Assembly (NCBI GenBank): GCA_026396875.1
Contig: JAPLVY010000007.1
Coordinates: forward strand, 13,047-77,046
DNA length: 64,000 bases
Reading direction: 5' to 3'
DNA from: Candidatus Falkowbacteria bacterium
GTDB taxonomy: Bacteria; Patescibacteriota; Patescibacteriia; Patescibacteriales; UBA12465
Shown here in pieces: positions 1-64,000 of the stretch. The first letter of the stretch is position 1, and each line of letters starts with the position of its first letter. The notes under the pieces were generated by a model that saw nothing but the letters and a program-made list of their open reading frames with translations, was not told where the DNA came from and made no database searches. The position numbers and the translations under genes were made by a program.

Positions 1-2
1 GC

Positions 3-2327
3 GGCACCCCTTATGTGGTCTACGAAAGTCTCGACATAGAGGCTAACTCTCGATTAATAGCTAGAAAATACGAAAATTCTAATTGGCAAAACATTGGAAC
101 ACCAATCAATAATAACGACCTGGGAAACAACCCCAAGATTTTCGTTGAAAATGGCACTCCTTATGTCTTCTTTCGCAATAATGATCAGGCAGAGTTAGCA
201 AAATACAACAGTGCTTCTTCCACCTGGGAAACAGTAGGGATTACTAATTTTACCGGTGGAGCAATTAACAGTACTGGACTGATAGTAAAGAATGGAACTC
301 CTTACGTTTTATTCTCCAACAATTTAGGATTCGTTAAAGTAATGAGATTTAATGGCACCCACTGGGAGCTTGTCGGAGCAAGTTTGAACTCCGCCAACGC
401 TCAAGACTTATCGCTCAAGTTAAGTGACGGCGAAATTTATGCCGGCTTCCGCGAAGGAACTACGGGAAAAATCTTCAAACTAACGGGAAACTCCTGGGTA
501 TCGGTTGGCAATATTGGGGCGAGTGTCGACTCAAACTTTAACTTTAATGTTTTTGCCAGTACTACATATGCGGTTTTTGATCAAACAATTAACGGTAAAA
601 GCGCCCTAAAAGCTTTTAGAAATAAACGATATGTTGGCAACCCTGGTTATTTTGCAGCAATTGGCGGTGGAGTCTCCAGTGTTTCCTATGGACCAGCGGT
701 TTCTCCTAGTATTAGTTTTAGTAATTCTGGCATTCCTTTCGTTTCTTATATCGATACCGACCTAAACAATAAAGTAATTATTAGAAAATACGACGCAAGT
801 ATCGACCCTTATTGGCAAACAGTTGCTGATGAAAATTTCTCGCCAGCAGATAGCGGCCATCCGATAATATTTATTGAAGATAATCAGCTCTATGAATCTT
901 ACCAAGAAAATGACCTAACTGGCAGTGGCGACATTGCCGGACCATTAACTGTTAAAAAATTTCAAGAAACACCAATTAGCACCACAATCCAGTACTACAG
1001 TGATCAAGCTCTGAGCTCTCCGGTGGCAGATAATCACATTGCCGACGCCGGTGAAGTTTATTATCAAAAGATCAGTAGCAGCGAGAACGGTGTTCCTCTG
1101 GCTACTATTAGTATCGACGCGGAAGGGATCAATAATGACATTAGCGACCAGCCTCTCGAAAAAATAAATTCCGAAAAACCAAAGAATAATAGTTTTGTCC
1201 TGCGAAGACAAATAAGAAGCGATCACCTGGCGCTTGCTAGCCAGCCAGAAGATATAAATATTAGTTTCAAGGATGATTTTGGAGAAAACGTCCCCGTACA
1301 AATTAACAATAAAATTGCTAAAGCGCTACTAATATCAAACACAAACGGCGACAACACTCCACCGGCAATAAATTTGAACGGGGCAAATCCTTTAAATATT
1401 TATTTAGACGAAGACTACCTTGAACCTGGAATAGGGGTAATTGATAATGTTGACGGCGACATTAGTAATCGTGCTACCAGTACAAATAATATCCAGAGGG
1501 GACGCCTGGGGTCATATTCGGTCAATTACCGCGCCAGGGATAACGCCAACAATGACGGTCAAAATATCAGGACTGTAAATATTGTTTCTAGGCCATCCGG
1601 CGGCTTCTTCTCAGCGGTACCAGTCAAGCATTTTAGCTCGATAAACTCCCCATTGGTTCTTAAATATGGTCAGTCAGGAGACTTAAGCACCCAGAAGATA
1701 AGAGATAAGCAGACCTTTAAAATCGAAACTGTAGTTCCCGAACAACGGACTGCTTCTTCTACAACCTACTTAGGTGAAATAAGCCAATCAACAAGCAGTT
1801 TGGGATTTATTTACAGCATCAAGGCTTTAAATGATCAGCAAAAAAATATCTCAAAGTTTGATCAAAACCTGACAATTAAAATATTTTCTCCAGAAATAAA
1901 AGAAGGAAGCAAGCTAGGGCTTTATTCTTATAACCAAGACGATAAAAAATGGCAGAAACTGAAAGATTACACATTCAACTATCAAGAACAAAGCGCCAGC
2001 ACCATTCTGGATAAACCAGCGGAATTATCTTTAATCACTGATAACAACCAGGCAAATATGGCCCCACCCGTGAATACTGGAAATTCCGAATCCGTAACAA
2101 AAATTGCGTTAATAAAGAACTCTCTGCAATACGGAAACCGCACTCCGGAAGTAAAGAAATTACAACAATTTTTAATTCAGAATAAGACTCTCGCACCAAA
2201 ATTAGCAACCGGGTTCTATGGGCAGCTAACCACCAATGCTGTAAAGAAATTTCAAACATCTTATAAATTACCAGCTACCGGCAAGGTAGACACCAAAACA
2301 AAAAATAAGATTAACGAATTAAATTAA
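3..2327 (+). CDS. Large surface protein, 5'-truncated by the window: propeller-like repeats, DUF5011/Ig-like domain, C-terminal peptidoglycan-binding domain
   Basis: Frame is open from the window start (GTPYVVY). Repeated (N)GTPYV..W..VG units; DNTPPAINLNGANPL..DNVDGDIS Ig-like motif; LQYGNR..VKKLQQFL..TGFYG..T..AVKKFQ..L..TG.VD..T PG_binding_1 motif. Confidence 0.75.
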   Translation, partial: GTPYVVYESLDIEANSRLIARKYENSNWQNIGTPINNNDLGNNPKIFVENGTPYVFFRNNDQAELAKYNSASSTWETVGITNFTGGAINSTGLIVKNGTPYVLFSNNLGFVKVMRFNGTHWELVGASLNSANAQDLSLKLSDGEIYAGFREGTTGKIFKLTGNSWVSVGNIGASVDSNFNFNVFASTTYAVFDQTINGKSALKAFRNKRYVGNPGYFAAIGGGVSSVSYGPAVSPSISFSNSGIPFVSYIDTDLNNKVIIRKYDASIDPYWQTVADENFSPADSGHPIIFIEDNQLYESYQENDLTGSGDIAGPLTVKKFQETPISTTIQYYSDQALSSPVADNHIADAGEVYYQKISSSENGVPLATISIDAEGINNDISDQPLEKINSEKPKNNSFVLRRQIRSDHLALASQPEDINISFKDDFGENVPVQINNKIAKALLISNTNGDNTPPAINLNGANPLNIYLDEDYLEPGIGVIDNVDGDISNRATSTNNIQRGRLGSYSVNYRARDNANNDGQNIRTVNIVSRPSGGFFSAVPVKHFSSINSPLVLKYGQSGDLSTQKIRDKQTFKIETVVPEQRTASSTTYLGEISQSTSSLGFIYSIKALNDQQKNISKFDQNLTIKIFSPEIKEGSKLGLYSYNQDDKKWQKLKDYTFNYQEQSASTILDKPAELSLITDNNQANMAPPVNTGNSESVTKIALIKNSLQYGNRTPEVKKLQQFLIQNKTLAPKLATGFYGQLTTNAVKKFQTSYKLPATGKVDTKTKNKINELN

Positions 2328-2341
2328 AAAACGGAGAGAAC

Positions 2342-2376
2342 AAAAAAAGACTTCAATAATATTGAAGTCTTTTTTT
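2342..2376. terminator. Bidirectional intrinsic terminator
   Basis: A7-GACTTCAATA-A-TATTGAAGTC-T7 between convergent genes. Confidence 0.85.
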
Positions 2377-2386
2377 ATTTAAAAAT

Positions 2387-4054
2387 CTATTTCTTCTTTT
2401 TTAAATCTCGACAGGTCTTAACAAAATCAACAAATAATGGGTGAGGAGCTAAGGGTCGAGAAATATACTCTGGATGAAATTGCACACCGACAAAAAATGG
2501 GTGTGAAGAAATCTCAATTGCTTCCACAATTTGACCATCCGGTGAAGTGCCAGAAACGGTCAAACCTTTCTTCTCTAATAATTCTCGGAATTCGTTGTTA
2601 AATTCATAACGATGACGATGACGCTCGCTAACCACCTTTTCTTCGGTGAACTTGGCATAAGCCTTCGCCAGACGAGTCCCTGGTTTGAGAGTGCAGGGCC
2701 AACCGCCCAAACGAATGGTGCCGCCATAACCTTTTTGAGCAATTAATTCTTTTTGGTTCGGCATAATGTGGATTACTGGATGTTTAGTCTTGCTATCAAC
2801 CTCTTCTGAATTAGCATCCTTCCAACCAAGAACATTGCGAGAAAATTCAATTACCGCCATTTGCATGCCGTAGCACAAACCAAAATAAGGAATCTTTTTC
2901 TCACGACAATAACGAATTGCCTCAATCTTCCCTTCACTGCCGCGACCGCCCCAGCCCTGAGGAATAATGAGGCCATCAAAATTACTAAGCATTTTCGCGC
3001 CTTTTTCGCCAACTTCTTCGGCTGACAACCAATGCAGGTTAACTTTGGTGCGAGTGTTGGCACTGGCATGGCGAACCGCTTCAATTACTGAAATATAGGA
3101 ATCAGTCAAACAGAAGTCGCCGCTCGCAAAATATTTGCCAACAATACCGACCTCAATTGTATCTTTTGGATTTTTGAGATCAGAAACCATTTTTCGCCAA
3201 GCAACGTTACCATCTTTGGTGCGAGATTTTAAGCTGAACTTTTTTAAAATGTTTTCTCCCAGATGGTCTTTTTCAAAATTTAAAGGAATGTCGTAGATAG
3301 AGTCAGCATCGGGAGCAGCAATAACGTCTTCCACAGCAACATTACAATTGATAGCAATTTTTTCTTTACGTGCTGAATCAATTGGCAATTCACTGCGGGC
3401 AACCAAGAAATCGGGCTGGATGCCGGCGGCTTGCAGATTACGAACAGCATGCTGAGTGGGTTTGGTTTTCATTTCTCCAATTTTATTGGGAATCGGCAAA
3501 TAAGAAACCATAACAAACAATACGTCTTTTGGTGCATAGAGCTTCATTACGCGAGCTGCTTCCAAAAACAAGAGATTCTCATATTCACCAACGGTGCCGC
3601 CAATCTCGATAATCATAATTTCAGCACCAGTCTTATCCACTGCCTTCTCTATTCGTTCTCTAATTTCCTGAGGAATGTGTGGCACTACTTGAACGCACTT
3701 GCCGTGATACTCCAAATTGCGCTCTTTCTCGATCACTGAACGATATACTCGCCCAGTTGTCATATAGTTCTCTTTGTAAATATTTTTTCCCAAAAATCGC
3801 TCATAATTGCCAATATCCTGATCGGTTTCGTCACCGTCTTCGGTCACAAAAACTTCTCCATGTTCAACTGGATTCATGGTGCCAGCATCGACATTAATGT
3901 ATGGATCCATCTTGATGGCGCTCACTTTGAAACCATGATCTTGAAGAATTTCACCGATTGAAGCGGTGGTAATCCCCTTGCCCACTCCACTCATTACTCC
4001 ACCGACCACAAAAATGAATTTTGTTGGTTTTTTCTTTGTTTTTTTAGTAACCAT
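2387..4054 (-). CDS. pyrG: CTP synthase
   Basis: GGVMSGVGKG, DPYINVDAGTM, KTKPTQH, GLCYGMQ, ERHRHRYE, QFHPE motifs. Confidence 0.98.
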   Translation of the reverse strand: MVTKKTKKKPTKFIFVVGGVMSGVGKGITTASIGEILQDHGFKVSAIKMDPYINVDAGTMNPVEHGEVFVTEDGDETDQDIGNYERFLGKNIYKENYMTTGRVYRSVIEKERNLEYHGKCVQVVPHIPQEIRERIEKAVDKTGAEIMIIEIGGTVGEYENLLFLEAARVMKLYAPKDVLFVMVSYLPIPNKIGEMKTKPTQHAVRNLQAAGIQPDFLVARSELPIDSARKEKIAINCNVAVEDVIAAPDADSIYDIPLNFEKDHLGENILKKFSLKSRTKDGNVAWRKMVSDLKNPKDTIEVGIVGKYFASGDFCLTDSYISVIEAVRHASANTRTKVNLHWLSAEEVGEKGAKMLSNFDGLIIPQGWGGRGSEGKIEAIRYCREKKIPYFGLCYGMQMAVIEFSRNVLGWKDANSEEVDSKTKHPVIHIMPNQKELIAQKGYGGTIRLGGWPCTLKPGTRLAKAYAKFTEEKVVSERHRHRYEFNNEFRELLEKKGLTVSGTSPDGQIVEAIEISSHPFFVGVQFHPEYISRPLAPHPLFVDFVKTCRDLKKKK

Positions 4055-4061
4055 AGAACTA

Positions 4062-4090
4062 TTGACTTAAAATAAATAATATGTTAGATT
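4062..4090 (+). promoter_or_regulatory. sigma70 promoter with extended -10
   Basis: TTGACT-17 bp (ending TGT)-TAGATT, 39 bp before ATG 4130. Confidence 0.65.
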
Positions 4091-4129
4091 TTAAGGGTTA
4101 ACAACTAAATATCAACGAAAACAGCAAAA

Positions 4130-4627
4130 ATGAAGAAAACAATTTCTATCACCGAGAACGCAGGGAAAATGGTGATAACGGTAACAGGTCTACAGTCAAG
4201 AACTTTCGGCACAGTGACGGAAATCGCCAAGCATATCTTGGCCAGCCATCACCGGGCTTACAAAGAAGGGACAATTAATTACTTTGGCGACATCGACAAA
4301 TGGCGCACAATTGGCAGCCTGATTGATGACCTGGCCGAAAAAAAACAACGGGAGTATGACTTCAAAGTCATCGATGACTACCCAGTCGTGGTGTTCCAAT
4401 TTGCGGAAAAATTTAAGGTGAAAAGCGAAGGAGAAATTTCAATCCTCAAGTCCCTAGAAAAACTAACGGGACATTTGATTGAATTTCACCTGACCGATTT
4501 TCAATCGGGTGATATATTCTTTAATGTTGAACCTGAAAGTCTGGAATTCATAAACTCGGAACTTAACGCCCAAAAATTGGAAGGTAGTCTTCATGATCTT
4601 GGGAGATTAGCCCAACGTGAGTATTAA
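4130..4627 (+). CDS. Hypothetical orphan protein (165 aa)
   Basis: ORF fills the gap between pyrG and ctpA, with its own promoter and terminator; no recognisable motif. Confidence 0.7.
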   Translation: MKKTISITENAGKMVITVTGLQSRTFGTVTEIAKHILASHHRAYKEGTINYFGDIDKWRTIGSLIDDLAEKKQREYDFKVIDDYPVVVFQFAEKFKVKSEGEISILKSLEKLTGHLIEFHLTDFQSGDIFFNVEPESLEFINSELNAQKLEGSLHDLGRLAQREY

Positions 4628-4645
4628 AAACTCGAACCTATAAAC

Positions 4646-4671
4646 GGGAGCGTAAAAAACGCTCTCTTTTT
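4646..4671 (+). terminator. Intrinsic terminator
   Basis: GGGAGCG-loop-CGCTCTC followed by T run. Confidence 0.65.
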
Positions 4672-5926
4672 ATTTGTTTTTCAATAACAACTCCACTGCT
4701 CGATTCAATTGTGGATCCTTATCCTTATTAAAATCATCTGGACTTAACTTTACTTCAATATTTGGAGTGATCCCAATATCACTGATTGAATTTCCAGCCG
4801 GAGTGAGCCATTTTGCTACCGTGACCTTGAGTGATGACCCGTCCGACAATTCACGTACCGATTGTACGCTACCTTTACCAAAGGTTTTTTCACCGATAAT
4901 TGTTCCCTTCTTCAAATCAAGGAGAGCACCGGAAACAATTTCTGAAGCAGAGGCACTACCGCCATTCACAAGGACTGCTGTCTTTAGGTTTTCCAGGCGA
5001 CCATTGCCGTTGGAGCTATAATTTTTCAAACTGCCATCGGAAAATTTTTCTGTCACCACTCGGCCGGAAGGAATCCATTCACTGGCGATTGCGACCGCTG
5101 AATCGAGATAACCACCAGGATTATTTCTCAAATCTAGGATCAAACCCTTTGGTTTTTTCTCTTGGATTTGCTTCACAGCATCTTCAAATAAATTGAGCGT
5201 ATCATCACCGAAACTAGAGATCCTTAAGACCGCCAAGCCATCTTTACGAAATTCCACTTTAACACTTTTTACAATAATTATTTCTCTGGTTATTTCCAAA
5301 ATTTTAGCCGCCGTAAAGCCCTCTCTCATAATAGAAATCTTAACAGTCGTTCCTTTTGGTCCACGAATCAATCTAACAGCCGCATCGGTAGTCATGCCGG
5401 CAGTGGAGGTCCCGTTTATTGCCAAAATTTTGTCGCCGGCCTTCAGTCCAGCCTTTTGAGCTGGCATGCCATCAAGTGGCGCCACAATTGTGATTTGATT
5501 GTTTTTACTAGCGATTTCCGCACCAATACCTTCAAAAGTACCAGCCATATCTGAACTGAATTCCTGAGTTTCTTTTGGGTCCATGAAAACCGTGTATGGA
5601 TCGCCCATCGAAGCGGTAAGTCCCTTCAATGAGCCATAAAACATTTCTTGGGAATTCAGTTTGTCTTTGTTAACAAAATCTTTACTCAGGAGTGCCCAAA
5701 CTTGTCCATACAAAGAAAAATCGATATTTTCCGGTTTACTACTAGTAGCAAGCTCATCTGAAGATGATGCGTTATTTTTATTGCCACCATTTAGGTAAAC
5801 GAAGTCTTCACTGGCAAAACAAGTGTTTTTTTCACTTCCCTTGCCTGAATAAAAACCGCTAGTAAAGGCCAGTCCGGCAATTACCAGGACTAAGGCGCCA
5901 GTGATAATCTTTTTTGGTATTTTCAT
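4670..5926 (-). CDS. ctpA: Carboxyl-terminal processing protease, S41 family, PDZ domain
   Basis: N-terminal TM, DPYT, GIGA, LDLRNNPGG, SASASEI, GEKTFGKGSVQ. Confidence 0.95.
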   Translation of the reverse strand: MKIPKKIITGALVLVIAGLAFTSGFYSGKGSEKNTCFASEDFVYLNGGNKNNASSSDELATSSKPENIDFSLYGQVWALLSKDFVNKDKLNSQEMFYGSLKGLTASMGDPYTVFMDPKETQEFSSDMAGTFEGIGAEIASKNNQITIVAPLDGMPAQKAGLKAGDKILAINGTSTAGMTTDAAVRLIRGPKGTTVKISIMREGFTAAKILEITREIIIVKSVKVEFRKDGLAVLRISSFGDDTLNLFEDAVKQIQEKKPKGLILDLRNNPGGYLDSAVAIASEWIPSGRVVTEKFSDGSLKNYSSNGNGRLENLKTAVLVNGGSASASEIVSGALLDLKKGTIIGEKTFGKGSVQSVRELSDGSSLKVTVAKWLTPAGNSISDIGITPNIEVKLSPDDFNKDKDPQLNRAVELLLKNK

Positions 5927-5934
5927 ATTATTTT

Positions 5935-6543
5935 TTATTTTCTTAAAATGACTTCCTTGTCACCACTTAGATCAACTAAGCTAGACGGCTTGATTGAGCG
6001 AGGCAGGCCACCATCGATAATCAAATCTGGCTTCACGCTTTTATTCTTAAAAAAAATATAAGCTGCCGTCATGTCAGAAAAAGGATTCTGACCGTGAAGA
6101 TTAAAACTTGTGGAGACCAGAGGAACCCCGCTTAACTTTACTATTTTACGCAAAAAATCACTGGCTGGCAAACGAAGACTCAAAACCTCACGATTTGCTT
6201 CTAATTCCCTGGATAAGAGTTTTCTGCTTGGCAACATCACGGTTACTGGGCGACGCTTTTTACGCAAACGACTCCAGGTTTCATTTCGACGATTATTGAT
6301 AAATACGTATTTTTTGGCTTGTGTCACTGACGATACCAACATCAGATAATGGCGAGCGCCGTTAAAAGGTCGATTCTTGATGGCTGCAATTTTTTTAATG
6401 GCCGCAGAGGAGGTAGCCAAACAACTAAGCCCATAAATAGTATCGGTCGGCAAGGCCACCACCTTCCCTTTTTTTAGGAAAAGCAAAATCTCTTCCAGCA
6501 CCTCTTGCTCTGGATTTTTTAAGTTTAACTTCAGATATTTCAT
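5935..6543 (-). CDS. tsaC: L-threonylcarbamoyladenylate synthase (Sua5/YrdC/TsaC)
   Basis: PTDTIYGL, K-x-R (KNRP), STSFN, PSSLVD. Confidence 0.9.
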   Translation of the reverse strand: MKYLKLNLKNPEQEVLEEILLFLKKGKVVALPTDTIYGLSCLATSSAAIKKIAAIKNRPFNGARHYLMLVSSVTQAKKYVFINNRRNETWSRLRKKRRPVTVMLPSRKLLSRELEANREVLSLRLPASDFLRKIVKLSGVPLVSTSFNLHGQNPFSDMTAAYIFFKNKSVKPDLIIDGGLPRSIKPSSLVDLSGDKEVILRK

Positions 6544-7055
6544 AAGATGGACTGCAGTGCCTTGAGGGCCTCTGGGAGAACGGGCATCATGATGTTAACT
6601 ACTTTTAGGAGAAACGGCGCCATTTTTGAGGCAATCAACTGATTACCAAATAAAGACCCAATAATCGCATAGCGTGAAGACACAAAAATTATTAAACCAA
6701 GAAAGAGTGAGCCCTCCACGAGCCCTAAAATACCCCCTAGAATGCGGTTGATTAATTTGGTGAAAGGAATGAAAGAAACGAGATCAAACAGCTTCTCGAT
6801 GGCAATAAAGGCCCAATCCGTCAGCTTGGCCGCCACAACAAAGATAATAATAAAAGAAGCTACCTTGCCAATATTATCATGCCCGTTCATCAGGTGCTTG
6901 CTCCAGGCAAAAAACACCAAATAAAAATGACTGGCGACAAAAGCACCGACAATCACCCCGACTAGTCGACCGAATAATCTAATTAGCCCCTTGGCCAAGC
7001 CATTAAAAACAAAACCGGCCAAAATTAATAAGAGAACGATGTCAAAAATAGACAT
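6540..7055 (-). CDS. cvpA: CvpA family membrane protein
   Basis: FDIVLL..GLAKGLI, NRILGGILG; four TM segments. Confidence 0.85.
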   Translation of the reverse strand: MSIFDIVLLLILAGFVFNGLAKGLIRLFGRLVGVIVGAFVASHFYLVFFAWSKHLMNGHDNIGKVASFIIIFVVAAKLTDWAFIAIEKLFDLVSFIPFTKLINRILGGILGLVEGSLFLGLIIFVSSRYAIIGSLFGNQLIASKMAPFLLKVVNIMMPVLPEALKALQSIL

Positions 7056-7071
7056 ATTTTTTATTTTAATT

Positions 7072-8505
7072 CTAACTTAAACGTGGAAAAAGAGATTCAC
7101 CTTTAGTAACCTGCTCGGCACTGAACTGTTTAATTATTTTTTCGGCACTATCTGGCAAGAACGGAGCAAGCAAACAAGCGATATGCAAAATGCTTTCCGC
7201 AATCGGTCGAAGAATATTTTCAATCTCTTTTTTATCACTCATCTTCCAGGGAGCAGAGGCAGAAAGCTTTTCATTATTAGCAGCAATTAGCTGCCAAATA
7301 GCTTGCAAATTAACACCAAAACGATAAGCGTCTTTAGAATAATCAACAAAAAAATCTTTTGCTGCCATCTCGGCCTGATGACGGTCCAGCTTGGTGGAGA
7401 TATTATTCTTTTCCAGCAAATTAGAAACTCTAGCAACTAGATTACCAAGACCATTTGCCAGATCGGCATTATACTTTTGCACCAAACGTTCTTCAGAAAA
7501 ATCACCATCTTCAAACATCTGAATTTCCGTAAGTAAATAGTAACGCACCGCATCAATGCCAAATTTTTCTGCCGTGATAAATGGATCAACAGTATTGCCG
7601 GTACTCTTACTGATTTTTTGCCCATTCAAGGAGAGAAAACCAAAAACCAGAACCTGTTTGGAAAAAGGTAGGCCAGCGGAAGCAAGCATTGCCTGCCACA
7701 TCGCACTTTGTTGACGAAGATTATCTTTACCACAAACCTGAACTGCCGGCCAAAAATCTTGAAATTGCTTTTGATCTTCCGGCCAACCGAGGGTGGAAAT
7801 ATAATTAGCGAGAGCATCAAACCAGACATACATTACCTGGCTTTCGTCTCCTGGAACTGGCACGCCATTGGGCATTTTACTGGCCAGACGGGAAACAGAA
7901 AAATCCTGCAAGCCACCGGCCACAAAATTTTTAATTTCTGTCAGACGGTTGCTCGGCACCACAAAATCTGGACGCTCTTCATAAAGTTTAAGCAATGCTT
8001 CTTGATATTTAGAAAAACGAAAGAAATAATTTTCTTCATCTATTACCTCGAGATCTTTGGCTGGGTGAAGTGGGCAACGATTATTAACCAATTCAGATTC
8101 TGTTTTTTCCATTTCACAACCGACACAGTACTTTACTTGATAATTTTTTTTATAAATATCGCCGTTCTTCTCGCATAAACGCCAAAATTCTTGTGCCGCC
8201 ATCACGTGATGATCGTCGGAGGTGCGAATAAAGTTGGTGAAACTAACATTGAGTGCTTCTCTTAAAGAATGAAATTTTTCAGCATAAGAATCGCAGTAAG
8301 CTCTCGGCTCCATTCCCGCTTCCTGCGCTTTCTGATAAATCTTTAAACCGTGCTCATCGGTACCGGTGTTAAAAACTACAACATTCCCCAAAAGACGCTC
8401 AACGCGAGCAATCACGTCGGCCTTAATTATTTCTGCCGCAAAACCAATGTGCGGATCGGAATTGGTGTATGGCAAAGTTGTGGTAATATAAAAATTTTTA
8501 GACAT
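7072..8505 (-). CDS. metG: Methionine--tRNA ligase (short form)
   Basis: YITTTLPY, HIGF, GTDEHG, YVWFDAL, KISKS. Confidence 0.97.
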   Translation of the reverse strand: MSKNFYITTTLPYTNSDPHIGFAAEIIKADVIARVERLLGNVVVFNTGTDEHGLKIYQKAQEAGMEPRAYCDSYAEKFHSLREALNVSFTNFIRTSDDHHVMAAQEFWRLCEKNGDIYKKNYQVKYCVGCEMEKTESELVNNRCPLHPAKDLEVIDEENYFFRFSKYQEALLKLYEERPDFVVPSNRLTEIKNFVAGGLQDFSVSRLASKMPNGVPVPGDESQVMYVWFDALANYISTLGWPEDQKQFQDFWPAVQVCGKDNLRQQSAMWQAMLASAGLPFSKQVLVFGFLSLNGQKISKSTGNTVDPFITAEKFGIDAVRYYLLTEIQMFEDGDFSEERLVQKYNADLANGLGNLVARVSNLLEKNNISTKLDRHQAEMAAKDFFVDYSKDAYRFGVNLQAIWQLIAANNEKLSASAPWKMSDKKEIENILRPIAESILHIACLLAPFLPDSAEKIIKQFSAEQVTKGESLFPRLS

Positions 8506-8508
8506 AAA

Positions 8509-9204
8509 TTATTTGGTTTTTTGTTTTTTTTCTTTACCGATGATAAGGACAAACTCTCCCTTGGTGGTTACCGCGTCTGCCTCAAAAGCAGCGAGTAGCT
8601 TTTCGGGAGATCCCCGGTAAACGCTTTCGAATTTTTTGGTTAACTCGCGACAAATTGTTACTTGGAAATTTTCTTGAAGAGCAATTAATTCATTTAATAA
8701 TTTAAAAACGCGATGTTTGGACTCATAAACTACTGCCGGATATTCACTGGCAACTATTTGTTTTAACATTGTTTGCCTACCTTTCTTATGAGGCAAAAAA
8801 CCAAGAAATAAAAAACGATCACAACCCACGCCAGCAATAGAAATTGCCGCCGCCAAAGCACTTGGTCCGGGAACTGATTCAATTAATACTTCCTCGCCAC
8901 ATTCTTTGCGCACTAATTCAACCAATGCTGCGCCGGGGTCGGAAATTCCTGGCGTACCAGCATCAGAAACTAAAGCCAAGCTCTTTTCTGCCTTCAACCA
9001 AGAAATGATTTGATCAGTTCGACTAAGGCCTGAGTGTTGGTGGTAGGAAATGGTCGGCGTCTTGATTTCGTAGTGCGCCAAAAGATTACGCGTTACTCTG
9101 GTATCTTCACACAAAACATAATCCGCCTCTTTCAAAACGCGAACCGCACGAAAACTGAGGTCTTCTAAATTTCCAATTGGCGTTCCAACAACAAATAGTG
9201 ACAT
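8509..9204 (-). CDS. rsmI: 16S rRNA C1402 2'-O-methyltransferase
   Basis: GTPIGNLED, CEDTR, SDAGTPGISDPG, RELTKKFE. Confidence 0.96.
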   Translation of the reverse strand: MSLFVVGTPIGNLEDLSFRAVRVLKEADYVLCEDTRVTRNLLAHYEIKTPTISYHQHSGLSRTDQIISWLKAEKSLALVSDAGTPGISDPGAALVELVRKECGEEVLIESVPGPSALAAAISIAGVGCDRFLFLGFLPHKKGRQTMLKQIVASEYPAVVYESKHRVFKLLNELIALQENFQVTICRELTKKFESVYRGSPEKLLAAFEADAVTTKGEFVLIIGKEKKQKTK

Positions 9205-9226
9205 AAATAAAAAAACTAAACGATTC

Positions 9227-9345
9227 GGCTTTTATTTTGGAATGAAATGCAAGGAAGAAGTTGAAGTTGGAGCGAACCGTATTAAACATACGGTAAGTGA
9301 ACAACTTCGGCGATCTGTCGACCCAGTTCGTCCAAAATTAAAGCT
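9227..9345. repeat. Long multi-stem inverted repeat (structured RNA or REP/MITE-like element)
   Basis: Nested stems 9227-9241/9331-9345, 9260-9269/9302-9311 and 9276-9282/9288-9294. Confidence 0.6.
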
Positions 9346-9350
9346 GTTAA

Positions 9351-11066
9351 TTACAACATGTTATCTTTTCTTTCCTTAACATAACGCGTCCAGTCTTCAG
9401 CAATTTCCACCAAGACTTTAAATGGAGCTTCGATAACAAAGTCGAATAGAAAAACAAAAACGTTAACCTTGGAAACATTGCTAGAAAGCCATTTACCAAC
9501 AGCAATGATTGGCATGTAAAACAAATCGATGAGAAAACCGAGCAAGCTCTCCCTGCGAGCGACGATAATTAAATCTTTGACATCCTTAGTGACGATAATA
9601 CTAAAGAAACTAACGAAAGCCAAAAAGAACATGAAAATCGTAATACTCACCCAGTTAAAGTGTGCTTTGCTGAGCACCCAGATAATAAAATAAGTTGAAG
9701 CAAAAAAAGCCGCTGTATAAATGATATTAAAAAAGAAATCTACCGCATTTTGACGCTTCTTGGGAACACGAATCATTATTGGCTGTGTTCTCTCGGAACC
9801 AGCCAGAGCAATCTCCTTCACACCGGAAATAATTTTTTCAGTATTTTTTTTATCCGGCATGCGCGACATTATCACAATAAAGAACAGTAAAACCGCCGGA
9901 AAACAGACATTGATTGCTAGGGCTACGGGATTCAAGGGTTCATTAAACCACTTAATTGCTGGCACTTCAATCAGGAAAACAAAAATTGATTTAGTAAGAA
10001 AAATATAGATAATACTGCGGAAAGCTTTGCGCCATAAACGATTTTTTTCGCGCTGGTACTTTGCTGCGCAAGTCTTGCTGATATTTCCCAGAAATTTATT
10101 CTCATCACGACTCAAGTCCTCATAAGCTTTAACTGGGTCACCCTGAACATTCTCCAATAAAATATTGTAGTACAAAGAATACACTTTCACGATTCGATCG
10201 AGTGGTTTTACAAGTGGGTGATCCAACTGTTCATCGATCGCCTTATGAAGGACTGGCAGTGTGTCGGCGATGCGATCAATCTCTTCGTCAGATAAATTAT
10301 TTTTTTCAGCGCTACTCCAGGTGGCGTGGTAATACTTAAACAAAATCAGAGAAAGCATCGCTTTATCAAAACGCAAAAAAATTCGATTGATACTCAAATA
10401 GGTTTGGATTTCTAAATCGTCTTTATACGGCAAACTTTCCGGCAATTCCAGATTCTTGGAAAGAACAGCAAACATGTTGGAAACTATCGTCTGCTTAACT
10501 CGATTTAAATCGAAATTCTCTTCAATCTCGCAGGCAGCCAAAGAAAGGATCCAGCTAATAACTGAATTCTTCTCACCAATTAAATCTTTCGCCTTACCCA
10601 AATCAGTCTTCAAATTCAATAAGGCATTAATTTTGGCCACACTATGATCTTTGAGGCGAATATATTTCTCCAGAAGTAAGGCAGTTTCCTTGATTTTGCT
10701 CTCTGGTAATTTATTGTTGGGTAAATAGCCGGCACGAATTAGCTCGGCGAGTAAGTGGGTAGCTATTTGTTCACTATTTGACTCCTTTAAAACGCCTTCG
10801 ATAACCACCTGACGCTTTAAGATGCGGATAATCGCATTCTTGCGCAATAAATGGTCCTCTTCGTAGTCGACCGCATTACGAATCTTTTCGTAAGCGAAAG
10901 ACAATTTGGAAATCATCTCTGAAACACTGATTTTCGGTGCATCATCGTTAGACTCCCCGCCCTTCTTACGATCAGAATTTATGACTTGAAATAAGTGTTT
11001 AGCATCAAGATTGAGCTCGGCCCCACGGGCTGACTCACTACGGCGCATCAAAGTTGGACTAACCAT
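9351..11066 (-). CDS. Conserved hypothetical membrane protein (large helical N-domain, C-terminal TM helices)
   Basis: 571-aa ORF with YEKIRNAVDYEEDHLLRKNAIIRILKR motif typical of a CPR family; hydrophobic C-terminus. Confidence 0.8.
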   Translation of the reverse strand: MVSPTLMRRSESARGAELNLDAKHLFQVINSDRKKGGESNDDAPKISVSEMISKLSFAYEKIRNAVDYEEDHLLRKNAIIRILKRQVVIEGVLKESNSEQIATHLLAELIRAGYLPNNKLPESKIKETALLLEKYIRLKDHSVAKINALLNLKTDLGKAKDLIGEKNSVISWILSLAACEIEENFDLNRVKQTIVSNMFAVLSKNLELPESLPYKDDLEIQTYLSINRIFLRFDKAMLSLILFKYYHATWSSAEKNNLSDEEIDRIADTLPVLHKAIDEQLDHPLVKPLDRIVKVYSLYYNILLENVQGDPVKAYEDLSRDENKFLGNISKTCAAKYQREKNRLWRKAFRSIIYIFLTKSIFVFLIEVPAIKWFNEPLNPVALAINVCFPAVLLFFIVIMSRMPDKKNTEKIISGVKEIALAGSERTQPIMIRVPKKRQNAVDFFFNIIYTAAFFASTYFIIWVLSKAHFNWVSITIFMFFLAFVSFFSIIVTKDVKDLIIVARRESLLGFLIDLFYMPIIAVGKWLSSNVSKVNVFVFLFDFVIEAPFKVLVEIAEDWTRYVKERKDNML

Positions 11067-11256
11067 AAAATAAATGTTTTAATATTTTTTATCACTCCGA
11101 TTTTCACCTACGAAAAAACACGAGTGCAAAAAATATCAAAACACGTTTAAAGCAAGATAAAAATGACCTTACCTATGTTCATTTTAGGTTGTTTAGCGGA
11201 AAAAGGCAATTTTTCCTTGACAAAAATCGATATTTTAGCAAAACCAGCAAAAAAGC

Positions 11257-11285
11257 TTGACAAGCGCCCCTATTTTTCTTAAAAT
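11257..11285 (+). promoter_or_regulatory. sigma70 promoter of secE-nusG-rplK-rplA
   Basis: TTGACA-17 bp-TAAAAT. Confidence 0.7.
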
Positions 11286-11354
11286 ATCAATAGATTAATA
11301 AGGATAGCCGACAAGGCTGTTTTTAATTACTTTACCCAATATTTTGCAAACATT

Positions 11355-11543
11355 ATGAACAAGTTAACGACTTACATCAAGGCCTCAATCGAAGAAATGA
11401 AAAAAGTTTCTTGGCCGACAAAAAAAGAGACTACCAACTACACGATTCTCGTTATCGTTTTTAGTTTAGCGGTTGCTGTTTTTCTCGGACTTTTGGACTA
11501 CATTTTTAGTCTTGGCTTAGCAAAATTAATTACTAAATACTAA
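11355..11543 (+). CDS. secE: Preprotein translocase subunit SecE
   Basis: EMKKVSWPTKKE plus one TM; upstream of nusG. Confidence 0.95.
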   Translation: MNKLTTYIKASIEEMKKVSWPTKKETTNYTILVIVFSLAVAVFLGLLDYIFSLGLAKLITKY

Positions 11544-11616
11544 TCGTTCTTTTTTTAACCCGGGCTAAACTAGATAAATTTATTTACTAAATTTTTCTCG
11601 CGCCCCATTGACCTTT

Positions 11617-12159
11617 ATGGCCAAACAGCTCTTAAACCAGGGCCGCAGATGGTATGTGCTTCATACTTATTCCGGCTACGAAGAAAACGTCGCCCAAAAC
11701 CTCAAACAAAGGATTGAGTCTTTGGACATGGAAGACAAAATTTTTAACATTCTGATTCCCACCGAAAAGAAAATCAAAATCAAGAACGGCAAAAGAAAAG
11801 TGACTGAGGAAAAAATCTTTCCTGGTTACATTTTAGTAGAAATGGAAGTAACCGATGAGTCTTGGTACATTGTCAGGAACACACCAAATGTCACCGGCTT
11901 TATCGGCACCGGAACCATTCCGACACCAATCAGTGAAGAAGAAGTAAAATCCCTTCAGAAAAGAATGGGTGTGGAAGATCCGAAGTTTAAGATGGACGTT
12001 GTTATCGGCGATCCAGTAACAATCAACGAGGGACCATTCAAGAACATGGAAGGAAAAATCACCTCCATTGACGAAGCAAAAGGCAAAGTCAAAGTTTCGG
12101 TCACCATCTTTGGTCGCGAAACTCCGGTTGAATTGGACTTTCTACAGATCAAAAAATAA
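11617..12159 (+). CDS. nusG: Transcription termination/antitermination factor NusG
   Basis: WYVLHTYSGYE, FPGYILVEM, VRNTPNVTGF, KOW, IFGRETPVEL; ATG at 11617 preferred. Confidence 0.98.
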   Translation: MAKQLLNQGRRWYVLHTYSGYEENVAQNLKQRIESLDMEDKIFNILIPTEKKIKIKNGKRKVTEEKIFPGYILVEMEVTDESWYIVRNTPNVTGFIGTGTIPTPISEEEVKSLQKRMGVEDPKFKMDVVIGDPVTINEGPFKNMEGKITSIDEAKGKVKVSVTIFGRETPVELDFLQIKK

Positions 12160-12225
12160 GAAATTTATAAATAAACTTTTCCCGTTTCGTGATACTCGAT
12201 GCTTCTACGGAAAAAGTAAAAATAT

Positions 12226-12651
12226 ATGGCTAAGAAAATTAAGACAAAAATTAAATTACAAATCACTGGTGGCCAAGCGAACCCCGCTCCTCCAGTCGGT
12301 CCAGCCTTGGGACAACATGGCTTGAATATTGCTGAATTCTGTCAAAAATTTAACGACCAAACCAGAGCTACCCGCATGGGCGATGTTGTACCAGTGGAAA
12401 TCACCGTCTACGAAGACCGCACTTACGATTTTATCCTGAAAACTGCTCCTGCTTCTGAATTGATTAAAAAGGCTGCCGGTATTAAGAAAGGCTCTGCTAA
12501 ACCAAAGAGTGACAAAGTTGGCTCAATCACCAAGGATCAGCTAGAAGAAATCGCCAAAACAAAAATGTCCGACCTAAATGCCAATAGCGTAGAGGGCGCA
12601 ATGAATATCATTGCCGGTACCGCTCGCAATATGGGCGTTGAAATCAAGTAA
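12226..12651 (+). CDS. rplK: 50S ribosomal protein L11
   Basis: [22 protein letters not shown]. Confidence 0.99.
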
Positions 12652-12666
12652 TTAATAATTAATGAT

Positions 12667-12704
12667 TCGTGGGAGTTGGCTTAAACAGCTAACGCTTACC
12701 ACGA
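12667..12704 (+). promoter_or_regulatory. Putative L1 autoregulatory RNA site between rplK and rplA
   Basis: TCGTGGGAG-stem/loop-TTACCACGA hairpin just before the rplA start, resembling known L1-binding leaders. Confidence 0.65.
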
Positions 12705-12714
12705 TCAAATATTT

Positions 12715-13428
12715 ATGAAAAAAGAACAAGGAAAAAAGACGAGCGCAAACGTGGCCAAAAAAAAGGCTATGAATGCTGAATTGTTCGATCGCAACAAAGC
12801 CTACACTTTGGCGGAAGCGATTGAAATTGCCAAAAAATCAAGCACGGTGAAATTTGACGCTTCTATTGAAGTGCATTTTCGTCTTGGTATCAACCCGAAA
12901 AAAGGAGACCAGCAGGTCAGAGGCGCAGTAAGTTTGCCTCATGGTACCGGAAAAACCGTCAAGGTTGCAGCATTTGTCACCGCCGATAAGGAGAAAGAGG
13001 TGAAAAGTGCTGGCGCCGATTATGTTGGTGGCGAGGAACTGATTGAAGAAATCAAGAGAACGGAAAAAACCGATTTTCAAGTCGCCGTCGCTACCCCTGA
13101 CATGATGAAGAGTTTGGCCTCAATCGCTAAGATTTTGGGAACAAGAGGCTTGATGCCATCTCCCAAGAACGATACCGTTACCTTGAATCCAGCAAAAGCC
13201 GTCACTGAACTCAAGAAAGGAAAAATTTCTTTCAAAAATGACGACACTGGAAACTTGCATGCGGTTATTGGTCGAGTAAGCTTTGACAGCGCCAAGCTTG
13301 TTGAGAACTATCAGGCGCTCCTGGATACCGTGAAAAAAGCCAAACCGGCTACGGCCAAGGGATCATATTTAAAAAATGTGGCCATCTGTTCGTCGATGGG
13401 TCCTGGCATTAAAGTAACCATCTCATAA
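12715..13428 (+). CDS. rplA: 50S ribosomal protein L1
   Basis: KFDASIE, DQQVRG, LPHGTGK, LGTRGLMPSPK, SSMGPG. Confidence 0.99.
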   Translation: MKKEQGKKTSANVAKKKAMNAELFDRNKAYTLAEAIEIAKKSSTVKFDASIEVHFRLGINPKKGDQQVRGAVSLPHGTGKTVKVAAFVTADKEKEVKSAGADYVGGEELIEEIKRTEKTDFQVAVATPDMMKSLASIAKILGTRGLMPSPKNDTVTLNPAKAVTELKKGKISFKNDDTGNLHAVIGRVSFDSAKLVENYQALLDTVKKAKPATAKGSYLKNVAICSSMGPGIKVTIS

Positions 13429-13456
13429 AGCAAACCGTCACCGCTCCCATAAAGAG

Positions 13457-13502
13457 CGGCCGGTCAAGTTCATTTGTTGTGAATTTGGCCGGCCGTTTTT
13501 TT
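13457..13502 (+). terminator. Intrinsic terminator after rplA
   Basis: CGGCCGG..CCGGCCG long stem followed by T7. Confidence 0.8.
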
Positions 13503-13509
13503 ATTATTT

Positions 13510-13538
13510 AAAAAACCGTTTGTTAAACAAACGGTTTT
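13510..13538 (-). terminator. Intrinsic terminator after the thioredoxin gene
   Basis: A6-CCGTTTG-loop-CAAACGG-T4. Confidence 0.75.
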
Positions 13539-13561
13539 CTTCATTTTCGAACAAACATTCA

Positions 13562-13879
13562 TCAAACAGTTAAATGTTTTTTGATTGTATCTTCATAAAT
13601 TTCTTTGCGTGAAAGTCCGACAATTTTGTCGACTGACACTCCTTCTTTCATAAAATGCACAACAGGGATGCTGCGCACTCCCATTTCCGCGGTGAACTCC
13701 TTTTGTTCATCCACATTAACTTCGAAGAATGCAATTTTTTTGCCAACACTCTCGCTGGCGATCTTCTCCAGGATTGGATGAAGCCCTCTACAAGGACCGC
13801 ACCATTCAGCTGAAAAACAAATAATTACTAAAGTCCCAGCGGCCAAATTATTGGCCGCTTCTTGCTTGTATTGTTCCAT
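13562..13879 (-). CDS. trxA: Thioredoxin
   Basis: FSAEWCGPC, VNVDE, VRSIP. Confidence 0.92.
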   Translation of the reverse strand: MEQYKQEAANNLAAGTLVIICFSAEWCGPCRGLHPILEKIASESVGKKIAFFEVNVDEQKEFTAEMGVRSIPVVHFMKEGVSVDKIVGLSRKEIYEDTIKKHLTV

Positions 13880-13906
13880 TGTGTACTTTTTAAATAACGT
13901 GCTTGA

Positions 13907-13935
13907 ACATTATCATAAAAATACATTAAAGTCAA
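13907..13935 (-). promoter_or_regulatory. sigma70 promoter of trx
   Basis: TTGACT-17 bp (ending TGA)-TAATGT on the - strand. Confidence 0.55.
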
Positions 13936-13970
13936 TACTAAAAAAGTGCCAATTTTAGGGCTTTTTATCA

Positions 13971-14804
13971 CTAAGCAGCTACCGTAGACCAGCTAGACAA
14001 TTCTGATATTCTTTCGTCAATAGCCTTCAGGCCTGCTAAGTACTGTCTTTTAACTGGGCCATCAACTTCAATTGAGCCCCTGGAACAATTATACCAATCG
14101 GTGAGATATGGTTGATGATTATCAGCATCAATCATGATTGTGGTGCCGGTAGTATCAAGCCCAACATACCCCCTCTTAGCTGCCTCAATATAAACATTCT
14201 TGATTTTCTCCCAGATAGTTGCAAGCTCTAACGAGTCGGAAATTTCATGACTCATCATTGCTTCCTGCAGGTCAGAGCCGACAATAAATTCTTCCAATAA
14301 TGAACCCTTTTCCCCTTGGTATACGGCGCCATAAGTTTCAGGAACGCCAGTTAATTCTTGCAAATCATCAAGAACTGCCGCCTCATCATAAAGATGATCG
14401 ACAATGATCGCATCGTTATCAGATTCTTTTTGCAAATTTTTATAAGTTTTTCCACTATCTGTACTTACCACCATTGAATCCTCTCTTTTGCCATCTTCCT
14501 CATCCCCTGAAATTGGGTTAAGGCTCTCATACCGGTTTCTGACAAAAGTTCTCTCGGACACATACTTGTCCTCTCCAGTTCTCAAATCATGCACCTTCAT
14601 GCGAAATAAGGGGCCGAAAACGCCGCGACTCAGTGCTTCCCTTTCTCCAATCAATTCTAAGCCGCTTTTAATTAACTGGGCTTTCACTAACTCTATATCA
14701 GGAGCATTTTCTGCAAAATTTTTCTTTTCTCCCTCCTTAGAGTTAATTACTTTAAGCTCCTCAGGAGAATCAATAAGCTCGTTTTCTTGTTTTTCGATAG
14801 TCAT
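13971..14804 (-). CDS. Protein kinase-like fold protein (RIO/Kdo-like, probably degenerate)
   Basis: SRGVFG loop, EAAVL..L..GVPE.YG, LLEEFIVG..L, GLD...IMID, LTDW. Confidence 0.6.
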   Translation of the reverse strand: MTIEKQENELIDSPEELKVINSKEGEKKNFAENAPDIELVKAQLIKSGLELIGEREALSRGVFGPLFRMKVHDLRTGEDKYVSERTFVRNRYESLNPISGDEEDGKREDSMVVSTDSGKTYKNLQKESDNDAIIVDHLYDEAAVLDDLQELTGVPETYGAVYQGEKGSLLEEFIVGSDLQEAMMSHEISDSLELATIWEKIKNVYIEAAKRGYVGLDTTGTTIMIDADNHQPYLTDWYNCSRGSIEVDGPVKRQYLAGLKAIDERISELSSWSTVAA

Positions 14805-14927
14805 ATCTTTATCTATTTTAAAACTCTTATCTAATATTATAATACATCCAAAACAAAGATGCCAATGAAATATTTTGGGTATTTATTCTAATATTTTAGC
14901 AAACTCGCCATAGTGGCAATAAACATA

Positions 14928-15015
14928 TTGACTAAATCAAACAATCATGATATTTTAAGAAACGAGCGGAAATCCACCTCGTAGTGAAAACTGCTCGATT
15001 CAGACCTTTAACAAT
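14928..15015 (+). promoter_or_regulatory. sigma70 promoter, 5'UTR hairpin and boxA-like motif
   Basis: TTGACT-17-TATTTT; stem CGAGCGG(14963)/CTGCTCG(14997); GACCTTTAACAAT at 15003-15015. Confidence 0.55.
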
Positions 15016-15038
15016 ATTCATTAATATCATAATCAAAA

Positions 15039-15677
15039 ATGAAAAAAGCAATTATTATTTTTATTTCTTTGCTCGTTTGTGCTGGAGCAGCTGAACTTGC
15101 CCTTAAATCCTCCAATAAAAAAATTCAAGGAGAAATCATTAGTGGAAAAACACTGGAAGACCTGTATTCCCTGCACCAAAAAAAAGACAGCATATATGTT
15201 ATTGGCGAAGTCCGCCTGCGGGAGTTAAAAAAAGAAATATTGCAAAAATATTTCCCCGATGAAGATTCTCTGCAATTCAAAGTACTCAAAGAAACCACTC
15301 AAATTGGTGGCCGTATCGCTGGCTCAGTTTTTCGAGAAGGAGTTGAAAAACTCTTTGTGATTTCACCAGAAAAAGGAATTGGGTACCTGATGGATAACGA
15401 CAAGGAGCAGATTATTAAACTTCACGTCGGATTCATTTCTAATAAAATTTACGAGAAAATTGGTGAGACCGCCGAAGAAAACTTCAAAAATTTTGGACAA
15501 GCTCAGATTTGGCTCAGCACAGATGCCAAGAAAATTTTCATCTTTTCTGGCGAAAAAGGAGAAACCAAAGAAATAAACCCCGGAAGCGGAGAAGTTAGTA
15601 ATTTGGGACCATTCTACAAACCAAACGGCAAAATATTGCTAGAAAGAGCAAAAAAACAATTTGTTCCATTATTATGA
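15039..15677 (+). CDS. Hypothetical secreted or membrane-anchored orphan protein (212 aa)
   Basis: MKK plus hydrophobic signal peptide; own promoter and terminator. Confidence 0.7.
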   Translation: MKKAIIIFISLLVCAGAAELALKSSNKKIQGEIISGKTLEDLYSLHQKKDSIYVIGEVRLRELKKEILQKYFPDEDSLQFKVLKETTQIGGRIAGSVFREGVEKLFVISPEKGIGYLMDNDKEQIIKLHVGFISNKIYEKIGETAEENFKNFGQAQIWLSTDAKKIFIFSGEKGETKEINPGSGEVSNLGPFYKPNGKILLERAKKQFVPLL

Positions 15678-15685
15678 ACTACCAG

Positions 15686-15717
15686 AAACCGCCCATCTAA
15701 TTAAATGGGCGGTTTTT
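15686..15717 (+). terminator. Intrinsic terminator
   Basis: AAACCGCCCAT-loop-ATGGGCGGTTTTT. Confidence 0.85.
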
Positions 15718-15776
15718 AATTACACCGACTTAAACAGGCTAAAAAATTAGATATTTCCAATTGTTCAGAAGTAATG

Positions 15777-15805
15777 TTGACTAGATTTCCTGAAATTGCT
15801 AATAT
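15777..15805 (+). promoter_or_regulatory. sigma70 promoter of the RRM gene
   Basis: TTGACT-17 bp (ending TGC)-TAATAT. Confidence 0.6.
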
Positions 15806-15875
15806 TCCCCTTGTAAGGCCAGAAAGGTCGTTCTTACGCTAAAAACTAACCGCTCACGCGAAAATACAAAATAAG

Positions 15876-16130
15876 ATGAAGAAATTATTCGTTGGTGGAC
15901 TTGCCTTCAAAACTACTGAAGACGGTCTGCGCAGTTTGTTCGCTCAGGCTGGTGAAATCGAGTCGGCAGTGGTCATTATGGACCGCATGACCAATCGCTC
16001 CAAGGGCTTCGGCTTTGTGGAAATGGTTACCGAGGAAGATGCTCAAAAAGCAATCTCGATGTTCAACGGCATGGAATTTGAGGGTCGCCGCATCGTTGTC
16101 AACGAGGCTCGCCCACTTGAAAGACGCTAA
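15876..16130 (+). CDS. RRM (RNP-1) RNA-binding protein
   Basis: KLFVGGL (RNP2), RSKGFGFVEM (RNP1), GRRIVVNEARP. Confidence 0.95.
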   Translation: MKKLFVGGLAFKTTEDGLRSLFAQAGEIESAVVIMDRMTNRSKGFGFVEMVTEEDAQKAISMFNGMEFEGRRIVVNEARPLERR

Positions 16131-16158
16131 GTGACACAGCTCAATTTATAGAAAAAAT

Positions 16159-16188
16159 AAAAAACACTCCGGTTTCGGGGTGTTTTTT
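16159..16188. terminator. Bidirectional terminator
   Basis: A6-CACTCCG-TTT-CGGGGTG-T6 between convergent genes. Confidence 0.8.
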
Positions 16189-16208
16189 ATTATCTTAACC
16201 AAACAAAA

Positions 16209-16652
16209 TTACTTCTTCTCGACCACAATTTTCTTCGCCTTTTTTACTTCTTCCCTTACCTCTTTCTTCAGTTTTTCATCAATATGTTTTTCGTAGTCCT
16301 TAATCGCTTTCTGTAAGCCTTCGACGGCCATGATTGAGCAATGAATCTTTTGTTGAGGCAAACCACCCAGATCTTCAACGATTTCCTTCCATTTAAAGTT
16401 TTTTGCGTCTTCAACCTTCATTCCTTTGATTTTTTCGGTCATGATCGATGCAGTCGCAATATTGGAAGCACAACCAAAAGACAAAAACTTCACATCTTTG
16501 ATTTTTCCTTTATCTACTTTGAGGTAGAAATTTAACTGATCACCACAAACCATGTTGCCAATTTCTGCAAAACCGTCCGGTCTATCCATTTTGCCAATAT
16601 TCTTCGGATGAAGAAAATGATCAATTGTTTTCTTAGTATATTTTAGAGCCAT
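16209..16652 (-). CDS. iscU: Fe-S cluster scaffold IscU/NifU
   Basis: DHFLHPKN, GNMVCGD, FGCAS, LGGLP..KIHCS. Confidence 0.93.
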   Translation of the reverse strand: MALKYTKKTIDHFLHPKNIGKMDRPDGFAEIGNMVCGDQLNFYLKVDKGKIKDVKFLSFGCASNIATASIMTEKIKGMKVEDAKNFKWKEIVEDLGGLPQQKIHCSIMAVEGLQKAIKDYEKHIDEKLKKEVREEVKKAKKIVVEKK

Positions 16653-16727
16653 ATATTTAATTATTCATTTAGTTTTTAGCTACAAAAAAACACGAGCTCA
16701 AAAATTAAATGAATAATACTAATTTAA

Positions 16728-17885
16728 TTATAATTTGGACACTGGGGAAAATTCTCTGAGTCTGCCCACGGTTTCTGTTACCATTTTAATCGTATAATCT
16801 ATCTCTTTTTCGGTCGTCTCTTTTCCAAGAGAAAAGCGGATATTGCTATTTAGGAAGTGTTTGCTAAGACCAATGGCCGCTAAAACACTGGAAGCCTTGA
16901 GATTGGTCGCCGAACAGGCCGAGCCAGTAGAAACAAAAATTCCCTTGTAAGATAAGTCGATCAGAATTGCTTCCCCTTCGACATAACCAAACATCACGTT
17001 CAAATTTGCTGGTACTCTTTCCTTGATGCTGCCATTAACCTGAATATCCGGCAAGTTCTTTTTTAATCCATCCCACAGACGATCACGCAATTTTTTAACG
17101 CGCTTCACATATTCTGAGCGTTCTTTGTACGCTATCTCTAGGGCGCTAGTCATGCCAACGATCCCTGGCAAGTTATAAGTGCCCGCTCTCTTTCCTTCTT
17201 CTTGCCCGCCACCGATAATTAGAGGTTCAGCATAAACCGCCGGATTCAGATAGGCCAGTCCAACTCCCTTGGGGCCACCAAATTTATGAGCCGAAAGACT
17301 TAGGGCGTCAACGCCTAATTCTTTGATATCAATCTTCAGATACGGCACTGCCTGCACTGCGTCCGTGTGGAAATAAGTTCCATATTTTTTTGCTAATTTC
17401 ACGAGCTCGGAAATATTCTGAATCGTACCAATCTCGTTATTAACCATCATCACGGAAACAAGAACTGTTTTTTTATCAATTAGCTTTTCTAGTTCAGAAA
17501 TTTCAACTAGCCCTTCATAATTAACTGGAACAATAGAAACTCGAAATCCTTCTTTCTCTAATTGGCGTGCCGATTCACGAACGCAAGGATGTTCAATCGC
17601 TGAAATAATTACATGATCTCCTTTCTTGCGATTAGCACGAGCAATTCCCTTGATCAAATAATTATTTGCCTCCGTAGCACTGCTAGTAAAAATTATACCG
17701 CGTGAATCGGCACCAAGAATCTTGGCAACTTTCTCGCGACAATCGGTTAAGACATTGAAGTTCTCTTGGCCCATGGTGTGAATAGAAGAAGCATTACCGT
17801 AATTAACTGAAAAATATGGCAACATCACTTTTAAAACACGAGGATCGACTTTGGTGGTAGCGGCATTATCAAGATAAACTTTCAT
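16728..17885 (-). CDS. iscS: Cysteine desulfurase IscS/NifS
   Basis: YLDNAATT, HTDAVQ, SAHKFGGPKG, STGSACS. Confidence 0.96.
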   Translation of the reverse strand: MKVYLDNAATTKVDPRVLKVMLPYFSVNYGNASSIHTMGQENFNVLTDCREKVAKILGADSRGIIFTSSATEANNYLIKGIARANRKKGDHVIISAIEHPCVRESARQLEKEGFRVSIVPVNYEGLVEISELEKLIDKKTVLVSVMMVNNEIGTIQNISELVKLAKKYGTYFHTDAVQAVPYLKIDIKELGVDALSLSAHKFGGPKGVGLAYLNPAVYAEPLIIGGGQEEGKRAGTYNLPGIVGMTSALEIAYKERSEYVKRVKKLRDRLWDGLKKNLPDIQVNGSIKERVPANLNVMFGYVEGEAILIDLSYKGIFVSTGSACSATNLKASSVLAAIGLSKHFLNSNIRFSLGKETTEKEIDYTIKMVTETVGRLREFSPVSKL

Positions 17886-17888
17886 AAT

Positions 17889-18689
17889 TTATTTCAAGAC
17901 AATACTATTAATCACGATCGGTGTTATTGGGCGATTGGCATCACCGGTTGCTGCCTTGGAAATAGCATCAACCACATCCATACCTTCGGTTACCTCACCA
18001 AACACCGCATGCTTGCCATCTAAATAGGTGTTGTCAGCAACGTTAACAAAGAATTGAGAACCACCAGTATTAACTCCTGCATTAGCCATAGAAATTGTAC
18101 CACGGACATTGGAAAGGCCAGGACCAAATTCATCTTTAATTGCATAGCCAGGACCACCAGTACCCCAGCTACTCTGTAGGGAGTCGTCTTTGGTCAATTG
18201 GTCTCCGCCCTGAATCATAAAATCAGGAATTACACGATGGAATTTTACGCCATTATAGTAACCGATATTGGCCAGGTTCATAAAATTCATTACTGTCTGG
18301 GGTGCCTTGTCGCTATAAAACTTCAGGGTAAAATTACCCATATTAGTGCTGAAAATGGCCTGACTATATTTAGCGGCCAGATTTTCAAATTTACTTGGAT
18401 CAACTGTCATCATATCAATTTTTTTAACTTCTCCGGCTGGCTGAGTGACTTGACTGTCAGCTCCAGGAATACCGGCAAGTTCTTGTTTAATTTTATCTTT
18501 ATCAACACTATTATCTCCTCCTGTTTGACTATTAGCACTAGCGGCAGCACTAGAACTAGCTGACGCGGCAGCGTCTTCGTTTAGGATGTCTGCGGCACTA
18601 GACTTTTTTGGAGTGGAAGTGTCGGCACCACAAGCAGAAAGCGTTAAAGCGCTAATTACCAAAAGAGAAAATAAAAAATACTTTTTCAT
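17889..18689 (-). CDS. Cyclophilin-type peptidyl-prolyl isomerase, lipoprotein
   Basis: Lipobox LSAC, low-complexity linker, FHRVIPDFMIQGGD, SMANAG, GSQFF, LDGKHAVFG. Confidence 0.93.
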   Translation of the reverse strand: MKKYFLFSLLVISALTLSACGADTSTPKKSSAADILNEDAAASASSSAAASANSQTGGDNSVDKDKIKQELAGIPGADSQVTQPAGEVKKIDMMTVDPSKFENLAAKYSQAIFSTNMGNFTLKFYSDKAPQTVMNFMNLANIGYYNGVKFHRVIPDFMIQGGDQLTKDDSLQSSWGTGGPGYAIKDEFGPGLSNVRGTISMANAGVNTGGSQFFVNVADNTYLDGKHAVFGEVTEGMDVVDAISKAATGDANRPITPIVINSIVLK

Positions 18690-18711
18690 ATTATTTTACA
18701 TTTAGCTTTCC

Positions 18712-20217
18712 TTAGACGTGAAAGCTTTTTTTTAAATCATTATCATCTTCCTCGCGACGGCTATCGATTTTCTCTCTGGCTTGCTCTCGAAGCTCAGCCA
18801 AGTTAAAACTTTCTAGTTGTCGCGCTTTTTCTAATAAATAATCTTTTTTGTTTAGTTCAGGATCTTCAATTACCTCCGAAAGCAAGACGTCAAGAATTGC
18901 TCCAATTTTGGGACCAGGTTCAAGTTTTAGTTCGCTCATGAGACTATAGCCGTTAACGGCTAGCATTTTCACAGAAATTGGATCATTTTGAACCTTTTCC
19001 AGCATGTACTCCAAATGCCTTAATTTATAAGGCATGCCCTTCGGGGTGCCAGAACCGAGGCGATCGGCAATGCGCAAGTCAATTAAATCTTTTAGATTTT
19101 CTCGACCAACTTTTACAATCAGGCGTCTGACCGAAGCTGCGGTCACCTCTCCTACATTATAGTAGAACATGTGATTTTTCACTAGGTTAACCACTCGCAA
19201 AGAATCATCGGTGGAAAATTTCAAACGTTTCATGATTCTTTCAACCTGTCTGGCGCCAACGTATTCATGGTTATAGAAAGTGGCCGCACCATCGATAAAC
19301 TTTCTGGTTTTTGGTTTACCAATATCATGAAAAAGCCCGGCTAGACGTACCTGCCAGTCAGCACTAGGACAATGCTTCAAGGTATTAACATTATGATCAA
19401 ACACTTGATAGATATGATGATGATTCTGATCCATCGCCACCCCCTCTTCTAACTCCGGAATAATATACTGAAGTAACTTACAATCATGCATCAAACGTAT
19501 TCCTGCCGCTGGACGACCTGACTTGATAATTTTGACCAGCTCATCACGAACTCTCTCTTTGGAAACAAATTTCACGGCCCCAGCTAACTTTAAAATTGCC
19601 CGCTGCGTCTTGGCTTCGATTTCAAATCCCAATTGAGAAGAAAAACGAATTGCTCTCATCATACGCAAAGCGTCCTCCTTAAAACGTTCAGTCGGCTCAC
19701 CAACTGCACGAATTATTTTGTCCTTCAAGTCACGACGGCCACGGAATAAGTCTACCAGTTCGTAAGACTTGTCATCGATTTCAAGTAATTCGCGATGGGC
19801 TTTCAATTCCTGGCCCTTAACGGCCAATCTTAAAGCCAGAGCGTTAATCGTAAAATCACGGCGCTCCAAATCTTTGTCAATTTCCGTCTCAAAAAGCACT
19901 TCGTCTGGATGGCGTCTGTCGGAATATCCTTGTTCACTGCGATAAGTAGTAATTTCAATGACGTCTATTAATTCGCCCTTACCGGAATTATCGGGGAGCT
20001 TGCGCAGAGGTAGCAAAACAGTGCCAAATTGATTCTCGTATTTTCCCTCAGGAAAAACCGCCAGAATCTCTTCTGGCGTGGCATTAGTCGTTAAATCCCA
20101 ATCTTGAGGTTCTCGACCAAGCAAAAAATCACGGACACAGCCGCCGACAATATAGGCTTCAAAGCCTTTTTTCTCTAATTTTTGCAACAATTCTAGAATG
20201 TAAACCGGAATAACCAT
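18712..20217 (-). CDS. cca: CCA tRNA nucleotidyltransferase/poly(A) polymerase family with HD domain
   Basis: VGGCVRD, DWD, RRDFTINA, EDALRMMRAIRF, HDIGK. Confidence 0.9.
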   Translation of the reverse strand: MVIPVYILELLQKLEKKGFEAYIVGGCVRDFLLGREPQDWDLTTNATPEEILAVFPEGKYENQFGTVLLPLRKLPDNSGKGELIDVIEITTYRSEQGYSDRRHPDEVLFETEIDKDLERRDFTINALALRLAVKGQELKAHRELLEIDDKSYELVDLFRGRRDLKDKIIRAVGEPTERFKEDALRMMRAIRFSSQLGFEIEAKTQRAILKLAGAVKFVSKERVRDELVKIIKSGRPAAGIRLMHDCKLLQYIIPELEEGVAMDQNHHHIYQVFDHNVNTLKHCPSADWQVRLAGLFHDIGKPKTRKFIDGAATFYNHEYVGARQVERIMKRLKFSTDDSLRVVNLVKNHMFYYNVGEVTAASVRRLIVKVGRENLKDLIDLRIADRLGSGTPKGMPYKLRHLEYMLEKVQNDPISVKMLAVNGYSLMSELKLEPGPKIGAILDVLLSEVIEDPELNKKDYLLEKARQLESFNLAELREQAREKIDSRREEDDNDLKKSFHV

Positions 20218-20395
20218 AAATTTTCACTAAAATGCCTATCAATTATATATCATAATTTCTTATTTGACAAATAAATTACTTTGTATTGGTTTTGTTTAAA
20301 TAACAGAAAATAGTGGCTCAAAATATCAAACTAATAACACCAACATCCCTTTACGTGCTATAATGTTATTAGAAAATAATTAATTTCTAAAACTT

Positions 20396-21136
20396 ATGAA
20401 AAAATCTCAAGTATTTTTAGCAGTGCTGCTGATTCTAGCAGTCACCGCCATCGTTATCTGCGCTCTAAGATTTAACGGCCAACAAAAAAACGAAGATCGT
20501 TTCTCCGTTTCTGGCTCGGGAATAATTTATGCGAAGGCGGACATTGCCAATATTCAGTTGGGCTTCAAAACTGAAACCAAAAAAACTGCCGCTGAAGCCA
20601 CTATCGAAAGCAGCGCCAAGATGGGCGACATCATTAAGGCCATTAAAGCTTTAGGTGTTGATGAAAAAGACATTCAGACCAATAGCTACAATCTCAATCC
20701 GGTCTACAACTACACCAACATCAAGGGGCAGGAACTGGCCGGCTATGAAGTCTACCAGAACCTTAGCATCAAGGTGCGCGACCTAACCAAAATTGGTGAA
20801 ATCATTGCGAAGGGTACTGAAAAAGGCGCCAATCAAATTGGCGGAATCAGCTTCACCATTGACGATGAATTTGCCTTGAAAAATCAGGCTCGCGAGTTAG
20901 CAATCGGAAAAGCCAAGGAAAAAGCGGCCTTGATTGCCAAGCAATCTGGGATGAAACTCGGCGAAGTAAAGAGTGTTTCGGAAAATTCCAATGAAGGAGG
21001 CATTATCCCAATGTACGCTAACGCCAAAATGGATTTGGCTATCGGCTCCGGCGCCACACCAATTGCTAGTCCAGAAATTGCTACCGGACAAAATGAAATT
21101 AAAGTTGACGTCACTCTCACCTACGAAGTAAAATAA
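20396..21136 (+). CDS. SIMPL domain (DUF541) protein
   Basis: N-terminal TM, VSGSG..ADIA, IQT..YNLNPVY, GANQIGGISF, AKEKA..IA; extended -10 TGCTATAAT at 20356-20364. Confidence 0.9.
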   Translation: MKKSQVFLAVLLILAVTAIVICALRFNGQQKNEDRFSVSGSGIIYAKADIANIQLGFKTETKKTAAEATIESSAKMGDIIKAIKALGVDEKDIQTNSYNLNPVYNYTNIKGQELAGYEVYQNLSIKVRDLTKIGEIIAKGTEKGANQIGGISFTIDDEFALKNQARELAIGKAKEKAALIAKQSGMKLGEVKSVSENSNEGGIIPMYANAKMDLAIGSGATPIASPEIATGQNEIKVDVTLTYEVK

Positions 21137-21158
21137 TTAAAACAACTCCAAAAAAAGG

Positions 21159-21193
21159 AAAAAGGCTACATCTTTTGAATGTAGCCTTTTTTT
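21159..21193. terminator. Bidirectional terminator
   Basis: A5-GGCTACAT-loop-ATGTAGCC-T7. Confidence 0.85.
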
Positions 21194-21210
21194 GTAAAAT
21201 ACCTTTGTCC

Positions 21211-21651
21211 CTATTTTTTTTCGGGAGTAAGTAATATTTTTTTATCGTAGAACATCTGATAGTAGAAGTGATACGAATTGTTTTCATGCCTGTTTAAGAA
21301 AAGCAGCAGAGGTGAATTGGTGTAAATTGGCGTTGATAATTTTAAGTTTTCGTCCAATCTTTTCTTGATTGATTCAATAACCAACTTTGAAATAGAACTG
21401 GTATTATAACCGTTGAAATCGTGTCTGAGGTGAAGGCCAAGGTTACCCAGTTCAATTCCTCCTTGGTTACTGATAATACTCACTAATGAGTTTGTGTAGT
21501 TAATCAATGCAACGATTAAATCTTGCTTCTTCTGCTTTTGTTGACTAATTTTGTACAATGCGAATATCAAGCTCGCAATCAATCCGCCGATGATTAACAC
21601 TGTTAGCACGGCATTTTCTCCGATAAAACGTTTAAATTCTTCCATTTTCAA
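21211..21651 (-). CDS. Hypothetical orphan single-TM protein (146 aa)
   Basis: N-terminal TM; own consensus promoter and terminator. Confidence 0.6.
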   Translation of the reverse strand: MKMEEFKRFIGENAVLTVLIIGGLIASLIFALYKISQQKQKKQDLIVALINYTNSLVSIISNQGGIELGNLGLHLRHDFNGYNTSSISKLVIESIKKRLDENLKLSTPIYTNSPLLLFLNRHENNSYHFYYQMFYDKKILLTPEKK

Positions 21652-21786
21652 GTTTTGTTTTTTTGTTAATAATATAATTTATAAAAGTGATAATTGTTTA
21701 CTTGTTTTTTCACGCATCATCAGAATAAAAAGCTGATGAGTAAAAAAACAAGTAAAACTTCACTAAAATCTTGGCTGGAAGGATTA

Positions 21787-21850
21787 ATTGTCAAAGAACT
21801 GGCTTCAAACTTACAAGAGTAATTATAACATATTTTATAAATATTGTCAA
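21787..21850 (-). promoter_or_regulatory. Perfect sigma70 promoter with downstream boxA-like motif
   Basis: TTGACA-17 bp (ending TGT)-TATAAT (21850 to 21822); AGTTCTTTGACAAT (21800 to 21787). Confidence 0.8.
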
Positions 21851-21891
21851 TAAAAAGGTTTTAAATCAAACATGTTGTGCTAATAATAAAC

Positions 21892-21921
21892 AAAAAAACC
21901 ACCAAATAAAGGTGGCTTTTT
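21892..21921 (-). terminator. Terminator of the gap-hydrogenase operon
   Basis: CCACC/GGTGG stem with a U7 tail on the - strand, just after the hydA stop. Confidence 0.7.
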
Positions 21922-21938
21922 GAAGGCAAGAATAGGGA

Positions 21939-23636
21939 TTAAACCCTTTTTTTGAACTTCGTATGCAATAATTCGTGAGCGCGCTTATTTGTCTTGGCCC
22001 ATTCCATGTACTCCAAAACTGGACGATTGTCGTGTGCAGAACGCATTGGTAGTTTGTCATCTAACTGATAAAGTGCGGCTGTTCTTGACGCTCTTTCTTT
22101 GGCAGTGGTTGGTATTGGCTGTCCTCCACCACCAAGGCATCCACCCGGACAAGACATAACTTCGATATAGTCGTACTTACTCAAATTTTTAATCACCGGT
22201 TCAATGTTACCGATACCGTTTACAACCGCGACCCTCAAAGTGCGCCCAAAAATATTTACCTTCGCTTCCTTAAGACCGGAGGCGCCACGAACCGTTTTGA
22301 AGGCAATTTTTTTGGAGCGCTGGCCGTCAAGTAAAAACTTGGCTGATCGCAAGGCGGCCTCCATGACGCCACCAGAAGCACCATAGATAGCACCAGCGCC
22401 AGAACCATTATTCAGACAGAGGTCGTGAGCAACCGGCTTAAGCGCCGCGAAATCAATACCTGCTTTTTTAATCATAAAAGCAAATTCGCGAGTGGTGATT
22501 ACTCTGTCTACTGGCATCACGCCACTCTTTAGTCGGAATTCCGGGCGAACGATTTCAAATTTTTTGGCCGTACAAGGCATGACCGAAACAATTTCTATTC
22601 TCTTGGGATTAATCTTTTGCTCTTTGGCCCACCAAGATTTTATCAAACTACCCAAATGCATGTGCGGTGAACGAGCGCTAGTCAAGTGAGGAATAATTTC
22701 TGGGTGATAGTGTTCAACATAACGTACCCAGGCCGGACAACAAGAAGTAGTCATTGGTAAAACCGCTTTTTTGTCCTTTAATTTCTCCACCAATTCTTCC
22801 GCCTCTGTCATGGTCGTGATATCGGCGCCCAAATCAACATCAAAGACATAATCAAAGCCTAACATTTTTAAAGCGCTAGCAATTCTTCCTGGCATCTTGT
22901 CATCAAAAGGCAAGCCGAATTCTTCACCGATTGCCGCACGAATGGAAGGGGCAAACTGAGCGATCATGATCTTCTTTTTATTCTTTAGGGCTTTATTCAA
23001 TTCAGTAACAGAAAAGTTTTCCTGAATGGCGGAAACTGGGCAGCGCAAAGCGCATTGACCGCAAGAAATACAAGCAGAATCTTTTTTTGTCGCTTTGATA
23101 ATTTTATTAATTCCCTGTCCCTCGGAACGAAAGAAATTAATTTTCTGCAGATCAGCACAGGCGTCCACACAGTTATTACAGTCAATACATTGCTGATGGT
23201 TAAATTCCAGAGCCCCGCCGCCAAAAATTTCAATCTTACGGCGCATCTTTCTCTCCGGAAAGGTATTGGCCACTATTTTGTATTCTCTGGCCAGACGCAA
23301 AAGGTCGCAATCAAATAAACGAGGGCAATCTGCACAATACTCGGCGTGAGTTGCAAAAAGTAATTTCAAGTTTTCTTGACGACTTTTGGTGGCCTTAGGA
23401 CTATCAGTAAAAATCTCCATTCCGGAAACCGCTGACGCCTGGCAAGAGGCGACCAGTTTTTCCCTGCCCCTAACTTCAACAGCACAAACCCGGCAATTCG
23501 CCTTAACCTTTAAATCGGGGTGGTGGCAAAGAGATGGAATTAGCACTCCAGCATTTTCTGCTGCCATCAAAATAGTTTCACCAGACTCACAGGTGACCTT
23601 TTTACCGTTTAATTTGAAGTTTACTTTTTTGGTCAT
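21939..23636 (-). CDS. hydA: [FeFe]-hydrogenase group A catalytic subunit (M3 architecture)
   Basis: H-cluster L1 TSCCPAW, L2 MPCTAKKFE, L3 EVMSCPGGCLGGGGQP; N-terminal 2Fe-2S (SLC..CRVC..SC); His-ligated HAEYCADC..C; two 4Fe-4S motifs CIDCNNCVDAC and CISCGQCALRCP. Confidence 0.95.
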   Translation of the reverse strand: MTKKVNFKLNGKKVTCESGETILMAAENAGVLIPSLCHHPDLKVKANCRVCAVEVRGREKLVASCQASAVSGMEIFTDSPKATKSRQENLKLLFATHAEYCADCPRLFDCDLLRLAREYKIVANTFPERKMRRKIEIFGGGALEFNHQQCIDCNNCVDACADLQKINFFRSEGQGINKIIKATKKDSACISCGQCALRCPVSAIQENFSVTELNKALKNKKKIMIAQFAPSIRAAIGEEFGLPFDDKMPGRIASALKMLGFDYVFDVDLGADITTMTEAEELVEKLKDKKAVLPMTTSCCPAWVRYVEHYHPEIIPHLTSARSPHMHLGSLIKSWWAKEQKINPKRIEIVSVMPCTAKKFEIVRPEFRLKSGVMPVDRVITTREFAFMIKKAGIDFAALKPVAHDLCLNNGSGAGAIYGASGGVMEAALRSAKFLLDGQRSKKIAFKTVRGASGLKEAKVNIFGRTLRVAVVNGIGNIEPVIKNLSKYDYIEVMSCPGGCLGGGGQPIPTTAKERASRTAALYQLDDKLPMRSAHDNRPVLEYMEWAKTNKRAHELLHTKFKKRV

Positions 23637-23646
23637 GAGAAATTAA

Positions 23647-24420
23647 TTATTTCTTTACTTCTTTTAAATTCTTATAAAGGAGAACCGTGAAGACATAAAG
23701 GAATGGTGACACGATAAACATAATAATCGAGTCGATAATATTCCAGGAAGTAACAAACACGGAGTTTCCTTGAAATGCTGCGCCAGGTAAACCGACAATC
23801 AGACTGAAGAGGTACAAAGCAAAACCGAGGAAAACAAGGCGACCAAAGGTGGCCCACCAATAACCTTTTACTAGCTCTTTGCTGGCTTTAATAGCGCTCA
23901 TGCCTTTTTTCCCCTCAAAGATAAAAATAATGACGGCAAAGCTATAGAAAACCGCAAAAATGATTCCAGGGATAATTAGTAAAATACTCCACAGAAGTAC
24001 TAGCACTAAGACCAAAAGACTTAACAGGAAAAACGGGGTAAACAGTCCCTTGCTCTCCTCCCAGGAAGATTTCACGGAAGAGAAACCGTTTTTAATTAAA
24101 AGGTAGGTAGCAGCTTTGGCTCTAGTACTATACCAGATGGCTAATGCCAAAGTGGCCAAGGCAATAATAACAATTAAAACCTTAATGACGACTGAGAGCA
24201 CCATGGAATCCTGGCCCTTCATTAAAAATAAAGTGGCCAAGCCAGCAATCAAGGCAACTCCGGCGAAAATTGCCAGAATAGCCAAGAGACCGTAGAGAGA
24301 TATGGTTACTAAATTCTTAAAATTGCTCCAATACATTTTCCAAGAGTTTTCAAATAAATCGAAAACTGGAATTAATTTTTTCTTAGCCGCCTTGGCAACT
24401 AACTTTTTTTCTGTTTCCAT
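23647..24420 (-). CDS. Integral membrane protein (about 5 TM), unknown function
   Basis: LFENSWKMY, LLIIPGIIF, AIKASKELVKGYWW motif of a common uncharacterised membrane family. Confidence 0.8.
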   Translation of the reverse strand: METEKKLVAKAAKKKLIPVFDLFENSWKMYWSNFKNLVTISLYGLLAILAIFAGVALIAGLATLFLMKGQDSMVLSVVIKVLIVIIALATLALAIWYSTRAKAATYLLIKNGFSSVKSSWEESKGLFTPFFLLSLLVLVLVLLWSILLIIPGIIFAVFYSFAVIIFIFEGKKGMSAIKASKELVKGYWWATFGRLVFLGFALYLFSLIVGLPGAAFQGNSVFVTSWNIIDSIIMFIVSPFLYVFTVLLYKNLKEVKK

Positions 24421-24443
24421 AAATTTTTTTTTAATAATTTTTT

Positions 24444-25490
24444 CTATTTTTTTATTTTTATTTTTAAAATATTTTCAGCATAACTATTTAGGGGTATGGG
24501 CAGGCTGGCACCAAGAGCACAGAAGCTGGAAGCTGAAAGGTTGTCCAGCAAATCCCTAACCTCGCCTTTAAAATTCAAGAAGTTCTTTGGGTCGGCTTTG
24601 AATAGTTCCAGCAAGCGATAAGTTCCCTCTCGACAAGGAGTACAATGGCCGCAAGTCTCGGCAACATAAAATTCTAGCCATTCTTTAACCAAGCGACGAG
24701 GATCAGTACCTGCCAAAACCACTTTAATTGATCCTGCCCCACCAACCGGGCGCTTGAGTTGCTTTTGGTTCAAGACTTCACCACTCATATCTCCGCCCAC
24801 AACTACAAAAAAATCTCTTTTTGGTGTATTGCCAGTTTCCTCTAGGATTTCTGAGATGCTGGCACTTTCGGAATAGGCATAAACTCCTGGATTTTTAAGA
24901 TCACCAGTAAGCGAATAGAATCTCTCTTGTTTAAACCTTCCCAAAACTAGCAGTCCAATATTATAGAAAGTTTCAAGATTATTAATTAAAGTTGGGCAAC
25001 CAAATAAACCTTTTTCTGCCGGATATGGTGGCTTGAGGCGTGGCTCAGCCAAAGAAAATTCAATAACATTGAGCATAGCACTTTCTTCTCCACTGATATA
25101 GGAGTGGCCGTTTTTAAACTCATTTCGCCAGAGTTTTCGAACAATCAAATTTTCTTTCTTCGCCAACTCTTGATCCAGGGAAGGCATGAATTCTTTACCG
25201 TAGTCAGCACTGGTAAAAAAATATATTTGAGAAATATTCTCTGGGCCAAAAAAGCTAATTGCCGCTCGTAAACCGGCAAAAAACTCAAGTAAATGATTAT
25301 CTAAAATGTGAGCATCTTTAAAAACTCCCGGTTCACCTTCAGAACAATTAACCACGATAATACCCTTTTTGCCACTCTTTTTTATGGAATCAAAAACACT
25401 TTGCCATTTTGAGGCAACAGGAAAGCTGGCGCCACCACGGCCGCAAAGGTTAGCTTTTTTGATTAAATTCAGAATTTTCTGATCAGGCAT
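24444..25490 (-). CDS. Minimal NuoF/HydB-like NADH:flavin subunit
   Basis: LCGRGGASFP..KW, NCSEGEPGVFKD, YISGEES, PRLKPPYP..GLFG.PT.INN.ET, SLBB region, ETCGHCTPCREG..FCALG. Confidence 0.9.
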   Translation of the reverse strand: MPDQKILNLIKKANLCGRGGASFPVASKWQSVFDSIKKSGKKGIIVVNCSEGEPGVFKDAHILDNHLLEFFAGLRAAISFFGPENISQIYFFTSADYGKEFMPSLDQELAKKENLIVRKLWRNEFKNGHSYISGEESAMLNVIEFSLAEPRLKPPYPAEKGLFGCPTLINNLETFYNIGLLVLGRFKQERFYSLTGDLKNPGVYAYSESASISEILEETGNTPKRDFFVVVGGDMSGEVLNQKQLKRPVGGAGSIKVVLAGTDPRRLVKEWLEFYVAETCGHCTPCREGTYRLLELFKADPKNFLNFKGEVRDLLDNLSASSFCALGASLPIPLNSYAENILKIKIKK

Positions 25491-25499
25491 GCAGGACTT

Positions 25500-26516
25500 T
25501 TATTTTAAATATTTTTTAAGCAGATAGGACAGTTCGACCAAACGATGCGAATAACCCCATTCGTTGTCATACCAAGCAACCACCTTGAGCAGGTCGCCGC
25601 CGACAAGCATGGTCGACTTCAAGTCAACAATTGAGCTGTTGGCGTTACCGATAATGTCGGAGGAAACTAGTTCTTCGTTGGAGGCTTCGATAATTCCCTT
25701 CATTTTCCCCCTGGACGCAATAACAAAAGCTTTATTGACTGCTTCAACAGTGGTTTTTTTACCAAGAACAAAAACTGTATCACAAAGAGAACCGACAGGA
25801 GTTGGAACTCGTACCGCCAAACCATCAAAACTATTTTTCAAGGAAGGAATAGTTTCAGTTACCGCAGTAGCCGCGCCAGTAGTGGTCGGCACAATATTCA
25901 TCGCTGCCGCTCGTGCTCGACGCAAATCTTTGTGTGGTCCGTCAACCAAATTTTGATCAGCGGTATAGGAATGAATAGTAGTCATTAAAGCTTTTTTGAT
26001 GCCGAAATGACTCTTAATAACCGAGGTAACGGGGGCTAGACAATTAGTGGTACAGGAAGCACAAGAAACCACGTTGTCAGTCTTGGAGATTTTATCTTCA
26101 TTTACTCCGATTACAATAGTTTTCACTTTGCCCTTTGCGGGAGCACTAATAATCACCTTCTGTGCGCCGGCATCGAGATGAGCCTGAACTTCTTCAGCGC
26201 TACGAAACTTCCCGGTACACTCGAGAACAATGTCAACTTTTAATTTTTTCCAAGGCAACAAATTAGGATCTTTCTGAGAAAAAACTGGATATTTTTGATT
26301 ATCGACCACCAGGGAATCTTTGGTGCTGCTAATTTTTCTTTGATAACGACCGTAGCAAGTATCATATTCCAGAAGATGCGCGAGAGTGGCCGTATCAGTT
26401 AAGTCGTTAACTGCTACGATATTCAATTTTGGGTGTTCATCCAAAATAATCTTAAAGGCCGCCCGACCAATGCGACCGAAGCCGTTAATTGCAATATTAA
26501 TCTTGCGATTGAACAT
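25500..26516 (-). CDS. gap: Glyceraldehyde-3-phosphate dehydrogenase, type I
   Basis: INGFGRIGR, ASCTTNC, WYDNEWGYS; extended -10 TGCTATAAT at 26562-26554. Confidence 0.98.
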   Translation of the reverse strand: MFNRKINIAINGFGRIGRAAFKIILDEHPKLNIVAVNDLTDTATLAHLLEYDTCYGRYQRKISSTKDSLVVDNQKYPVFSQKDPNLLPWKKLKVDIVLECTGKFRSAEEVQAHLDAGAQKVIISAPAKGKVKTIVIGVNEDKISKTDNVVSCASCTTNCLAPVTSVIKSHFGIKKALMTTIHSYTADQNLVDGPHKDLRRARAAAMNIVPTTTGAATAVTETIPSLKNSFDGLAVRVPTPVGSLCDTVFVLGKKTTVEAVNKAFVIASRGKMKGIIEASNEELVSSDIIGNANSSIVDLKSTMLVGGDLLKVVAWYDNEWGYSHRLVELSYLLKKYLK

Positions 26517-26580
26517 ATAAAAATTGTTTAAATAAATTTTATTAGTTAATTAAATTATAGCATAAGCGTCAAAAAAAATA

Positions 26581-26624
26581 AAAAAAGAGTATTACTTGCC
26601 ATGCAATGACAAGTAACACTCTTT
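26581..26624 (-). terminator. Terminator after the small orphan gene
   Basis: AAAGAGT-TTACTTG..CAAGTAA-ACTCTTT imperfect stem with an A-run that reads as a U tail on the - strand. Confidence 0.6.
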
Positions 26625-26645
26625 AAACCTTGGTGGCGCCCTTGA

Positions 26646-26885
26646 TTATCCAAAGAAACTAAGAGCCTGAAACATCTCCGAAAAAGAATCTAGGGCCTCT
26701 TCTCTCCTTTTTAATAGAATAGAGAAAGAGATAATGGCAAGAAGGGAAAAAATTCCCAAAGCAATCGGCCAACCTTCCTCTGAAGGCACGTTGATTTTCA
26801 CAAGCGAGCCAACAAGTCCGATAATCACATAGATGAAAGCAAAAATTAGCACATCTATGTCAAGTGAATTGATAATTTTCTTCAT
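26646..26885 (-). CDS. Hypothetical small 2-TM orphan protein (79 aa)
   Basis: Two hydrophobic helices; own promoter TTGACA-17-TATTAT (26940 to 26912). Confidence 0.6.
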   Translation of the reverse strand: MKKIINSLDIDVLIFAFIYVIIGLVGSLVKINVPSEEGWPIALGIFSLLAIISFSILLKRREEALDSFSEMFQALSFFG

Positions 26886-26954
26886 GGATTAAAATTTTAA
26901 TGATCAACCTAATAATATCACGATATTAGACAATTGTCAATAATAGGGACATAT

Positions 26955-26984
26955 AAAAACACCCGCGATTAGCGAGTGTTTTTT
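26955..26984 (-). terminator. Terminator of the rpsB-tsf-ricT operon
   Basis: AAAAACAC.CGC-loop-GCGAGTGTTTTTT. Confidence 0.7.
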
Positions 26985-27003
26985 ATATTTATTCAAATAT
27001 TCC

Positions 27004-27810
27004 CTATTTCTTCTTGTTTTTTCGGTTTAAATCAACCTCCATCACTGCGTCTCTTTCCCCGCTCTTTTCGGCTGGGAAACGAACATCGACTGATTGTTTT
27101 AAGACGTGATGACCAACAACAATCCCTCGACGACCGTCAACGTTAACCTTTGCGCCATAAGCTGGCATCTTGCCGCGAAGCTCTTTATAGCCTTCGTATT
27201 CGTAGGCCAGGCAACACATTAGGCGTCCGCACATCCCGGAAATACGATCACTGCCTCGATGAACAACCTGCTGAACCTCTGCCATCTCCGAGGTAACGGA
27301 AGAAAATTCCTTTACCGAACCACGACAACATAACTTTTTACCACAACCGCCGCAATCGCCAGTGAGGCGCGCTTCATCGCGAGCGCCAATCTGAGTTAGA
27401 CGAATATTGGCATTGAAGTGAGCGGTCAGTTCTTTTACCAATTCACGAAAATCAACTCGACCATCAGCAATAAAAGCAAAGTTAAGGCGGTTACCCTCAA
27501 AGGAGAAGTGCACGTCCACGAGCTTCATATCAAGATTTTGACGATTGGCAATCTCCCGACAAACCTCCAGGGACTCACGCTTCTTCTCTTCGCTAGGCAG
27601 ACGATTTAATTCTGATTTCTCGGCACGGCGGATAATCTCTTTGAGTTCTTCGCCCTTACCAGTTTCTTTGACAAAGCCGACAATCTTGCCGATTTCCCGC
27701 CCCAGTTCGGTGGCAACCAAAACCTGATCACCAACCTTAAAAGAATCTTCTTCGGTAGAAAAATTATAAATTTTGTCCCAGGAAACGAATTGAACTTCGG
27801 CAATTCTCAT
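27004..27810 (-). CDS. ricT: PSP1 C-terminal domain protein (RicT/YaaT family)
   Basis: ADGRVDFRELVKEL, IGARDEAR, CGGCGKKLCC, SGMCGRLMCCLAYE. Confidence 0.92.
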   Translation of the reverse strand: MRIAEVQFVSWDKIYNFSTEEDSFKVGDQVLVATELGREIGKIVGFVKETGKGEELKEIIRRAEKSELNRLPSEEKKRESLEVCREIANRQNLDMKLVDVHFSFEGNRLNFAFIADGRVDFRELVKELTAHFNANIRLTQIGARDEARLTGDCGGCGKKLCCRGSVKEFSSVTSEMAEVQQVVHRGSDRISGMCGRLMCCLAYEYEGYKELRGKMPAYGAKVNVDGRRGIVVGHHVLKQSVDVRFPAEKSGERDAVMEVDLNRKNKKK

Positions 27811-27812
27811 AC

Positions 27813-28607
27813 TTAAAGGCTGAAACGGACAAAGGCAGACACCGTAGCGCCACCAAGAATATCCTTCACCTTTTTCTTGTCGTCTTTAATAAACTCTTGT
27901 TCCATCAAACAAACTTCGGAATAATATTTGGCCATCTTACCTTCTAGAATTTTTTCCACCATTGCTTCTGGCTTGCCTTCTTTAATCAACTGTTCGCGGT
28001 AAATATCTTTTTCCTTATCCATTTCGTCAGTAGAAACTTCGGCGGGTACTAAATATTTTGGGTTAGCAGCGGCAACTTGCATAGCAACATCAACTGCCTC
28101 TTCATTTTTGCCAGAAGCATCGATAGCAACCAAAACACCAATACGACCACCGAGATGAGAGTAAGCAGCAACTGTACCGCCATTTAATACGGCCAAGCGT
28201 TTAACTGCTAATTTTTCGCCAATCACACCACTGAGGGTATCGAGAGTATCTTTTACACTCAGACCATTCATATCCAAAGCTAATAGGGCTTCGACACTGG
28301 CCGGCTTGGCAGTCTTTACTAATTCTAAAGCGCCAGCAACAAATTCTTGGAATTTATCACTGCGAGCCACAAAATCAGTCTCCGAATCAACCTCAATAGC
28401 ATAACCTTCAGTTGCATCAGCGTTTACAGCCACAGAAACAATGCCTTCGCTTGTTTCGCGGTCAGCTCTCTTGGCAGACTTGGCAATACCTTTTTTGCGC
28501 AAAATTTCAACGGCTGCGTTCAGGTCACCACCAGCCTCATCAAGAGCTTTTTTGCAGTCGACCATGCCAGCGCCGGTCATTTCGCGTAACTGTTTTAACA
28601 ATTCCAT
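27813..28607 (-). CDS. tsf: Elongation factor Ts
   Basis: LREMTGAGMVDCKKAL, SETDFVA, AMQVAA. Confidence 0.98.
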   Translation of the reverse strand: MELLKQLREMTGAGMVDCKKALDEAGGDLNAAVEILRKKGIAKSAKRADRETSEGIVSVAVNADATEGYAIEVDSETDFVARSDKFQEFVAGALELVKTAKPASVEALLALDMNGLSVKDTLDTLSGVIGEKLAVKRLAVLNGGTVAAYSHLGGRIGVLVAIDASGKNEEAVDVAMQVAAANPKYLVPAEVSTDEMDKEKDIYREQLIKEGKPEAMVEKILEGKMAKYYSEVCLMEQEFIKDDKKKVKDILGGATVSAFVRFSL

Positions 28608-28640
28608 ATAATTAGGAAATTAAAAGAAGATTAATAATTT

Positions 28641-29324
28641 TTATTTACGAGCGTCAAGGATAGCTTCTTTGACGGTTTCTAAAATCAATTTAATTGTTTT
28701 AGTGGAGTCGTCGTTGGCAGGAATTGGATAGTTAACCAATTCTGGATTAACGTTAGTGTCGCAGACAGCAATAATCGGGATGTTCTTTTTGATTGCTTCG
28801 GCAACTGCAGTTTCTTCTTCCTTGATATCCCAAATGAACAAAGCATCAGGGAGTTTATTGAGATTAACCAAACCGGAAACGCGAGCTTCTAATTTTTTGA
28901 TTTCGCGATCAAAGTCCAATTGTTCTTTTTTTGTATATTTTTCTAATTTTCCAGCCTTCTTTTTTTCAATCAAATCAACATATTTTTTAACGGATTTTTT
29001 GACAACCACAAAGTTGGTCAGATAACCGCCTAGCCACTTACCAACGATATATGGCATAGAAGCGACTTCCGCCATTTTCTTCATTGGTTCTTTGACTTGG
29101 TTCTTAGTGCCAACAAAAAGCACACTCTTTTCCTCTTTGACAAGGGTCTGGATAAATTCCAAGGCTTCCTTCAGTTTTTCTTGACTCTTGGAGAGGTCAA
29201 TAATATAAATTCCGTTTTTTTCACCAAAAATGAATTGCTTCATTTTTGGGTGCCAACGATTTGTACGATGACCGAAGTGCATACCGGCTTTCAGCATGTC
29301 TTCCATTTTTGGAATCTTTACCAT
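28641..29324 (-). CDS. rpsB: 30S ribosomal protein S2
   Basis: AGMHFGH..RWHPKM, FVGTK, WLGG.LTN, DTN, PANDD. Confidence 0.99.
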   Translation of the reverse strand: MVKIPKMEDMLKAGMHFGHRTNRWHPKMKQFIFGEKNGIYIIDLSKSQEKLKEALEFIQTLVKEEKSVLFVGTKNQVKEPMKKMAEVASMPYIVGKWLGGYLTNFVVVKKSVKKYVDLIEKKKAGKLEKYTKKEQLDFDREIKKLEARVSGLVNLNKLPDALFIWDIKEEETAVAEAIKKNIPIIAVCDTNVNPELVNYPIPANDDSTKTIKLILETVKEAILDARK

Positions 29325-29339
29325 AATTTTTTCTTTTTA

Positions 29340-29510
29340 CCCTGGCGCCTTTTGGCGCTCAAGCTTCTGCCTCCTTACCGACACAAAAAATGGCCGGCAA
29401 GAAAATTTTGAGGCATGATAATTAATTAAATATTAGCTTAAAATATTAAAAGGCTTAGCATTAACTAGGCTCTTTTCTTATATAATACGGGAAAAATTGG
29501 CTGATGTCAA
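29340..29510 (-). promoter_or_regulatory. rpsB promoter and structured GC-rich leader (putative S2 autoregulatory RNA)
   Basis: TTGACA-17-TATTAT (29510 to 29482); leader hairpins TGCCTC..GAGGCA and GCGCC-AAAA-GGCGC. Confidence 0.6.
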
Positions 29511-29556
29511 CATTGATATTGACATAAATTACTAGTAAGAGGCTAGTTTATAAAAC

Positions 29557-29585
29557 AAAACCCCGCAGAAGATGCGGGGCTTTTT
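29557..29585 (-). terminator. Intrinsic terminator
   Basis: AAAA-CCCCGCA-loop-TGCGGGG-C-T5. Confidence 0.75.
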
Positions 29586-29602
29586 ATTTATCCAAATACT
29601 GC

Positions 29603-30218
29603 CTACTGCTTAGCAGAAAAATTGAGGCTCGAAACCAATTTGTCTATCAACTCCAGGCCCTCCTTATCGCTTTCCGGATAATTGCCTCGATAAAGATTGT
29701 CAATAAGCTTGTCGTCCTGCTTCAGGTACTCCCCAGAGAAACGATAGACGACCGCGCTATAATGATTGGCGAAAGGAAAAACAATTCTCTTTTCCATGAC
29801 ATTAGCGCCAGCTCCTTCACAATTAGCGATACAGGGGCCAAAATAATATTCAACAAACCCCTTAACACCATCAACCTCAATCGGATGAGCAACTGGTTTG
29901 TTTTCTGAAATGTTCACAAAATCTTTTGGCAAAGCATACCGCTCTTGCTGAGTTCCGATGGAAAAATTGTAGGTGGAATATTCAAAAAAACCCCTACCCC
30001 AACCTGGGCCAGCTAGATTAGCAAAACTAATTACTATTTTCAGTTTTCGTGAGGCCGTCTAGTTGGTTTTTCGTCAATACTCTCCCAGAGTGACAATAAG
30101 CATCGTTTATGGCGGCTTGATCTATTGGCTTTTCTTCAACCGAAGCTGGCGGACTAGACTTTACACCGCAACCAGTCAGCGCGAGACCCAACAGTGAAAC
30201 TAATAATATTTTTTTCAT
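29603..30218 (-). pseudogene. Split lipoprotein gene (63-aa N-part with lipobox LTGC, and a C-part in another frame)
   Basis: The frame of 29603..29932 stays open upstream to about 30059, overlapping the end of 30027..30218; no ATG for the second part. Confidence 0.6.
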
Positions 30219-30243
30219 AAATTAAGGCTTAGTTGATAAAAAA

Positions 30244-30915
30244 TTAATCTTTAAGAGTAACGAACAGATCCTCTTGTGGTGCCTCTTTGAGATGATCAAC
30301 ACTATTAATAAAATTTATTTTTACAACACCATCTTTATCAATTACTAATTTACTGATAGATGACTGAAAGACCTCTAGCGACAAAAAACCAATAATATCA
30401 GCGTCTAAAATCCCCGTCAGAACCGCTTTAATTAGATTGCCGTGAGAAAAAACGGCTACCGTCTTTCCTCTGTTCTTTTTAAAAATATCGGTTAACGCCA
30501 AGCGAGCGGTTATTTGGATTTCGTCTAACTGCTTATCCATCTTCTGATAACCCTTCAAATGTTTGTGGCGATTTTTTTCAGCAATGTGAAAAAATTTTAC
30601 TCGATGCCATTCCAACCAATCAATTTCGTTAAAACGGGCATCAACAATAATTCTCTTTCCCAACTGTTTGGCAAATAAAGCGGCAGTTTCTTTGGATCTT
30701 TTTAACTCGCTAGAATATACTCGGTCAATCTCTAAGGTTAAGAGTTTCTTGGTTAAGGATTTTCGCTGCTTTAGCCCCGCAACAGAAAGAGGCATATTCT
30801 CTGAACCGACAAGTCCCTCCAAGCTGTAATCTGGATTACAGTGGCGAATTAGATAGATTGTTGTATAGGGCTGCCTTTCCTTTGGGGTCAGTTGAGATTT
30901 GAACTGAAAGATCAT
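30244..30915 (-). CDS. Histidine phosphatase (phosphoglycerate mutase-like) family protein
   Basis: LIRHC (RHG variant), PLS..G, SSEL.R..ETA, NE, FSHGN. Confidence 0.85.
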   Translation of the reverse strand: MIFQFKSQLTPKERQPYTTIYLIRHCNPDYSLEGLVGSENMPLSVAGLKQRKSLTKKLLTLEIDRVYSSELKRSKETAALFAKQLGKRIIVDARFNEIDWLEWHRVKFFHIAEKNRHKHLKGYQKMDKQLDEIQITARLALTDIFKKNRGKTVAVFSHGNLIKAVLTGILDADIIGFLSLEVFQSSISKLVIDKDGVVKINFINSVDHLKEAPQEDLFVTLKD

Positions 30916-30917
30916 AA

Positions 30918-31514
30918 TTAACTTCTAAAATTATTAAGAGCAAAATCCCAGTTTAGTAAATTATCAATCAAAGCAAGCGCGAAATCGGCGCGACGATTCT
31001 GATAATCAAGATAGTAGGCGTGCTCCCAAACATCAATTACTAGAAGCGGCTTAACGCCATGCAAAAAAGCGGAGTCAGCATTGGCGGTTTTTAAGAAAGC
31101 TAATTTTTCACCGTCCTTAACCAACCACGCCCAACCGCTACCAAACTGCGTTAGGGCACAATTTTTAAATTCTTCGCGAAAATTATCCCAACCACCGAAA
31201 GAAGCGTTAACTAGAGACGAAAAGTCTTCTGAGATTTCTTTTTTTTCATTTACCGCCCGCAGACTAGACCAAAAGAAGTCGTGGTTATAAATCTGAGCCG
31301 CATTATTAAAAACCGATGATTGCTCTGGCTGGCCAGCAGTTTTTTTAATTATTTCTAGAACAGAAAGGTTCTCCAGGTCGGTTCCGGCTATTAATTTATT
31401 GAGATTATCGACATAAGTTTGGTGATGCTTACCGTAATGAAATTCCAAAGTTTTTTCGGAAATAAAAGGTTCCAGAGCGGGTTTCTCGAATGGTAAGTTG
31501 CTTAAATTAAACAT
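30918..31514 (-). CDS. sodB: Superoxide dismutase, Fe-type
   Basis: HYGKHH, FNNAAQ..NH, FGSGWAWL, DVWEHAYY; start at MFNLS preferred. Confidence 0.93.
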   Translation of the reverse strand: MFNLSNLPFEKPALEPFISEKTLEFHYGKHHQTYVDNLNKLIAGTDLENLSVLEIIKKTAGQPEQSSVFNNAAQIYNHDFFWSSLRAVNEKKEISEDFSSLVNASFGGWDNFREEFKNCALTQFGSGWAWLVKDGEKLAFLKTANADSAFLHGVKPLLVIDVWEHAYYLDYQNRRADFALALIDNLLNWDFALNNFRS

Positions 31515-31556
31515 ATATTTATGATTATAAAAATTTATCAATCGTTCATTAATATT

Positions 31557-32567
31557 TTAGCGCTTTTTTCGTTTTCCCGCCAATTGCCCGCAAGCAGCAT
31601 CAATCTCTTGTCCTAAGCTACGCCTGGCAGTTACTGACAAGCCAGCCCTCTCGAGGAGATCTTTAAATCTAGCGGTCCTAGCGGGCGTACTTGGCTGAAA
31701 ACGTCCAGTTGGGTTGTAAGGGATCAAATTCGTTAGATACAATGGTTTATTTAACAACTTGGCAAGCATGATTGCATCTTCATCGCGATCATTCACTTCT
31801 TTGATTAATAGATATTCAAACATTACCCTTCTGCCAGTCTTAGCAATATAGTTATCTACTGCCTCTAGAAGTTTTTTTAAGGGCGTCTTCCCGGCAAGGG
31901 GCATAATATTTGAACGCAAGGCATCGCTTGGCGCATGAAGAGAGATAGCGAGATTGACCTGTAATTTTTCACCAGCCAAACGTTTGATGCCGTTTAATAC
32001 ACCAGAGGTAGAAATGGATATTCGGCGAGCACCGAAATTAAAGTTCTCTGGATCATTTAAAATTTTTATTGCCTTCATTACTTCTTCGTAGTTCAAGAAA
32101 GGTTCTCCTTGACCCATAAAAACTGCATTATCGATGCGACCGTAGTTTTCCTTCTTCAAGTAGCGAGCCCAAAATAAAAACTGTTCCACGATCTCTTCGG
32201 CGCGCAAATTGCGCGTAAACCCGTTCATGCCAGTAGCACAAAAAACGCAAGCCAAAGGACAGCCAACCTGTGAAGAAAGGCAAACTGCAAAGCGACCGTC
32301 GGCCTGAGGGATTAATACTGTTTCTATCTGCTCGCCGTCATTTAGGGTAATCAACGCCTTGGCAACACCTTTCTTTCCGGAGCCACCGGTAACTTCTGCC
32401 TTGATCTCCAGGGGGCACTCGGAATTCAATTTTTCCCTCAGAGCGATAGGAAAAGTGGTGGCCTGAGACCAGTCGTCAATTAAATCAACAAAAACCGCTT
32501 TTTCCGCCTGGGTATGCCGAAACTTCTTTTCTTCCTTTAAGGCTCCATGCAATAATGAAATGTCCAT
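31557..32567 (-). CDS. rlmN: 23S rRNA/tRNA m2A methyltransferase (radical SAM)
   Basis: CLSSQVGCPLACVFC, MGQGEP, SLHAP, IDAACGQL. Confidence 0.95.
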   Translation of the reverse strand: MDISLLHGALKEEKKFRHTQAEKAVFVDLIDDWSQATTFPIALREKLNSECPLEIKAEVTGGSGKKGVAKALITLNDGEQIETVLIPQADGRFAVCLSSQVGCPLACVFCATGMNGFTRNLRAEEIVEQFLFWARYLKKENYGRIDNAVFMGQGEPFLNYEEVMKAIKILNDPENFNFGARRISISTSGVLNGIKRLAGEKLQVNLAISLHAPSDALRSNIMPLAGKTPLKKLLEAVDNYIAKTGRRVMFEYLLIKEVNDRDEDAIMLAKLLNKPLYLTNLIPYNPTGRFQPSTPARTARFKDLLERAGLSVTARRSLGQEIDAACGQLAGKRKKR

Positions 32568-32603
32568 ATTTTTATTAAAAGCCCGTGAAAACGGGCTAGA
32601 ATA

Positions 32604-33734
32604 TTATTTTCTAAGGAGAGTAATAACCACAATTTCGCTACGGCTTAGAGTTCTTAGCGGTGGGCCCCAGGTGCCAACCCCCGTAGAGATAATGCCGGTC
32701 ATTTGCTTAAATTTCCTTACTCCACGCGAATAGCCCTGATAAGCTAAATTGGAAATAAAATTAAAGGGAAACATCTGACCATAATGCGTGTGACCGGCCA
32801 AATAAAGATCTACTCCTATTTCTGCAACACTAGAAAATTGAATCGGCTCATGAAACATTAGAATACTAGGTTTCTTGGAATTAAAACCAGAAAGAGACTT
32901 GATCTTTTCAGCTAGATCAAAAGTCTTGATGCCATTTAGTGGGTGGGTGACCCCCAGGATTTGTAGGCCATGAATCTCCTCAAGGCGATTGTCCAAAACT
33001 TCGATACCGCTACCAGTTAAGTGCTCAACGGGGCCAGAGTGGATCAATCTTCCCTCATGATTACCACAGACAAAATGGACACCGGAAGGAGCATGAAGAG
33101 CGAGAAGTTCTTTGCTCGACTGCGAAAAATCTCCTTCGGTACCATCAAATAAATCACCAGTGATAAGCACCATTTCTGGTTTTATTTTTTCTACTTCAGA
33201 GACAATTCTGGCCATAAATTTTTGCCGATAAATCGCCCCGATATGAACATCGGACAAATGAACAATTTTTTTACCTAACCAAAAATCTGGGAGATTTTCT
33301 ATCTCAACTTTCACTTCATGATTTTCCGGTGAAAAAGCATTATAAAACCCGTAGAGAGAAAAAATCGCAGTTAAACCAATAAAGAACCAGGAAAATATCG
33401 AGAAATCAACAGGCGCAAAAAGTCCCAGAACAAACCGCAAGATGATAATTACGAAATAAGCAAGAAATGCTTGCCAAGCGATACCAATCCAAGAAGCAAT
33501 CAAGAAATAAAAGGAGGCCGTATAACCGTTATCAAATCGATTGACCAGAAACTGAGCCAGAAAAACACTAATGAAAGAAAATGACAGTAGAATAATAAGA
33601 AAAGCGTAAGGGAAAATCGGCAGAAAAGAAAAGACATCCAATAAAACCAGATAAAACAAAAAATGACTGACGAGCAGAACCAAAACTACCGAAGATATCA
33701 GAAGCAAGATTTTTTTAGCAATTTTCTTAATCAT
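32604..33734 (-). CDS. Membrane-bound metallophosphoesterase (YkuE/YaeI-like)
   Basis: Four TM, then SDVH, TGDLFD, GNHE, HEP, GHTH.GQ, G.G.WGPP.R. Confidence 0.92.
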   Translation of the reverse strand: MIKKIAKKILLLISSVVLVLLVSHFLFYLVLLDVFSFLPIFPYAFLIILLSFSFISVFLAQFLVNRFDNGYTASFYFLIASWIGIAWQAFLAYFVIIILRFVLGLFAPVDFSIFSWFFIGLTAIFSLYGFYNAFSPENHEVKVEIENLPDFWLGKKIVHLSDVHIGAIYRQKFMARIVSEVEKIKPEMVLITGDLFDGTEGDFSQSSKELLALHAPSGVHFVCGNHEGRLIHSGPVEHLTGSGIEVLDNRLEEIHGLQILGVTHPLNGIKTFDLAEKIKSLSGFNSKKPSILMFHEPIQFSSVAEIGVDLYLAGHTHYGQMFPFNFISNLAYQGYSRGVRKFKQMTGIISTGVGTWGPPLRTLSRSEIVVITLLRK

Positions 33735-33751
33735 TAATTTCTAATAATTTT

Positions 33752-35041
33752 TTAGCGGACGGCAAAAGGAAAATTGGCGTAAGTGCCCAGTTCTCCCAAT
33801 TCAGCTTCAATTTCTAACAGACGATTATACTTGGCTGTTCTCTCGCTTCGTGCCGGAGCGCCGGTTTTAATTTGACCGGTACCCATAGCAACCGACAAGT
33901 CTGCAATAAAAGAGTCTTCGGTTTCACCGCTGCGATGAGAAATGACAGCTGTCATGCTATTTTCTAAGGCGAGATTAATTGCAGCTACGGTTTCCGACAA
34001 GGTGCCGATCTGATTCAACTTAATTAAAATTGAATTTGAAGTTTTTTCTTCTATCCCCCTCTTGAGCCTTGAAACATTGGTGACATAAAGATCGTCACCG
34101 ACTAGCTGGACTTCATTATTGAAGGCCAAGGAAAAATCCTTAAATCCTTGCCAATCATCTTCGGACAAAATATCTTCAAAAGAAATAATTGGATGCCTTT
34201 CGGCTAAATCCTGATAAAAACCAATCATTTGCGAAGAGGACATAGACTTCCCTTCTTTTTTTAAATTGTATAGGCCATCAGCAAAAAATTCCGTAGCAGC
34301 GGCATCTATTCCAAAAACCACTTCTTCTCCTAAAGAGTAGCCCGCAGCCACAACCGCCTCTGTGAGTAAACGGAAAGCTTCTTCGTTAGAAGAAACTGCG
34401 GGCGCAAAACCACCTTCATCACCAACGTTAACACTATAACCCTGATCTTTTAATGTTTTCTTAAGTGCCTGGTAAATTTCCGCACACATCATAAAAAAAA
34501 AAAAAAAATGTTTGGCCCCGATTGGCAAAATCATATACTCCTGAATGTCGGTTGCCCAATTAGCATGCTTACCGCCATTTAAAACATTCATCATTGGGAC
34601 GGGCAAGGAAAACTTGCCGGCAAAACGAGGATTGAACTTGCTCAAGTACTGATAGAGAGGCTGACCAAGGGAGGCGGCAGCAGCGCGAGCACAAGCAAGG
34701 GAAACTGCGAGAATTGCGTTCGCTCCTAATTTTGCTTTATTCTCTGTACCATCGAGATCGATCATCTTCTGATCCAAATGATTCTGATTCTCAATCTCCA
34801 GACCAACAAGCGCGGGAGCAATTATTTCGTTAACATTTTTTACAGCCGCAAGAACCCCGAGCCCGTTATAACGACCCTCGTCATTATCTCTCAGTTCAAC
34901 TGCTTCATAACTGCCAGTAGAGGCGCCGCTAGGGACTCCCGACCTTCCGACAAGACCATTTTCTAAAACAACTTCTGCAGCAACGGTTGGGTTGCCACGA
35001 GAATCCAGAATCTCCCAAGCTCTGATTGATTTAATTTTCAT
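33752..35041 (-). CDS. eno: Enolase
   Basis: DSRGNPT, PSGASTG, GDEGGF, VGDDL, KLNQIG, SHRSGET; contains a suspect poly-F tract. Confidence 0.97.
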   Translation of the reverse strand: MKIKSIRAWEILDSRGNPTVAAEVVLENGLVGRSGVPSGASTGSYEAVELRDNDEGRYNGLGVLAAVKNVNEIIAPALVGLEIENQNHLDQKMIDLDGTENKAKLGANAILAVSLACARAAAASLGQPLYQYLSKFNPRFAGKFSLPVPMMNVLNGGKHANWATDIQEYMILPIGAKHFFFFFMMCAEIYQALKKTLKDQGYSVNVGDEGGFAPAVSSNEEAFRLLTEAVVAAGYSLGEEVVFGIDAAATEFFADGLYNLKKEGKSMSSSQMIGFYQDLAERHPIISFEDILSEDDWQGFKDFSLAFNNEVQLVGDDLYVTNVSRLKRGIEEKTSNSILIKLNQIGTLSETVAAINLALENSMTAVISHRSGETEDSFIADLSVAMGTGQIKTGAPARSERTAKYNRLLEIEAELGELGTYANFPFAVR

Positions 35042-35067
35042 ATTGATAAACTTATTTTCCTTAAAAA

Positions 35068-36093
35068 CTATTCAGCAACGTTGCGTTTATATATGCTGCT
35101 CTCAGTGCGGTCGATAACTTTTTTAAGAATCTTCACCGCTTCCAGGGGATATGCCCCCATCGCGGTTTCATCAGAAAGCATAATCATATCAGCGCCGTCA
35201 AAAACTGCATTAGCGATATCACTAACCTCGGCTCTGGTTGGACTGGCATGATCCATCATCGAGATCATTACCTGCGTGGCTAGAATCGCTGGCTTATTGT
35301 GCCAATGAGCATGGCGAACCAAATTCTTCTGAACAATTGGCAATTCTTCAATCGGAATTTCAATTCCCAGATCGCCGCGCGCAATCATGATCGCATCTGA
35401 AGCAGCGATTATTTTATCGATATTTTTTAAAGCAATTCCTCTTTCAATTTTGGAAACAATCTTGGCTTTACTTTTGCCGATTAATTTTTTCAAACGCAAA
35501 ACATCTTCTTCGGTTTGAACAAAAGATAAACCAACATAATCCGCACCAATTTTCAAACCATACTTCAAATCTTTAATATCTTTATCAGTCAAACCACCAG
35601 CACGCAGATTGGTGTCGGGAACATTTATTCCTTTACGAGGAAGCAGGAGGCCACCGACAGTTACCTTGGCACTGATAACCCCGTTCTTGATACCGACGAC
35701 TTTTGATTCGATCCCGCCGTTACAGAGAAACAAGGGTTCTCCCTTCTTGATTTCTTTGGCTAATTCGGAGTTATCGATGGGAATTATTCCTTCGTCTTCG
35801 TATGGTTTAGTAGAATAAGTGAAGCGATAAGTTTCTCCTTTTTTTAAAACCAAGCCCGTGCTTGGCATTTTACCAACGCGGATTCTTGGGCCCTGTAGGT
35901 CCAGTAAAATTGCTACCTTGCGGTTATTTACCTTATTAAATGTGCTGATCTGATTTTTAATGGATTTGTATTGCTCTGGGGTGGCGTGCGAGAAATTAAC
36001 TCTCACAACGTCAACGCCGGCCTTCATTAAGGAATTCATCATTTCTGGTGATTCGGAACGGGGGCCGATAGTGGCAACGATTTTTGTGGACAT
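35068..36093 (-). CDS. pyk: Pyruvate kinase lacking the C-terminal domain
   Basis: TKIVATIGP, RVNFSH, DLQGP, KIE, MIARGDLG, ATQ, PTRAE, MLS.ETA.G.YP; only 341 aa. Confidence 0.93.
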   Translation of the reverse strand: MSTKIVATIGPRSESPEMMNSLMKAGVDVVRVNFSHATPEQYKSIKNQISTFNKVNNRKVAILLDLQGPRIRVGKMPSTGLVLKKGETYRFTYSTKPYEDEGIIPIDNSELAKEIKKGEPLFLCNGGIESKVVGIKNGVISAKVTVGGLLLPRKGINVPDTNLRAGGLTDKDIKDLKYGLKIGADYVGLSFVQTEEDVLRLKKLIGKSKAKIVSKIERGIALKNIDKIIAASDAIMIARGDLGIEIPIEELPIVQKNLVRHAHWHNKPAILATQVMISMMDHASPTRAEVSDIANAVFDGADMIMLSDETAMGAYPLEAVKILKKVIDRTESSIYKRNVAE

Positions 36094-36282
36094 AAAAATA
36101 TTATAAATTATTTATTTTTCAAAATAAAAACGACATTTCCCTGATGTCTTCAGACATTATAGATCAAAAAGGACAAAATGGAAAGAGCCTATAAACAACA
36201 TAATTGGTATTTTTTAAACATTATTTGCGAATTTATTTACTCTTTGGACCGATAAAGTAAATCTTTAACACTGGAATAAGAC

Positions 36283-37437
36283 TTACTTGTTCAGCCTTAT
36301 TTCGGTCAATAAATCTTGAAAAAATTCCAGATTATTAGCCGCAGCTAGTCTTTGGCCTAGCGGCTCATTGAGACGAAATAGGTGATGCAAGAAAGCCTTA
36401 GAATAAGTGCGTAGCTCAGGAATTTTGCTGTTTTTATTAATCGGAGAAAAATCTTTGGCAAAAATGGCATTACTTATATTAATTGATTGATAAAAATCTG
36501 GAGCCTTGGCGACTGGTCCGTCATTTTTTTGAGGCAGCTTGAAACCAGAAAAATTTTTCTTGAAATAAAATAGTTTTCCATGCCTTCCTTCGCGAGTAGG
36601 AATAACACAGTCAAACATATCCCAACCCATCAGAGCGCAGCGATAGATATCTTCCGGAGTACCAACTCCTAGGGCGAAGCGCAAGGAATTTTCGGGAATA
36701 GCTTTGGCGGTTTCAAATAAAATTTCAGCTAAAAAATTGCCATTTTTATCTACCGGGCGAGCGCCAAAACCATAGCCATCAAAACCAATTTTCGCCAGCT
36801 CACTCGCGCAATAGCGACGCAAATCAACCTCAACGCCTCCCTGCACAACTGAAAACAACAAGGGCCGGTTCTTTTCGGTAAGTTTTCTTTTTTTGACCTG
36901 CCTCAAATATTCATCTTTACAACGCTTTGCCCATGACAAAGTTCTCTCAACAGATTTCTCCATTTGCTCACGAGAAAATTCGTTAGGCGGGCAATCGTCC
37001 AGACAGACAATCATGTCTGTACCAAGAATAAATTGAATTTGGATTGATTTCTCGGGACTAAGCTCGTGATAAGAACCGTCGAGTGGTGACTTAAATGTTA
37101 CCTTTTGATCATCGATGCGACCCATTTTCTGACTGCGATGGATTAAAGAAAAAACCTGAAAACCGCCGCTGTCGGATAATAACGGCAAATCAGAAGACAT
37201 AAAACCATGGATACCCCCAGCCTTTTTGATTAGTTCCAGGCCTGGTTGCAGATAGAGGTGAAAGGTATTCACCACCATTGCCGCAGTCTTTGTCGCTAAA
37301 ACATCTTTTGTGGTTGATAATTTAACGAAGCCACGGGTGGCATCGGGCATAAAAAAAGGCGTTTTCAAAAAACCGTGATTAGTTTTTAGTTTGCCGCGTC
37401 GCAAATTTGATTTTTTATCTTTTTGAAAAATAAACAT
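36283..37437 (-). CDS. tgt: tRNA-guanine transglycosylase (variant)
   Basis: TPFFMP, NTFHL, DSGGFQVFSL, QGG, DMFDCVIPTR, YSKAFLHHL. Confidence 0.9.
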   Translation of the reverse strand: MFIFQKDKKSNLRRGKLKTNHGFLKTPFFMPDATRGFVKLSTTKDVLATKTAAMVVNTFHLYLQPGLELIKKAGGIHGFMSSDLPLLSDSGGFQVFSLIHRSQKMGRIDDQKVTFKSPLDGSYHELSPEKSIQIQFILGTDMIVCLDDCPPNEFSREQMEKSVERTLSWAKRCKDEYLRQVKKRKLTEKNRPLLFSVVQGGVEVDLRRYCASELAKIGFDGYGFGARPVDKNGNFLAEILFETAKAIPENSLRFALGVGTPEDIYRCALMGWDMFDCVIPTREGRHGKLFYFKKNFSGFKLPQKNDGPVAKAPDFYQSINISNAIFAKDFSPINKNSKIPELRTYSKAFLHHLFRLNEPLGQRLAAANNLEFFQDLLTEIRLNK

Positions 37438-37443
37438 AGAGTA

Positions 37444-39311
37444 TTACTGTACTTTCCCTGAATTACTCAAGCTGGCAATATCGTCATCCTCTAATTTTGT
37501 CGTCTTGGGTGCACTGACAATTTTTATTTCAGAGTTATTTTCCGAATCAAGAGCAGAAACCGAGGAACCAGGAGAAACAATTAATATTTTATTGCGGTCA
37601 GTTAAAACAGGGATTAGGCTGAGATTAAACTCTCCGGTAATTTTCGGCACCGAAAGAGGGACTAAACCAAGATCCCAAACCACCTGATTTGAAGCCTGAT
37701 CATAGTAAATAGCACCCGCCTGGACCTTCACTCTTCCCTCGAAGCTAGTGTTCGGTGGCAAAGCAAGACTAACCCTCGCCTTGGTCAATTCATGTAAGGT
37801 GTTGCTTAGAGACCAGTAGACCCTTAACGAAGTTTTTTCTCCTACTTTCGGGGGCAAAGGCCCCTCGCCAACAGGAGAATTGTTGTCGTCAAAGTAAAGG
37901 ATCTTCTCGGAAAAATTCAAATCGCTATTCAACTTATTGATGATGACATTGCTGCGGTTAAGCTCTGACGCTATTGTATTACTGTTAATATTAAATTGAG
38001 CGTAGTTTTTAATTTGAAAATTATTGCCCAAATCAGCACTGGAAAATTTTCTCAAATGAACGGAAAAATTTAGATCACCGCTTTGTCCTGGTTTAATTTC
38101 CGCCAAAGCCGGCGCCTCATCTTTTGTCCAGGTGATTACGCCATCTTTTAACTTGCCAGAAGAATCGACAAATAAATTACTCCAATCAATAAAAGGACTG
38201 TCGGCCACGGCGCTGATTGCAACATTACTGAGAGTCGCTGCACCCTTATTGGAATAGGAAATAGTATAGTTTAAAACATCACCAAAATTTACCGCTTGGT
38301 CTCCCTGGCTACCATTTATCATCATCGTTAAATTTAGATCGTTCTTGATCACGTCCATTCCAGCTCGTTTTTCAAGAAAGACTACATTATTACCGAGATG
38401 GTCTGGCGCGGAAAGTTTACCAACAATTTCTAGACGATTTTGATCGCATTAATTCCCTCCACCTGCCAATAGTTATCAACTTTCTTTAGAGTCCAAGACG
38501 CCGAAGAAGCAACTTCTGGATTGATAATAACAACCGACTGGGGCACCTCAAACTCAATCCTAAATTTATTAATCAGTGGAGACTCAAAATTAGAGAGTCT
38601 AAGCAAAAGACTATTCTCTGCTCCCGCCAAGCCAGCGCTTGGATAATCTATTTCCGCACGAAAGCCAAGGCCATCAACCATCGTTGACGCGGAAACTTCT
38701 TTCTTTAAATCACTGGAAAATCCCGACTGCTGATAACTCAATTTAGCCCAAACAACATTGGCTGAATTCTCTTGATTAATGATTCTCCCCTTAACTTCAA
38801 AGGTCATTTCTGCTCCCGCCGGCAAATCTGGTAAAGTCCAGTAATTATTGTGTGAAACTGGCGCTGCACTAGCACTAGTAAAGATGAAGTTTCCTGGATA
38901 TGATAATTCTAATTTCAGTGAATTAATCGGTGCGCCAGAATTATTGCGATAAGTAAGGTAATAAGAAAACTCTTCTCCAGCCTTCACTCGGTCTGGAGCA
39001 GAAATCAACAATTCAACCCCTGATTTCTGGGTGGGAGAAAAAATCAAAAGTCCTGCCCAAGCGGCAAGTGCCAAAAAAACAAGACTAAACATCCAACGAA
39101 AAACCGTAATAAACGCTTTCTGTCTGGCTTTTTTTTCTAATTTATGGACATCAACCAGATGACCACGTTCATCACGATAAATTTCCGATAAACGGCCGTT
39201 GATTTCCTCGCCACGCTCCTCGCTTCTCATCTGACGCTCAAAACTACGAACTTCTGCGCTAGAAGGTAAGGGCTTTTCAACAAAATGCGGCTCTGTTTTC
39301 TTTGTCGACAT
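37444..39311 (-). pseudogene. Split DUF11-type Ig-repeat membrane-anchored protein (ORFs 38430..39311 and 37444..38358)
   Basis: Both parts carry G.E..Y.(L/I).Y.N...L..V...W.L DUF11-like repeats; the second frame is open back to about 38448 and overlaps the first ORF's end. Confidence 0.65.
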
Positions 39312-39315
39312 ATTT

Positions 39316-41742
39316 TTAATTATTACTTTTGATAATCACGCCGAAGCTCTGATCCCCCTCTAATAATTGACTCTTCTCCCAGCCCAGAGGGTGGGCGTCC
39401 TCAACTTCAGGATAAACCCAAATATTATTTAGCTGCTTATTTGAATCCGGAAAAGACAATTTTCCATAGTATTCAGGGGCTTTGGCTCCGGGCTGTTTCT
39501 GGACAAGAAGTGAGTATGAAGCTAATTTTTCCTTTTCGCCAAAGACAAGTCTGCCAAGTTTTGCCTGCCAGCTTTCATTTGGCAAACTATTACTGAAGGT
39601 CATTCTAAAAGGCAGATAGTAACTAAATTCAACGCTCGCTTCATTGCCAGGATCGACCATTAACCAATTAGCAAAAACCGTCTTGTTATTTTCTTGATAA
39701 ATCATGGTTCCGTTGCGAGTCTTTAGGGCCTGTCCTTCCCCTTTTTGAATAAGTGGACGCTCTTGCCAATCATCGGCAGCTTTTTTAAATAGTGAACTAC
39801 TGGGGGTGGTAAAACCCGAGGAATCGATTAACTCACTTCCTAGCGGCACATAAATTCTAAGCCAATCAACGTTTCTCATGCCAAACAACTTTTCATTTTT
39901 AATACCGCTATGATTTTTGGTAATTTTTACTCTATTGAGAATCCGACCATCCGCCTGGATTTCGGTGCTCTGTTCAATTCTCTCGGTCACTCGATAGTCG
40001 CTTTTGCCGCCACTAATATTAGAGTCAACTACCATCAAATAATCGCCAGTAGTTTTCTCTTGCCTACCAGCCCAGGAACGACGCTCAACTTCAGCCTGCA
40101 ATTTTGGATCGGAAAAATTGAACATTAATTGCTTCTGGTCAAGACTTCTTTCGGTTAAGGTCAAGATTTTGGCGATATTTTCCCGATCAATTTTTTTGGG
40201 TAATTCCGAAAGAATTTTTGCCGTTAAGTCACCGATGATTTTCTTGGGCTTTTTCCCTTGATTGCGCTCTAAATCCTGCTTAACCAAGACAGTAGCGCTG
40301 GCAATATTGGTAGTACTAGTGGCACCTCGAAAATCGTCCACCGACAACTGCCCGTCTTTCACTAAATTATCTTTCTCGGTTATTTGCTGAGTTATTTCGT
40401 AAAAATTGTTAGCATCAATAATGACGCCATATTCACTAGTCAGATCAATCGGACCAGTGATCTCCAAGAGTCCATCAATAATGTCTGGAGTAAAAGCAAT
40501 TACCCCGTCTACTGTCGGACCACCACTCTTTTCGTAAAACCAACGGATATTATCAGCGGACAAAGCCCAGTCAGGGAACCAATTCGCGTCCCAAAAAAAC
40601 CAACGAGCAGCAATTAGGCGCAGAGCTTCTGGAGATTTAACAAAAGCACTTAAACCGCCCTTAGTGTCATAAGTCCCCCCACCAGGTATCTCCAAATTCT
40701 TAACTTTACCGCCACTGAAATCAATCAGCGCGTAACTTCCCATAAATCCACCACCACCACGCAACTCATTGTTGTTTTGAAAAATAAGCAAATATCTTTT
40801 GTCTCTATTAACACCAAATAATTCTCCGAGTTTACTGGCAGCCGGCACGGCTTCTGATAAAGCATCGTCTAGAACATTCACCTTTTCTTTGAGGTCTGAG
40901 AACTGCTGGCGATATTCTGACGGCAAAGATTCTGCATCTATTTCCTCCAACTTACTGGACAAGCTTTTTGCTTCTCTTAAAGCCACCGCCCCCTCCCTCT
41001 CAAAAATTGCCAAAGAATCCTTGGGATCACCCTGAGAAAATATTCCATCTAACGCCAAGGACAGATGCTGCCCCAAAGAAGAAGCGAGGATACCCGCTGC
41101 CAGAAACTTCTGGCCATTGGCGGCTAGACGCAATTCTTTATTCCCAGACAAAGCAGCCAGACCAAGTAAATTTTGATTAATTCCTTTCAGGTCATCTTCG
41201 GCTTGCAAGAAGTGCTGCGCGGCTCCAGAAAAGTCATTGGAAGCGGATTTTAGGTCTAAGCGAGAAGCCGCTGAGGCCGCCAACATCAGATCATTAATAG
41301 CCAAATGAGAGCTAGCACTAATCTTTTGTTTTAGCGCTTGCGGGTCAAGTATTTTATAATAAGCAAGCAATTTAAGGGGGATAAAAATAGACAAAAGAAC
41401 CAGCGAGAAAGCAATAGCGCGACCAAGAAAAGAACTAGCGAAAACCTTCTTCTCAAAAGAGCTAAGACGATCGCTTATTTCCTCCGCTCTTTTGTCTAGA
41501 AGCATGCCTCCGTGGCGATGATGCGTAAGGGGTTTAAAAAAGAAAGACAGAGAAGATGAAACTCTCTTTGATTTCCAGGAATAATTATTCGATCTTTTAG
41601 TCTTCTTGTTTTGGTGTTTACCCTCATTTACTGAAGAATCATTCTTCCGTAAATCAAGAATAAAGCCGGAGCGCTTATGCTCCAACTGATCAAGGGAAAT
41701 ATCTAAAGAAAATTTCTTATTTTTATTTCTCAATTTAGTCAT
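39316..41742 (-). CDS. DUF4012 domain protein
   Basis: YLLIFQNNNELRGGGGFMGSY, DANWFPDW, VDGVIA, DSN..GGKSD, WLRIYVPLGS, QKQPG. Confidence 0.85.
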   Translation of the reverse strand: MTKLRNKNKKFSLDISLDQLEHKRSGFILDLRKNDSSVNEGKHQNKKTKRSNNYSWKSKRVSSSLSFFFKPLTHHRHGGMLLDKRAEEISDRLSSFEKKVFASSFLGRAIAFSLVLLSIFIPLKLLAYYKILDPQALKQKISASSHLAINDLMLAASAASRLDLKSASNDFSGAAQHFLQAEDDLKGINQNLLGLAALSGNKELRLAANGQKFLAAGILASSLGQHLSLALDGIFSQGDPKDSLAIFEREGAVALREAKSLSSKLEEIDAESLPSEYRQQFSDLKEKVNVLDDALSEAVPAASKLGELFGVNRDKRYLLIFQNNNELRGGGGFMGSYALIDFSGGKVKNLEIPGGGTYDTKGGLSAFVKSPEALRLIAARWFFWDANWFPDWALSADNIRWFYEKSGGPTVDGVIAFTPDIIDGLLEITGPIDLTSEYGVIIDANNFYEITQQITEKDNLVKDGQLSVDDFRGATSTTNIASATVLVKQDLERNQGKKPKKIIGDLTAKILSELPKKIDRENIAKILTLTERSLDQKQLMFNFSDPKLQAEVERRSWAGRQEKTTGDYLMVVDSNISGGKSDYRVTERIEQSTEIQADGRILNRVKITKNHSGIKNEKLFGMRNVDWLRIYVPLGSELIDSSGFTTPSSSLFKKAADDWQERPLIQKGEGQALKTRNGTMIYQENNKTVFANWLMVDPGNEASVEFSYYLPFRMTFSNSLPNESWQAKLGRLVFGEKEKLASYSLLVQKQPGAKAPEYYGKLSFPDSNKQLNNIWVYPEVEDAHPLGWEKSQLLEGDQSFGVIIKSNN

Positions 41743-42892
41743 TTATTTTTAGGCACTTTTGATAAACCGCCAAGGTCTTTTTCGCACAATCCTGCCAACT
41801 GAAATCTTTTACTCTTTTTGTTCCTGCGTCTTTCAGATTTTCTCTTAACGTCGCATCGCTGAAAACTCGATTCATTTTACTTAAGAAATCATTGGCATCA
41901 TAGGGGTCAAAATATAGTGCGGCATCGCCTAGTATCTCTGGCAGGCTTCCCTCTTTTGAGCTAACAACCGGACAACCACGAGACATTGCCTCTAGCGGTG
42001 GTAGACCGAAGCCCTCGTAAAACGAGGGGAAAATATAGGCCAGAGCGCGAGAAAACAAAAATGATAAATCATCATCAGAAACATAGCCGAGAAAATAAAC
42101 CCTCTTCACTTGCAAGTCTTTGGCTAATTTTTTTATCTGTAAATAAAAATAGTCCTCCTTCCCCACCAAAACCAAGGAGGCATTATGCTGTTTACTTTCT
42201 CCTTGGAAGGAGGAAAAAGCCTTAAGTAAACCCTCAAGATTCTTGTGAGGATAAGCGTTGCCGACATAAAGGAAAAAAGGCTGGTCAATACCTTGCTGCT
42301 GCAAAATGCGAGAATCCGTTGCCACATCCACGAGGAAATTATCAGCCACTCCTTCGTAGGTAACCTCAATTTTATTAGCCGATATTTTAAATTGTTTAAT
42401 AATATCTTCAGCGGTAAATTTTGAAACTGCAATAATCTTTAAAGAATTTTTAACAGCGTAACCAATTACTTGTCGATAAGCAAAATTTTTCAGGCGATAC
42501 ATCCATGGTTTAAGCAGCGTGGCCTTCAGTGAAGGAAATTTTGTGAGAATTAAATCATGGATAGTAACAATAAAATTACGACGGTAGAATATCGGCACGT
42601 TAAAGTGTGTAAAATGCAATAGATCGAGATTCTCACGGTAAAAGTAGAAAGGTAAAATTACTTGTTCACGCCAAGAGTACCAGCGAATATTAATCTTAAC
42701 TTTTTTATAATTTTTTCCCGGTAGCTGAAAACTATCGAAATTTTCTGGACTCAAGAAAATAACGTAGTCGGCAGTCTGATCGAAAGAAACGATCCGGTCA
42801 GTGATTTCCTGAGTATAACGACCGAGGCCCTTACCAAGAGGACCATAAAAACGAGCGTCAATACCAATTTTTGGTTTTTTGTGATTTTCCAT
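41735..42892 (-). CDS. Glycosyltransferase family 4 (GT-B)
   Basis: IGIDAR, VTIHDL, PHKN, FPSFYEGFGLPPLEAM. Confidence 0.95.
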   Translation of the reverse strand: MENHKKPKIGIDARFYGPLGKGLGRYTQEITDRIVSFDQTADYVIFLSPENFDSFQLPGKNYKKVKINIRWYSWREQVILPFYFYRENLDLLHFTHFNVPIFYRRNFIVTIHDLILTKFPSLKATLLKPWMYRLKNFAYRQVIGYAVKNSLKIIAVSKFTAEDIIKQFKISANKIEVTYEGVADNFLVDVATDSRILQQQGIDQPFFLYVGNAYPHKNLEGLLKAFSSFQGESKQHNASLVLVGKEDYFYLQIKKLAKDLQVKRVYFLGYVSDDDLSFLFSRALAYIFPSFYEGFGLPPLEAMSRGCPVVSSKEGSLPEILGDAALYFDPYDANDFLSKMNRVFSDATLRENLKDAGTKRVKDFSWQDCAKKTLAVYQKCLKIND

Positions 42893-42901
42893 TTTTATAG
42901 T

Positions 42902-44326
42902 TTAGGCAAAGGGGAGGTTCTCCGGTGGATTATCTTTTTCCAAGGCTTCTATTTTGTCATCTGGTGCTTTTGGTCCTTTCGGTTTTTCGTTAAAAATATC
43001 TTCTGGAACATATTTGTCATCCATAAACAGGGGCAAACTTGCTGGAGCTTCCGCCTTTCTGCCAGGAGCCATTTGAACCAAGGGAGCTTTGACTGAAGCT
43101 TCAATTGGAAAATGCCAAATAGTAGCTAGCTCTTCAATGGTATAAACACCAGGAGTGCGACCAGCGCCGACTGCTCGACCGACATAATTATTCATCAAGC
43201 GATTTTTCTTAGTTATTAGTCGCGCTGTTTGGTTAAAATAAGCCGACTTGGTCATGGTAAAATCTAAGTCCGGCTTAAAGCTGTTGAGATCTAAATCGAT
43301 GAATTGCTTGATATAGCCGACAAAGCCACTAAAAACTTTGGCTTTATTAATAACGTCCTTTTTGGCAAGATAAACAATTCTTAATTTGGCCTCAAAGCCT
43401 AATTGAGAAGCTTTGTTTTGGATAAATTCAATCTTCTTCTTCTGAACCGGGGTTAATTCCATCATCGATAAAGCTTTTTTCTCTTCCTTCTTTTCTGGTT
43501 GGTAGGGACCCCATAATTCAAAAAGCCCCTCACTAACTCCATGAACAATTGGCGCTAAACGATCCAATAAGTCTTCCCCAGCTTTCGGTTTCTTGCCAAG
43601 AATCTTATTTACTTCGTCATCCGCTTTTTTTGCCCAATCAAAACCACAGGGAGTAACCAGAATCTGATACCAGAATTGTTCGCCAGTCCGCAAAGAGCTG
43701 CATAAATCCATTAGCGAAGCCATGGGGTCTTTAAACTGAGTTTCGCTTGGGCCCATTTGATGTTCAAATTCTTTATAAGTTTTTATTGGATAAATAAAAT
43801 GCTTCTGCTGAATAAACTCTGAACCGGCGATATCATATTCTTCATCAGGAAAACGTAATGGCATCCCCTCGACATAATCATCCACTTCGGTGATTTCCGC
43901 GTCTGGGTATTGAGAATAAACTGATGATTCCACTAGACTCCTGAATTGAATAGGTGTTCTGATTAAAAATTGCGTATACCCATCGATGCTAACAATCTCA
44001 AAACTAAAAGAAAGTTGATAGACTCCCAAAAACCACTTTTCAAAAAAACTAACCGAGCCGTGAGCGCCAGCCAAATAAGTAAAAAGGTTTTCGGTTGCCT
44101 TTGGAGATTGCTCATTGCCTTTGGGAATATCGATAGCCAGCAAAATAAACTTGTTTTTCATTGACCATTTAGTCTCGATGTAAATCAGCCAAAGATGCAA
44201 TGAGGCTTTGACAAACATCCAGGCCAAAATTATCCAGCCAAAATACAAAAAAAACTTCCAGAGCATGAGATCGGGCGGAAGATGTAAAAAATCTTCAATC
44301 GGGGTTAAATTGATAACAATATCCAT
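42902..44326 (-). CDS. Conserved CPR hypothetical protein (N-terminal TM; resembles the non-ATPase domain of CPR TraD/VirD4-like proteins)
   Basis: SFEIVS, YSQYPDAEITEVDDY, YPIKTY..F, DPMASL, EELATIWHFP. Confidence 0.7.
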   Translation of the reverse strand: MDIVINLTPIEDFLHLPPDLMLWKFFLYFGWIILAWMFVKASLHLWLIYIETKWSMKNKFILLAIDIPKGNEQSPKATENLFTYLAGAHGSVSFFEKWFLGVYQLSFSFEIVSIDGYTQFLIRTPIQFRSLVESSVYSQYPDAEITEVDDYVEGMPLRFPDEEYDIAGSEFIQQKHFIYPIKTYKEFEHQMGPSETQFKDPMASLMDLCSSLRTGEQFWYQILVTPCGFDWAKKADDEVNKILGKKPKAGEDLLDRLAPIVHGVSEGLFELWGPYQPEKKEEKKALSMMELTPVQKKKIEFIQNKASQLGFEAKLRIVYLAKKDVINKAKVFSGFVGYIKQFIDLDLNSFKPDLDFTMTKSAYFNQTARLITKKNRLMNNYVGRAVGAGRTPGVYTIEELATIWHFPIEASVKAPLVQMAPGRKAEAPASLPLFMDDKYVPEDIFNEKPKGPKAPDDKIEALEKDNPPENLPFA

Positions 44327-44379
44327 AAGAAGGATAATTATAAAATATCTTTTATTTTACCATATAAACTAGTAAAAAC

Positions 44380-44413
44380 AAAATCACCCCAGATCTATTC
44401 TGGGGTGATTTTT
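44380..44413 (-). terminator. Intrinsic terminator
   Basis: AAAATCACCCCAGA-loop-TCTGGGGTGATTTT. Confidence 0.85.
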
Positions 44414-44435
44414 GATATCGAAAAAGATTGAAAAA

Positions 44436-45467
44436 TTATTTATTCCACTCCTTCAAACCATACATACCGCGACCGGTTAAAATGTAGCGGTTATCCAAAA
44501 TTAATTCGTTGTGAACAGTGGCTGGATTTGCCACTTTTTTGTCAAAACCGACTTCATTGATCCGACGAGCAATCTCAGTAAAATGCAAAGGCTCACCAGC
44601 GTTCTTTAAAACCAAAAAGATTTTATCATTAATAGTTTTTGGCTTAACCTCCTGCCAAGAGGAAACACCCCAATGTCCAAATTTGTTTCTTTCCAGGCTC
44701 TTGATGGCTTGCATTAGAGAGTAAAGAATCTTGTTGCTGTTGATTACTTCTGCTTTATCTGGGAAAGTTTCACTCTTTAAAATTGCTGAAATATCGACAT
44801 CACCATCAAACGTTAGCTGCTCTTGGTATTTATTGTAGGAATCGAGCTCTTTTAGAAGATCGAGCAATTCTTCAGTGCTTAAAGTTTTCTTCAAGGCGTC
44901 AACCTTCTCCATCAAATCATTAGCTAATTCTTCGAGATGGTTAATGGATGAGTCCTTTGATTTCAAAGAGGAGTTAAACTGCTCTGATTCGGATACGAAA
45001 TCAAAGTTATCGGCCAAGACGCGAGAAAGAATAAAATCGAAGTTATTACGATATGAAGTCTTTTCCTGTTGACTTGACTCATTATTACCATCAATAATCT
45101 CCAGGCAAAAAACCGTTAAAATATCCAAAAGATAATCACGACGCATTAAACCGCCATGCTGTTCGAGTAGGGACTCTACGACTTCTTTTAAAACTGCTAG
45201 ATCGCCTTCAAGTGTTTCCAGTTTCTTGATTTTTTTCAAACTTGAAGATTCTATTTGACGAACTCTTTCACGAGTTAACTGATGGAGCTTGCCAATTTTT
45301 TCCAGAGTTTCTTTCTTTTCCCCTTGTAAGCCAAAACGGCGCACCAAAACATCTTTTTCGCGGTCCATAAGATCGCCAAAGAGGTTGGAAACGATTTGAA
45401 CGGCGTTAAGCTTGGAGGCCTCTTCGCCGCGTTTTTCTTTAATTAAAGTCTCTAAAATGCTTCCCAT
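44436..45467 (-). CDS. Sigma70 region-4 HTH plus C-terminal HARE-HTH (RNAP delta-like) protein
   Basis: RRFGL..ETLEKIG....LTRERVRQIE; PLHFTEIA, TVHNELI...RY.L.GRG.YGL.EW. Confidence 0.85.
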   Translation of the reverse strand: MGSILETLIKEKRGEEASKLNAVQIVSNLFGDLMDREKDVLVRRFGLQGEKKETLEKIGKLHQLTRERVRQIESSSLKKIKKLETLEGDLAVLKEVVESLLEQHGGLMRRDYLLDILTVFCLEIIDGNNESSQQEKTSYRNNFDFILSRVLADNFDFVSESEQFNSSLKSKDSSINHLEELANDLMEKVDALKKTLSTEELLDLLKELDSYNKYQEQLTFDGDVDISAILKSETFPDKAEVINSNKILYSLMQAIKSLERNKFGHWGVSSWQEVKPKTINDKIFLVLKNAGEPLHFTEIARRINEVGFDKKVANPATVHNELILDNRYILTGRGMYGLKEWNK

Positions 45468-45531
45468 ATTTTCAGATGGTTGGTCAAAAAAAATATAATT
45501 GACTGACCCGCTAGTTTTTTATCTATCTTGA

Positions 45532-45560
45532 ACTCTATCACGATAACATTTTTTAGTCAA
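45532..45560 (-). promoter_or_regulatory. sigma70 promoter of the HTH gene
   Basis: TTGACT-17 bp (ending TGA)-TAGAGT. Confidence 0.55.
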
Positions 45561-45570
45561 TAGTCACGAG

Positions 45571-46548
45571 TTATCTGTCCTTATTTTTATAATTTTCCTT
45601 TATATTAGTAAAAATGCTGTAATATTCCTTCATTAAAAACGGCTCTCTAAATAAAGCAAAAATGAACATGCCCAGGCTAGATTTGATAATTATTGCTTTC
45701 GAAAAAAGGTTCTGTCGGCTAAAATGCTTGCTAAAAAGCAGGTGCTGGTTAACAAAAGACCAGCGACGAACATTCTTGCTTTTATTTTTTCGATCTCGAA
45801 GAGTGGCAATAAAACCTTGTCCGGGATCCGCGGCACTACGATCATGCCAGGCAGCGGCCTCAGAAACACAAGCTGATCTCTGCCCCGCCAAGAAGAGCCG
45901 GTAGGCTAGATCACAGTCCTCTTTATACATAAACATCCTTTCGTCGAAATATTGTTCCTCCCCGGCTTTTCCGGTGGCGATAAGTAATAGGGCTGAGAGG
46001 CGAAAAATACCTGCCGCCCCCGAAGGGCCGATAATCTCAAGATTATCAAAAGAGCCATCATCAACTTTCCCCTGCCCCAAGTCAGAGAAACGAAGACCGG
46101 GAGACAAAACTAAGCCGCAAGTATCAATAATTTTGTGTTCAGGATTCTTCGGAAAAGGCCAACGATAGAGCTTGGGGCAAGCGGAAGAAATTGATCCATC
46201 TCCATCCAAAAATTCGATTAGCTTTTTTATGGTATCTTTTTCTAAGAGCACATCGGGGTTAAGCATTAGAAAATAAGTGGCCCCGTCTTTTTTTGCTGAA
46301 CGAATTAGAATGTTATAAGCTCTGGCAAAACCCAGGTTTTGACTCCGGGAAAGAAACTGGAAATCGGGATAACTCGTAGCAATCAATTCCTGATTGCGAT
46401 AATCTCCAGGCTCACTATTATCAAAGATTTTTACCAAAAAATTATTATCTGGCAAAAAAGATAAAGCAGCCTGCAAAGCTGGCAAAGTCTTGGAAAAATA
46501 TTTTAGCGAAGAATCGCCGTAGGCAACTAATCCGATAACTAACTTCAT
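45571..46548 (-). CDS. Glycosyltransferase family 2 (rhamnosyltransferase-like)
   Basis: DNS, NLGFARAYN, LNPD, GAA, FDERMFMYKEDCDL. Confidence 0.9.
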   Translation of the reverse strand: MKLVIGLVAYGDSSLKYFSKTLPALQAALSFLPDNNFLVKIFDNSEPGDYRNQELIATSYPDFQFLSRSQNLGFARAYNILIRSAKKDGATYFLMLNPDVLLEKDTIKKLIEFLDGDGSISSACPKLYRWPFPKNPEHKIIDTCGLVLSPGLRFSDLGQGKVDDGSFDNLEIIGPSGAAGIFRLSALLLIATGKAGEEQYFDERMFMYKEDCDLAYRLFLAGQRSACVSEAAAWHDRSAADPGQGFIATLRDRKNKSKNVRRWSFVNQHLLFSKHFSRQNLFSKAIIIKSSLGMFIFALFREPFLMKEYYSIFTNIKENYKNKDR

Positions 46549-46604
46549 AATAATTGTGACCAAAAATCTAAAGAAATAAAAAACGGCCGGGCAAGGCCGT
46601 TTTC

Positions 46605-47330
46605 TTAAATTACCATCTTATCTGCTAACTTTTCTTTGGCAATTTGCTGAGCTCTTAAAAGACTATCAAAAGTGCCCGCATCAAGCCATTCCCCTTGAAC
46701 CATTGCCACTTCTAATTCTCCATGATTTAAGTACCAATTGTTGAGATCAGTGATTTCTAACTCTCCCCGGTCGCTGGGTTTAAGATTTTTAGCCACCTCA
46801 ACCACTCTTTTGTCATAAATATACATTCCGGTTACCGCATAATTACTGAGATATTCTTTCGGTTTTTCAACTATTTTTTCAGCACGTTTTTGTTCGTCAA
46901 ATTTTACTACACCGAAACGCTCCGGATCAGGAACTTCTTTGGCAAAAATCTTGGCGCCACCCCTAAAATTCTTTATTTCTTCGGAAAAATCATCTTCAAA
47001 AATATTATCGCCCAAAATCATCGCTACATCCTCATTATCAATAAAATTGCTGCCAATAATAAAGGCCTGAGCTAGGCCCTCTGGCTTGTCCTGAATTTCG
47101 TAGGTAAATTTAACCCCAAAATCTTTGCCGCTTCCCAGAAGATTCAAATAGTCGCCAGCTCTCTCCGGGGAAACAATTATTAGGATCTCTTTTATTCCGG
47201 CCTTAACCAGAGTGTTAAGAGGATAATAAATCATTGGACGATGATAAATCGGCAATAGCTGCTTGCTAGTGATTTTTGTGAGAGGGCGCAAGCGAGTACC
47301 GCTGCCACCAGAAAGAATTATTCCACGCAT
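46605..47330 (-). CDS. rfbA: Glucose-1-phosphate thymidylyltransferase (short form)
   Basis: GGSGTRL.PLT..SKQLLPIY, Q..P.GLAQAF, LGDNIF, EKP, S.RGELEITD, W.DAGT. Confidence 0.93.
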   Translation of the reverse strand: MRGIILSGGSGTRLRPLTKITSKQLLPIYHRPMIYYPLNTLVKAGIKEILIIVSPERAGDYLNLLGSGKDFGVKFTYEIQDKPEGLAQAFIIGSNFIDNEDVAMILGDNIFEDDFSEEIKNFRGGAKIFAKEVPDPERFGVVKFDEQKRAEKIVEKPKEYLSNYAVTGMYIYDKRVVEVAKNLKPSDRGELEITDLNNWYLNHGELEVAMVQGEWLDAGTFDSLLRAQQIAKEKLADKMVI

Positions 47331-47347
47331 AAATATAGAAATTAATT

Positions 47348-48202
47348 TTATTTTAAATAATCTGCCAGGGCTTCCTGCCAGGAACGAAGCAGAGGCCTTT
47401 TTGAATTTTCCAGAGCAGAGGCCATTGGCCTTTTGGCTGGCCGCGAAAAAGTGCTACCCAAAACTGGAACAAGCTCCGATACTATTCCTTTGAGCCTCAA
47501 CGCTTCGACCGCACCTTGATACCAGGTAGCAACCCCCTCGTTAATCAAGTGAAATATTCCGTAATCAGCGTGGTCGATAATAATATTTTTGGTTGCCAGC
47601 GCCAAATCGGGGGTGAAAGTAAAACAACTCCACTCTTCATCAACCGCCTTCAGGGTGTTTCCATTTTGCGCCAAATTAATCATGATGTCAAAAAAATTCG
47701 GTTTAGCAAAGGGACTGGACCCTGCTGGTCCAAAAAGCTTAGAAGTGCGGATTAAATAAAATTTCAACCCAGAAGAGATAAGTTTCAGGATTCTTTGTTC
47801 ACCATCAGCCTTACTTTGACCATAAAAATTGATTGGACTGGGACTGCAATCTTCGAGAAAACGACTATTAGCACTATCTCCAGAAAAAACGTAATCCGTA
47901 GAGTAATGCACGAATAGTATGTCGCTAGACAAACAAAAATCTGCCAAAAAACCCGGGAGATCAACGTTCAATCTTCGCGCTAAAGCTTTTTCATTCTCGT
48001 CGACCTCACACTTGTCTACTACATTATAAGCAGCTGCATTAATAATAATACTTGGACTCTCCCGCTCTAGTCTTTCTTTTAGCGCGTTGAAATCGAGAAA
48101 ATCGACATCAGAGCGATCAAGCCCAACAACTGTTTGATCGGAAAATACTTTCATTAATTGAGTACCAAGGTTGCCCTGCGAACCGATGATTAAAATTTTC
48201 AT
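47348..48202 (-). CDS. rfbD: dTDP-4-dehydrorhamnose reductase
   Basis: GSQGNLG, INAAAY..VD..E, HYSTDYVF, YGQSK, RPAKRP. Confidence 0.92.
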   Translation of the reverse strand: MKILIIGSQGNLGTQLMKVFSDQTVVGLDRSDVDFLDFNALKERLERESPSIIINAAAYNVVDKCEVDENEKALARRLNVDLPGFLADFCLSSDILFVHYSTDYVFSGDSANSRFLEDCSPSPINFYGQSKADGEQRILKLISSGLKFYLIRTSKLFGPAGSSPFAKPNFFDIMINLAQNGNTLKAVDEEWSCFTFTPDLALATKNIIIDHADYGIFHLINEGVATWYQGAVEALRLKGIVSELVPVLGSTFSRPAKRPMASALENSKRPLLRSWQEALADYLK

Positions 48203-48204
48203 AA

Positions 48205-49494
48205 TTATTTATTTTTCCACTCTTGTCCCTGACGAACCAGCAATTCATTGGCTCTTTGCGGTTCGGCCATGACTTCTAAAATAGCCTTTTCCATCCTGGA
48301 TCCCTGTGAGCCCTTAACTAAAATTAAATCTCCTGCTCCGATTCTCTGAACAGCAAATCCGCCAGCTTCGGTAGCGTGAGAAAAATAAAAAATATTTTCA
48401 GGGTTAAACCCATCTTCTTTGGCCCCCAAGGCGATGTGGTGAGCCCTTTCACCAACTAAAATTAACTGAGAAATTCCCGCAGCCACAACTTTTTTGCCAA
48501 CCAAACGATGCCCTTCCTCTGTGTAAGAGCCTAGCTCCAGCATCTCACCAAGAATGGCGATTTTGACAGAGTGCTCAGGAAGAGTCGCGCGCGACATCAC
48601 TTCCAGGGCAGCCGCGGTAGAATCGGGGGAGGCGTTATAGGTATCGTCGATAATAGAAGAATTTTTAATTCCTCGTAAAACCCTCAGGCGCCCCTTAGGA
48701 AGATAGAAGTGCTCTAGTGCAGAAGCGGTTTCGACAAGATTAAAAGAAAAGTGAGTGGCAACAACGGCGGCCGAAAGAGCAGATAAAACTGCCTTGTCAC
48801 TAATCGCTTCACGCAAAAACACTGGGACGCTAGAGCCATTATATTCCATTTTGAAAGAGAGCCCCGGTAAAAATCCTTCACCTTTTTCGTAGTTAAACCT
48901 TAAATCAACTGCTCGCAAATCAGCCTCCTTTGAAAAGCCATAGGTCAAAACCTTGGCGCGACTAGCCTCTGTCATAGAACTTACTAATTCTGAGTCGGCG
49001 TTTAAAACTGCCAGCCCTTTGCTTGGTAGCGATTCAATTAGCCCCTGTTTCTCCTTTTTTATTTTTTCCAAGCTACCAAAAAACTCCAAGTGAGAGTGAC
49101 TAACCGCAGTCACTACTCCAACTTGCGGTTTGGCAATTCTCGTTAAGTATCTCATGTCTCCAGGACGATCAACTCCTAACTCTAAAATTATCATCCGCGG
49201 ATAATTTTTGTTGCGCCAAAGCAGCAACTTCCAGGCATGAAAAAAAACTCCGAGCCAGCCAATCAAACTTGAACCCGGAGAGTCAGCACCGATTATCGTC
49301 AAAGGAACACCGATTTCATTGTTGTAATTCTTTAAAGGCGCTCGGACTGAAAATTTGGAAGACAGGACTGCGGCAATTGCCTCCTTGGCGGTCGTCTTGC
49401 CAACGCTACCAGTAATTCCTATAACCTCTGGCTGATATTTTTTCAAGATTAAGCCAGCCAGGATTCTTAGTTTTAATTGCAAAATCTTTTTCAT
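48205..49494 (-). CDS. murF: UDP-MurNAc-tripeptide--D-Ala-D-Ala ligase
   Basis: GITGSVGKTTAK, NNEIGVPLT, DDTYNASP, LGEMLELG, LVKGS. Confidence 0.92.
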   Translation of the reverse strand: MKKILQLKLRILAGLILKKYQPEVIGITGSVGKTTAKEAIAAVLSSKFSVRAPLKNYNNEIGVPLTIIGADSPGSSLIGWLGVFFHAWKLLLWRNKNYPRMIILELGVDRPGDMRYLTRIAKPQVGVVTAVSHSHLEFFGSLEKIKKEKQGLIESLPSKGLAVLNADSELVSSMTEASRAKVLTYGFSKEADLRAVDLRFNYEKGEGFLPGLSFKMEYNGSSVPVFLREAISDKAVLSALSAAVVATHFSFNLVETASALEHFYLPKGRLRVLRGIKNSSIIDDTYNASPDSTAAALEVMSRATLPEHSVKIAILGEMLELGSYTEEGHRLVGKKVVAAGISQLILVGERAHHIALGAKEDGFNPENIFYFSHATEAGGFAVQRIGAGDLILVKGSQGSRMEKAILEVMAEPQRANELLVRQGQEWKNK

Positions 49495-49509
49495 ATGAAT
49501 CAATAAAAA

Positions 49510-51567
49510 TTATTTCCTCGTCTTTGGTACTTGATAATATTTTAAGAGATAATCGATAATCCCCTGACCCAAAGGAACCGCTGTACTCTCGGCGTATTGT
49601 AACCCCTTAGGATTATCGATCTTGGTCAAAAGAACAAACTTTGGATCTTCAATCGGCGCCACGCCAACAAAAGTATGAATAAAATCACTCTTACTATAAG
49701 AACCCTTGGAGGCAACTTGAGCGGTACCAGTTTTGCCACCAATATAATAACCGCTGACCGCTGCTTTCTTAGAATGCCCTTTCTCGACAACGTTTGTCAA
49801 CATGGCCAAAACTGTATTAGCAGTATGTTCGGAAACTACCTGGCGAATAGGTTTTGGTTTAATTTCTATCTTTTCACCGCCGGGTTTAGAAATTTCCTTG
49901 ACCAGGTAAGGCTTCATCATTAGTCCTTTATTAGCCAAAGCCATATAAGAAACAACCATCTGCAAAGGGGTAACCGAAATTCCCTGGCCAAACGAGGCGG
50001 TGGAATAGTCAATCTCCGGAACTCTTCTTTGTAAAAGATTGGCGATAGTTCCTGGGACTTCTGACTCGAGCTCAATGCCAAACTTTTTACCAAAACCAAA
50101 ATTTTTCACATAATCCAGAAAGGTCTTTGCCCCAGTTTGACGCATCACAAAGATTGCCCCGGTATTTAGGGAGTTTTCCAAAACAAAATTCATATCCACA
50201 ACTCCATGAGCACCTTTTGTTGAATAATCTGAATTACTAATCGGCTTAGGCCAACCGGTGATAAACATTTGCCCGGGATCATTATAGGTCGAGTTGGGAG
50301 AAACTTTTCCCTGATCAATTCCGGCAGCCATTGTAATTGTTTTCATCACTGAACCAGGTTCATACTGAGAAAATATCGTTGGATTGTTGAAATATTGAAT
50401 ATCTTCTACTGACTTATAGTCATTTGGGTCAAAAGCTGGGTAAGAACACATCGCGATAATCGCACCGGTCTTCGGATCGCCAACAATAACGCTGCCGCCG
50501 GTAGCATTATACTTCTCGATTGCCGCTTTTAATTGGTCACAAACTGCAAATTCGACATTACGATCGATTGTTAATACCAAGTCACTGCCATCTTCCGGTT
50601 TAACATATTCCTGATCATTAACAATTAACATGTTTCTTCCTACGCCCTTCTCGGCCCTCAGGAAACCAAAAGTACCAGTTAACTCAGAATTAAAAAACCC
50701 CTCTAAGCCATAATGGCCGACACCATCGGTGTCCACAAAGCCAGCCAGGTGAGCCGCATTATCACCTTCGGGATAATATCGATACTTAAAAAATTCATAA
50801 CCTAGGCCTTTGATATCCAGAGGACGATTATTGTCGGCGGTGTTAACTATCTGTTCGTGGAGGATATCTAGGTCTTGTGCTCTGACCGAAGAAGTGGTTG
50901 AGATAAGCCCCGGAGTAGAAGTAGACTCTGAATAAATTGCTGCATAGAGTTTGAGTAAATCTTCGGTGGACATTTTTTTCACCAACGGTTCATAAGGATC
51001 ACCGGGCTTGTCTAAATGTTTCAAATAGCCAGCGATGATTTCTTCTTTCCTGGAATCAGCAGAGAAAATTGGGTCGCTAGCAATTGTGGCAATTTTGGCG
51101 GTCTTCTCCTCTGGCTTCAAAGTTTCATCGTCTTGAATATCTTGAATGGCTCTCAGTTTTTTCTTTTCATTTTCTTGAGCTAAGCGGCTATTTTCCTTTT
51201 CCATCAATGGCTTATCAAAGAAATTATACAATTTTTCCGCCATTGCCCGAGGGTCGGCAACATCTTTTGGGACTGCATAAAGTAGGGCAAAGTTTTTATT
51301 AGTAGCTAGTGGAAATAATAAACCGTCGCTGTCTCCCGGCATTACACTACTAAAAAATATCTGTCCCCTTTCCGGGCTCAATTTACTAAAAATCTGCTGC
51401 TGACCAGCCGCTAGTGCGGTATAATAATCGCTGTCTTTCACCTGTAACAAAAAAAGGCGGCCGATTAAAACCCCAATTAATAAAAAAACCACCACCACCA
51501 CTAAGCGGAGGCGGTTGTTCGAATCTTTCTTGTCTAGACAGGCATATTTTTCAGAATCACGCCACAT
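49510..51567 (-). CDS. ftsI: Class B penicillin-binding protein (FtsI-like)
   Basis: TM, RGQI, RYYP, EPGSVMK (SxxK), SLN (SxN), KTGTAQ; located in the dcw cluster. Confidence 0.92.
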   Translation of the reverse strand: MWRDSEKYACLDKKDSNNRLRLVVVVVFLLIGVLIGRLFLLQVKDSDYYTALAAGQQQIFSKLSPERGQIFFSSVMPGDSDGLLFPLATNKNFALLYAVPKDVADPRAMAEKLYNFFDKPLMEKENSRLAQENEKKKLRAIQDIQDDETLKPEEKTAKIATIASDPIFSADSRKEEIIAGYLKHLDKPGDPYEPLVKKMSTEDLLKLYAAIYSESTSTPGLISTTSSVRAQDLDILHEQIVNTADNNRPLDIKGLGYEFFKYRYYPEGDNAAHLAGFVDTDGVGHYGLEGFFNSELTGTFGFLRAEKGVGRNMLIVNDQEYVKPEDGSDLVLTIDRNVEFAVCDQLKAAIEKYNATGGSVIVGDPKTGAIIAMCSYPAFDPNDYKSVEDIQYFNNPTIFSQYEPGSVMKTITMAAGIDQGKVSPNSTYNDPGQMFITGWPKPISNSDYSTKGAHGVVDMNFVLENSLNTGAIFVMRQTGAKTFLDYVKNFGFGKKFGIELESEVPGTIANLLQRRVPEIDYSTASFGQGISVTPLQMVVSYMALANKGLMMKPYLVKEISKPGGEKIEIKPKPIRQVVSEHTANTVLAMLTNVVEKGHSKKAAVSGYYIGGKTGTAQVASKGSYSKSDFIHTFVGVAPIEDPKFVLLTKIDNPKGLQYAESTAVPLGQGIIDYLLKYYQVPKTRK

Positions 51568-51598
51568 AAATTTTATTGAGAATGGATACCATTGGTCA

Positions 51599-51949
51599 TT
51601 ATTTCATCGCCAGTGCCGGAGCTTTAATCGTCAAATAATCAACATTACCCACCGCCACCATATCCAAACTTTGAACTCTCGCCTTCAAGCTGCCGTAGGA
51701 CTGGAGTGCGAGAATCTTATTTTCATAAGCCCGCTTATCTTCATCTAAGTTTTTGGCTTGATTTTTTAAGCCCTGCATCACAACCCCCTTAACTACTAGA
51801 TCATTAGCACTAATTAGATAATAAAAACCGACAAGAACGAAAACAGAAAACAAAACAATATTCACCGAATGAAAAAAGTTGGAAGGATTGTCGCCTCTCC
51901 TGGACTGGTGATATCTCTTCTTGTCTTTATTTTTTTGCAACGATTTCAT
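51599..51949 (-). CDS. FtsL-like cell division protein
   Basis: Basic N-terminus, one TM and a coiled coil; lies between rsmH and ftsI. Confidence 0.65.
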   Translation of the reverse strand: MKSLQKNKDKKRYHQSRRGDNPSNFFHSVNIVLFSVFVLVGFYYLISANDLVVKGVVMQGLKNQAKNLDEDKRAYENKILALQSYGSLKARVQSLDMVAVGNVDYLTIKAPALAMK

Positions 51950-51968
51950 AGTCGTTTAAATAGTATGG

Positions 51969-52895
51969 TTATACTCTGATTGCTGCTCTCAATTTTGAGC
52001 TACGAGCTCGTGGATTTTCTTCACTTTCTTGCTCGCTTGGTATTAATGGTTTTTTGGTAATAATTTTCAAAGTCTTCTTGTGCCCGCAAACACAACGGAG
52101 AAAACTTGATGGGCAGATACAGTCCGTACTTTCCTGGCGAAAATAATTCTTAACAATCCGATCCTCCCCGCTGTGAAAAGAAACGAAAATTACTCGTGCC
52201 CCTGGCTTTAAAGCTTGCGGCAAAGCCGCCAAAGCATTTTCTAAATTTTTAAATTCGCCATTAGTAGCAATCCGCAGAGCCTGGAAAATTCTCGTTGCAG
52301 GATTGGTGCGATGATGCCCCTTCAATATTGGCGCCAGAGCTTCCAACAAGTCGCCGGTGGTTTTGATAACTTTTTTCTTGCGATATTCAACAATTAACTT
52401 AGCGGCAAAATATGCTTTTGGCTCATCTCCGTAAAGACGAAAGATGTCGGTTAGCTCGTGTAAGCTGTAGTAACGAAGAATGTTTTCAGTCTCTTCGTTT
52501 TCCGCACTATCCTGGCTGAAAGACATCGATAGTGGGCGATCACCTTGAAAAGAAAAACCTCTGTCCTGGTCATCCAGTTGTGCCGAAGAAAGTCCGAGAT
52601 CAAATACGGCGCCGTCAAATGGCCCATGTTTTTCAGCAATCTCTGCCAACTTACCAAAATTATCATGAATCAAGCTAATATTATTTACCCCCTCAATCTT
52701 GGCTCGTTCTTTGGCGTTATCTATCGCCAAAAGATCTAAGTCGGTAGAAAATACTCTTCCACTTGGACCAACCGCCTTAGCGATTGCTAATGAATAATTA
52801 GCACCGCCAAGAGTACCGTCAAAAATATTTTCACCTTTCTTTGGTTGTAAATATTTCAAAACCTCTGGCAACATTACGGGAATATGGGAATACAT
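51969..52895 (-). CDS. rsmH: 16S rRNA m4C1402 methyltransferase
   Basis: HIPVM, DGTLGG, DLGLSS.QLD, FQALRI, SFHSGEDR, NPRARS.KLR. Confidence 0.97.
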   Translation of the reverse strand: MYSHIPVMLPEVLKYLQPKKGENIFDGTLGGANYSLAIAKAVGPSGRVFSTDLDLLAIDNAKERAKIEGVNNISLIHDNFGKLAEIAEKHGPFDGAVFDLGLSSAQLDDQDRGFSFQGDRPLSMSFSQDSAENEETENILRYYSLHELTDIFRLYGDEPKAYFAAKLIVEYRKKKVIKTTGDLLEALAPILKGHHRTNPATRIFQALRIATNGEFKNLENALAALPQALKPGARVIFVSFHSGEDRIVKNYFRQESTDCICPSSFLRCVCGHKKTLKIITKKPLIPSEQESEENPRARSSKLRAAIRV

Positions 52896-52898
52896 AGA

Positions 52899-53330
52899 TT
52901 AGATGCCCAAGTCACCGAGTTCTTCGGCAATGGCATTACTATTCTTTTCAGCGCTTGCTTTATAATTGTTCCACTGCCTCTCATCCCAGATTTCTAAACG
53001 GTTATACAGACCAGCGATAATCGTATTTTTCCTTAGGCCAGCGAACACTCTTAAATATTCAGGCAAATTGATTCTGCCCTGATTGTCAAAATCAACGTCC
53101 ATCGCTCCGGCCAACATGTGGCGAGCAAAGGCTCGCGCCTTCGCCTGACTGATTGGCAAGCTAGCAAATTTTTGAGCAATGACCTCAAACTGTTCTTTGG
53201 AATACAAAAATAAACAGTTGTCCAAACCCTTGGTAACGACTGCTCCCTTCTTTAGGATGGCGCGGAATTTAGCCGGAATAGCTAGTCTTCCTTTGTCGTC
53301 CAGGTTGTGATTGTATTCTCCGATGAACAT
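52899..53330 (-). CDS. mraZ: Transcriptional regulator MraZ
   Basis: MFIGEY.H.LDDKGR, D.QGRI, R.EIWD. Confidence 0.97.
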   Translation of the reverse strand: MFIGEYNHNLDDKGRLAIPAKFRAILKKGAVVTKGLDNCLFLYSKEQFEVIAQKFASLPISQAKARAFARHMLAGAMDVDFDNQGRINLPEYLRVFAGLRKNTIIAGLYNRLEIWDERQWNNYKASAEKNSNAIAEELGDLGI

Positions 53331-53344
53331 AAAAAAACTTTTAA

Positions 53345-53411
53345 TTCACCACTTATCACCACAATTCACCTTTCGAATGTAATTATACCCCACCAGCCCC
53401 CAAGACGTCAA
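53345..53411 (-). promoter_or_regulatory. dcw promoter with three 10-bp-spaced MraZ-box repeats
   Basis: TTGACG-18-TATAAT (53411 to 53382), then GGTGA repeated with a 10-nt period (GGTGAATTGTGGTGATAAGTGGTGAA). Confidence 0.75.
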
Positions 53412-53504
53412 CAAAAAGATACCTGTGGAAAACTATCGACGATACAAAAACAAAAAAACACCCCTAAAGGGGTGTAGCGGCAAAATTATATGATATTAAT
53501 AATG

Positions 53505-53933
53505 CTAATTTATTTTTGTCAGGTCTCCATCCAAAATAGTTTCCACCATCGCTTTAATTTCGTCGGTGTAAGAAACTTCTTCGGGAATCGAATTAAGAAG
53601 GAAGGTCTTTTTACCGTTAACATAGGCGAAGCCAATTTCCATTAGAGTATTGCCACCGACATAATTATTAACGCCATTTTTATCAAAATTTAAAACCAGG
53701 ATGGCATCACTGCGGCAAATCGCTTCGTAGTACCACTTAATATAACCTTGAGATACTTTAGCTAAGTAATGCTCTCCGCCACTGATCTGGCTCCAAAGTT
53801 CTTTTTTCTCACCGCGGACAAAGGCCTCGTAATCGGGATGAACAATCCCTTCGTGTCCCAGGGCAGATAGTTTGCTTCGATACTCAAGCATCTTTTCTTT
53901 AAAGGCGGAGCTACCGCAAATAACGATTTTCAT
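53505..53933 (-). CDS. Nucleoside 2-deoxyribosyltransferase-like protein (paralog 2)
   Basis: MKIVICGS, SDAILVLN, YVGGNTLMEIGFAY...K. Confidence 0.7.
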   Translation of the reverse strand: MKIVICGSSAFKEKMLEYRSKLSALGHEGIVHPDYEAFVRGEKKELWSQISGGEHYLAKVSQGYIKWYYEAICRSDAILVLNFDKNGVNNYVGGNTLMEIGFAYVNGKKTFLLNSIPEEVSYTDEIKAMVETILDGDLTKIN

Positions 53934-54114
53934 AATTTTAACGCTTGATTTTTTGCAAATCACCATCAAGAACAATCGGCTGCAAGGCCCTCATCTCGTC
54001 GCTATAGCTCATGTCTGGCACCTCGTGAAGAAAATAGAGATCCTTCCTTAGTACATGAGCGAAGGCGGCCTCTAAAAAAGAATTGCCACCGACATAATTA
54101 TTAACGCCATTTTT
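53649..54114. repeat. 33-bp exact direct repeat (53649-53681 and 54082-54114)
   Basis: ATTGCCACCGACATAATTATTAACGCCATTTTT occurs in both NDT-like genes. Confidence 0.9.
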
Positions 54115-54357
54115 GTCGTAGTTGGCAACTAAGACTGCGTCTGCCTCAAAAATCTCCTGATAATAGGCGCGAATGAGGTCGTGATTAATCTTGTTTTCTG
54201 TTGACTCGGCCCGAGACTCCTGACCCCATTCATGGCTAGCATACTTCTCGGTGTTATGAGGCACAATCACCTGATTAAAACCGAGAGCATTGAGCTGACT
54301 CTTTAAAGTCAACATCTCGAAAGAAAATTTCATACTGCCACAAATGACAATTTTCAT
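53938..54357 (-). CDS. Nucleoside 2-deoxyribosyltransferase-like protein (paralog 1)
   Basis: MKIVICGS, ADAVLVAN, YVGGNSFLEAAFAH...K. Confidence 0.7.
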   Translation of the reverse strand: MKIVICGSMKFSFEMLTLKSQLNALGFNQVIVPHNTEKYASHEWGQESRAESTENKINHDLIRAYYQEIFEADAVLVANYDKNGVNNYVGGNSFLEAAFAHVLRKDLYFLHEVPDMSYSDEMRALQPIVLDGDLQKIKR

Positions 54358-54361
54358 AAAA

Positions 54362-54907
54362 TTATAATTTTAAACCTTTAATAAAGCCAAATAAAGTCGG
54401 CGCGAAGTCCAAAATCGCCTGGATGAAGCGTGCTCTTTCCTTGTCGCTTAAATTAGTTAAACGCTCCATTGACCAAACCTCAAAACCGATTGCCTTGCCC
54501 TTCTCTACCTTTAAGTCAGCGACGTCTCCGCGATAGATATATAAGTATCGGGAAGTAAAAACATTATTTATTTTTCCAGTCACCTTGTCTTCGGCATTCT
54601 TCCTGATTTTCTTGATCAACAATAAATCACAAGGATCGATTTTAATTCCCGTTTCTTCCAGGGATTCTTTGAGTGCCGTCTCTTCATAGCTATCGCCTAT
54701 CTCCACGTGGCCGCCTACGGTAGCGTCAAGTAGATCTGGGTAAGTGTCCTTATCTTTTGCGCGGTGCTGAAAAATTATTTCTCTCTTGGGGGTGACAAAA
54801 TAAACGTGCGTTTCGCGATGCAACAATCCTTCTTGATGAATTTTTTCGCGAGTCTCAGCGCCGATGATTTCATCATCTTCGCTCACGATATTTAATAGTT
54901 CTTTCAT
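54362..54907 (-). CDS. Nudix hydrolase (IDI/YfcD-like)
   Basis: H..GLLHR, QHRA..KD.YP...D.TVGGHV..GDSYEETALKESLEETG (Nudix box). Confidence 0.9.
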   Translation of the reverse strand: MKELLNIVSEDDEIIGAETREKIHQEGLLHRETHVYFVTPKREIIFQHRAKDKDTYPDLLDATVGGHVEIGDSYEETALKESLEETGIKIDPCDLLLIKKIRKNAEDKVTGKINNVFTSRYLYIYRGDVADLKVEKGKAIGFEVWSMERLTNLSDKERARFIQAILDFAPTLFGFIKGLKL

Positions 54908-54918
54908 AAAAAATAAAA

Positions 54919-55317
54919 TTATTTTTTCTTCCCGATATTTGGTTCGGCATCATAGTGAGGGGCTACAATTGTCAAACCCTGAGCCTTTTTGATGTCTTCT
55001 GGAACAATCACCCCATCTTTATCAATCGCCACGACTGGTACTCCAAGAGAAAAAGCCAGAGCGTTAGCGGTAATTACTCCGATACGCAAACTCGTAAAAG
55101 TGCCGCCACGATTAACCACTTCAATACCAGACAACTCTTTTAATTGGAACCAATTTTTAACCAACATTTTTTCAATTGCTGGTAATAATTTTTCTGCTTG
55201 CTTTTTTGGTGCCAAGAACTTTTTTTTGGCAAGAGTTTTTCCGCCGCTCTTTAACATCAGGATGATTTCTGATTGCGAAGCGGTATCAATCGATAAAATT
55301 AATTCTGTTTTTTTCAT
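54919..55317 (-). CDS. tsaB: TsaB (YeaZ) family protein, short form
   Basis: LSIDTAS, AEKLLPAIE, GGTFTSLRIG..ANALA, PHY. Confidence 0.8.
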   Translation of the reverse strand: MKKTELILSIDTASQSEIILMLKSGGKTLAKKKFLAPKKQAEKLLPAIEKMLVKNWFQLKELSGIEVVNRGGTFTSLRIGVITANALAFSLGVPVVAIDKDGVIVPEDIKKAQGLTIVAPHYDAEPNIGKKK

Positions 55318-55322
55318 ATATT

Positions 55323-56282
55323 TTATTCTTCAACCCAAGCATTGAAAATATCCTTAATTTCCTGGGATGTAAAAACTTTTACCAACTGGCTGCGCAGATG
55401 ACTGGCCCCTGGTATCCCCTGGGCATACCAGCAAAGATGCCGGCGAAGTTCCACAATTGCTCCTGGTCCTTTTAATTTTTCCTCCAACTCTGCATGGCGG
55501 ATGGCAATGGCAGCAATTTCCTGTTTAGATAAATTTATTTCTCGATCATTTTTTATTTCCCGAAACAACCAAGGGCGACCAAGGGACCCGCGAGCTAATC
55601 CAAGGCCATCCGCGTCGCTTTCTGACAGTATTTTCCGTGCTTGCTCCAGATTGTCGATGCCACCATTTGCTAGAATAATCCCAGAAAAGTGCTTGCGCGC
55701 CTCCTTAATTAATTCGCAATTGATTTCACCAACAAACCCCTGGGCCAAAGTTCTCCCATGAATCATCACCGCTGAAACCGGCAAATCTGCGATATTATCT
55801 AGAAAATCACTAGCAGAAACTGCACCCGCGCCAGCTCTAATCTTAACAGAAACTGGTAAGCTAGTATTTTCTATAACGGCCTTCACAACCTCTCTAGCGC
55901 GCGGCAAATCTTTCATTAAATCGGCGCCGGCACCCTGCTTAATGACTTTGCCGACCGGGCAGCCAAAGTTGATATCAATACCATCGGGTTTAATCACTTG
56001 TTCAATTAGGCGTGCGGCGACCGCGAAGTGCTCTGGCTCTGAACCAAAAATTTGTACAACGTAATGGGCTTTTTGCGCAGGATCAAATTTCAAGATATCA
56101 AAAGTCCTGTGCCCTAGATCTTTTTGGTGGTAAAAAATTGAGGCCACCGAAGCCATCTCACTGTAAACAACATCAGCGCCGTATTCCGAGCAAATTATCC
56201 TAAAAGGCGAGTCGCTAAAACCCGCCATCGGCGCCAAAGCTAGAATTGGCTTTTTGATCTTGTGCCAAAAATTCTCCTTCAT
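55323..56282 (-). CDS. dusB: tRNA-dihydrouridine synthase (DusB-like)
   Basis: LAPMAG, QIFG, DINFGCP, VKIR, HGRT, ANGGI, ARG..G.PW. Confidence 0.93.
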   Translation of the reverse strand: MKENFWHKIKKPILALAPMAGFSDSPFRIICSEYGADVVYSEMASVASIFYHQKDLGHRTFDILKFDPAQKAHYVVQIFGSEPEHFAVAARLIEQVIKPDGIDINFGCPVGKVIKQGAGADLMKDLPRAREVVKAVIENTSLPVSVKIRAGAGAVSASDFLDNIADLPVSAVMIHGRTLAQGFVGEINCELIKEARKHFSGIILANGGIDNLEQARKILSESDADGLGLARGSLGRPWLFREIKNDREINLSKQEIAAIAIRHAELEEKLKGPGAIVELRRHLCWYAQGIPGASHLRSQLVKVFTSQEIKDIFNAWVEE

Positions 56283-56283
56283 G

Positions 56284-57690
56284 TTAAGCCTTGCTTATCT
56301 TCATACCATCCTTAGTATCTTCCACCAAATAACCGCGAGAACGGATTTCATCGCGCAGACGATCAGACTCCGACCAATCTTTGCTGTCCCTGGCAGAGTT
56401 GCGAGCGGTGAGTAATTTCTTAATATCATCCGGCAAACTACCAAGTGACAAATCGTCACGAGAGATGTGGGCCAGGCCCAAACCCAAAACAGCGTCAAAA
56501 TTAAGAATAGTTTTTAGGCGATCATTTGCTTCTTCGTCAGATTTTAAAAGTTCCTGAACTAGTGCAAGTGCTTGAGGGATATTCAAATCATCAGCCAATG
56601 CGGCTCTAAAACGACTGACAAAACTGTCTATCAGCCTACCCTCCCCGGAGGTTTCGCTCTTCAGTTCTGTTATTTTTCGCCGTAAGCTTTCCAAACCGCT
56701 CAGAGCATTCAGGGCTGAATCAGGGCGCCACTCCATCGGCTTTCGATAATGCCCCTGGAGAAGTAAAAAGCGATAAGCCAAAGGGTCAATATCTTGAGAA
56801 ATAAAAGTATTTTCTAGAGTTAGAAAATCTCCCGAACTTTTCGCCATTTTTTTACCTCCAGGAACAATCAAAAATGCCCCATGAAGCCAATAATTGAAAA
56901 ACTTCTCACCAGTAGCTGCTTCGCTTTGAGCAATCTCGTTAGTATGATGAATGTTTATGTGATCAACACCGCCACAATGAATATCCAGCTGTCCAGAAAG
57001 ATAGCGCAGACTCATCGCCGAGCATTCAATGTGCCAGCCAGGAAAGCCAATACCCCAAGGAGAGTCCCATTCCATTTGACGATTGCTACCAACTGGTGAA
57101 AATTTCCAGAGGGCAAAATCAGTAGAATTTTTCTTCTCCAGATTCTTCTCTACCCTTGCCCCTTCTTGTAGCTCCTCGAGAGGCAGATGGCTCAGCTTAT
57201 TATAGTCTTTGATCAGTGCGGTATTAAAATAAATTCCATCACTGGTCTTGTAGGTAAATCCTTTTTCTTCCAAGCGGGCAATCAAGGCAATTTGCTCATT
57301 GATGTGATCGGTTGCTCGGCAATAGATATTGGGTTCGATAATATTTAAATGCTGCAAGTCGGATTTAAAAGCTTCGGTGTAAAAAGAAGCGATATCCCAA
57401 GCACTGCGTCCTTCACGCAGAGCACCTGACTCCATCTTATCTTCCCCCATATCCATGTCGCCGACCAAGTGGCCGACGTCGGTAATATTCATGACGTGCT
57501 TCACTGGATAATCAAAATACGAGAGAGTACGCTTTAAGAGGTCCTCAAAAATATAGGTTCGCAAATTACCAATGTGGGCAAAATTATAGACAGTTGGGCC
57601 ACAGGTGTACAAGCCAACCTCAGAAGATTCTGAGTTGAATTCTTCTTTTCTATTACTTAAAGTATTGTATAAAAAAATTTTATTATCCAT
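56284..57690 (-). CDS. cysS: Cysteine--tRNA ligase
   Basis: CGPTVY..AHIGN, DFALWK, PGWHIECSAM, HHTNE, KMAKS. Confidence 0.98.
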   Translation of the reverse strand: MDNKIFLYNTLSNRKEEFNSESSEVGLYTCGPTVYNFAHIGNLRTYIFEDLLKRTLSYFDYPVKHVMNITDVGHLVGDMDMGEDKMESGALREGRSAWDIASFYTEAFKSDLQHLNIIEPNIYCRATDHINEQIALIARLEEKGFTYKTSDGIYFNTALIKDYNKLSHLPLEELQEGARVEKNLEKKNSTDFALWKFSPVGSNRQMEWDSPWGIGFPGWHIECSAMSLRYLSGQLDIHCGGVDHINIHHTNEIAQSEAATGEKFFNYWLHGAFLIVPGGKKMAKSSGDFLTLENTFISQDIDPLAYRFLLLQGHYRKPMEWRPDSALNALSGLESLRRKITELKSETSGEGRLIDSFVSRFRAALADDLNIPQALALVQELLKSDEEANDRLKTILNFDAVLGLGLAHISRDDLSLGSLPDDIKKLLTARNSARDSKDWSESDRLRDEIRSRGYLVEDTKDGMKISKA

Positions 57691-57693
57691 AGA

Positions 57694-58533
57694 TTAGAGA
57701 CGGTTAATGATTTCTTGACTTGCTAAAAGATTTTCTCTCAATCTTGGATCTAGGTCTCCCTCCTGGCTGTTTCCGATCTGATCCTTGATGAGCGAGGTGA
57801 ATTTTGTAAACATCTTTCTTTCAAAATCACCCCCAGCAGGATTTTCCAGGTTAATGTCTTCCAAGAGCAACATCAACTCTTCCCTAGATAAAGAAAGAAA
57901 AAACGTTGGCAAATTACCCATGCTTCTTCTTTCTAATTCTCCGCTCTTAACTGTCGCACCGTATTTCACGTAGGTGCCGACCCTTTTTCTTTCACTTTTT
58001 TTATCGCTCTTTGAGAGCTTCTCCTGTTTCATGGCAAGACCACTGTCGCCAACCGCACCCAGGACTTCGTCAAAACCACAAATAACTGCTCCAGTTTTTT
58101 TATCAATAAGAATATTGTCGACACCATTTTTATAGTCATCATAATCTGAAGCGCGAGCAACAATAAAATCTTGACCGATGAATTTGTGAAGTACGGCGGT
58201 CACTGCCATCTCGGCGATAGTGGCTGGATGTCCTTTTTTCTTATCTTTCCAGGTGCTCAGTTCTTCTTGTCTGCCACGAGCAAAATAGGCTTCAATATCA
58301 TCAACTTCTTGCTGATCTTTTTCTGCATAGGCGCCGGTCATCTTGATTTTGGCTTCAAGATCTAGGAAGTCTCCATAAGACTCGTTTACTTCGCGACTTT
58401 GGGCGGCTAAAATACTTTCTAATTTCGGTAAAAATTTCTCTGGACGAAAAGCTGGTTTCTGTTCAGTTTTTTTCTGAAAAGCAGAGAGGTCAATTTTGCC
58501 GATAATTTTTGGACCAAAGTTTTCCATATCCAT
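57694..58533 (-). CDS. Hypothetical protein with possible PD-(D/E)xK-like acidic motif
   Basis: E..V..VL.K, RAS.YDD.KNGVD..L.D..TG...CGFD. Confidence 0.6.
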   Translation of the reverse strand: MDMENFGPKIIGKIDLSAFQKKTEQKPAFRPEKFLPKLESILAAQSREVNESYGDFLDLEAKIKMTGAYAEKDQQEVDDIEAYFARGRQEELSTWKDKKKGHPATIAEMAVTAVLHKFIGQDFIVARASDYDDYKNGVDNILIDKKTGAVICGFDEVLGAVGDSGLAMKQEKLSKSDKKSERKRVGTYVKYGATVKSGELERRSMGNLPTFFLSLSREELMLLLEDINLENPAGGDFERKMFTKFTSLIKDQIGNSQEGDLDPRLRENLLASQEIINRL

Positions 58534-58539
58534 ATTATG

Positions 58540-59043
58540 CTAGTTAATAATAATTGGAATGCTCGTTGAGGCGTCATGCTCCGGTAGACCGCTGGGATTG
58601 TCCTTCGATAAGACCAAAAATGCTTTAGTTCCAGAAGATACGGTCTCTCCAGGAGCTAGCTCCAAAACACCAACAAAGGGGACGAAAGACTCGGTCATCC
58701 AGTCCAGCTGAGCCTGAGCCTGACCAATTGCTAGTACCTTAGCTTGTTCGTCTACTATTTTCAAGGGGAATGATCCTTCAAAAAACCAATTGCCACGAGC
58801 CTTCCCAGCCACCGCAAAAGGGGCGGATATCTGTGTTCCTGGTTGAGGCTGATCAATAACAATCTCCTGATTAGAGACTACCGGCGTGGTGGAGGCACTT
58901 TTCTCTAAAACCTTAACCACCTGAATCTTCTCTGTTTTGACCTGAGGAGCTTGAAAAAAATAATAAATCCTCATACCCGCCGCCAAAACGATCAAGGCAG
59001 CGATAAAGATGAAGGAGAATTTTTCTTTGGCACTAAAGTTCAT
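58540..59043 (-). CDS. Gmad2 immunoglobulin-like domain protein
   Basis: TM, then P.PG..ISAP..V.G.ARG.WFFEGSFP, WMT..FVPF, KDNPSG. Confidence 0.85.
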   Translation of the reverse strand: MNFSAKEKFSFIFIAALIVLAAGMRIYYFFQAPQVKTEKIQVVKVLEKSASTTPVVSNQEIVIDQPQPGTQISAPFAVAGKARGNWFFEGSFPLKIVDEQAKVLAIGQAQAQLDWMTESFVPFVGVLELAPGETVSSGTKAFLVLSKDNPSGLPEHDASTSIPIIIN

Positions 59044-59389
59044 TTGAAGTTTTTTCTTTAAATAATAAATTACTAATCATCGAGCCAAGCCAGAGGAATA
59101 AGGATAAACTGAGAGCCGGCAAAAATCCGGCTACCGAAAAACCCTTAACAACACTGGCAACCAAAAGCACTAGTAGACTATTAATTACTAGAGTAAACAG
59201 ACCAAGGGTGAGGATGTTTATTGGCAGGGTCAAAAGAATAATAATTGGTCTAATCACCGCGTTTACTATCCCTAAAAATAAGACAACGATTAAGGCAGAG
59301 TAGAAATTAGCAACCGTGATCCCGCTCAAAACAAATGAGGCTAATAAAACCACTAAAGCATTAAAAAGCCAACGAAGTAAAATTTTCAT
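59033..59389 (-). CDS. Phage holin family 4 / YvlD (DUF360) membrane protein
   Basis: LLRWL.NAL, NAVIRPI..LLTLPINILTLGLF..VIN, V.GF.V.GF. Confidence 0.9.
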   Translation of the reverse strand: MKILLRWLFNALVVLLASFVLSGITVANFYSALIVVLFLGIVNAVIRPIIILLTLPINILTLGLFTLVINSLLVLLVASVVKGFSVAGFLPALSLSLFLWLGSMISNLLFKEKTSNEL

Positions 59390-59478
59390 AAAATTTAGGT
59401 TATTTTTCTTTATTTTAACACGACGCATGAGATTTTAAAAGAAAAGCCTCTCCCCACCAGGGGAAAGACTTTTTTCTG

Positions 59479-59552
59479 TGGTCGCTAGTGGACTCGAACC
59501 ACCGACCTCTGCGATGTGAACGCAGCGCTCTAACCAGCTGAGCTAAGCGACC
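59479..59552 (-). tRNA. tRNA-Val(CAC), CCA not encoded
   Basis: GGTCGCT/AGCGACC acceptor stem, TAGCTCAGCTGG D arm, CTGCG-TTCACAT-CGCAG anticodon arm, GGTTCGAGTCC T arm. Confidence 0.95.
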
Positions 59553-59606
59553 TTTTCTATTTTTGGAACACCAAAATTTTAACAAGAAAAATCCCGAATT
59601 TCAAGT

Positions 59607-60212
59607 TTATTGGATAATTCTAAAATAGCTTAGCACTGGCAATCCCTTTCTATAATACAAGCCCAACTTTGCTTTCAGGGCGATATGTCCGTCTTCATAA
59701 GCAATTATCGCTGCTCGATTTGGTAACCATTTAATTTCAGTGATGTAAAACTTGCCACCCAAAACTGGCTTTTCTTTGGATATTAGATTGATATTTTTTC
59801 TTAAATAATTTTCAAAAAGATCACGTTCCCTCCAGGTCGCGCAAAGTTTTTTGTTTTTTGCGTCACTTAAGGAGCAAACAACTTCTTGGGCAGACTTTTT
59901 TAAACACTCACCGACACTAACAACCTTAACACCATAACAATCGGCTTCTGGCTGTCCACAACCATAGGTTTTGCCATCAGTGCCACAAACAGGGTCATAA
60001 CGGAAACAGTTAATCTGGCATTTCACTACCGAACATTCTCCCTTGTTAGCAATTTTTACTTCCCCGGCCATACAGGAATTGCCATAAGTTTTTCCGTCCA
60101 CCCCGCAGACCGGAGCGTACTCCATGGTGCAAATTTTTGAGCTAACCATTCTAGCCGATAAAGGAAAAAGAAAAAGCATTAAACCGGCGATTATAAAAAA
60201 CTTGGTTTTCAT
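59607..60212 (-). CDS. Secreted protein with two Kazal-type protease-inhibitor domains
   Basis: Signal peptide; CTMEYAPVCGVDGKTYGNSC..GEC and CFRYDPVCGTDGKTY..GEC. Confidence 0.88.
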   Translation of the reverse strand: MKTKFFIIAGLMLFLFPLSARMVSSKICTMEYAPVCGVDGKTYGNSCMAGEVKIANKGECSVVKCQINCFRYDPVCGTDGKTYGCGQPEADCYGVKVVSVGECLKKSAQEVVCSLSDAKNKKLCATWRERDLFENYLRKNINLISKEKPVLGGKFYITEIKWLPNRAAIIAYEDGHIALKAKLGLYYRKGLPVLSYFRIIQ

Positions 60213-60237
60213 ATTTTTAAAATTATTGAAAAAATAA

Positions 60238-62088
60238 TTATTCTAAATCCAAAACTTCCATTTGGCATTTTCGACAATCAAAATTTAGTGGATATTTTTT
60301 CCCCTCTCTTTCAAGATATAATGGCTCGCGCAAACCGCCTTTTGATTTTTCGTTTTTCGGGCAATAACCGAATTCTCTCTTTAGACAATGCTTGGTGGTC
60401 ATTAGAACTTTGCCTTTTGGCTTTTTTCCGTTTCTCATCTGCAACTCCAAGGCATCTTCCTCAACCTTGACTCCGTGGCTTTCCCAAAAATCACGAGCCA
60501 AATCGTTGGAGATATTAAAGCTATAATCCGCTTTCTTTAGGTAGTAAGTTGCATCAGTTTTTTCCATAACCGACTCTTCGCGGACATAAGATTTTTCTCT
60601 CAACAATAAAAGCTTCTCCACCAATTGGCGCCTGGCTTCGTTCAGGGAGGAACGAGAGAAGAATTTTGGCTGCTGCCATTTCAACTCTGTTTCTTCACAA
60701 TAGAAGATTGTTTCTCCCAGTTTTGCTAAGGCTTCTTTGATTGCAAGTTCAGCTGCTTCTGGTTTTTCAGCTATTTCCCCAACACCCAAAGAAACGCTGG
60801 CTTTTAGCGATTGTTCATCTTGGGCGCTAATAAAAATCTCACCTTTTTTTTCTTCCACTACCAATTTCAAGCCAATTGCCCGATGTAAACCGCTGGTGGC
60901 CGATTTTTCAAAACTCAAATCCTGATTACAATAAAGTTCTGCGCCAACTGGCGCTTCTTCGTGTCGGTGCAAAAGAATACGATCTTCCTTGACGGCATTG
61001 GCGTAAGCACCAGAGAGATTGCCATTTTTATCCAAGAAACAGATACCATCGCCATTTTTCAGTTTATGCTCACGATCCAAAACCAACCAACCACGACCAC
61101 TCTTTTGAACCTTGCCAATGAATTTACCGAGAGATTTTTGACTATCCAGCGAAGCGATTGAGCCCTTGATCTTCCCGGAAATCAGATACTCCGTAAATCC
61201 CCGATTGAAAGTCTTTGCTGGATCTGGAACAAAAGAAGGAAACACCCGCCCCAGTGAGGCGCGCTGATATTTTTCGCTAACATTAATAATCTTATCGAGC
61301 TCCTGGCGAAAATAAGAAACCATGTTGGCAACATAGGCGTTATCCTTCAGCCGACCCTCTATCTTAAAAGAAGTGACGCCGCTAGAAAGCAGGTCATCAA
61401 GCTTGTTCCCCAGATTTAAATCTTTTAAAGAAAGGAGAAACTTGTCATGTGCCATGATTTGTCCTTGGGCATCGCGCAAGGTAAAAGTTTGGCGACATAA
61501 TTGAGCACAAGCTCCGCGATTAGCGCTGCGATTTAAGGCGCTCTGAGAAAAATAACAATTGCCTGAATAGCTGACACATAAAGCACCAGCAACAAAAGTT
61601 TCTAGTGCTATTTTGGGGGCAGCGCTATGAATTTTTTGAATCTGCTCCAAGCTTAATTCCCTGGCCAAAATAGCCCTGGAAAATCCCAGCTCCTCAAGAA
61701 ACACAACCTGTTCCGGTGTTCGATTGTTCATCTGGGTGCTCGAAAAAAGAGGTAGAGGTGGTAAGCCCGCATTCACTAAACCAAAATCCTGGACAATATA
61801 AGCATCAACGCCGGCATCATAAGCTGTTCTGGCGATTTTTTGTGCCTGAGGTATCTCCTCGTTAAACAAGATGGTGTTTAAAACCAAATACACTTTTGCG
61901 CCAAATAGATGCGCAAAATCAGCAAGTTTTTTAATGTCGTCAAGACTATTGCCTGCCGCCTGACGAGCACCAAAGTTTGGCCCAGCAATATAAACCGCGT
62001 CAGCGCCAGCTTCAATCGCCAGCTTACCAGATTCCAGATTACGCGCTGGTGCTAATAGTTCTAAATTAATTTTTTGTTGATTGTCCAT
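60238..62088 (-). CDS. Peptidase U32 family, RlhA-like rRNA hydroxylation protein with DUF3656
   Basis: ELLAPA, GADAVY, STQM, LAREL, GALCVSYSGNC..S.NRGAC.Q.CR, SFKIEGR, FNRGFT. Confidence 0.88.
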   Translation of the reverse strand: MDNQQKINLELLAPARNLESGKLAIEAGADAVYIAGPNFGARQAAGNSLDDIKKLADFAHLFGAKVYLVLNTILFNEEIPQAQKIARTAYDAGVDAYIVQDFGLVNAGLPPLPLFSSTQMNNRTPEQVVFLEELGFSRAILARELSLEQIQKIHSAAPKIALETFVAGALCVSYSGNCYFSQSALNRSANRGACAQLCRQTFTLRDAQGQIMAHDKFLLSLKDLNLGNKLDDLLSSGVTSFKIEGRLKDNAYVANMVSYFRQELDKIINVSEKYQRASLGRVFPSFVPDPAKTFNRGFTEYLISGKIKGSIASLDSQKSLGKFIGKVQKSGRGWLVLDREHKLKNGDGICFLDKNGNLSGAYANAVKEDRILLHRHEEAPVGAELYCNQDLSFEKSATSGLHRAIGLKLVVEEKKGEIFISAQDEQSLKASVSLGVGEIAEKPEAAELAIKEALAKLGETIFYCEETELKWQQPKFFSRSSLNEARRQLVEKLLLLREKSYVREESVMEKTDATYYLKKADYSFNISNDLARDFWESHGVKVEEDALELQMRNGKKPKGKVLMTTKHCLKREFGYCPKNEKSKGGLREPLYLEREGKKYPLNFDCRKCQMEVLDLE

Positions 62089-62160
62089 ATCACTAACCTA
62101 ACAAAACAGGGCCGGAGCCCCAATTCGTTATCTATTTTTAACCTTTTTTGAGGTTTTTAT

Positions 62161-62247
62161 TGGTGCCCAGAGGGGGACTCGAACCCCCACTTCCTTGCGA
62201 AAACTAGCACCTGAAGCTAGCGCGTCTACCAATTCCGCCACCTGGGC
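62161..62247 (-). tRNA. tRNA-Leu(CAG), CCA encoded
   Basis: GCCCAGG/TCTGGGC-ACCA acceptor, GGCGGAATTGGTAGAC D arm, CTAGC-TTCAGGT-GCTAG anticodon arm, long variable arm, GGTTCGAGTCC. Confidence 0.96.
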
Positions 62248-62304
62248 CCGATTGAGCAGCTATATTTTTACATATAAACCGCAAATTGTAAACATTATAA
62301 AACC

Positions 62305-62841
62305 CTAAAGGCTAATTCTTTTTAATATTCTGCGACGCTCACGATAATCGGGCAAAACTTTCTCAACTAAAGCCCAGAATTTGGGCGAATGATTCAATTC
62401 CTTGAGGTGACAGAGTTCGTGAACTACCACATAATCCATTAATTCGGGATTGATAAATATTAGGCGAAAATTAAAATTCAGGTTTCCCTCTTTTGAACAA
62501 CTGCCCCAGCGGGTTTTTTGATCCCTAATAGCAACAGTTTTTACTGGCAATCCCAAAATAGTAGCAAAGAAATTTACTCTCTCGCCGATAAGTCGTCGTG
62601 CATTATTTCTCGCCTCTTTTTCTTCTTTTGGAGTGATTGTCGGAAAAACGTCAGACTTTTTACTTCTTTGCTCTGCCAATTTAGCCTTTACCCAGGACTC
62701 TTTTGCTAATAGGAAATTCTTCGCCAAAAAAAGTGGTACCCGATTTGGCACCACCAGCGTCACGCCATCGGCGCGAGAAATCTCCAGGCGCAAACTTTTG
62801 GCCAAACGGCTTTTCCTAATTTTATAAGGGAAATCAATCAT
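62305..62841 (-). CDS. YgjP/DUF45 (M48-like) metal-dependent hydrolase
   Basis: [20 protein letters not shown]...NHS..FW..V. Confidence 0.92.
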
Positions 62842-62849
62842 GCTAAGTT

Positions 62850-63158
62850 CTAAGGTTCTAGATTATGCTTATTAAATTCTTCAAAATCTTCACGGTTATT
62901 AGAGACAATAACTTTATTGCCTGTCGTACTATTTTCTATGGTGATATAAAGTCCGCAATTATCAAGAGCTTTCATTGCCAAGATAGCAGAACTTGCTCCC
63001 TCGGGAAAATCCAATTCAGCAAAACTAAGCTCTTTTATCGCCACCAAAAGCGCCAACCTTTCATTATCTGGCGATAAAGATATCTCTTTAATTTTCTTGA
63101 CCAACTCCGCTTTCTGGGAAAATTTCAAGTTTTCAGAAGAAGCTTGCTCAATATTCAT
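62850..63158 (-). CDS. Hypothetical protein (about 102 aa)
   Basis: ORF 8 bp upstream of the ygjP-like gene; ATG at MNIEQ preferred. Confidence 0.5.
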   Translation of the reverse strand: MNIEQASSENLKFSQKAELVKKIKEISLSPDNERLALLVAIKELSFAELDFPEGASSAILAMKALDNCGLYITIENSTTGNKVIVSNNREDFEEFNKHNLEP

Positions 63159-63212
63159 AAATAAAGGCTTATTTTTGAATAATACCACGAAAATTCCAAA
63201 AAATGAATAGCA

Positions 63213-63241
63213 TTGACTAAAATTATTTATTATGTTAATAT
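63213..63241 (+). promoter_or_regulatory. sigma70 promoter with extended -10
   Basis: TTGACT-17 bp (ending TGT)-TAATAT, 39 bp before ATG 63281. Confidence 0.65.
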
Positions 63242-63280
63242 CTCCTTGGTAACTTAATAATCAACAAAAAAAATAGAGTA

Positions 63281-63937
63281 ATGATCTACGAAGCAAAACG
63301 TTTAAATGAACTGGATTTGTCGGGAATGACAAACCGCGAAAAAATGGAAATCCTTTGGCTAGTGGCCGGACAAAAAGGACAGTGGGACACGAAAGTTAAT
63401 AACTGGTTAGAAATGGGCAGCAACAAAAATCTGGTGCCACCAATTAGACATCTGGCAAAAGATTTTGTTACCACCAAGGCAATGGAAGAATACGGAGATG
63501 GTGACCATTCCTTAGAAGAATTTTTTGCGCGTAAAACACTGAAAGTGCTGGACACCATCCTAGAGGAAATCGCCAAAGAAACCAGGAGATGGACTGAGGT
63601 GATCAAAACTGGTATTGGTGTTCGGTCAGCTAAGGAGCGTGACCATAAATTTCATTTCACCAAGATTACTGTTAGGAATCCGGTGATCATGGAGTCGTTG
63701 GTTGATATAATCACAACCAGGAAGGAAAACTTTTTGATTCAGTACTCCAAAGATAAAAACATTTTTGTTGGGGGGACGGAAATAAAAAAAATCCTTTTCA
63801 GTCAAGGAACTGGCAAGGAATTCCGTTTCACTAAAAATCACCAAGATTTCTACGATGATGTGATCGACAAAATTGCCAAGGCTAATGCCGCGGGAACAAT
63901 CAAAAAATCTATTGAGCAGGTAGCTCACAAAAACTAA
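63281..63937 (+). CDS. Hypothetical orphan protein (218 aa)
   Basis: ORF with its own promoter and terminator; no clear motif. Confidence 0.7.
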   Translation: MIYEAKRLNELDLSGMTNREKMEILWLVAGQKGQWDTKVNNWLEMGSNKNLVPPIRHLAKDFVTTKAMEEYGDGDHSLEEFFARKTLKVLDTILEEIAKETRRWTEVIKTGIGVRSAKERDHKFHFTKITVRNPVIMESLVDIITTRKENFLIQYSKDKNIFVGGTEIKKILFSQGTGKEFRFTKNHQDFYDDVIDKIAKANAAGTIKKSIEQVAHKN

Positions 63938-63943
63938 AAAAAG

Positions 63944-63971
63944 AAACCCCATTTTTGAAAATGGGGTTTTT
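63944..63971 (+). terminator. Intrinsic terminator
   Basis: AAACCCCATTT-loop-AAATGGGGTTTTT. Confidence 0.85.
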
Positions 63972-64000
63972 AAATAGTCCTACCCTTTGGACTAACAAAG

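Follow-up and report, generated by a model that had tools for sequence, protein, structure and literature searches.

Previous studies describe [FeFe]-hydrogenases in which the catalytic subunit HydA is served by a NuoF-like flavoprotein, HydB. The NADH-dependent enzymes of S. wolfei and Syntrophus aciditrophicus combine an M3-like HydA with a HydB whose FMN site holds Tyr, whose NADH loop holds Lys and which carries no additional Fe-S domains; they are proposed to reoxidise NADH by forming H2 where the pressure of H2 is very low (available text of PMC7311640). The gamma (NuoE-like) module of these enzymes is either a separate Hyd1C or an N-terminal fusion in a 66-kDa HydB; a two-polypeptide NADH-dependent HydAB is thus already known from S. 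aciditrophicus, with the HydC-like part fused to HydB, and all characterised NuoF-type hydrogenase partners in the available text of PMC7311640 keep such a module, separate or fused. The electron-bifurcating HydABC/Bfu family (Thermotoga maritima, Thermoanaerobacter kivui and Acetobacterium woodii; PDB 7p5h, 8a6t and 7q4v) adds HydC and a HydB with an N-terminal [2Fe-2S] and C-terminal 2x[4Fe-4S] domains. Clostridium pasteurianum hydrogenase I (CpI), of group A1, is monomeric and ferredoxin-dependent and works alone. Group A enzymes without HydE, HydF and HydG are also described in the small-genome symbionts of the DPANN/Asgard archaea (available text of PMC11216029); the present genome likewise encodes a group A enzyme, and no HydE, HydF or HydG was found in it.

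The window, a stretch of 64,000 nucleotides, comes from a genome of the CPR/Patescibacteria type (767,118 bp in 10 contigs, 88.98% complete). Four co-oriented genes lie on its minus strand, as the initial annotation had it: gap (25500-26516, 338 aa), assigned to type I glyceraldehyde-3-phosphate dehydrogenase (GAPDH) from its ORF and profile match; hydB (24444-25490, 348 aa), a compact NuoF-like flavoprotein with a predicted FMN/NADH site and a single [4Fe-4S] cluster of the N3 type; a membrane protein gene (23647-24420, 257 aa) with 5-6 predicted helices; and hydA (21939-23636, 565 aa), for the M3-type catalytic subunit of a group A [FeFe]-hydrogenase. Successive genes are 9, 23 and 10 bp apart. 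Both of the elements earlier taken as the edges of the unit were found again. The extended -10 promoter element TGCTATAAT is read directly on the minus strand from 26562 to 26554, approximately 38 nt 5' of the gap start codon, and is absent from the consensus promoter scan list because no -35 hexamer exists at 16-18 nt spacing. The intrinsic terminator, a hairpin running from 21921 to 21893 with an 11-pair stem, a 7-nt loop and a T run, begins 18 nt past the hydA stop codon. A second, strong intrinsic terminator on the minus strand (26584-26624; 19-pair stem, 3-nt loop and T run) closes the upstream gene for a 79-aa membrane protein, and the four genes therefore form a bounded unit whose 5' edge is marked. 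They are probably co-transcribed.

HydA contains the Pfam domains Fer2_4, NADH-G_4Fe-4S_3, a 4Fe-4S dicluster domain, Fe_hyd_lg_C and Fe_hyd_SSU, which gives a layout of a [2Fe-2S] cluster, a His-ligated [4Fe-4S] cluster, two [4Fe-4S] clusters, the H-domain and a small-subunit-like tail. The group A model TIGR02512 matches it at 448.2 bits (cut-off 405.95), and the best-scoring model, NF040763 ("NADH-dependent [FeFe] hydrogenase, group A6"), reaches 627.2 bits, under its cut-off of 765. The H-cluster motifs are TSCCPAW at 297, MPCTAKKFE at 353 and EVMSCPGGCLGGGGQP at 492, where we take the general wording to be TSCCPxW (L1), MPCxxKxxE (L2) and ExMxCxxGCxxGGGQP (L3). The ligands C300, C355, C496 and C500 are conserved in 31/31 rows, and C299 in 30/31. 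The accessory clusters are assigned to C37/C48/C51/C65, H97/C101/C104/C110, C150/153/156/160 and C189/192/195/199; all 15 of these cysteines are kept in at least 30 of the 31 rows, and His97 in at least 90% of 45 rows. The three H-cluster motifs and four accessory Fe-S motifs noticed at the outset are therefore all present and conserved in relatives.

The domain order and cluster ligands of HydA are those of CpI, and its residues E278, E281, K285, T319 and C299 align with CpI E279, E282, R286, S319 and C299, presumably the residues of the proton path; position 285 is Arg in at least 90% of the orthologs. The residues of the [2Fe] subcluster and proton delivery (C299, C500, K358, M353, M494, the GGGGQP loop, E278 and E281) are strongly conserved at an overall identity of ~45-55%. 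Judged by its sequence, HydA is catalytically complete. Its nearest solved relatives are 8a6t_A (451.6 bits) and 7q4v_A (426.8 bits), both subunits of bifurcating enzymes and collinear with HydA, followed by CpI (~390 bits).

HydB consists of PF01512 and PF10589 only. The same holds for the compact HydB set (47/47 sequences, with SLBB in addition in 8), in which Pfam finds no NuoE-like domain, N-terminal [2Fe-2S] domain or C-terminal ferredoxin domain. Both the FMN/NADH motifs and the cysteines of N3 are kept: residues G17, G20, N48, E51, K58, D59, Y131, G134, E135, C280, C283 and C324 are invariant in the 47 sequences, and 30 of the order's 32 rows retain C286. HydB shares its FMN-binding fold and the N3 cluster with the NuoEF module of respiratory complex I but lacks the first ~48 residues of NuoF (the alignment begins at NuoF residue 50) and the accompanying NuoE; an assignment as complex I NuoF was rejected, TIGR01959 giving 162.6 bits where its cut-off is 558.65. 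The HydB core aligns with the HydABC/Bfu proteins over residues 5-336.

Bifurcating HydB is recognised by an NADH loop with Ala/Glu and Met, an FMN site with Phe and an SLBB domain with GGPSG; in non-bifurcating HydB the FMN site has Tyr, Lys/Ser/Ala replaces the Met, and Thr/Ser stands at the site equivalent to residue 232 of T. maritima HydB (Losey et al. 2020, available text of PMC7311640). Non-bifurcating homologues are further described as lacking clusters B2-B5 (Schut et al. 2022, available text of PMC9304861). The present HydB has Tyr (Tyr131) rather than Phe and Lys (Lys58) rather than Met, both in 32/32 rows of the order alignment, and no Fe-S domain beyond N3. In place of GGPSG it has GGDMSG, a GG-x-x-S-G pattern with an extra residue. 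One position departs from this picture: Val56, which corresponds to residue 232 of T. maritima HydB, is neither the Thr/Ser of the non-bifurcating proteins, including the S. wolfei and S. aciditrophicus type, nor the Ala/Glu of the bifurcating ones; among the 32 rows, 27 have Val here, 3 have Ile, 1 has Leu and 1 has Thr. The sequence evidence supports the view that HydB carries the signatures of a non-bifurcating NADH enzyme. Membership in the bifurcating HydABC/BfuABC family was considered and rejected: there is no HydC/BfuC, there are no B2-B5 domains and there are no Phe/Met/GGPSG signatures. The definition of Schut et al. 2022 also leaves the protein outside the family.

The initial annotation had noted the lack of a HydC/NuoE gene, and the genome-wide search agrees. 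PF01257 (NuoE/HydC) has no match in the source genome even at E <= 1, and none above cut-off in the 41 genomes of the order (0/41), single-contig genomes included. In the order set, 34 genomes reach a completeness of 90% or more, and G018, a genome in one contig that carries hydB-hydA, is among those searched. As a positive control, a NuoE-like gene (108.3 bits) was detected directly upstream of a compact hydB at locus L088 of the same class. These results bear on the explanation that the locus encodes an ordinary bifurcating HydABC whose hydC and maturase genes were missed through incomplete bins. The source genome is, after all, only 88.98% complete, and the best solved relatives of HydA are HydABC subunits; yet neither PF01257 nor HydE, HydF or HydG gave a match above cut-off in any of the 41 genomes, a CPR NuoE is detectable when present, and the domains of the bifurcating family are missing from HydB in 47/47 sequences. 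We regard this explanation as highly improbable and close to refuted. The locus thereby differs from the S. wolfei and S. aciditrophicus enzymes, as no gamma module was found in the genome and HydB has only 348 aa, and from the archaeal group A3 loci, which are described with both HydB and HydC (available text of PMC11216029). The retention of a NuoE-like module in the characterised NuoF-type partners of PMC7311640 speaks against a functional NuoE-less HydB; NuoF may not be stable on its own.

The gap product matches TIGR01534 at 421.9 bits (cut-off 367.2), contains both Gp_dh domains and shows on reading the sequence SCTTNC, which we take to be the motif around the catalytic Cys of type I GAPDH. 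It is the sole GAPDH found in the source genome (one PF02800 match in G000). Among relatives, hydB is present in 33 of the 41 genomes of the order and adjoins hydA in all 31 loci fetched from it and in 17 of 20 loci elsewhere; hydBA is an invariant pair in the order, and HydB looks like an obligate partner rather than an occasional add-on, unlike the self-sufficient CpI. The conserved linkage of gap that the initial annotation anticipated exists within the order, where gap lies co-oriented upstream of hydB-hydA in 27/31 loci, but is uncommon outside it, being seen at 4 of the 20 loci from the rest of the phylum. Within the order, the linkage falls in one HydB clade (30 rows), and it is mostly one inherited event in the generally collinear region tsf-PSP1-gap-hydB-hydA-cca. 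Other lineages with gap linked to NuoF-like genes are represented by loci L085, L086, L087 and L089, and in L086 the NuoF-like gene is embedded in a gap...pgk-tpi-fba cluster.

The membrane gene shares in this synteny only in part: it is found by tblastn in only 13 of the 31 loci, with a divergent copy in one further locus, and is an optional accessory or insert of hydBA loci. The anticipated gap-nuoF-TM-hydA order therefore stands for gap-hydB-hydA within the order but only in part for the membrane gene. Its product matches UPF0259 at E 0.0077 and YciC at E 1e-4, both under cut-off, the nearest Atlas clusters carry DUF7847, and 5-6 helices are indicated by hydropathy. In archaea, a 4-6-helix membrane protein, "hyd6TM", accompanies group A hydrogenase genes (available text of PMC11216029), a likeness by description only.

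A multimer model of HydA and HydB, a check proposed with the initial annotation, passed its controls: the complex scored 0.84 in three runs, and the best of 3 controls scored 0.03. Among 80 solved complexes 58 attained that mark, as did 2 of 110 mismatched pairs. At least 96% of the contacts are common to the runs, and the pLDDT of the partner is at least 88. In the model, the N3 helices of HydB lie against the [2Fe-2S] domain of HydA, a predicted interface of the same type as in the HydABC/Bfu family; because like complexes are already solved, the pass may reflect likeness only.

For HydAB, we infer an electron path, an H2-evolving direction and NADH specificity as follows. NAD+ would be reduced by GAPDH, and the resulting NADH would bind at the FMN site of the 348-aa HydB. 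Single electrons would then pass from the N3-type [4Fe-4S] cluster of HydB to the [2Fe-2S] domain of HydA and through its accessory clusters to the H-cluster, where protons would be reduced to H2. The operon would apparently serve to vent surplus reducing power as H2. Under standard conditions the step from NADH to H2 runs uphill, and it is thermodynamically hard; the route would therefore be workable only where neighbouring consumers hold H2 very low; one may speculate that the host of this bacterium consumes H2. On balance, we consider it probable that the four-gene unit couples the sole GAPDH to an [FeFe]-hydrogenase that is NADH-dependent and non-bifurcating and consists of two subunits without NuoE. 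The original reading of a stripped-down HydAB is partly supported. The missing HydC, the invariant hydBA pair, the gap linkage within the order, the non-bifurcating signatures, the single GAPDH and the lack of matches to the four dehydrogenase families considered below favour it; it needs amending in that the gap linkage is mostly one event, the membrane gene is optional, a two-polypeptide HydAB was known before, no HydEFG was found and ferredoxin may be a further donor.

Four lactate/alcohol dehydrogenase families that could provide another outlet for NADH (Ldh_1_C, 2-Hacid_dh_C, Fe-ADH and ADH_N) have no match in the source genome, and Ldh_1_C and 2-Hacid_dh_C are missing from all 8 genomes of the genus. 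A lactate-type dehydrogenase is present in 5 of the 8 relatives without hydB versus 8 of the 33 with hydB, where 2-Hacid_dh_C was counted among relatives from matches with E <= 1e-40 and weak partial matches were excluded. The source genome also contains a POR_N match of 231.1 bits (a subunit of the pyruvate:ferredoxin type of oxidoreductase), so ferredoxin may feed HydA too: a 2-oxoacid:ferredoxin oxidoreductase would supply reduced ferredoxin, possibly entering HydA directly. Since in locus L068 hydB-hydA is immediately preceded by a gene for POR gamma, ferredoxin may even be the main electron donor. HydA would then be mainly ferredoxin-dependent, as CpI is, and HydB a side port equilibrating NAD(H) with the ferredoxin/H2 pool; NAD+ could also be reduced by H2 or reduced ferredoxin, in the uptake direction, or both donors could be loosely co-used. 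The full M3 accessory-cluster set of CpI in HydA, aligned end to end, agrees with such a scheme, as does the difficulty of driving H2 formation with NADH alone, the enzyme of Losey et al. having given only 2.2-40.2 Pa H2 (available text of PMC7311640). It is nevertheless unlikely, given that hydB adjoins hydA so regularly, that the usual upstream gene in the order is gap, an NADH producer, that no other NADH sink appeared among the four families tested and that HydB lacks the clusters said to be necessary for a ferredoxin site (available text of PMC9304861).

The H-cluster maturases raise a separate question. HydG, HydE above cut-off and HydF at E <= 1e-30 were each found in 0 of the 41 genomes of the order, and HydG is also missing in 5/5 high-quality genomes from other families. 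This lack of HydE, HydF and HydG was overlooked in the initial annotation, though all H-cluster residues are conserved. With none of the three found, HydA could not be matured by the textbook pathway, and the H-cluster would have to be made by a route other than HydEFG. Alternatively, the H-domain might hold the [4Fe-4S] subcluster only, and HydAB would be an NADH:acceptor (e.g. ferredoxin) oxidoreductase or a redox sensor built on a NuoF-NuoG-like electron wire. Besides the maturases not found in 41 genomes, family f43 (L086 and L087) lends some weight to this: here a gap-adjacent NuoF-like gene is paired with an Fe-S protein of 209-211 aa that matches HydA residues 1-218 only and has no H-domain, so a flavoprotein and Fe-S wire can evidently persist without a hydrogenase site. 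Set against it, HydA shows strong purifying selection on residues that serve only the [2Fe] subcluster and the delivery of protons, and active [FeFe]-hydrogenases are reported in maturase-less organisms, with Giardia and Entamoeba cited (available text of PMC11216029). In the same text, the full maturase set is present in only 5 of 130 archaeal genomes encoding [FeFe]-hydrogenase (Greening et al. 2024). We consider a HydAB without hydrogenase activity quite improbable.

Returning to HydAB as a hydrogenase, we tentatively suggest that this order of ultra-small bacteria, together with scattered lineages in the phylum, may have a working [FeFe]-hydrogenase whose assembly involves none of HydE, HydF and HydG and which is wired to a NuoE-less NuoF. 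If true, the H-cluster would come from an undiscovered biosynthetic route, or a maturation step or the [2Fe] precursor would be provided by the host cell, and no smaller NADH-linked hydrogenase would be known; the operon shared with GAPDH would tie the enzyme firmly to glycolysis.

The ORF coordinates bear out the initial annotation in placing four genes on the minus strand: gap (25500-26516, 338 aa), the NuoF-like gene hydB (24444-25490, 348 aa), a membrane-protein gene (23647-24420, 257 aa), and hydA (21939-23636, 565 aa), which are separated by only 9, 23, and 10 bp, respectively. The clear edges of the unit come from a pair of terminators on the same strand, a 19-pair stem of the upstream gene at 26624-26584 and an 11-pair stem following hydA at 21921-21893. 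By direct reading, a promoter element (TGCTATAAT, 26562-26554, minus strand) lies approximately 38 nt 5' of the gap start codon; a consensus promoter scan does not list it, for want of a -35 hexamer at the correct spacing. The scan yielded 16 promoter-like sites where chance alone predicts 13.2 ± 3.3, and a match of this kind therefore proves little by itself. Just past the hydA terminator, a promoter with the perfect sequence TTGACA-17-TATAAT and a TG upstream (21822-21850, minus strand) precedes an ORF at 21211-21651 (146 aa, a single helix, no Pfam family).

The GAPDH passes the type I model TIGR01534 (421.9 bits versus a cut-off of 367.2), and genome-wide searches found one GAPDH, one hydA, and one NuoF-like gene in this genome. 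In HydA, the H-domain is accompanied by a [2Fe-2S] domain, a His-ligated [4Fe-4S] motif of the NuoG type, a ferredoxin domain with two clusters, and a tail resembling the small subunit. With 448.2 bits versus a cut-off of 405.95, the protein satisfies the group A model TIGR02512; the best subgroup model, "NADH-dependent [FeFe] hydrogenase, group A6", gives 627.2 bits, below its cut-off of 765, and the clostridial ferredoxin hydrogenase model gives 492.9. The nearest solved structures are the HydA1 subunits of bifurcating HydABC enzymes (8a6t_A, 451.6 bits; 7q4v_A, 426.8), followed by clostridial hydrogenase I (~390 bits) and Thermotoga HydA (323.4). In a set of 31 rows, comprising the window's HydA and 30 others with ~43-85% identity to it (the incomplete sequence of locus L065 being omitted), the four cysteines of the H-cluster never vary, 30 rows retain C299, each accessory-cluster cysteine is kept in at least 30, and the GGGGQP loop shows little or no variation; a 45-row alignment left this picture unchanged. 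E278, E281, K285, T319, and C299 align to E279, E282, R286, S319, and C299 of clostridial hydrogenase I, residues that form the proton path, and the position of K285 is Arg in at least 90% of the orthologs. Hydropathy gives five or six hydrophobic helices for the membrane protein, which shows only a sub-threshold similarity to YciC/UPF0259 and whose nearest Atlas clusters carry DUF7847.

HydB is a compact form of the flavoprotein subunit, in which Pfam finds only the FMN-binding domain and the helix bundle of the N3 [4Fe-4S] cluster. Its alignment to HydB and NuoF structures begins at approximately NuoF residue 50, and the N-terminal stretch of NuoF is therefore absent; the protein also fails the NuoF equivalog model (162.6 versus 558.65). 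All 47 sequences of the HydB alignment contain PF01512 and PF10589 only, plus a weak SLBB match in eight, and G17, G20, N48, E51, K58, D59, Y131, G134, E135, C280, C283, and C324 are invariant in the 47 rows. The HydBs of two loci from family f49 (L090 and L091; genomes of 1.4-2.0 Mb) are long, with ORFs of 441-668 aa, unlike the compact form, and these larger genomes may retain a canonical multi-domain HydB. In two single-contig genomes (loci L073 of G239 and L083 of G254), the open frame around hydB contains one in-frame TGA each, which these lineages may read as a residue, and an ORF of 166-168 aa without a Pfam family lies directly upstream of hydB.

Four features described by Losey et al. 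(2020, PMC7311640) split bifurcating from non-bifurcating HydBs: the first NADH-loop position (T. maritima 232; Ala/Glu versus Thr/Ser), the second (T. maritima 234; Met versus Lys/Ser/Ala), an FMN-site residue (Phe versus Tyr), and a GGPSG motif in the SLBB domain, present in the bifurcating and absent from the non-bifurcating type. In the NADH loop of the window's HydB (EPGVFKD), the first position is Val56 (27 of 32 rows), which fits neither type, and the second is Lys58 (32 of 32), of the non-bifurcating type. The FMN-site residue Tyr131 (32 of 32) and GGDMSG in place of GGPSG are also non-bifurcating, so three of the four features point to that type and one to neither. According to Schut et al. 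(2022, PMC9304861), what defines the bifurcating family is a B subunit bearing a ferredoxin-type domain together with a C subunit resembling NuoE, and non-bifurcating homologues lack clusters B2-B5; the enzyme described here differs from the bifurcating family in having neither defining part. The NuoE-like part is kept as a separate protein in the non-bifurcating enzyme of S. wolfei and is fused to a 66-kDa HydB in that of S. aciditrophicus (PMC7311640). Compared with these two, the window's enzyme is one step further reduced, with the NuoE-like part gone.

This loss was pursued in the window's genome (767,118 bp in 10 contigs, 88.98% complete) together with 40 relatives, of which 24 belong to its family and 16 to other families within the order; completeness is 90% or more for 34 of the 41. 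The control genomes of Thermotoga maritima and Bacteroides thetaiotaomicron scored above the cut-off in every family search. PF01257, the NuoE/HydC family, had no match in the window's genome even at E <= 1 and none above the cut-off in any of the 41, where two sub-cut-off junk matches (E 0.02 and 0.06) carry internal stop codons; the claim that HydC is missing thus stood. The single-contig genome G018 has hydB-hydA, and no NuoE/HydC, HydE, HydF, or HydG was found there. A genome of the same class (G361, locus L088) encodes a 137-aa PF01257 protein (108.3 bits, 6032-6442, minus strand) immediately ahead of hydB, in its compact form (358 aa), and hydA, so the search is able to detect a NuoE of CPR bacteria. 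This locus looks like an intermediate or ancestral HydCBA state preceding the later loss of HydC. Small ORFs directly upstream of hydB in the gap-less loci were considered as hidden NuoE genes, but only that of L088, of eight, is NuoE-like; the others encode a nitroreductase, a gamma subunit of pyruvate/2-oxoacid:ferredoxin oxidoreductase (POR), a CDP-alcohol phosphatidyltransferase, a weakly ECF-transporter-like protein (E 0.005, below the cut-off), or proteins of no family. Two larger ORFs farther upstream encode an SLH-domain protein and a transposase.

The pairing of HydA with HydB was modelled from purpose-built alignments of 45 and 47 rows with three controls. The prediction scored 0.84 in each of three runs versus 0.03 for the best control, the runs share at least 96% of their contacts, and the partner pLDDT is at least 88. 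In the model, HydB residues 276-292 and 310-328, the helices of the N3 cluster, face residues 44-66 of the [2Fe-2S] domain of HydA and neighbouring loops, which is the NuoF-NuoG type of contact. Of solved complexes, 58 of 80 attain the mark of this pair, as do 2 of 110 mismatched pairs. Since complexes like this one have already been solved, the complex check raised by the initial annotation, although it passes its controls, may mirror that likeness; the predicted pairing shows likeness to solved complexes and is no proof of binding without HydC.

HydB was found in 33 of the 41 genomes, and the window's proteins were mapped onto 31 fetched loci of the order. hydB adjoins hydA in all 31, with hydA cut by a contig end in one, and 27 have a co-oriented gap upstream, the exceptions being L051 (a contig end), L067, L068, and L069. 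The distance from gap to hydB is at most 250 bp in 17 of these 27 loci, and a spacer of ~750 bp occurs in six (L040, L042, L043, L044, L057, and L064). Six of the fetched loci belong to the genus of the window, and four of these show this spacing; in L042 the intervening sequence encodes a short-chain dehydrogenase/reductase (adh_short, 192.7 bits, 7052-7783, minus strand), a further NAD(P)-linked enzyme in the operon. By tblastn, the membrane gene lies between hydB and hydA in 13 of the 31 loci, and a divergent 252-aa multi-helix ORF occupies its position in L048, so the gene is an optional part of the unit.

The linkage of gap to the hydrogenase, noted in the initial annotation, is common within the order, but the count overstates its independence. 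Because tsf, a PSP1-domain gene, and cca frequently flank the unit, part of the synteny is general collinearity. In the HydB tree, 29 of the 31 loci from the order group with the window in one clade of 30 rows (SH-aLRT 99), with gap present in 28 rows; given this single clade, the linkage is best counted as one old, retained event rather than as 27 independent ones. Among 400 further genomes sampled evenly over the phylum, a HydB match occurs in 22, versus 32 of 40 in the order. We fetched 20 of these 22 loci, leaving out the two weakest matches (G136 and G129). An H-domain hydA adjoins hydB in 17 of the 20, a contig edge ends one, and in L086 and L087 an Fe-S protein without an H-domain lies beside the NuoF-like gene; gap is upstream in only four (L085, L086, L087, and L089). 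L086 (1309-8217; genome G151, family f43) has the order gap, NuoF-like gene (383 aa), HAD hydrolase, Fe-S protein, small ORF, pgk, tpi, and fba. Its 211-aa Fe-S protein resembles the N-terminus of HydA, and L087 is arranged similarly. Judged from its genes, L086 combines an NADH flavoprotein and an Fe-S wire within a glycolytic operon, with no hydrogenase site.

The known H-cluster maturases were not found. The window's genome has no HydE or HydG and, for HydF, gives Der-type GTPase fragments only (best 86.2 bits versus a cut-off of 325.55). Among the 41 genomes, HydG occurs in none, HydE is above the cut-off in none (four weak radical-SAM matches reach at most 23.4 bits), and HydF is found in none at E <= 1e-30. 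Five high-quality genomes from other families that have the hydB-hydA pair, two of them single contigs, likewise lack HydG. The window's genome encodes nine radical SAM proteins; six are housekeeping (MiaB, MtaB, NrdG, RlmN, HemW/STM4012-like, and Elp3), and one matches no family at E <= 1e-10. The remaining two are encoded by neighbouring paralogues outside the window (contig C3, 27479-29681; 401 and 345 aa, 36% mutual identity) and are MoaA- or viperin-like, far below any cut-off. Considered as substitutes for HydE and HydG, they were found in none of the 40 relatives at E <= 1e-25 and do not travel with hydA, so they are not the missing maturases but a strain-specific accessory pair. Greening et al. 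(2024, PMC11216029) describe the same paradox in archaea, where 5 of 130 hydrogenase-encoding genomes have the full maturase set, and infer an alternative maturation pathway, citing Giardia and Entamoeba; the bacteria described here resemble those archaea in having [FeFe]-hydrogenase genes without the maturase set. The same paper describes an uncharacterised archaeal membrane protein of 4-6 helices that adjoins group A hydrogenase genes.

Of four lactate and alcohol dehydrogenase families searched as other outlets for NADH (Ldh_1_C, 2-Hacid_dh_C, Fe-ADH, and ADH_N), the window's genome matches none; a POR alpha-type subunit is present. The lactate-type families (Ldh_1_C and 2-Hacid_dh_C, the latter counted at E <= 1e-40 only, with weak partial matches set aside) are absent from all eight genomes of the genus. 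Among the 41 related genomes, a lactate-type dehydrogenase occurs in five of the eight without hydB versus 8 of the 33 with it, a complementarity that, across mutually related genomes, suggests a trend only. In a genome of the same order (G035, locus L068), a POR gamma gene (7253-7807, minus strand) directly precedes hydB-hydA, a hint that the pair is linked to ferredoxin in that lineage; the window's hydrogenase may draw on ferredoxin too. The formation of H2 from NADH is uphill, and a comparable enzyme yielded 2.2-40.2 Pa H2 (Losey et al., PMC7311640), so the scheme needs H2-consuming neighbours; both these neighbours and the identity of any host, which the initial annotation had pictured as an H2 consumer carrying an attached episymbiont, are what we infer.

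The observation stands, and the original interpretation holds in its core: a HydC-less HydAB, of the non-bifurcating type by its sequence features, appears tied to the sole GAPDH in an arrangement conserved across the order. Its reading as a module that reoxidises GAPDH-derived NADH to H2 is weakened because the maturases were not found and ferredoxin may also feed the enzyme. In the open-access full-text literature, we found no CPR bacterium described with an [FeFe]-hydrogenase that lacks NuoE or the maturases, and publication elsewhere is possible. If the enzyme is inactive, the strong conservation of the H-cluster residues calls for another explanation. If it is active, a NuoF-type flavoprotein works without its near-universal NuoE partner, and the minimal NADH-to-H2 module of ~100 kDa would be attractive for engineering. 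These bacteria would also follow archaea and some protists as a second large group that makes H-clusters without HydEFG, and their many near-complete small genomes would make the missing pathway or host dependence tractable to seek. The only recognisable outlet for glycolytic NADH would then stall unless H2 were kept at a few pascals, which would explain, in concrete and testable terms, the need of these fermenters for neighbours that scavenge H2.
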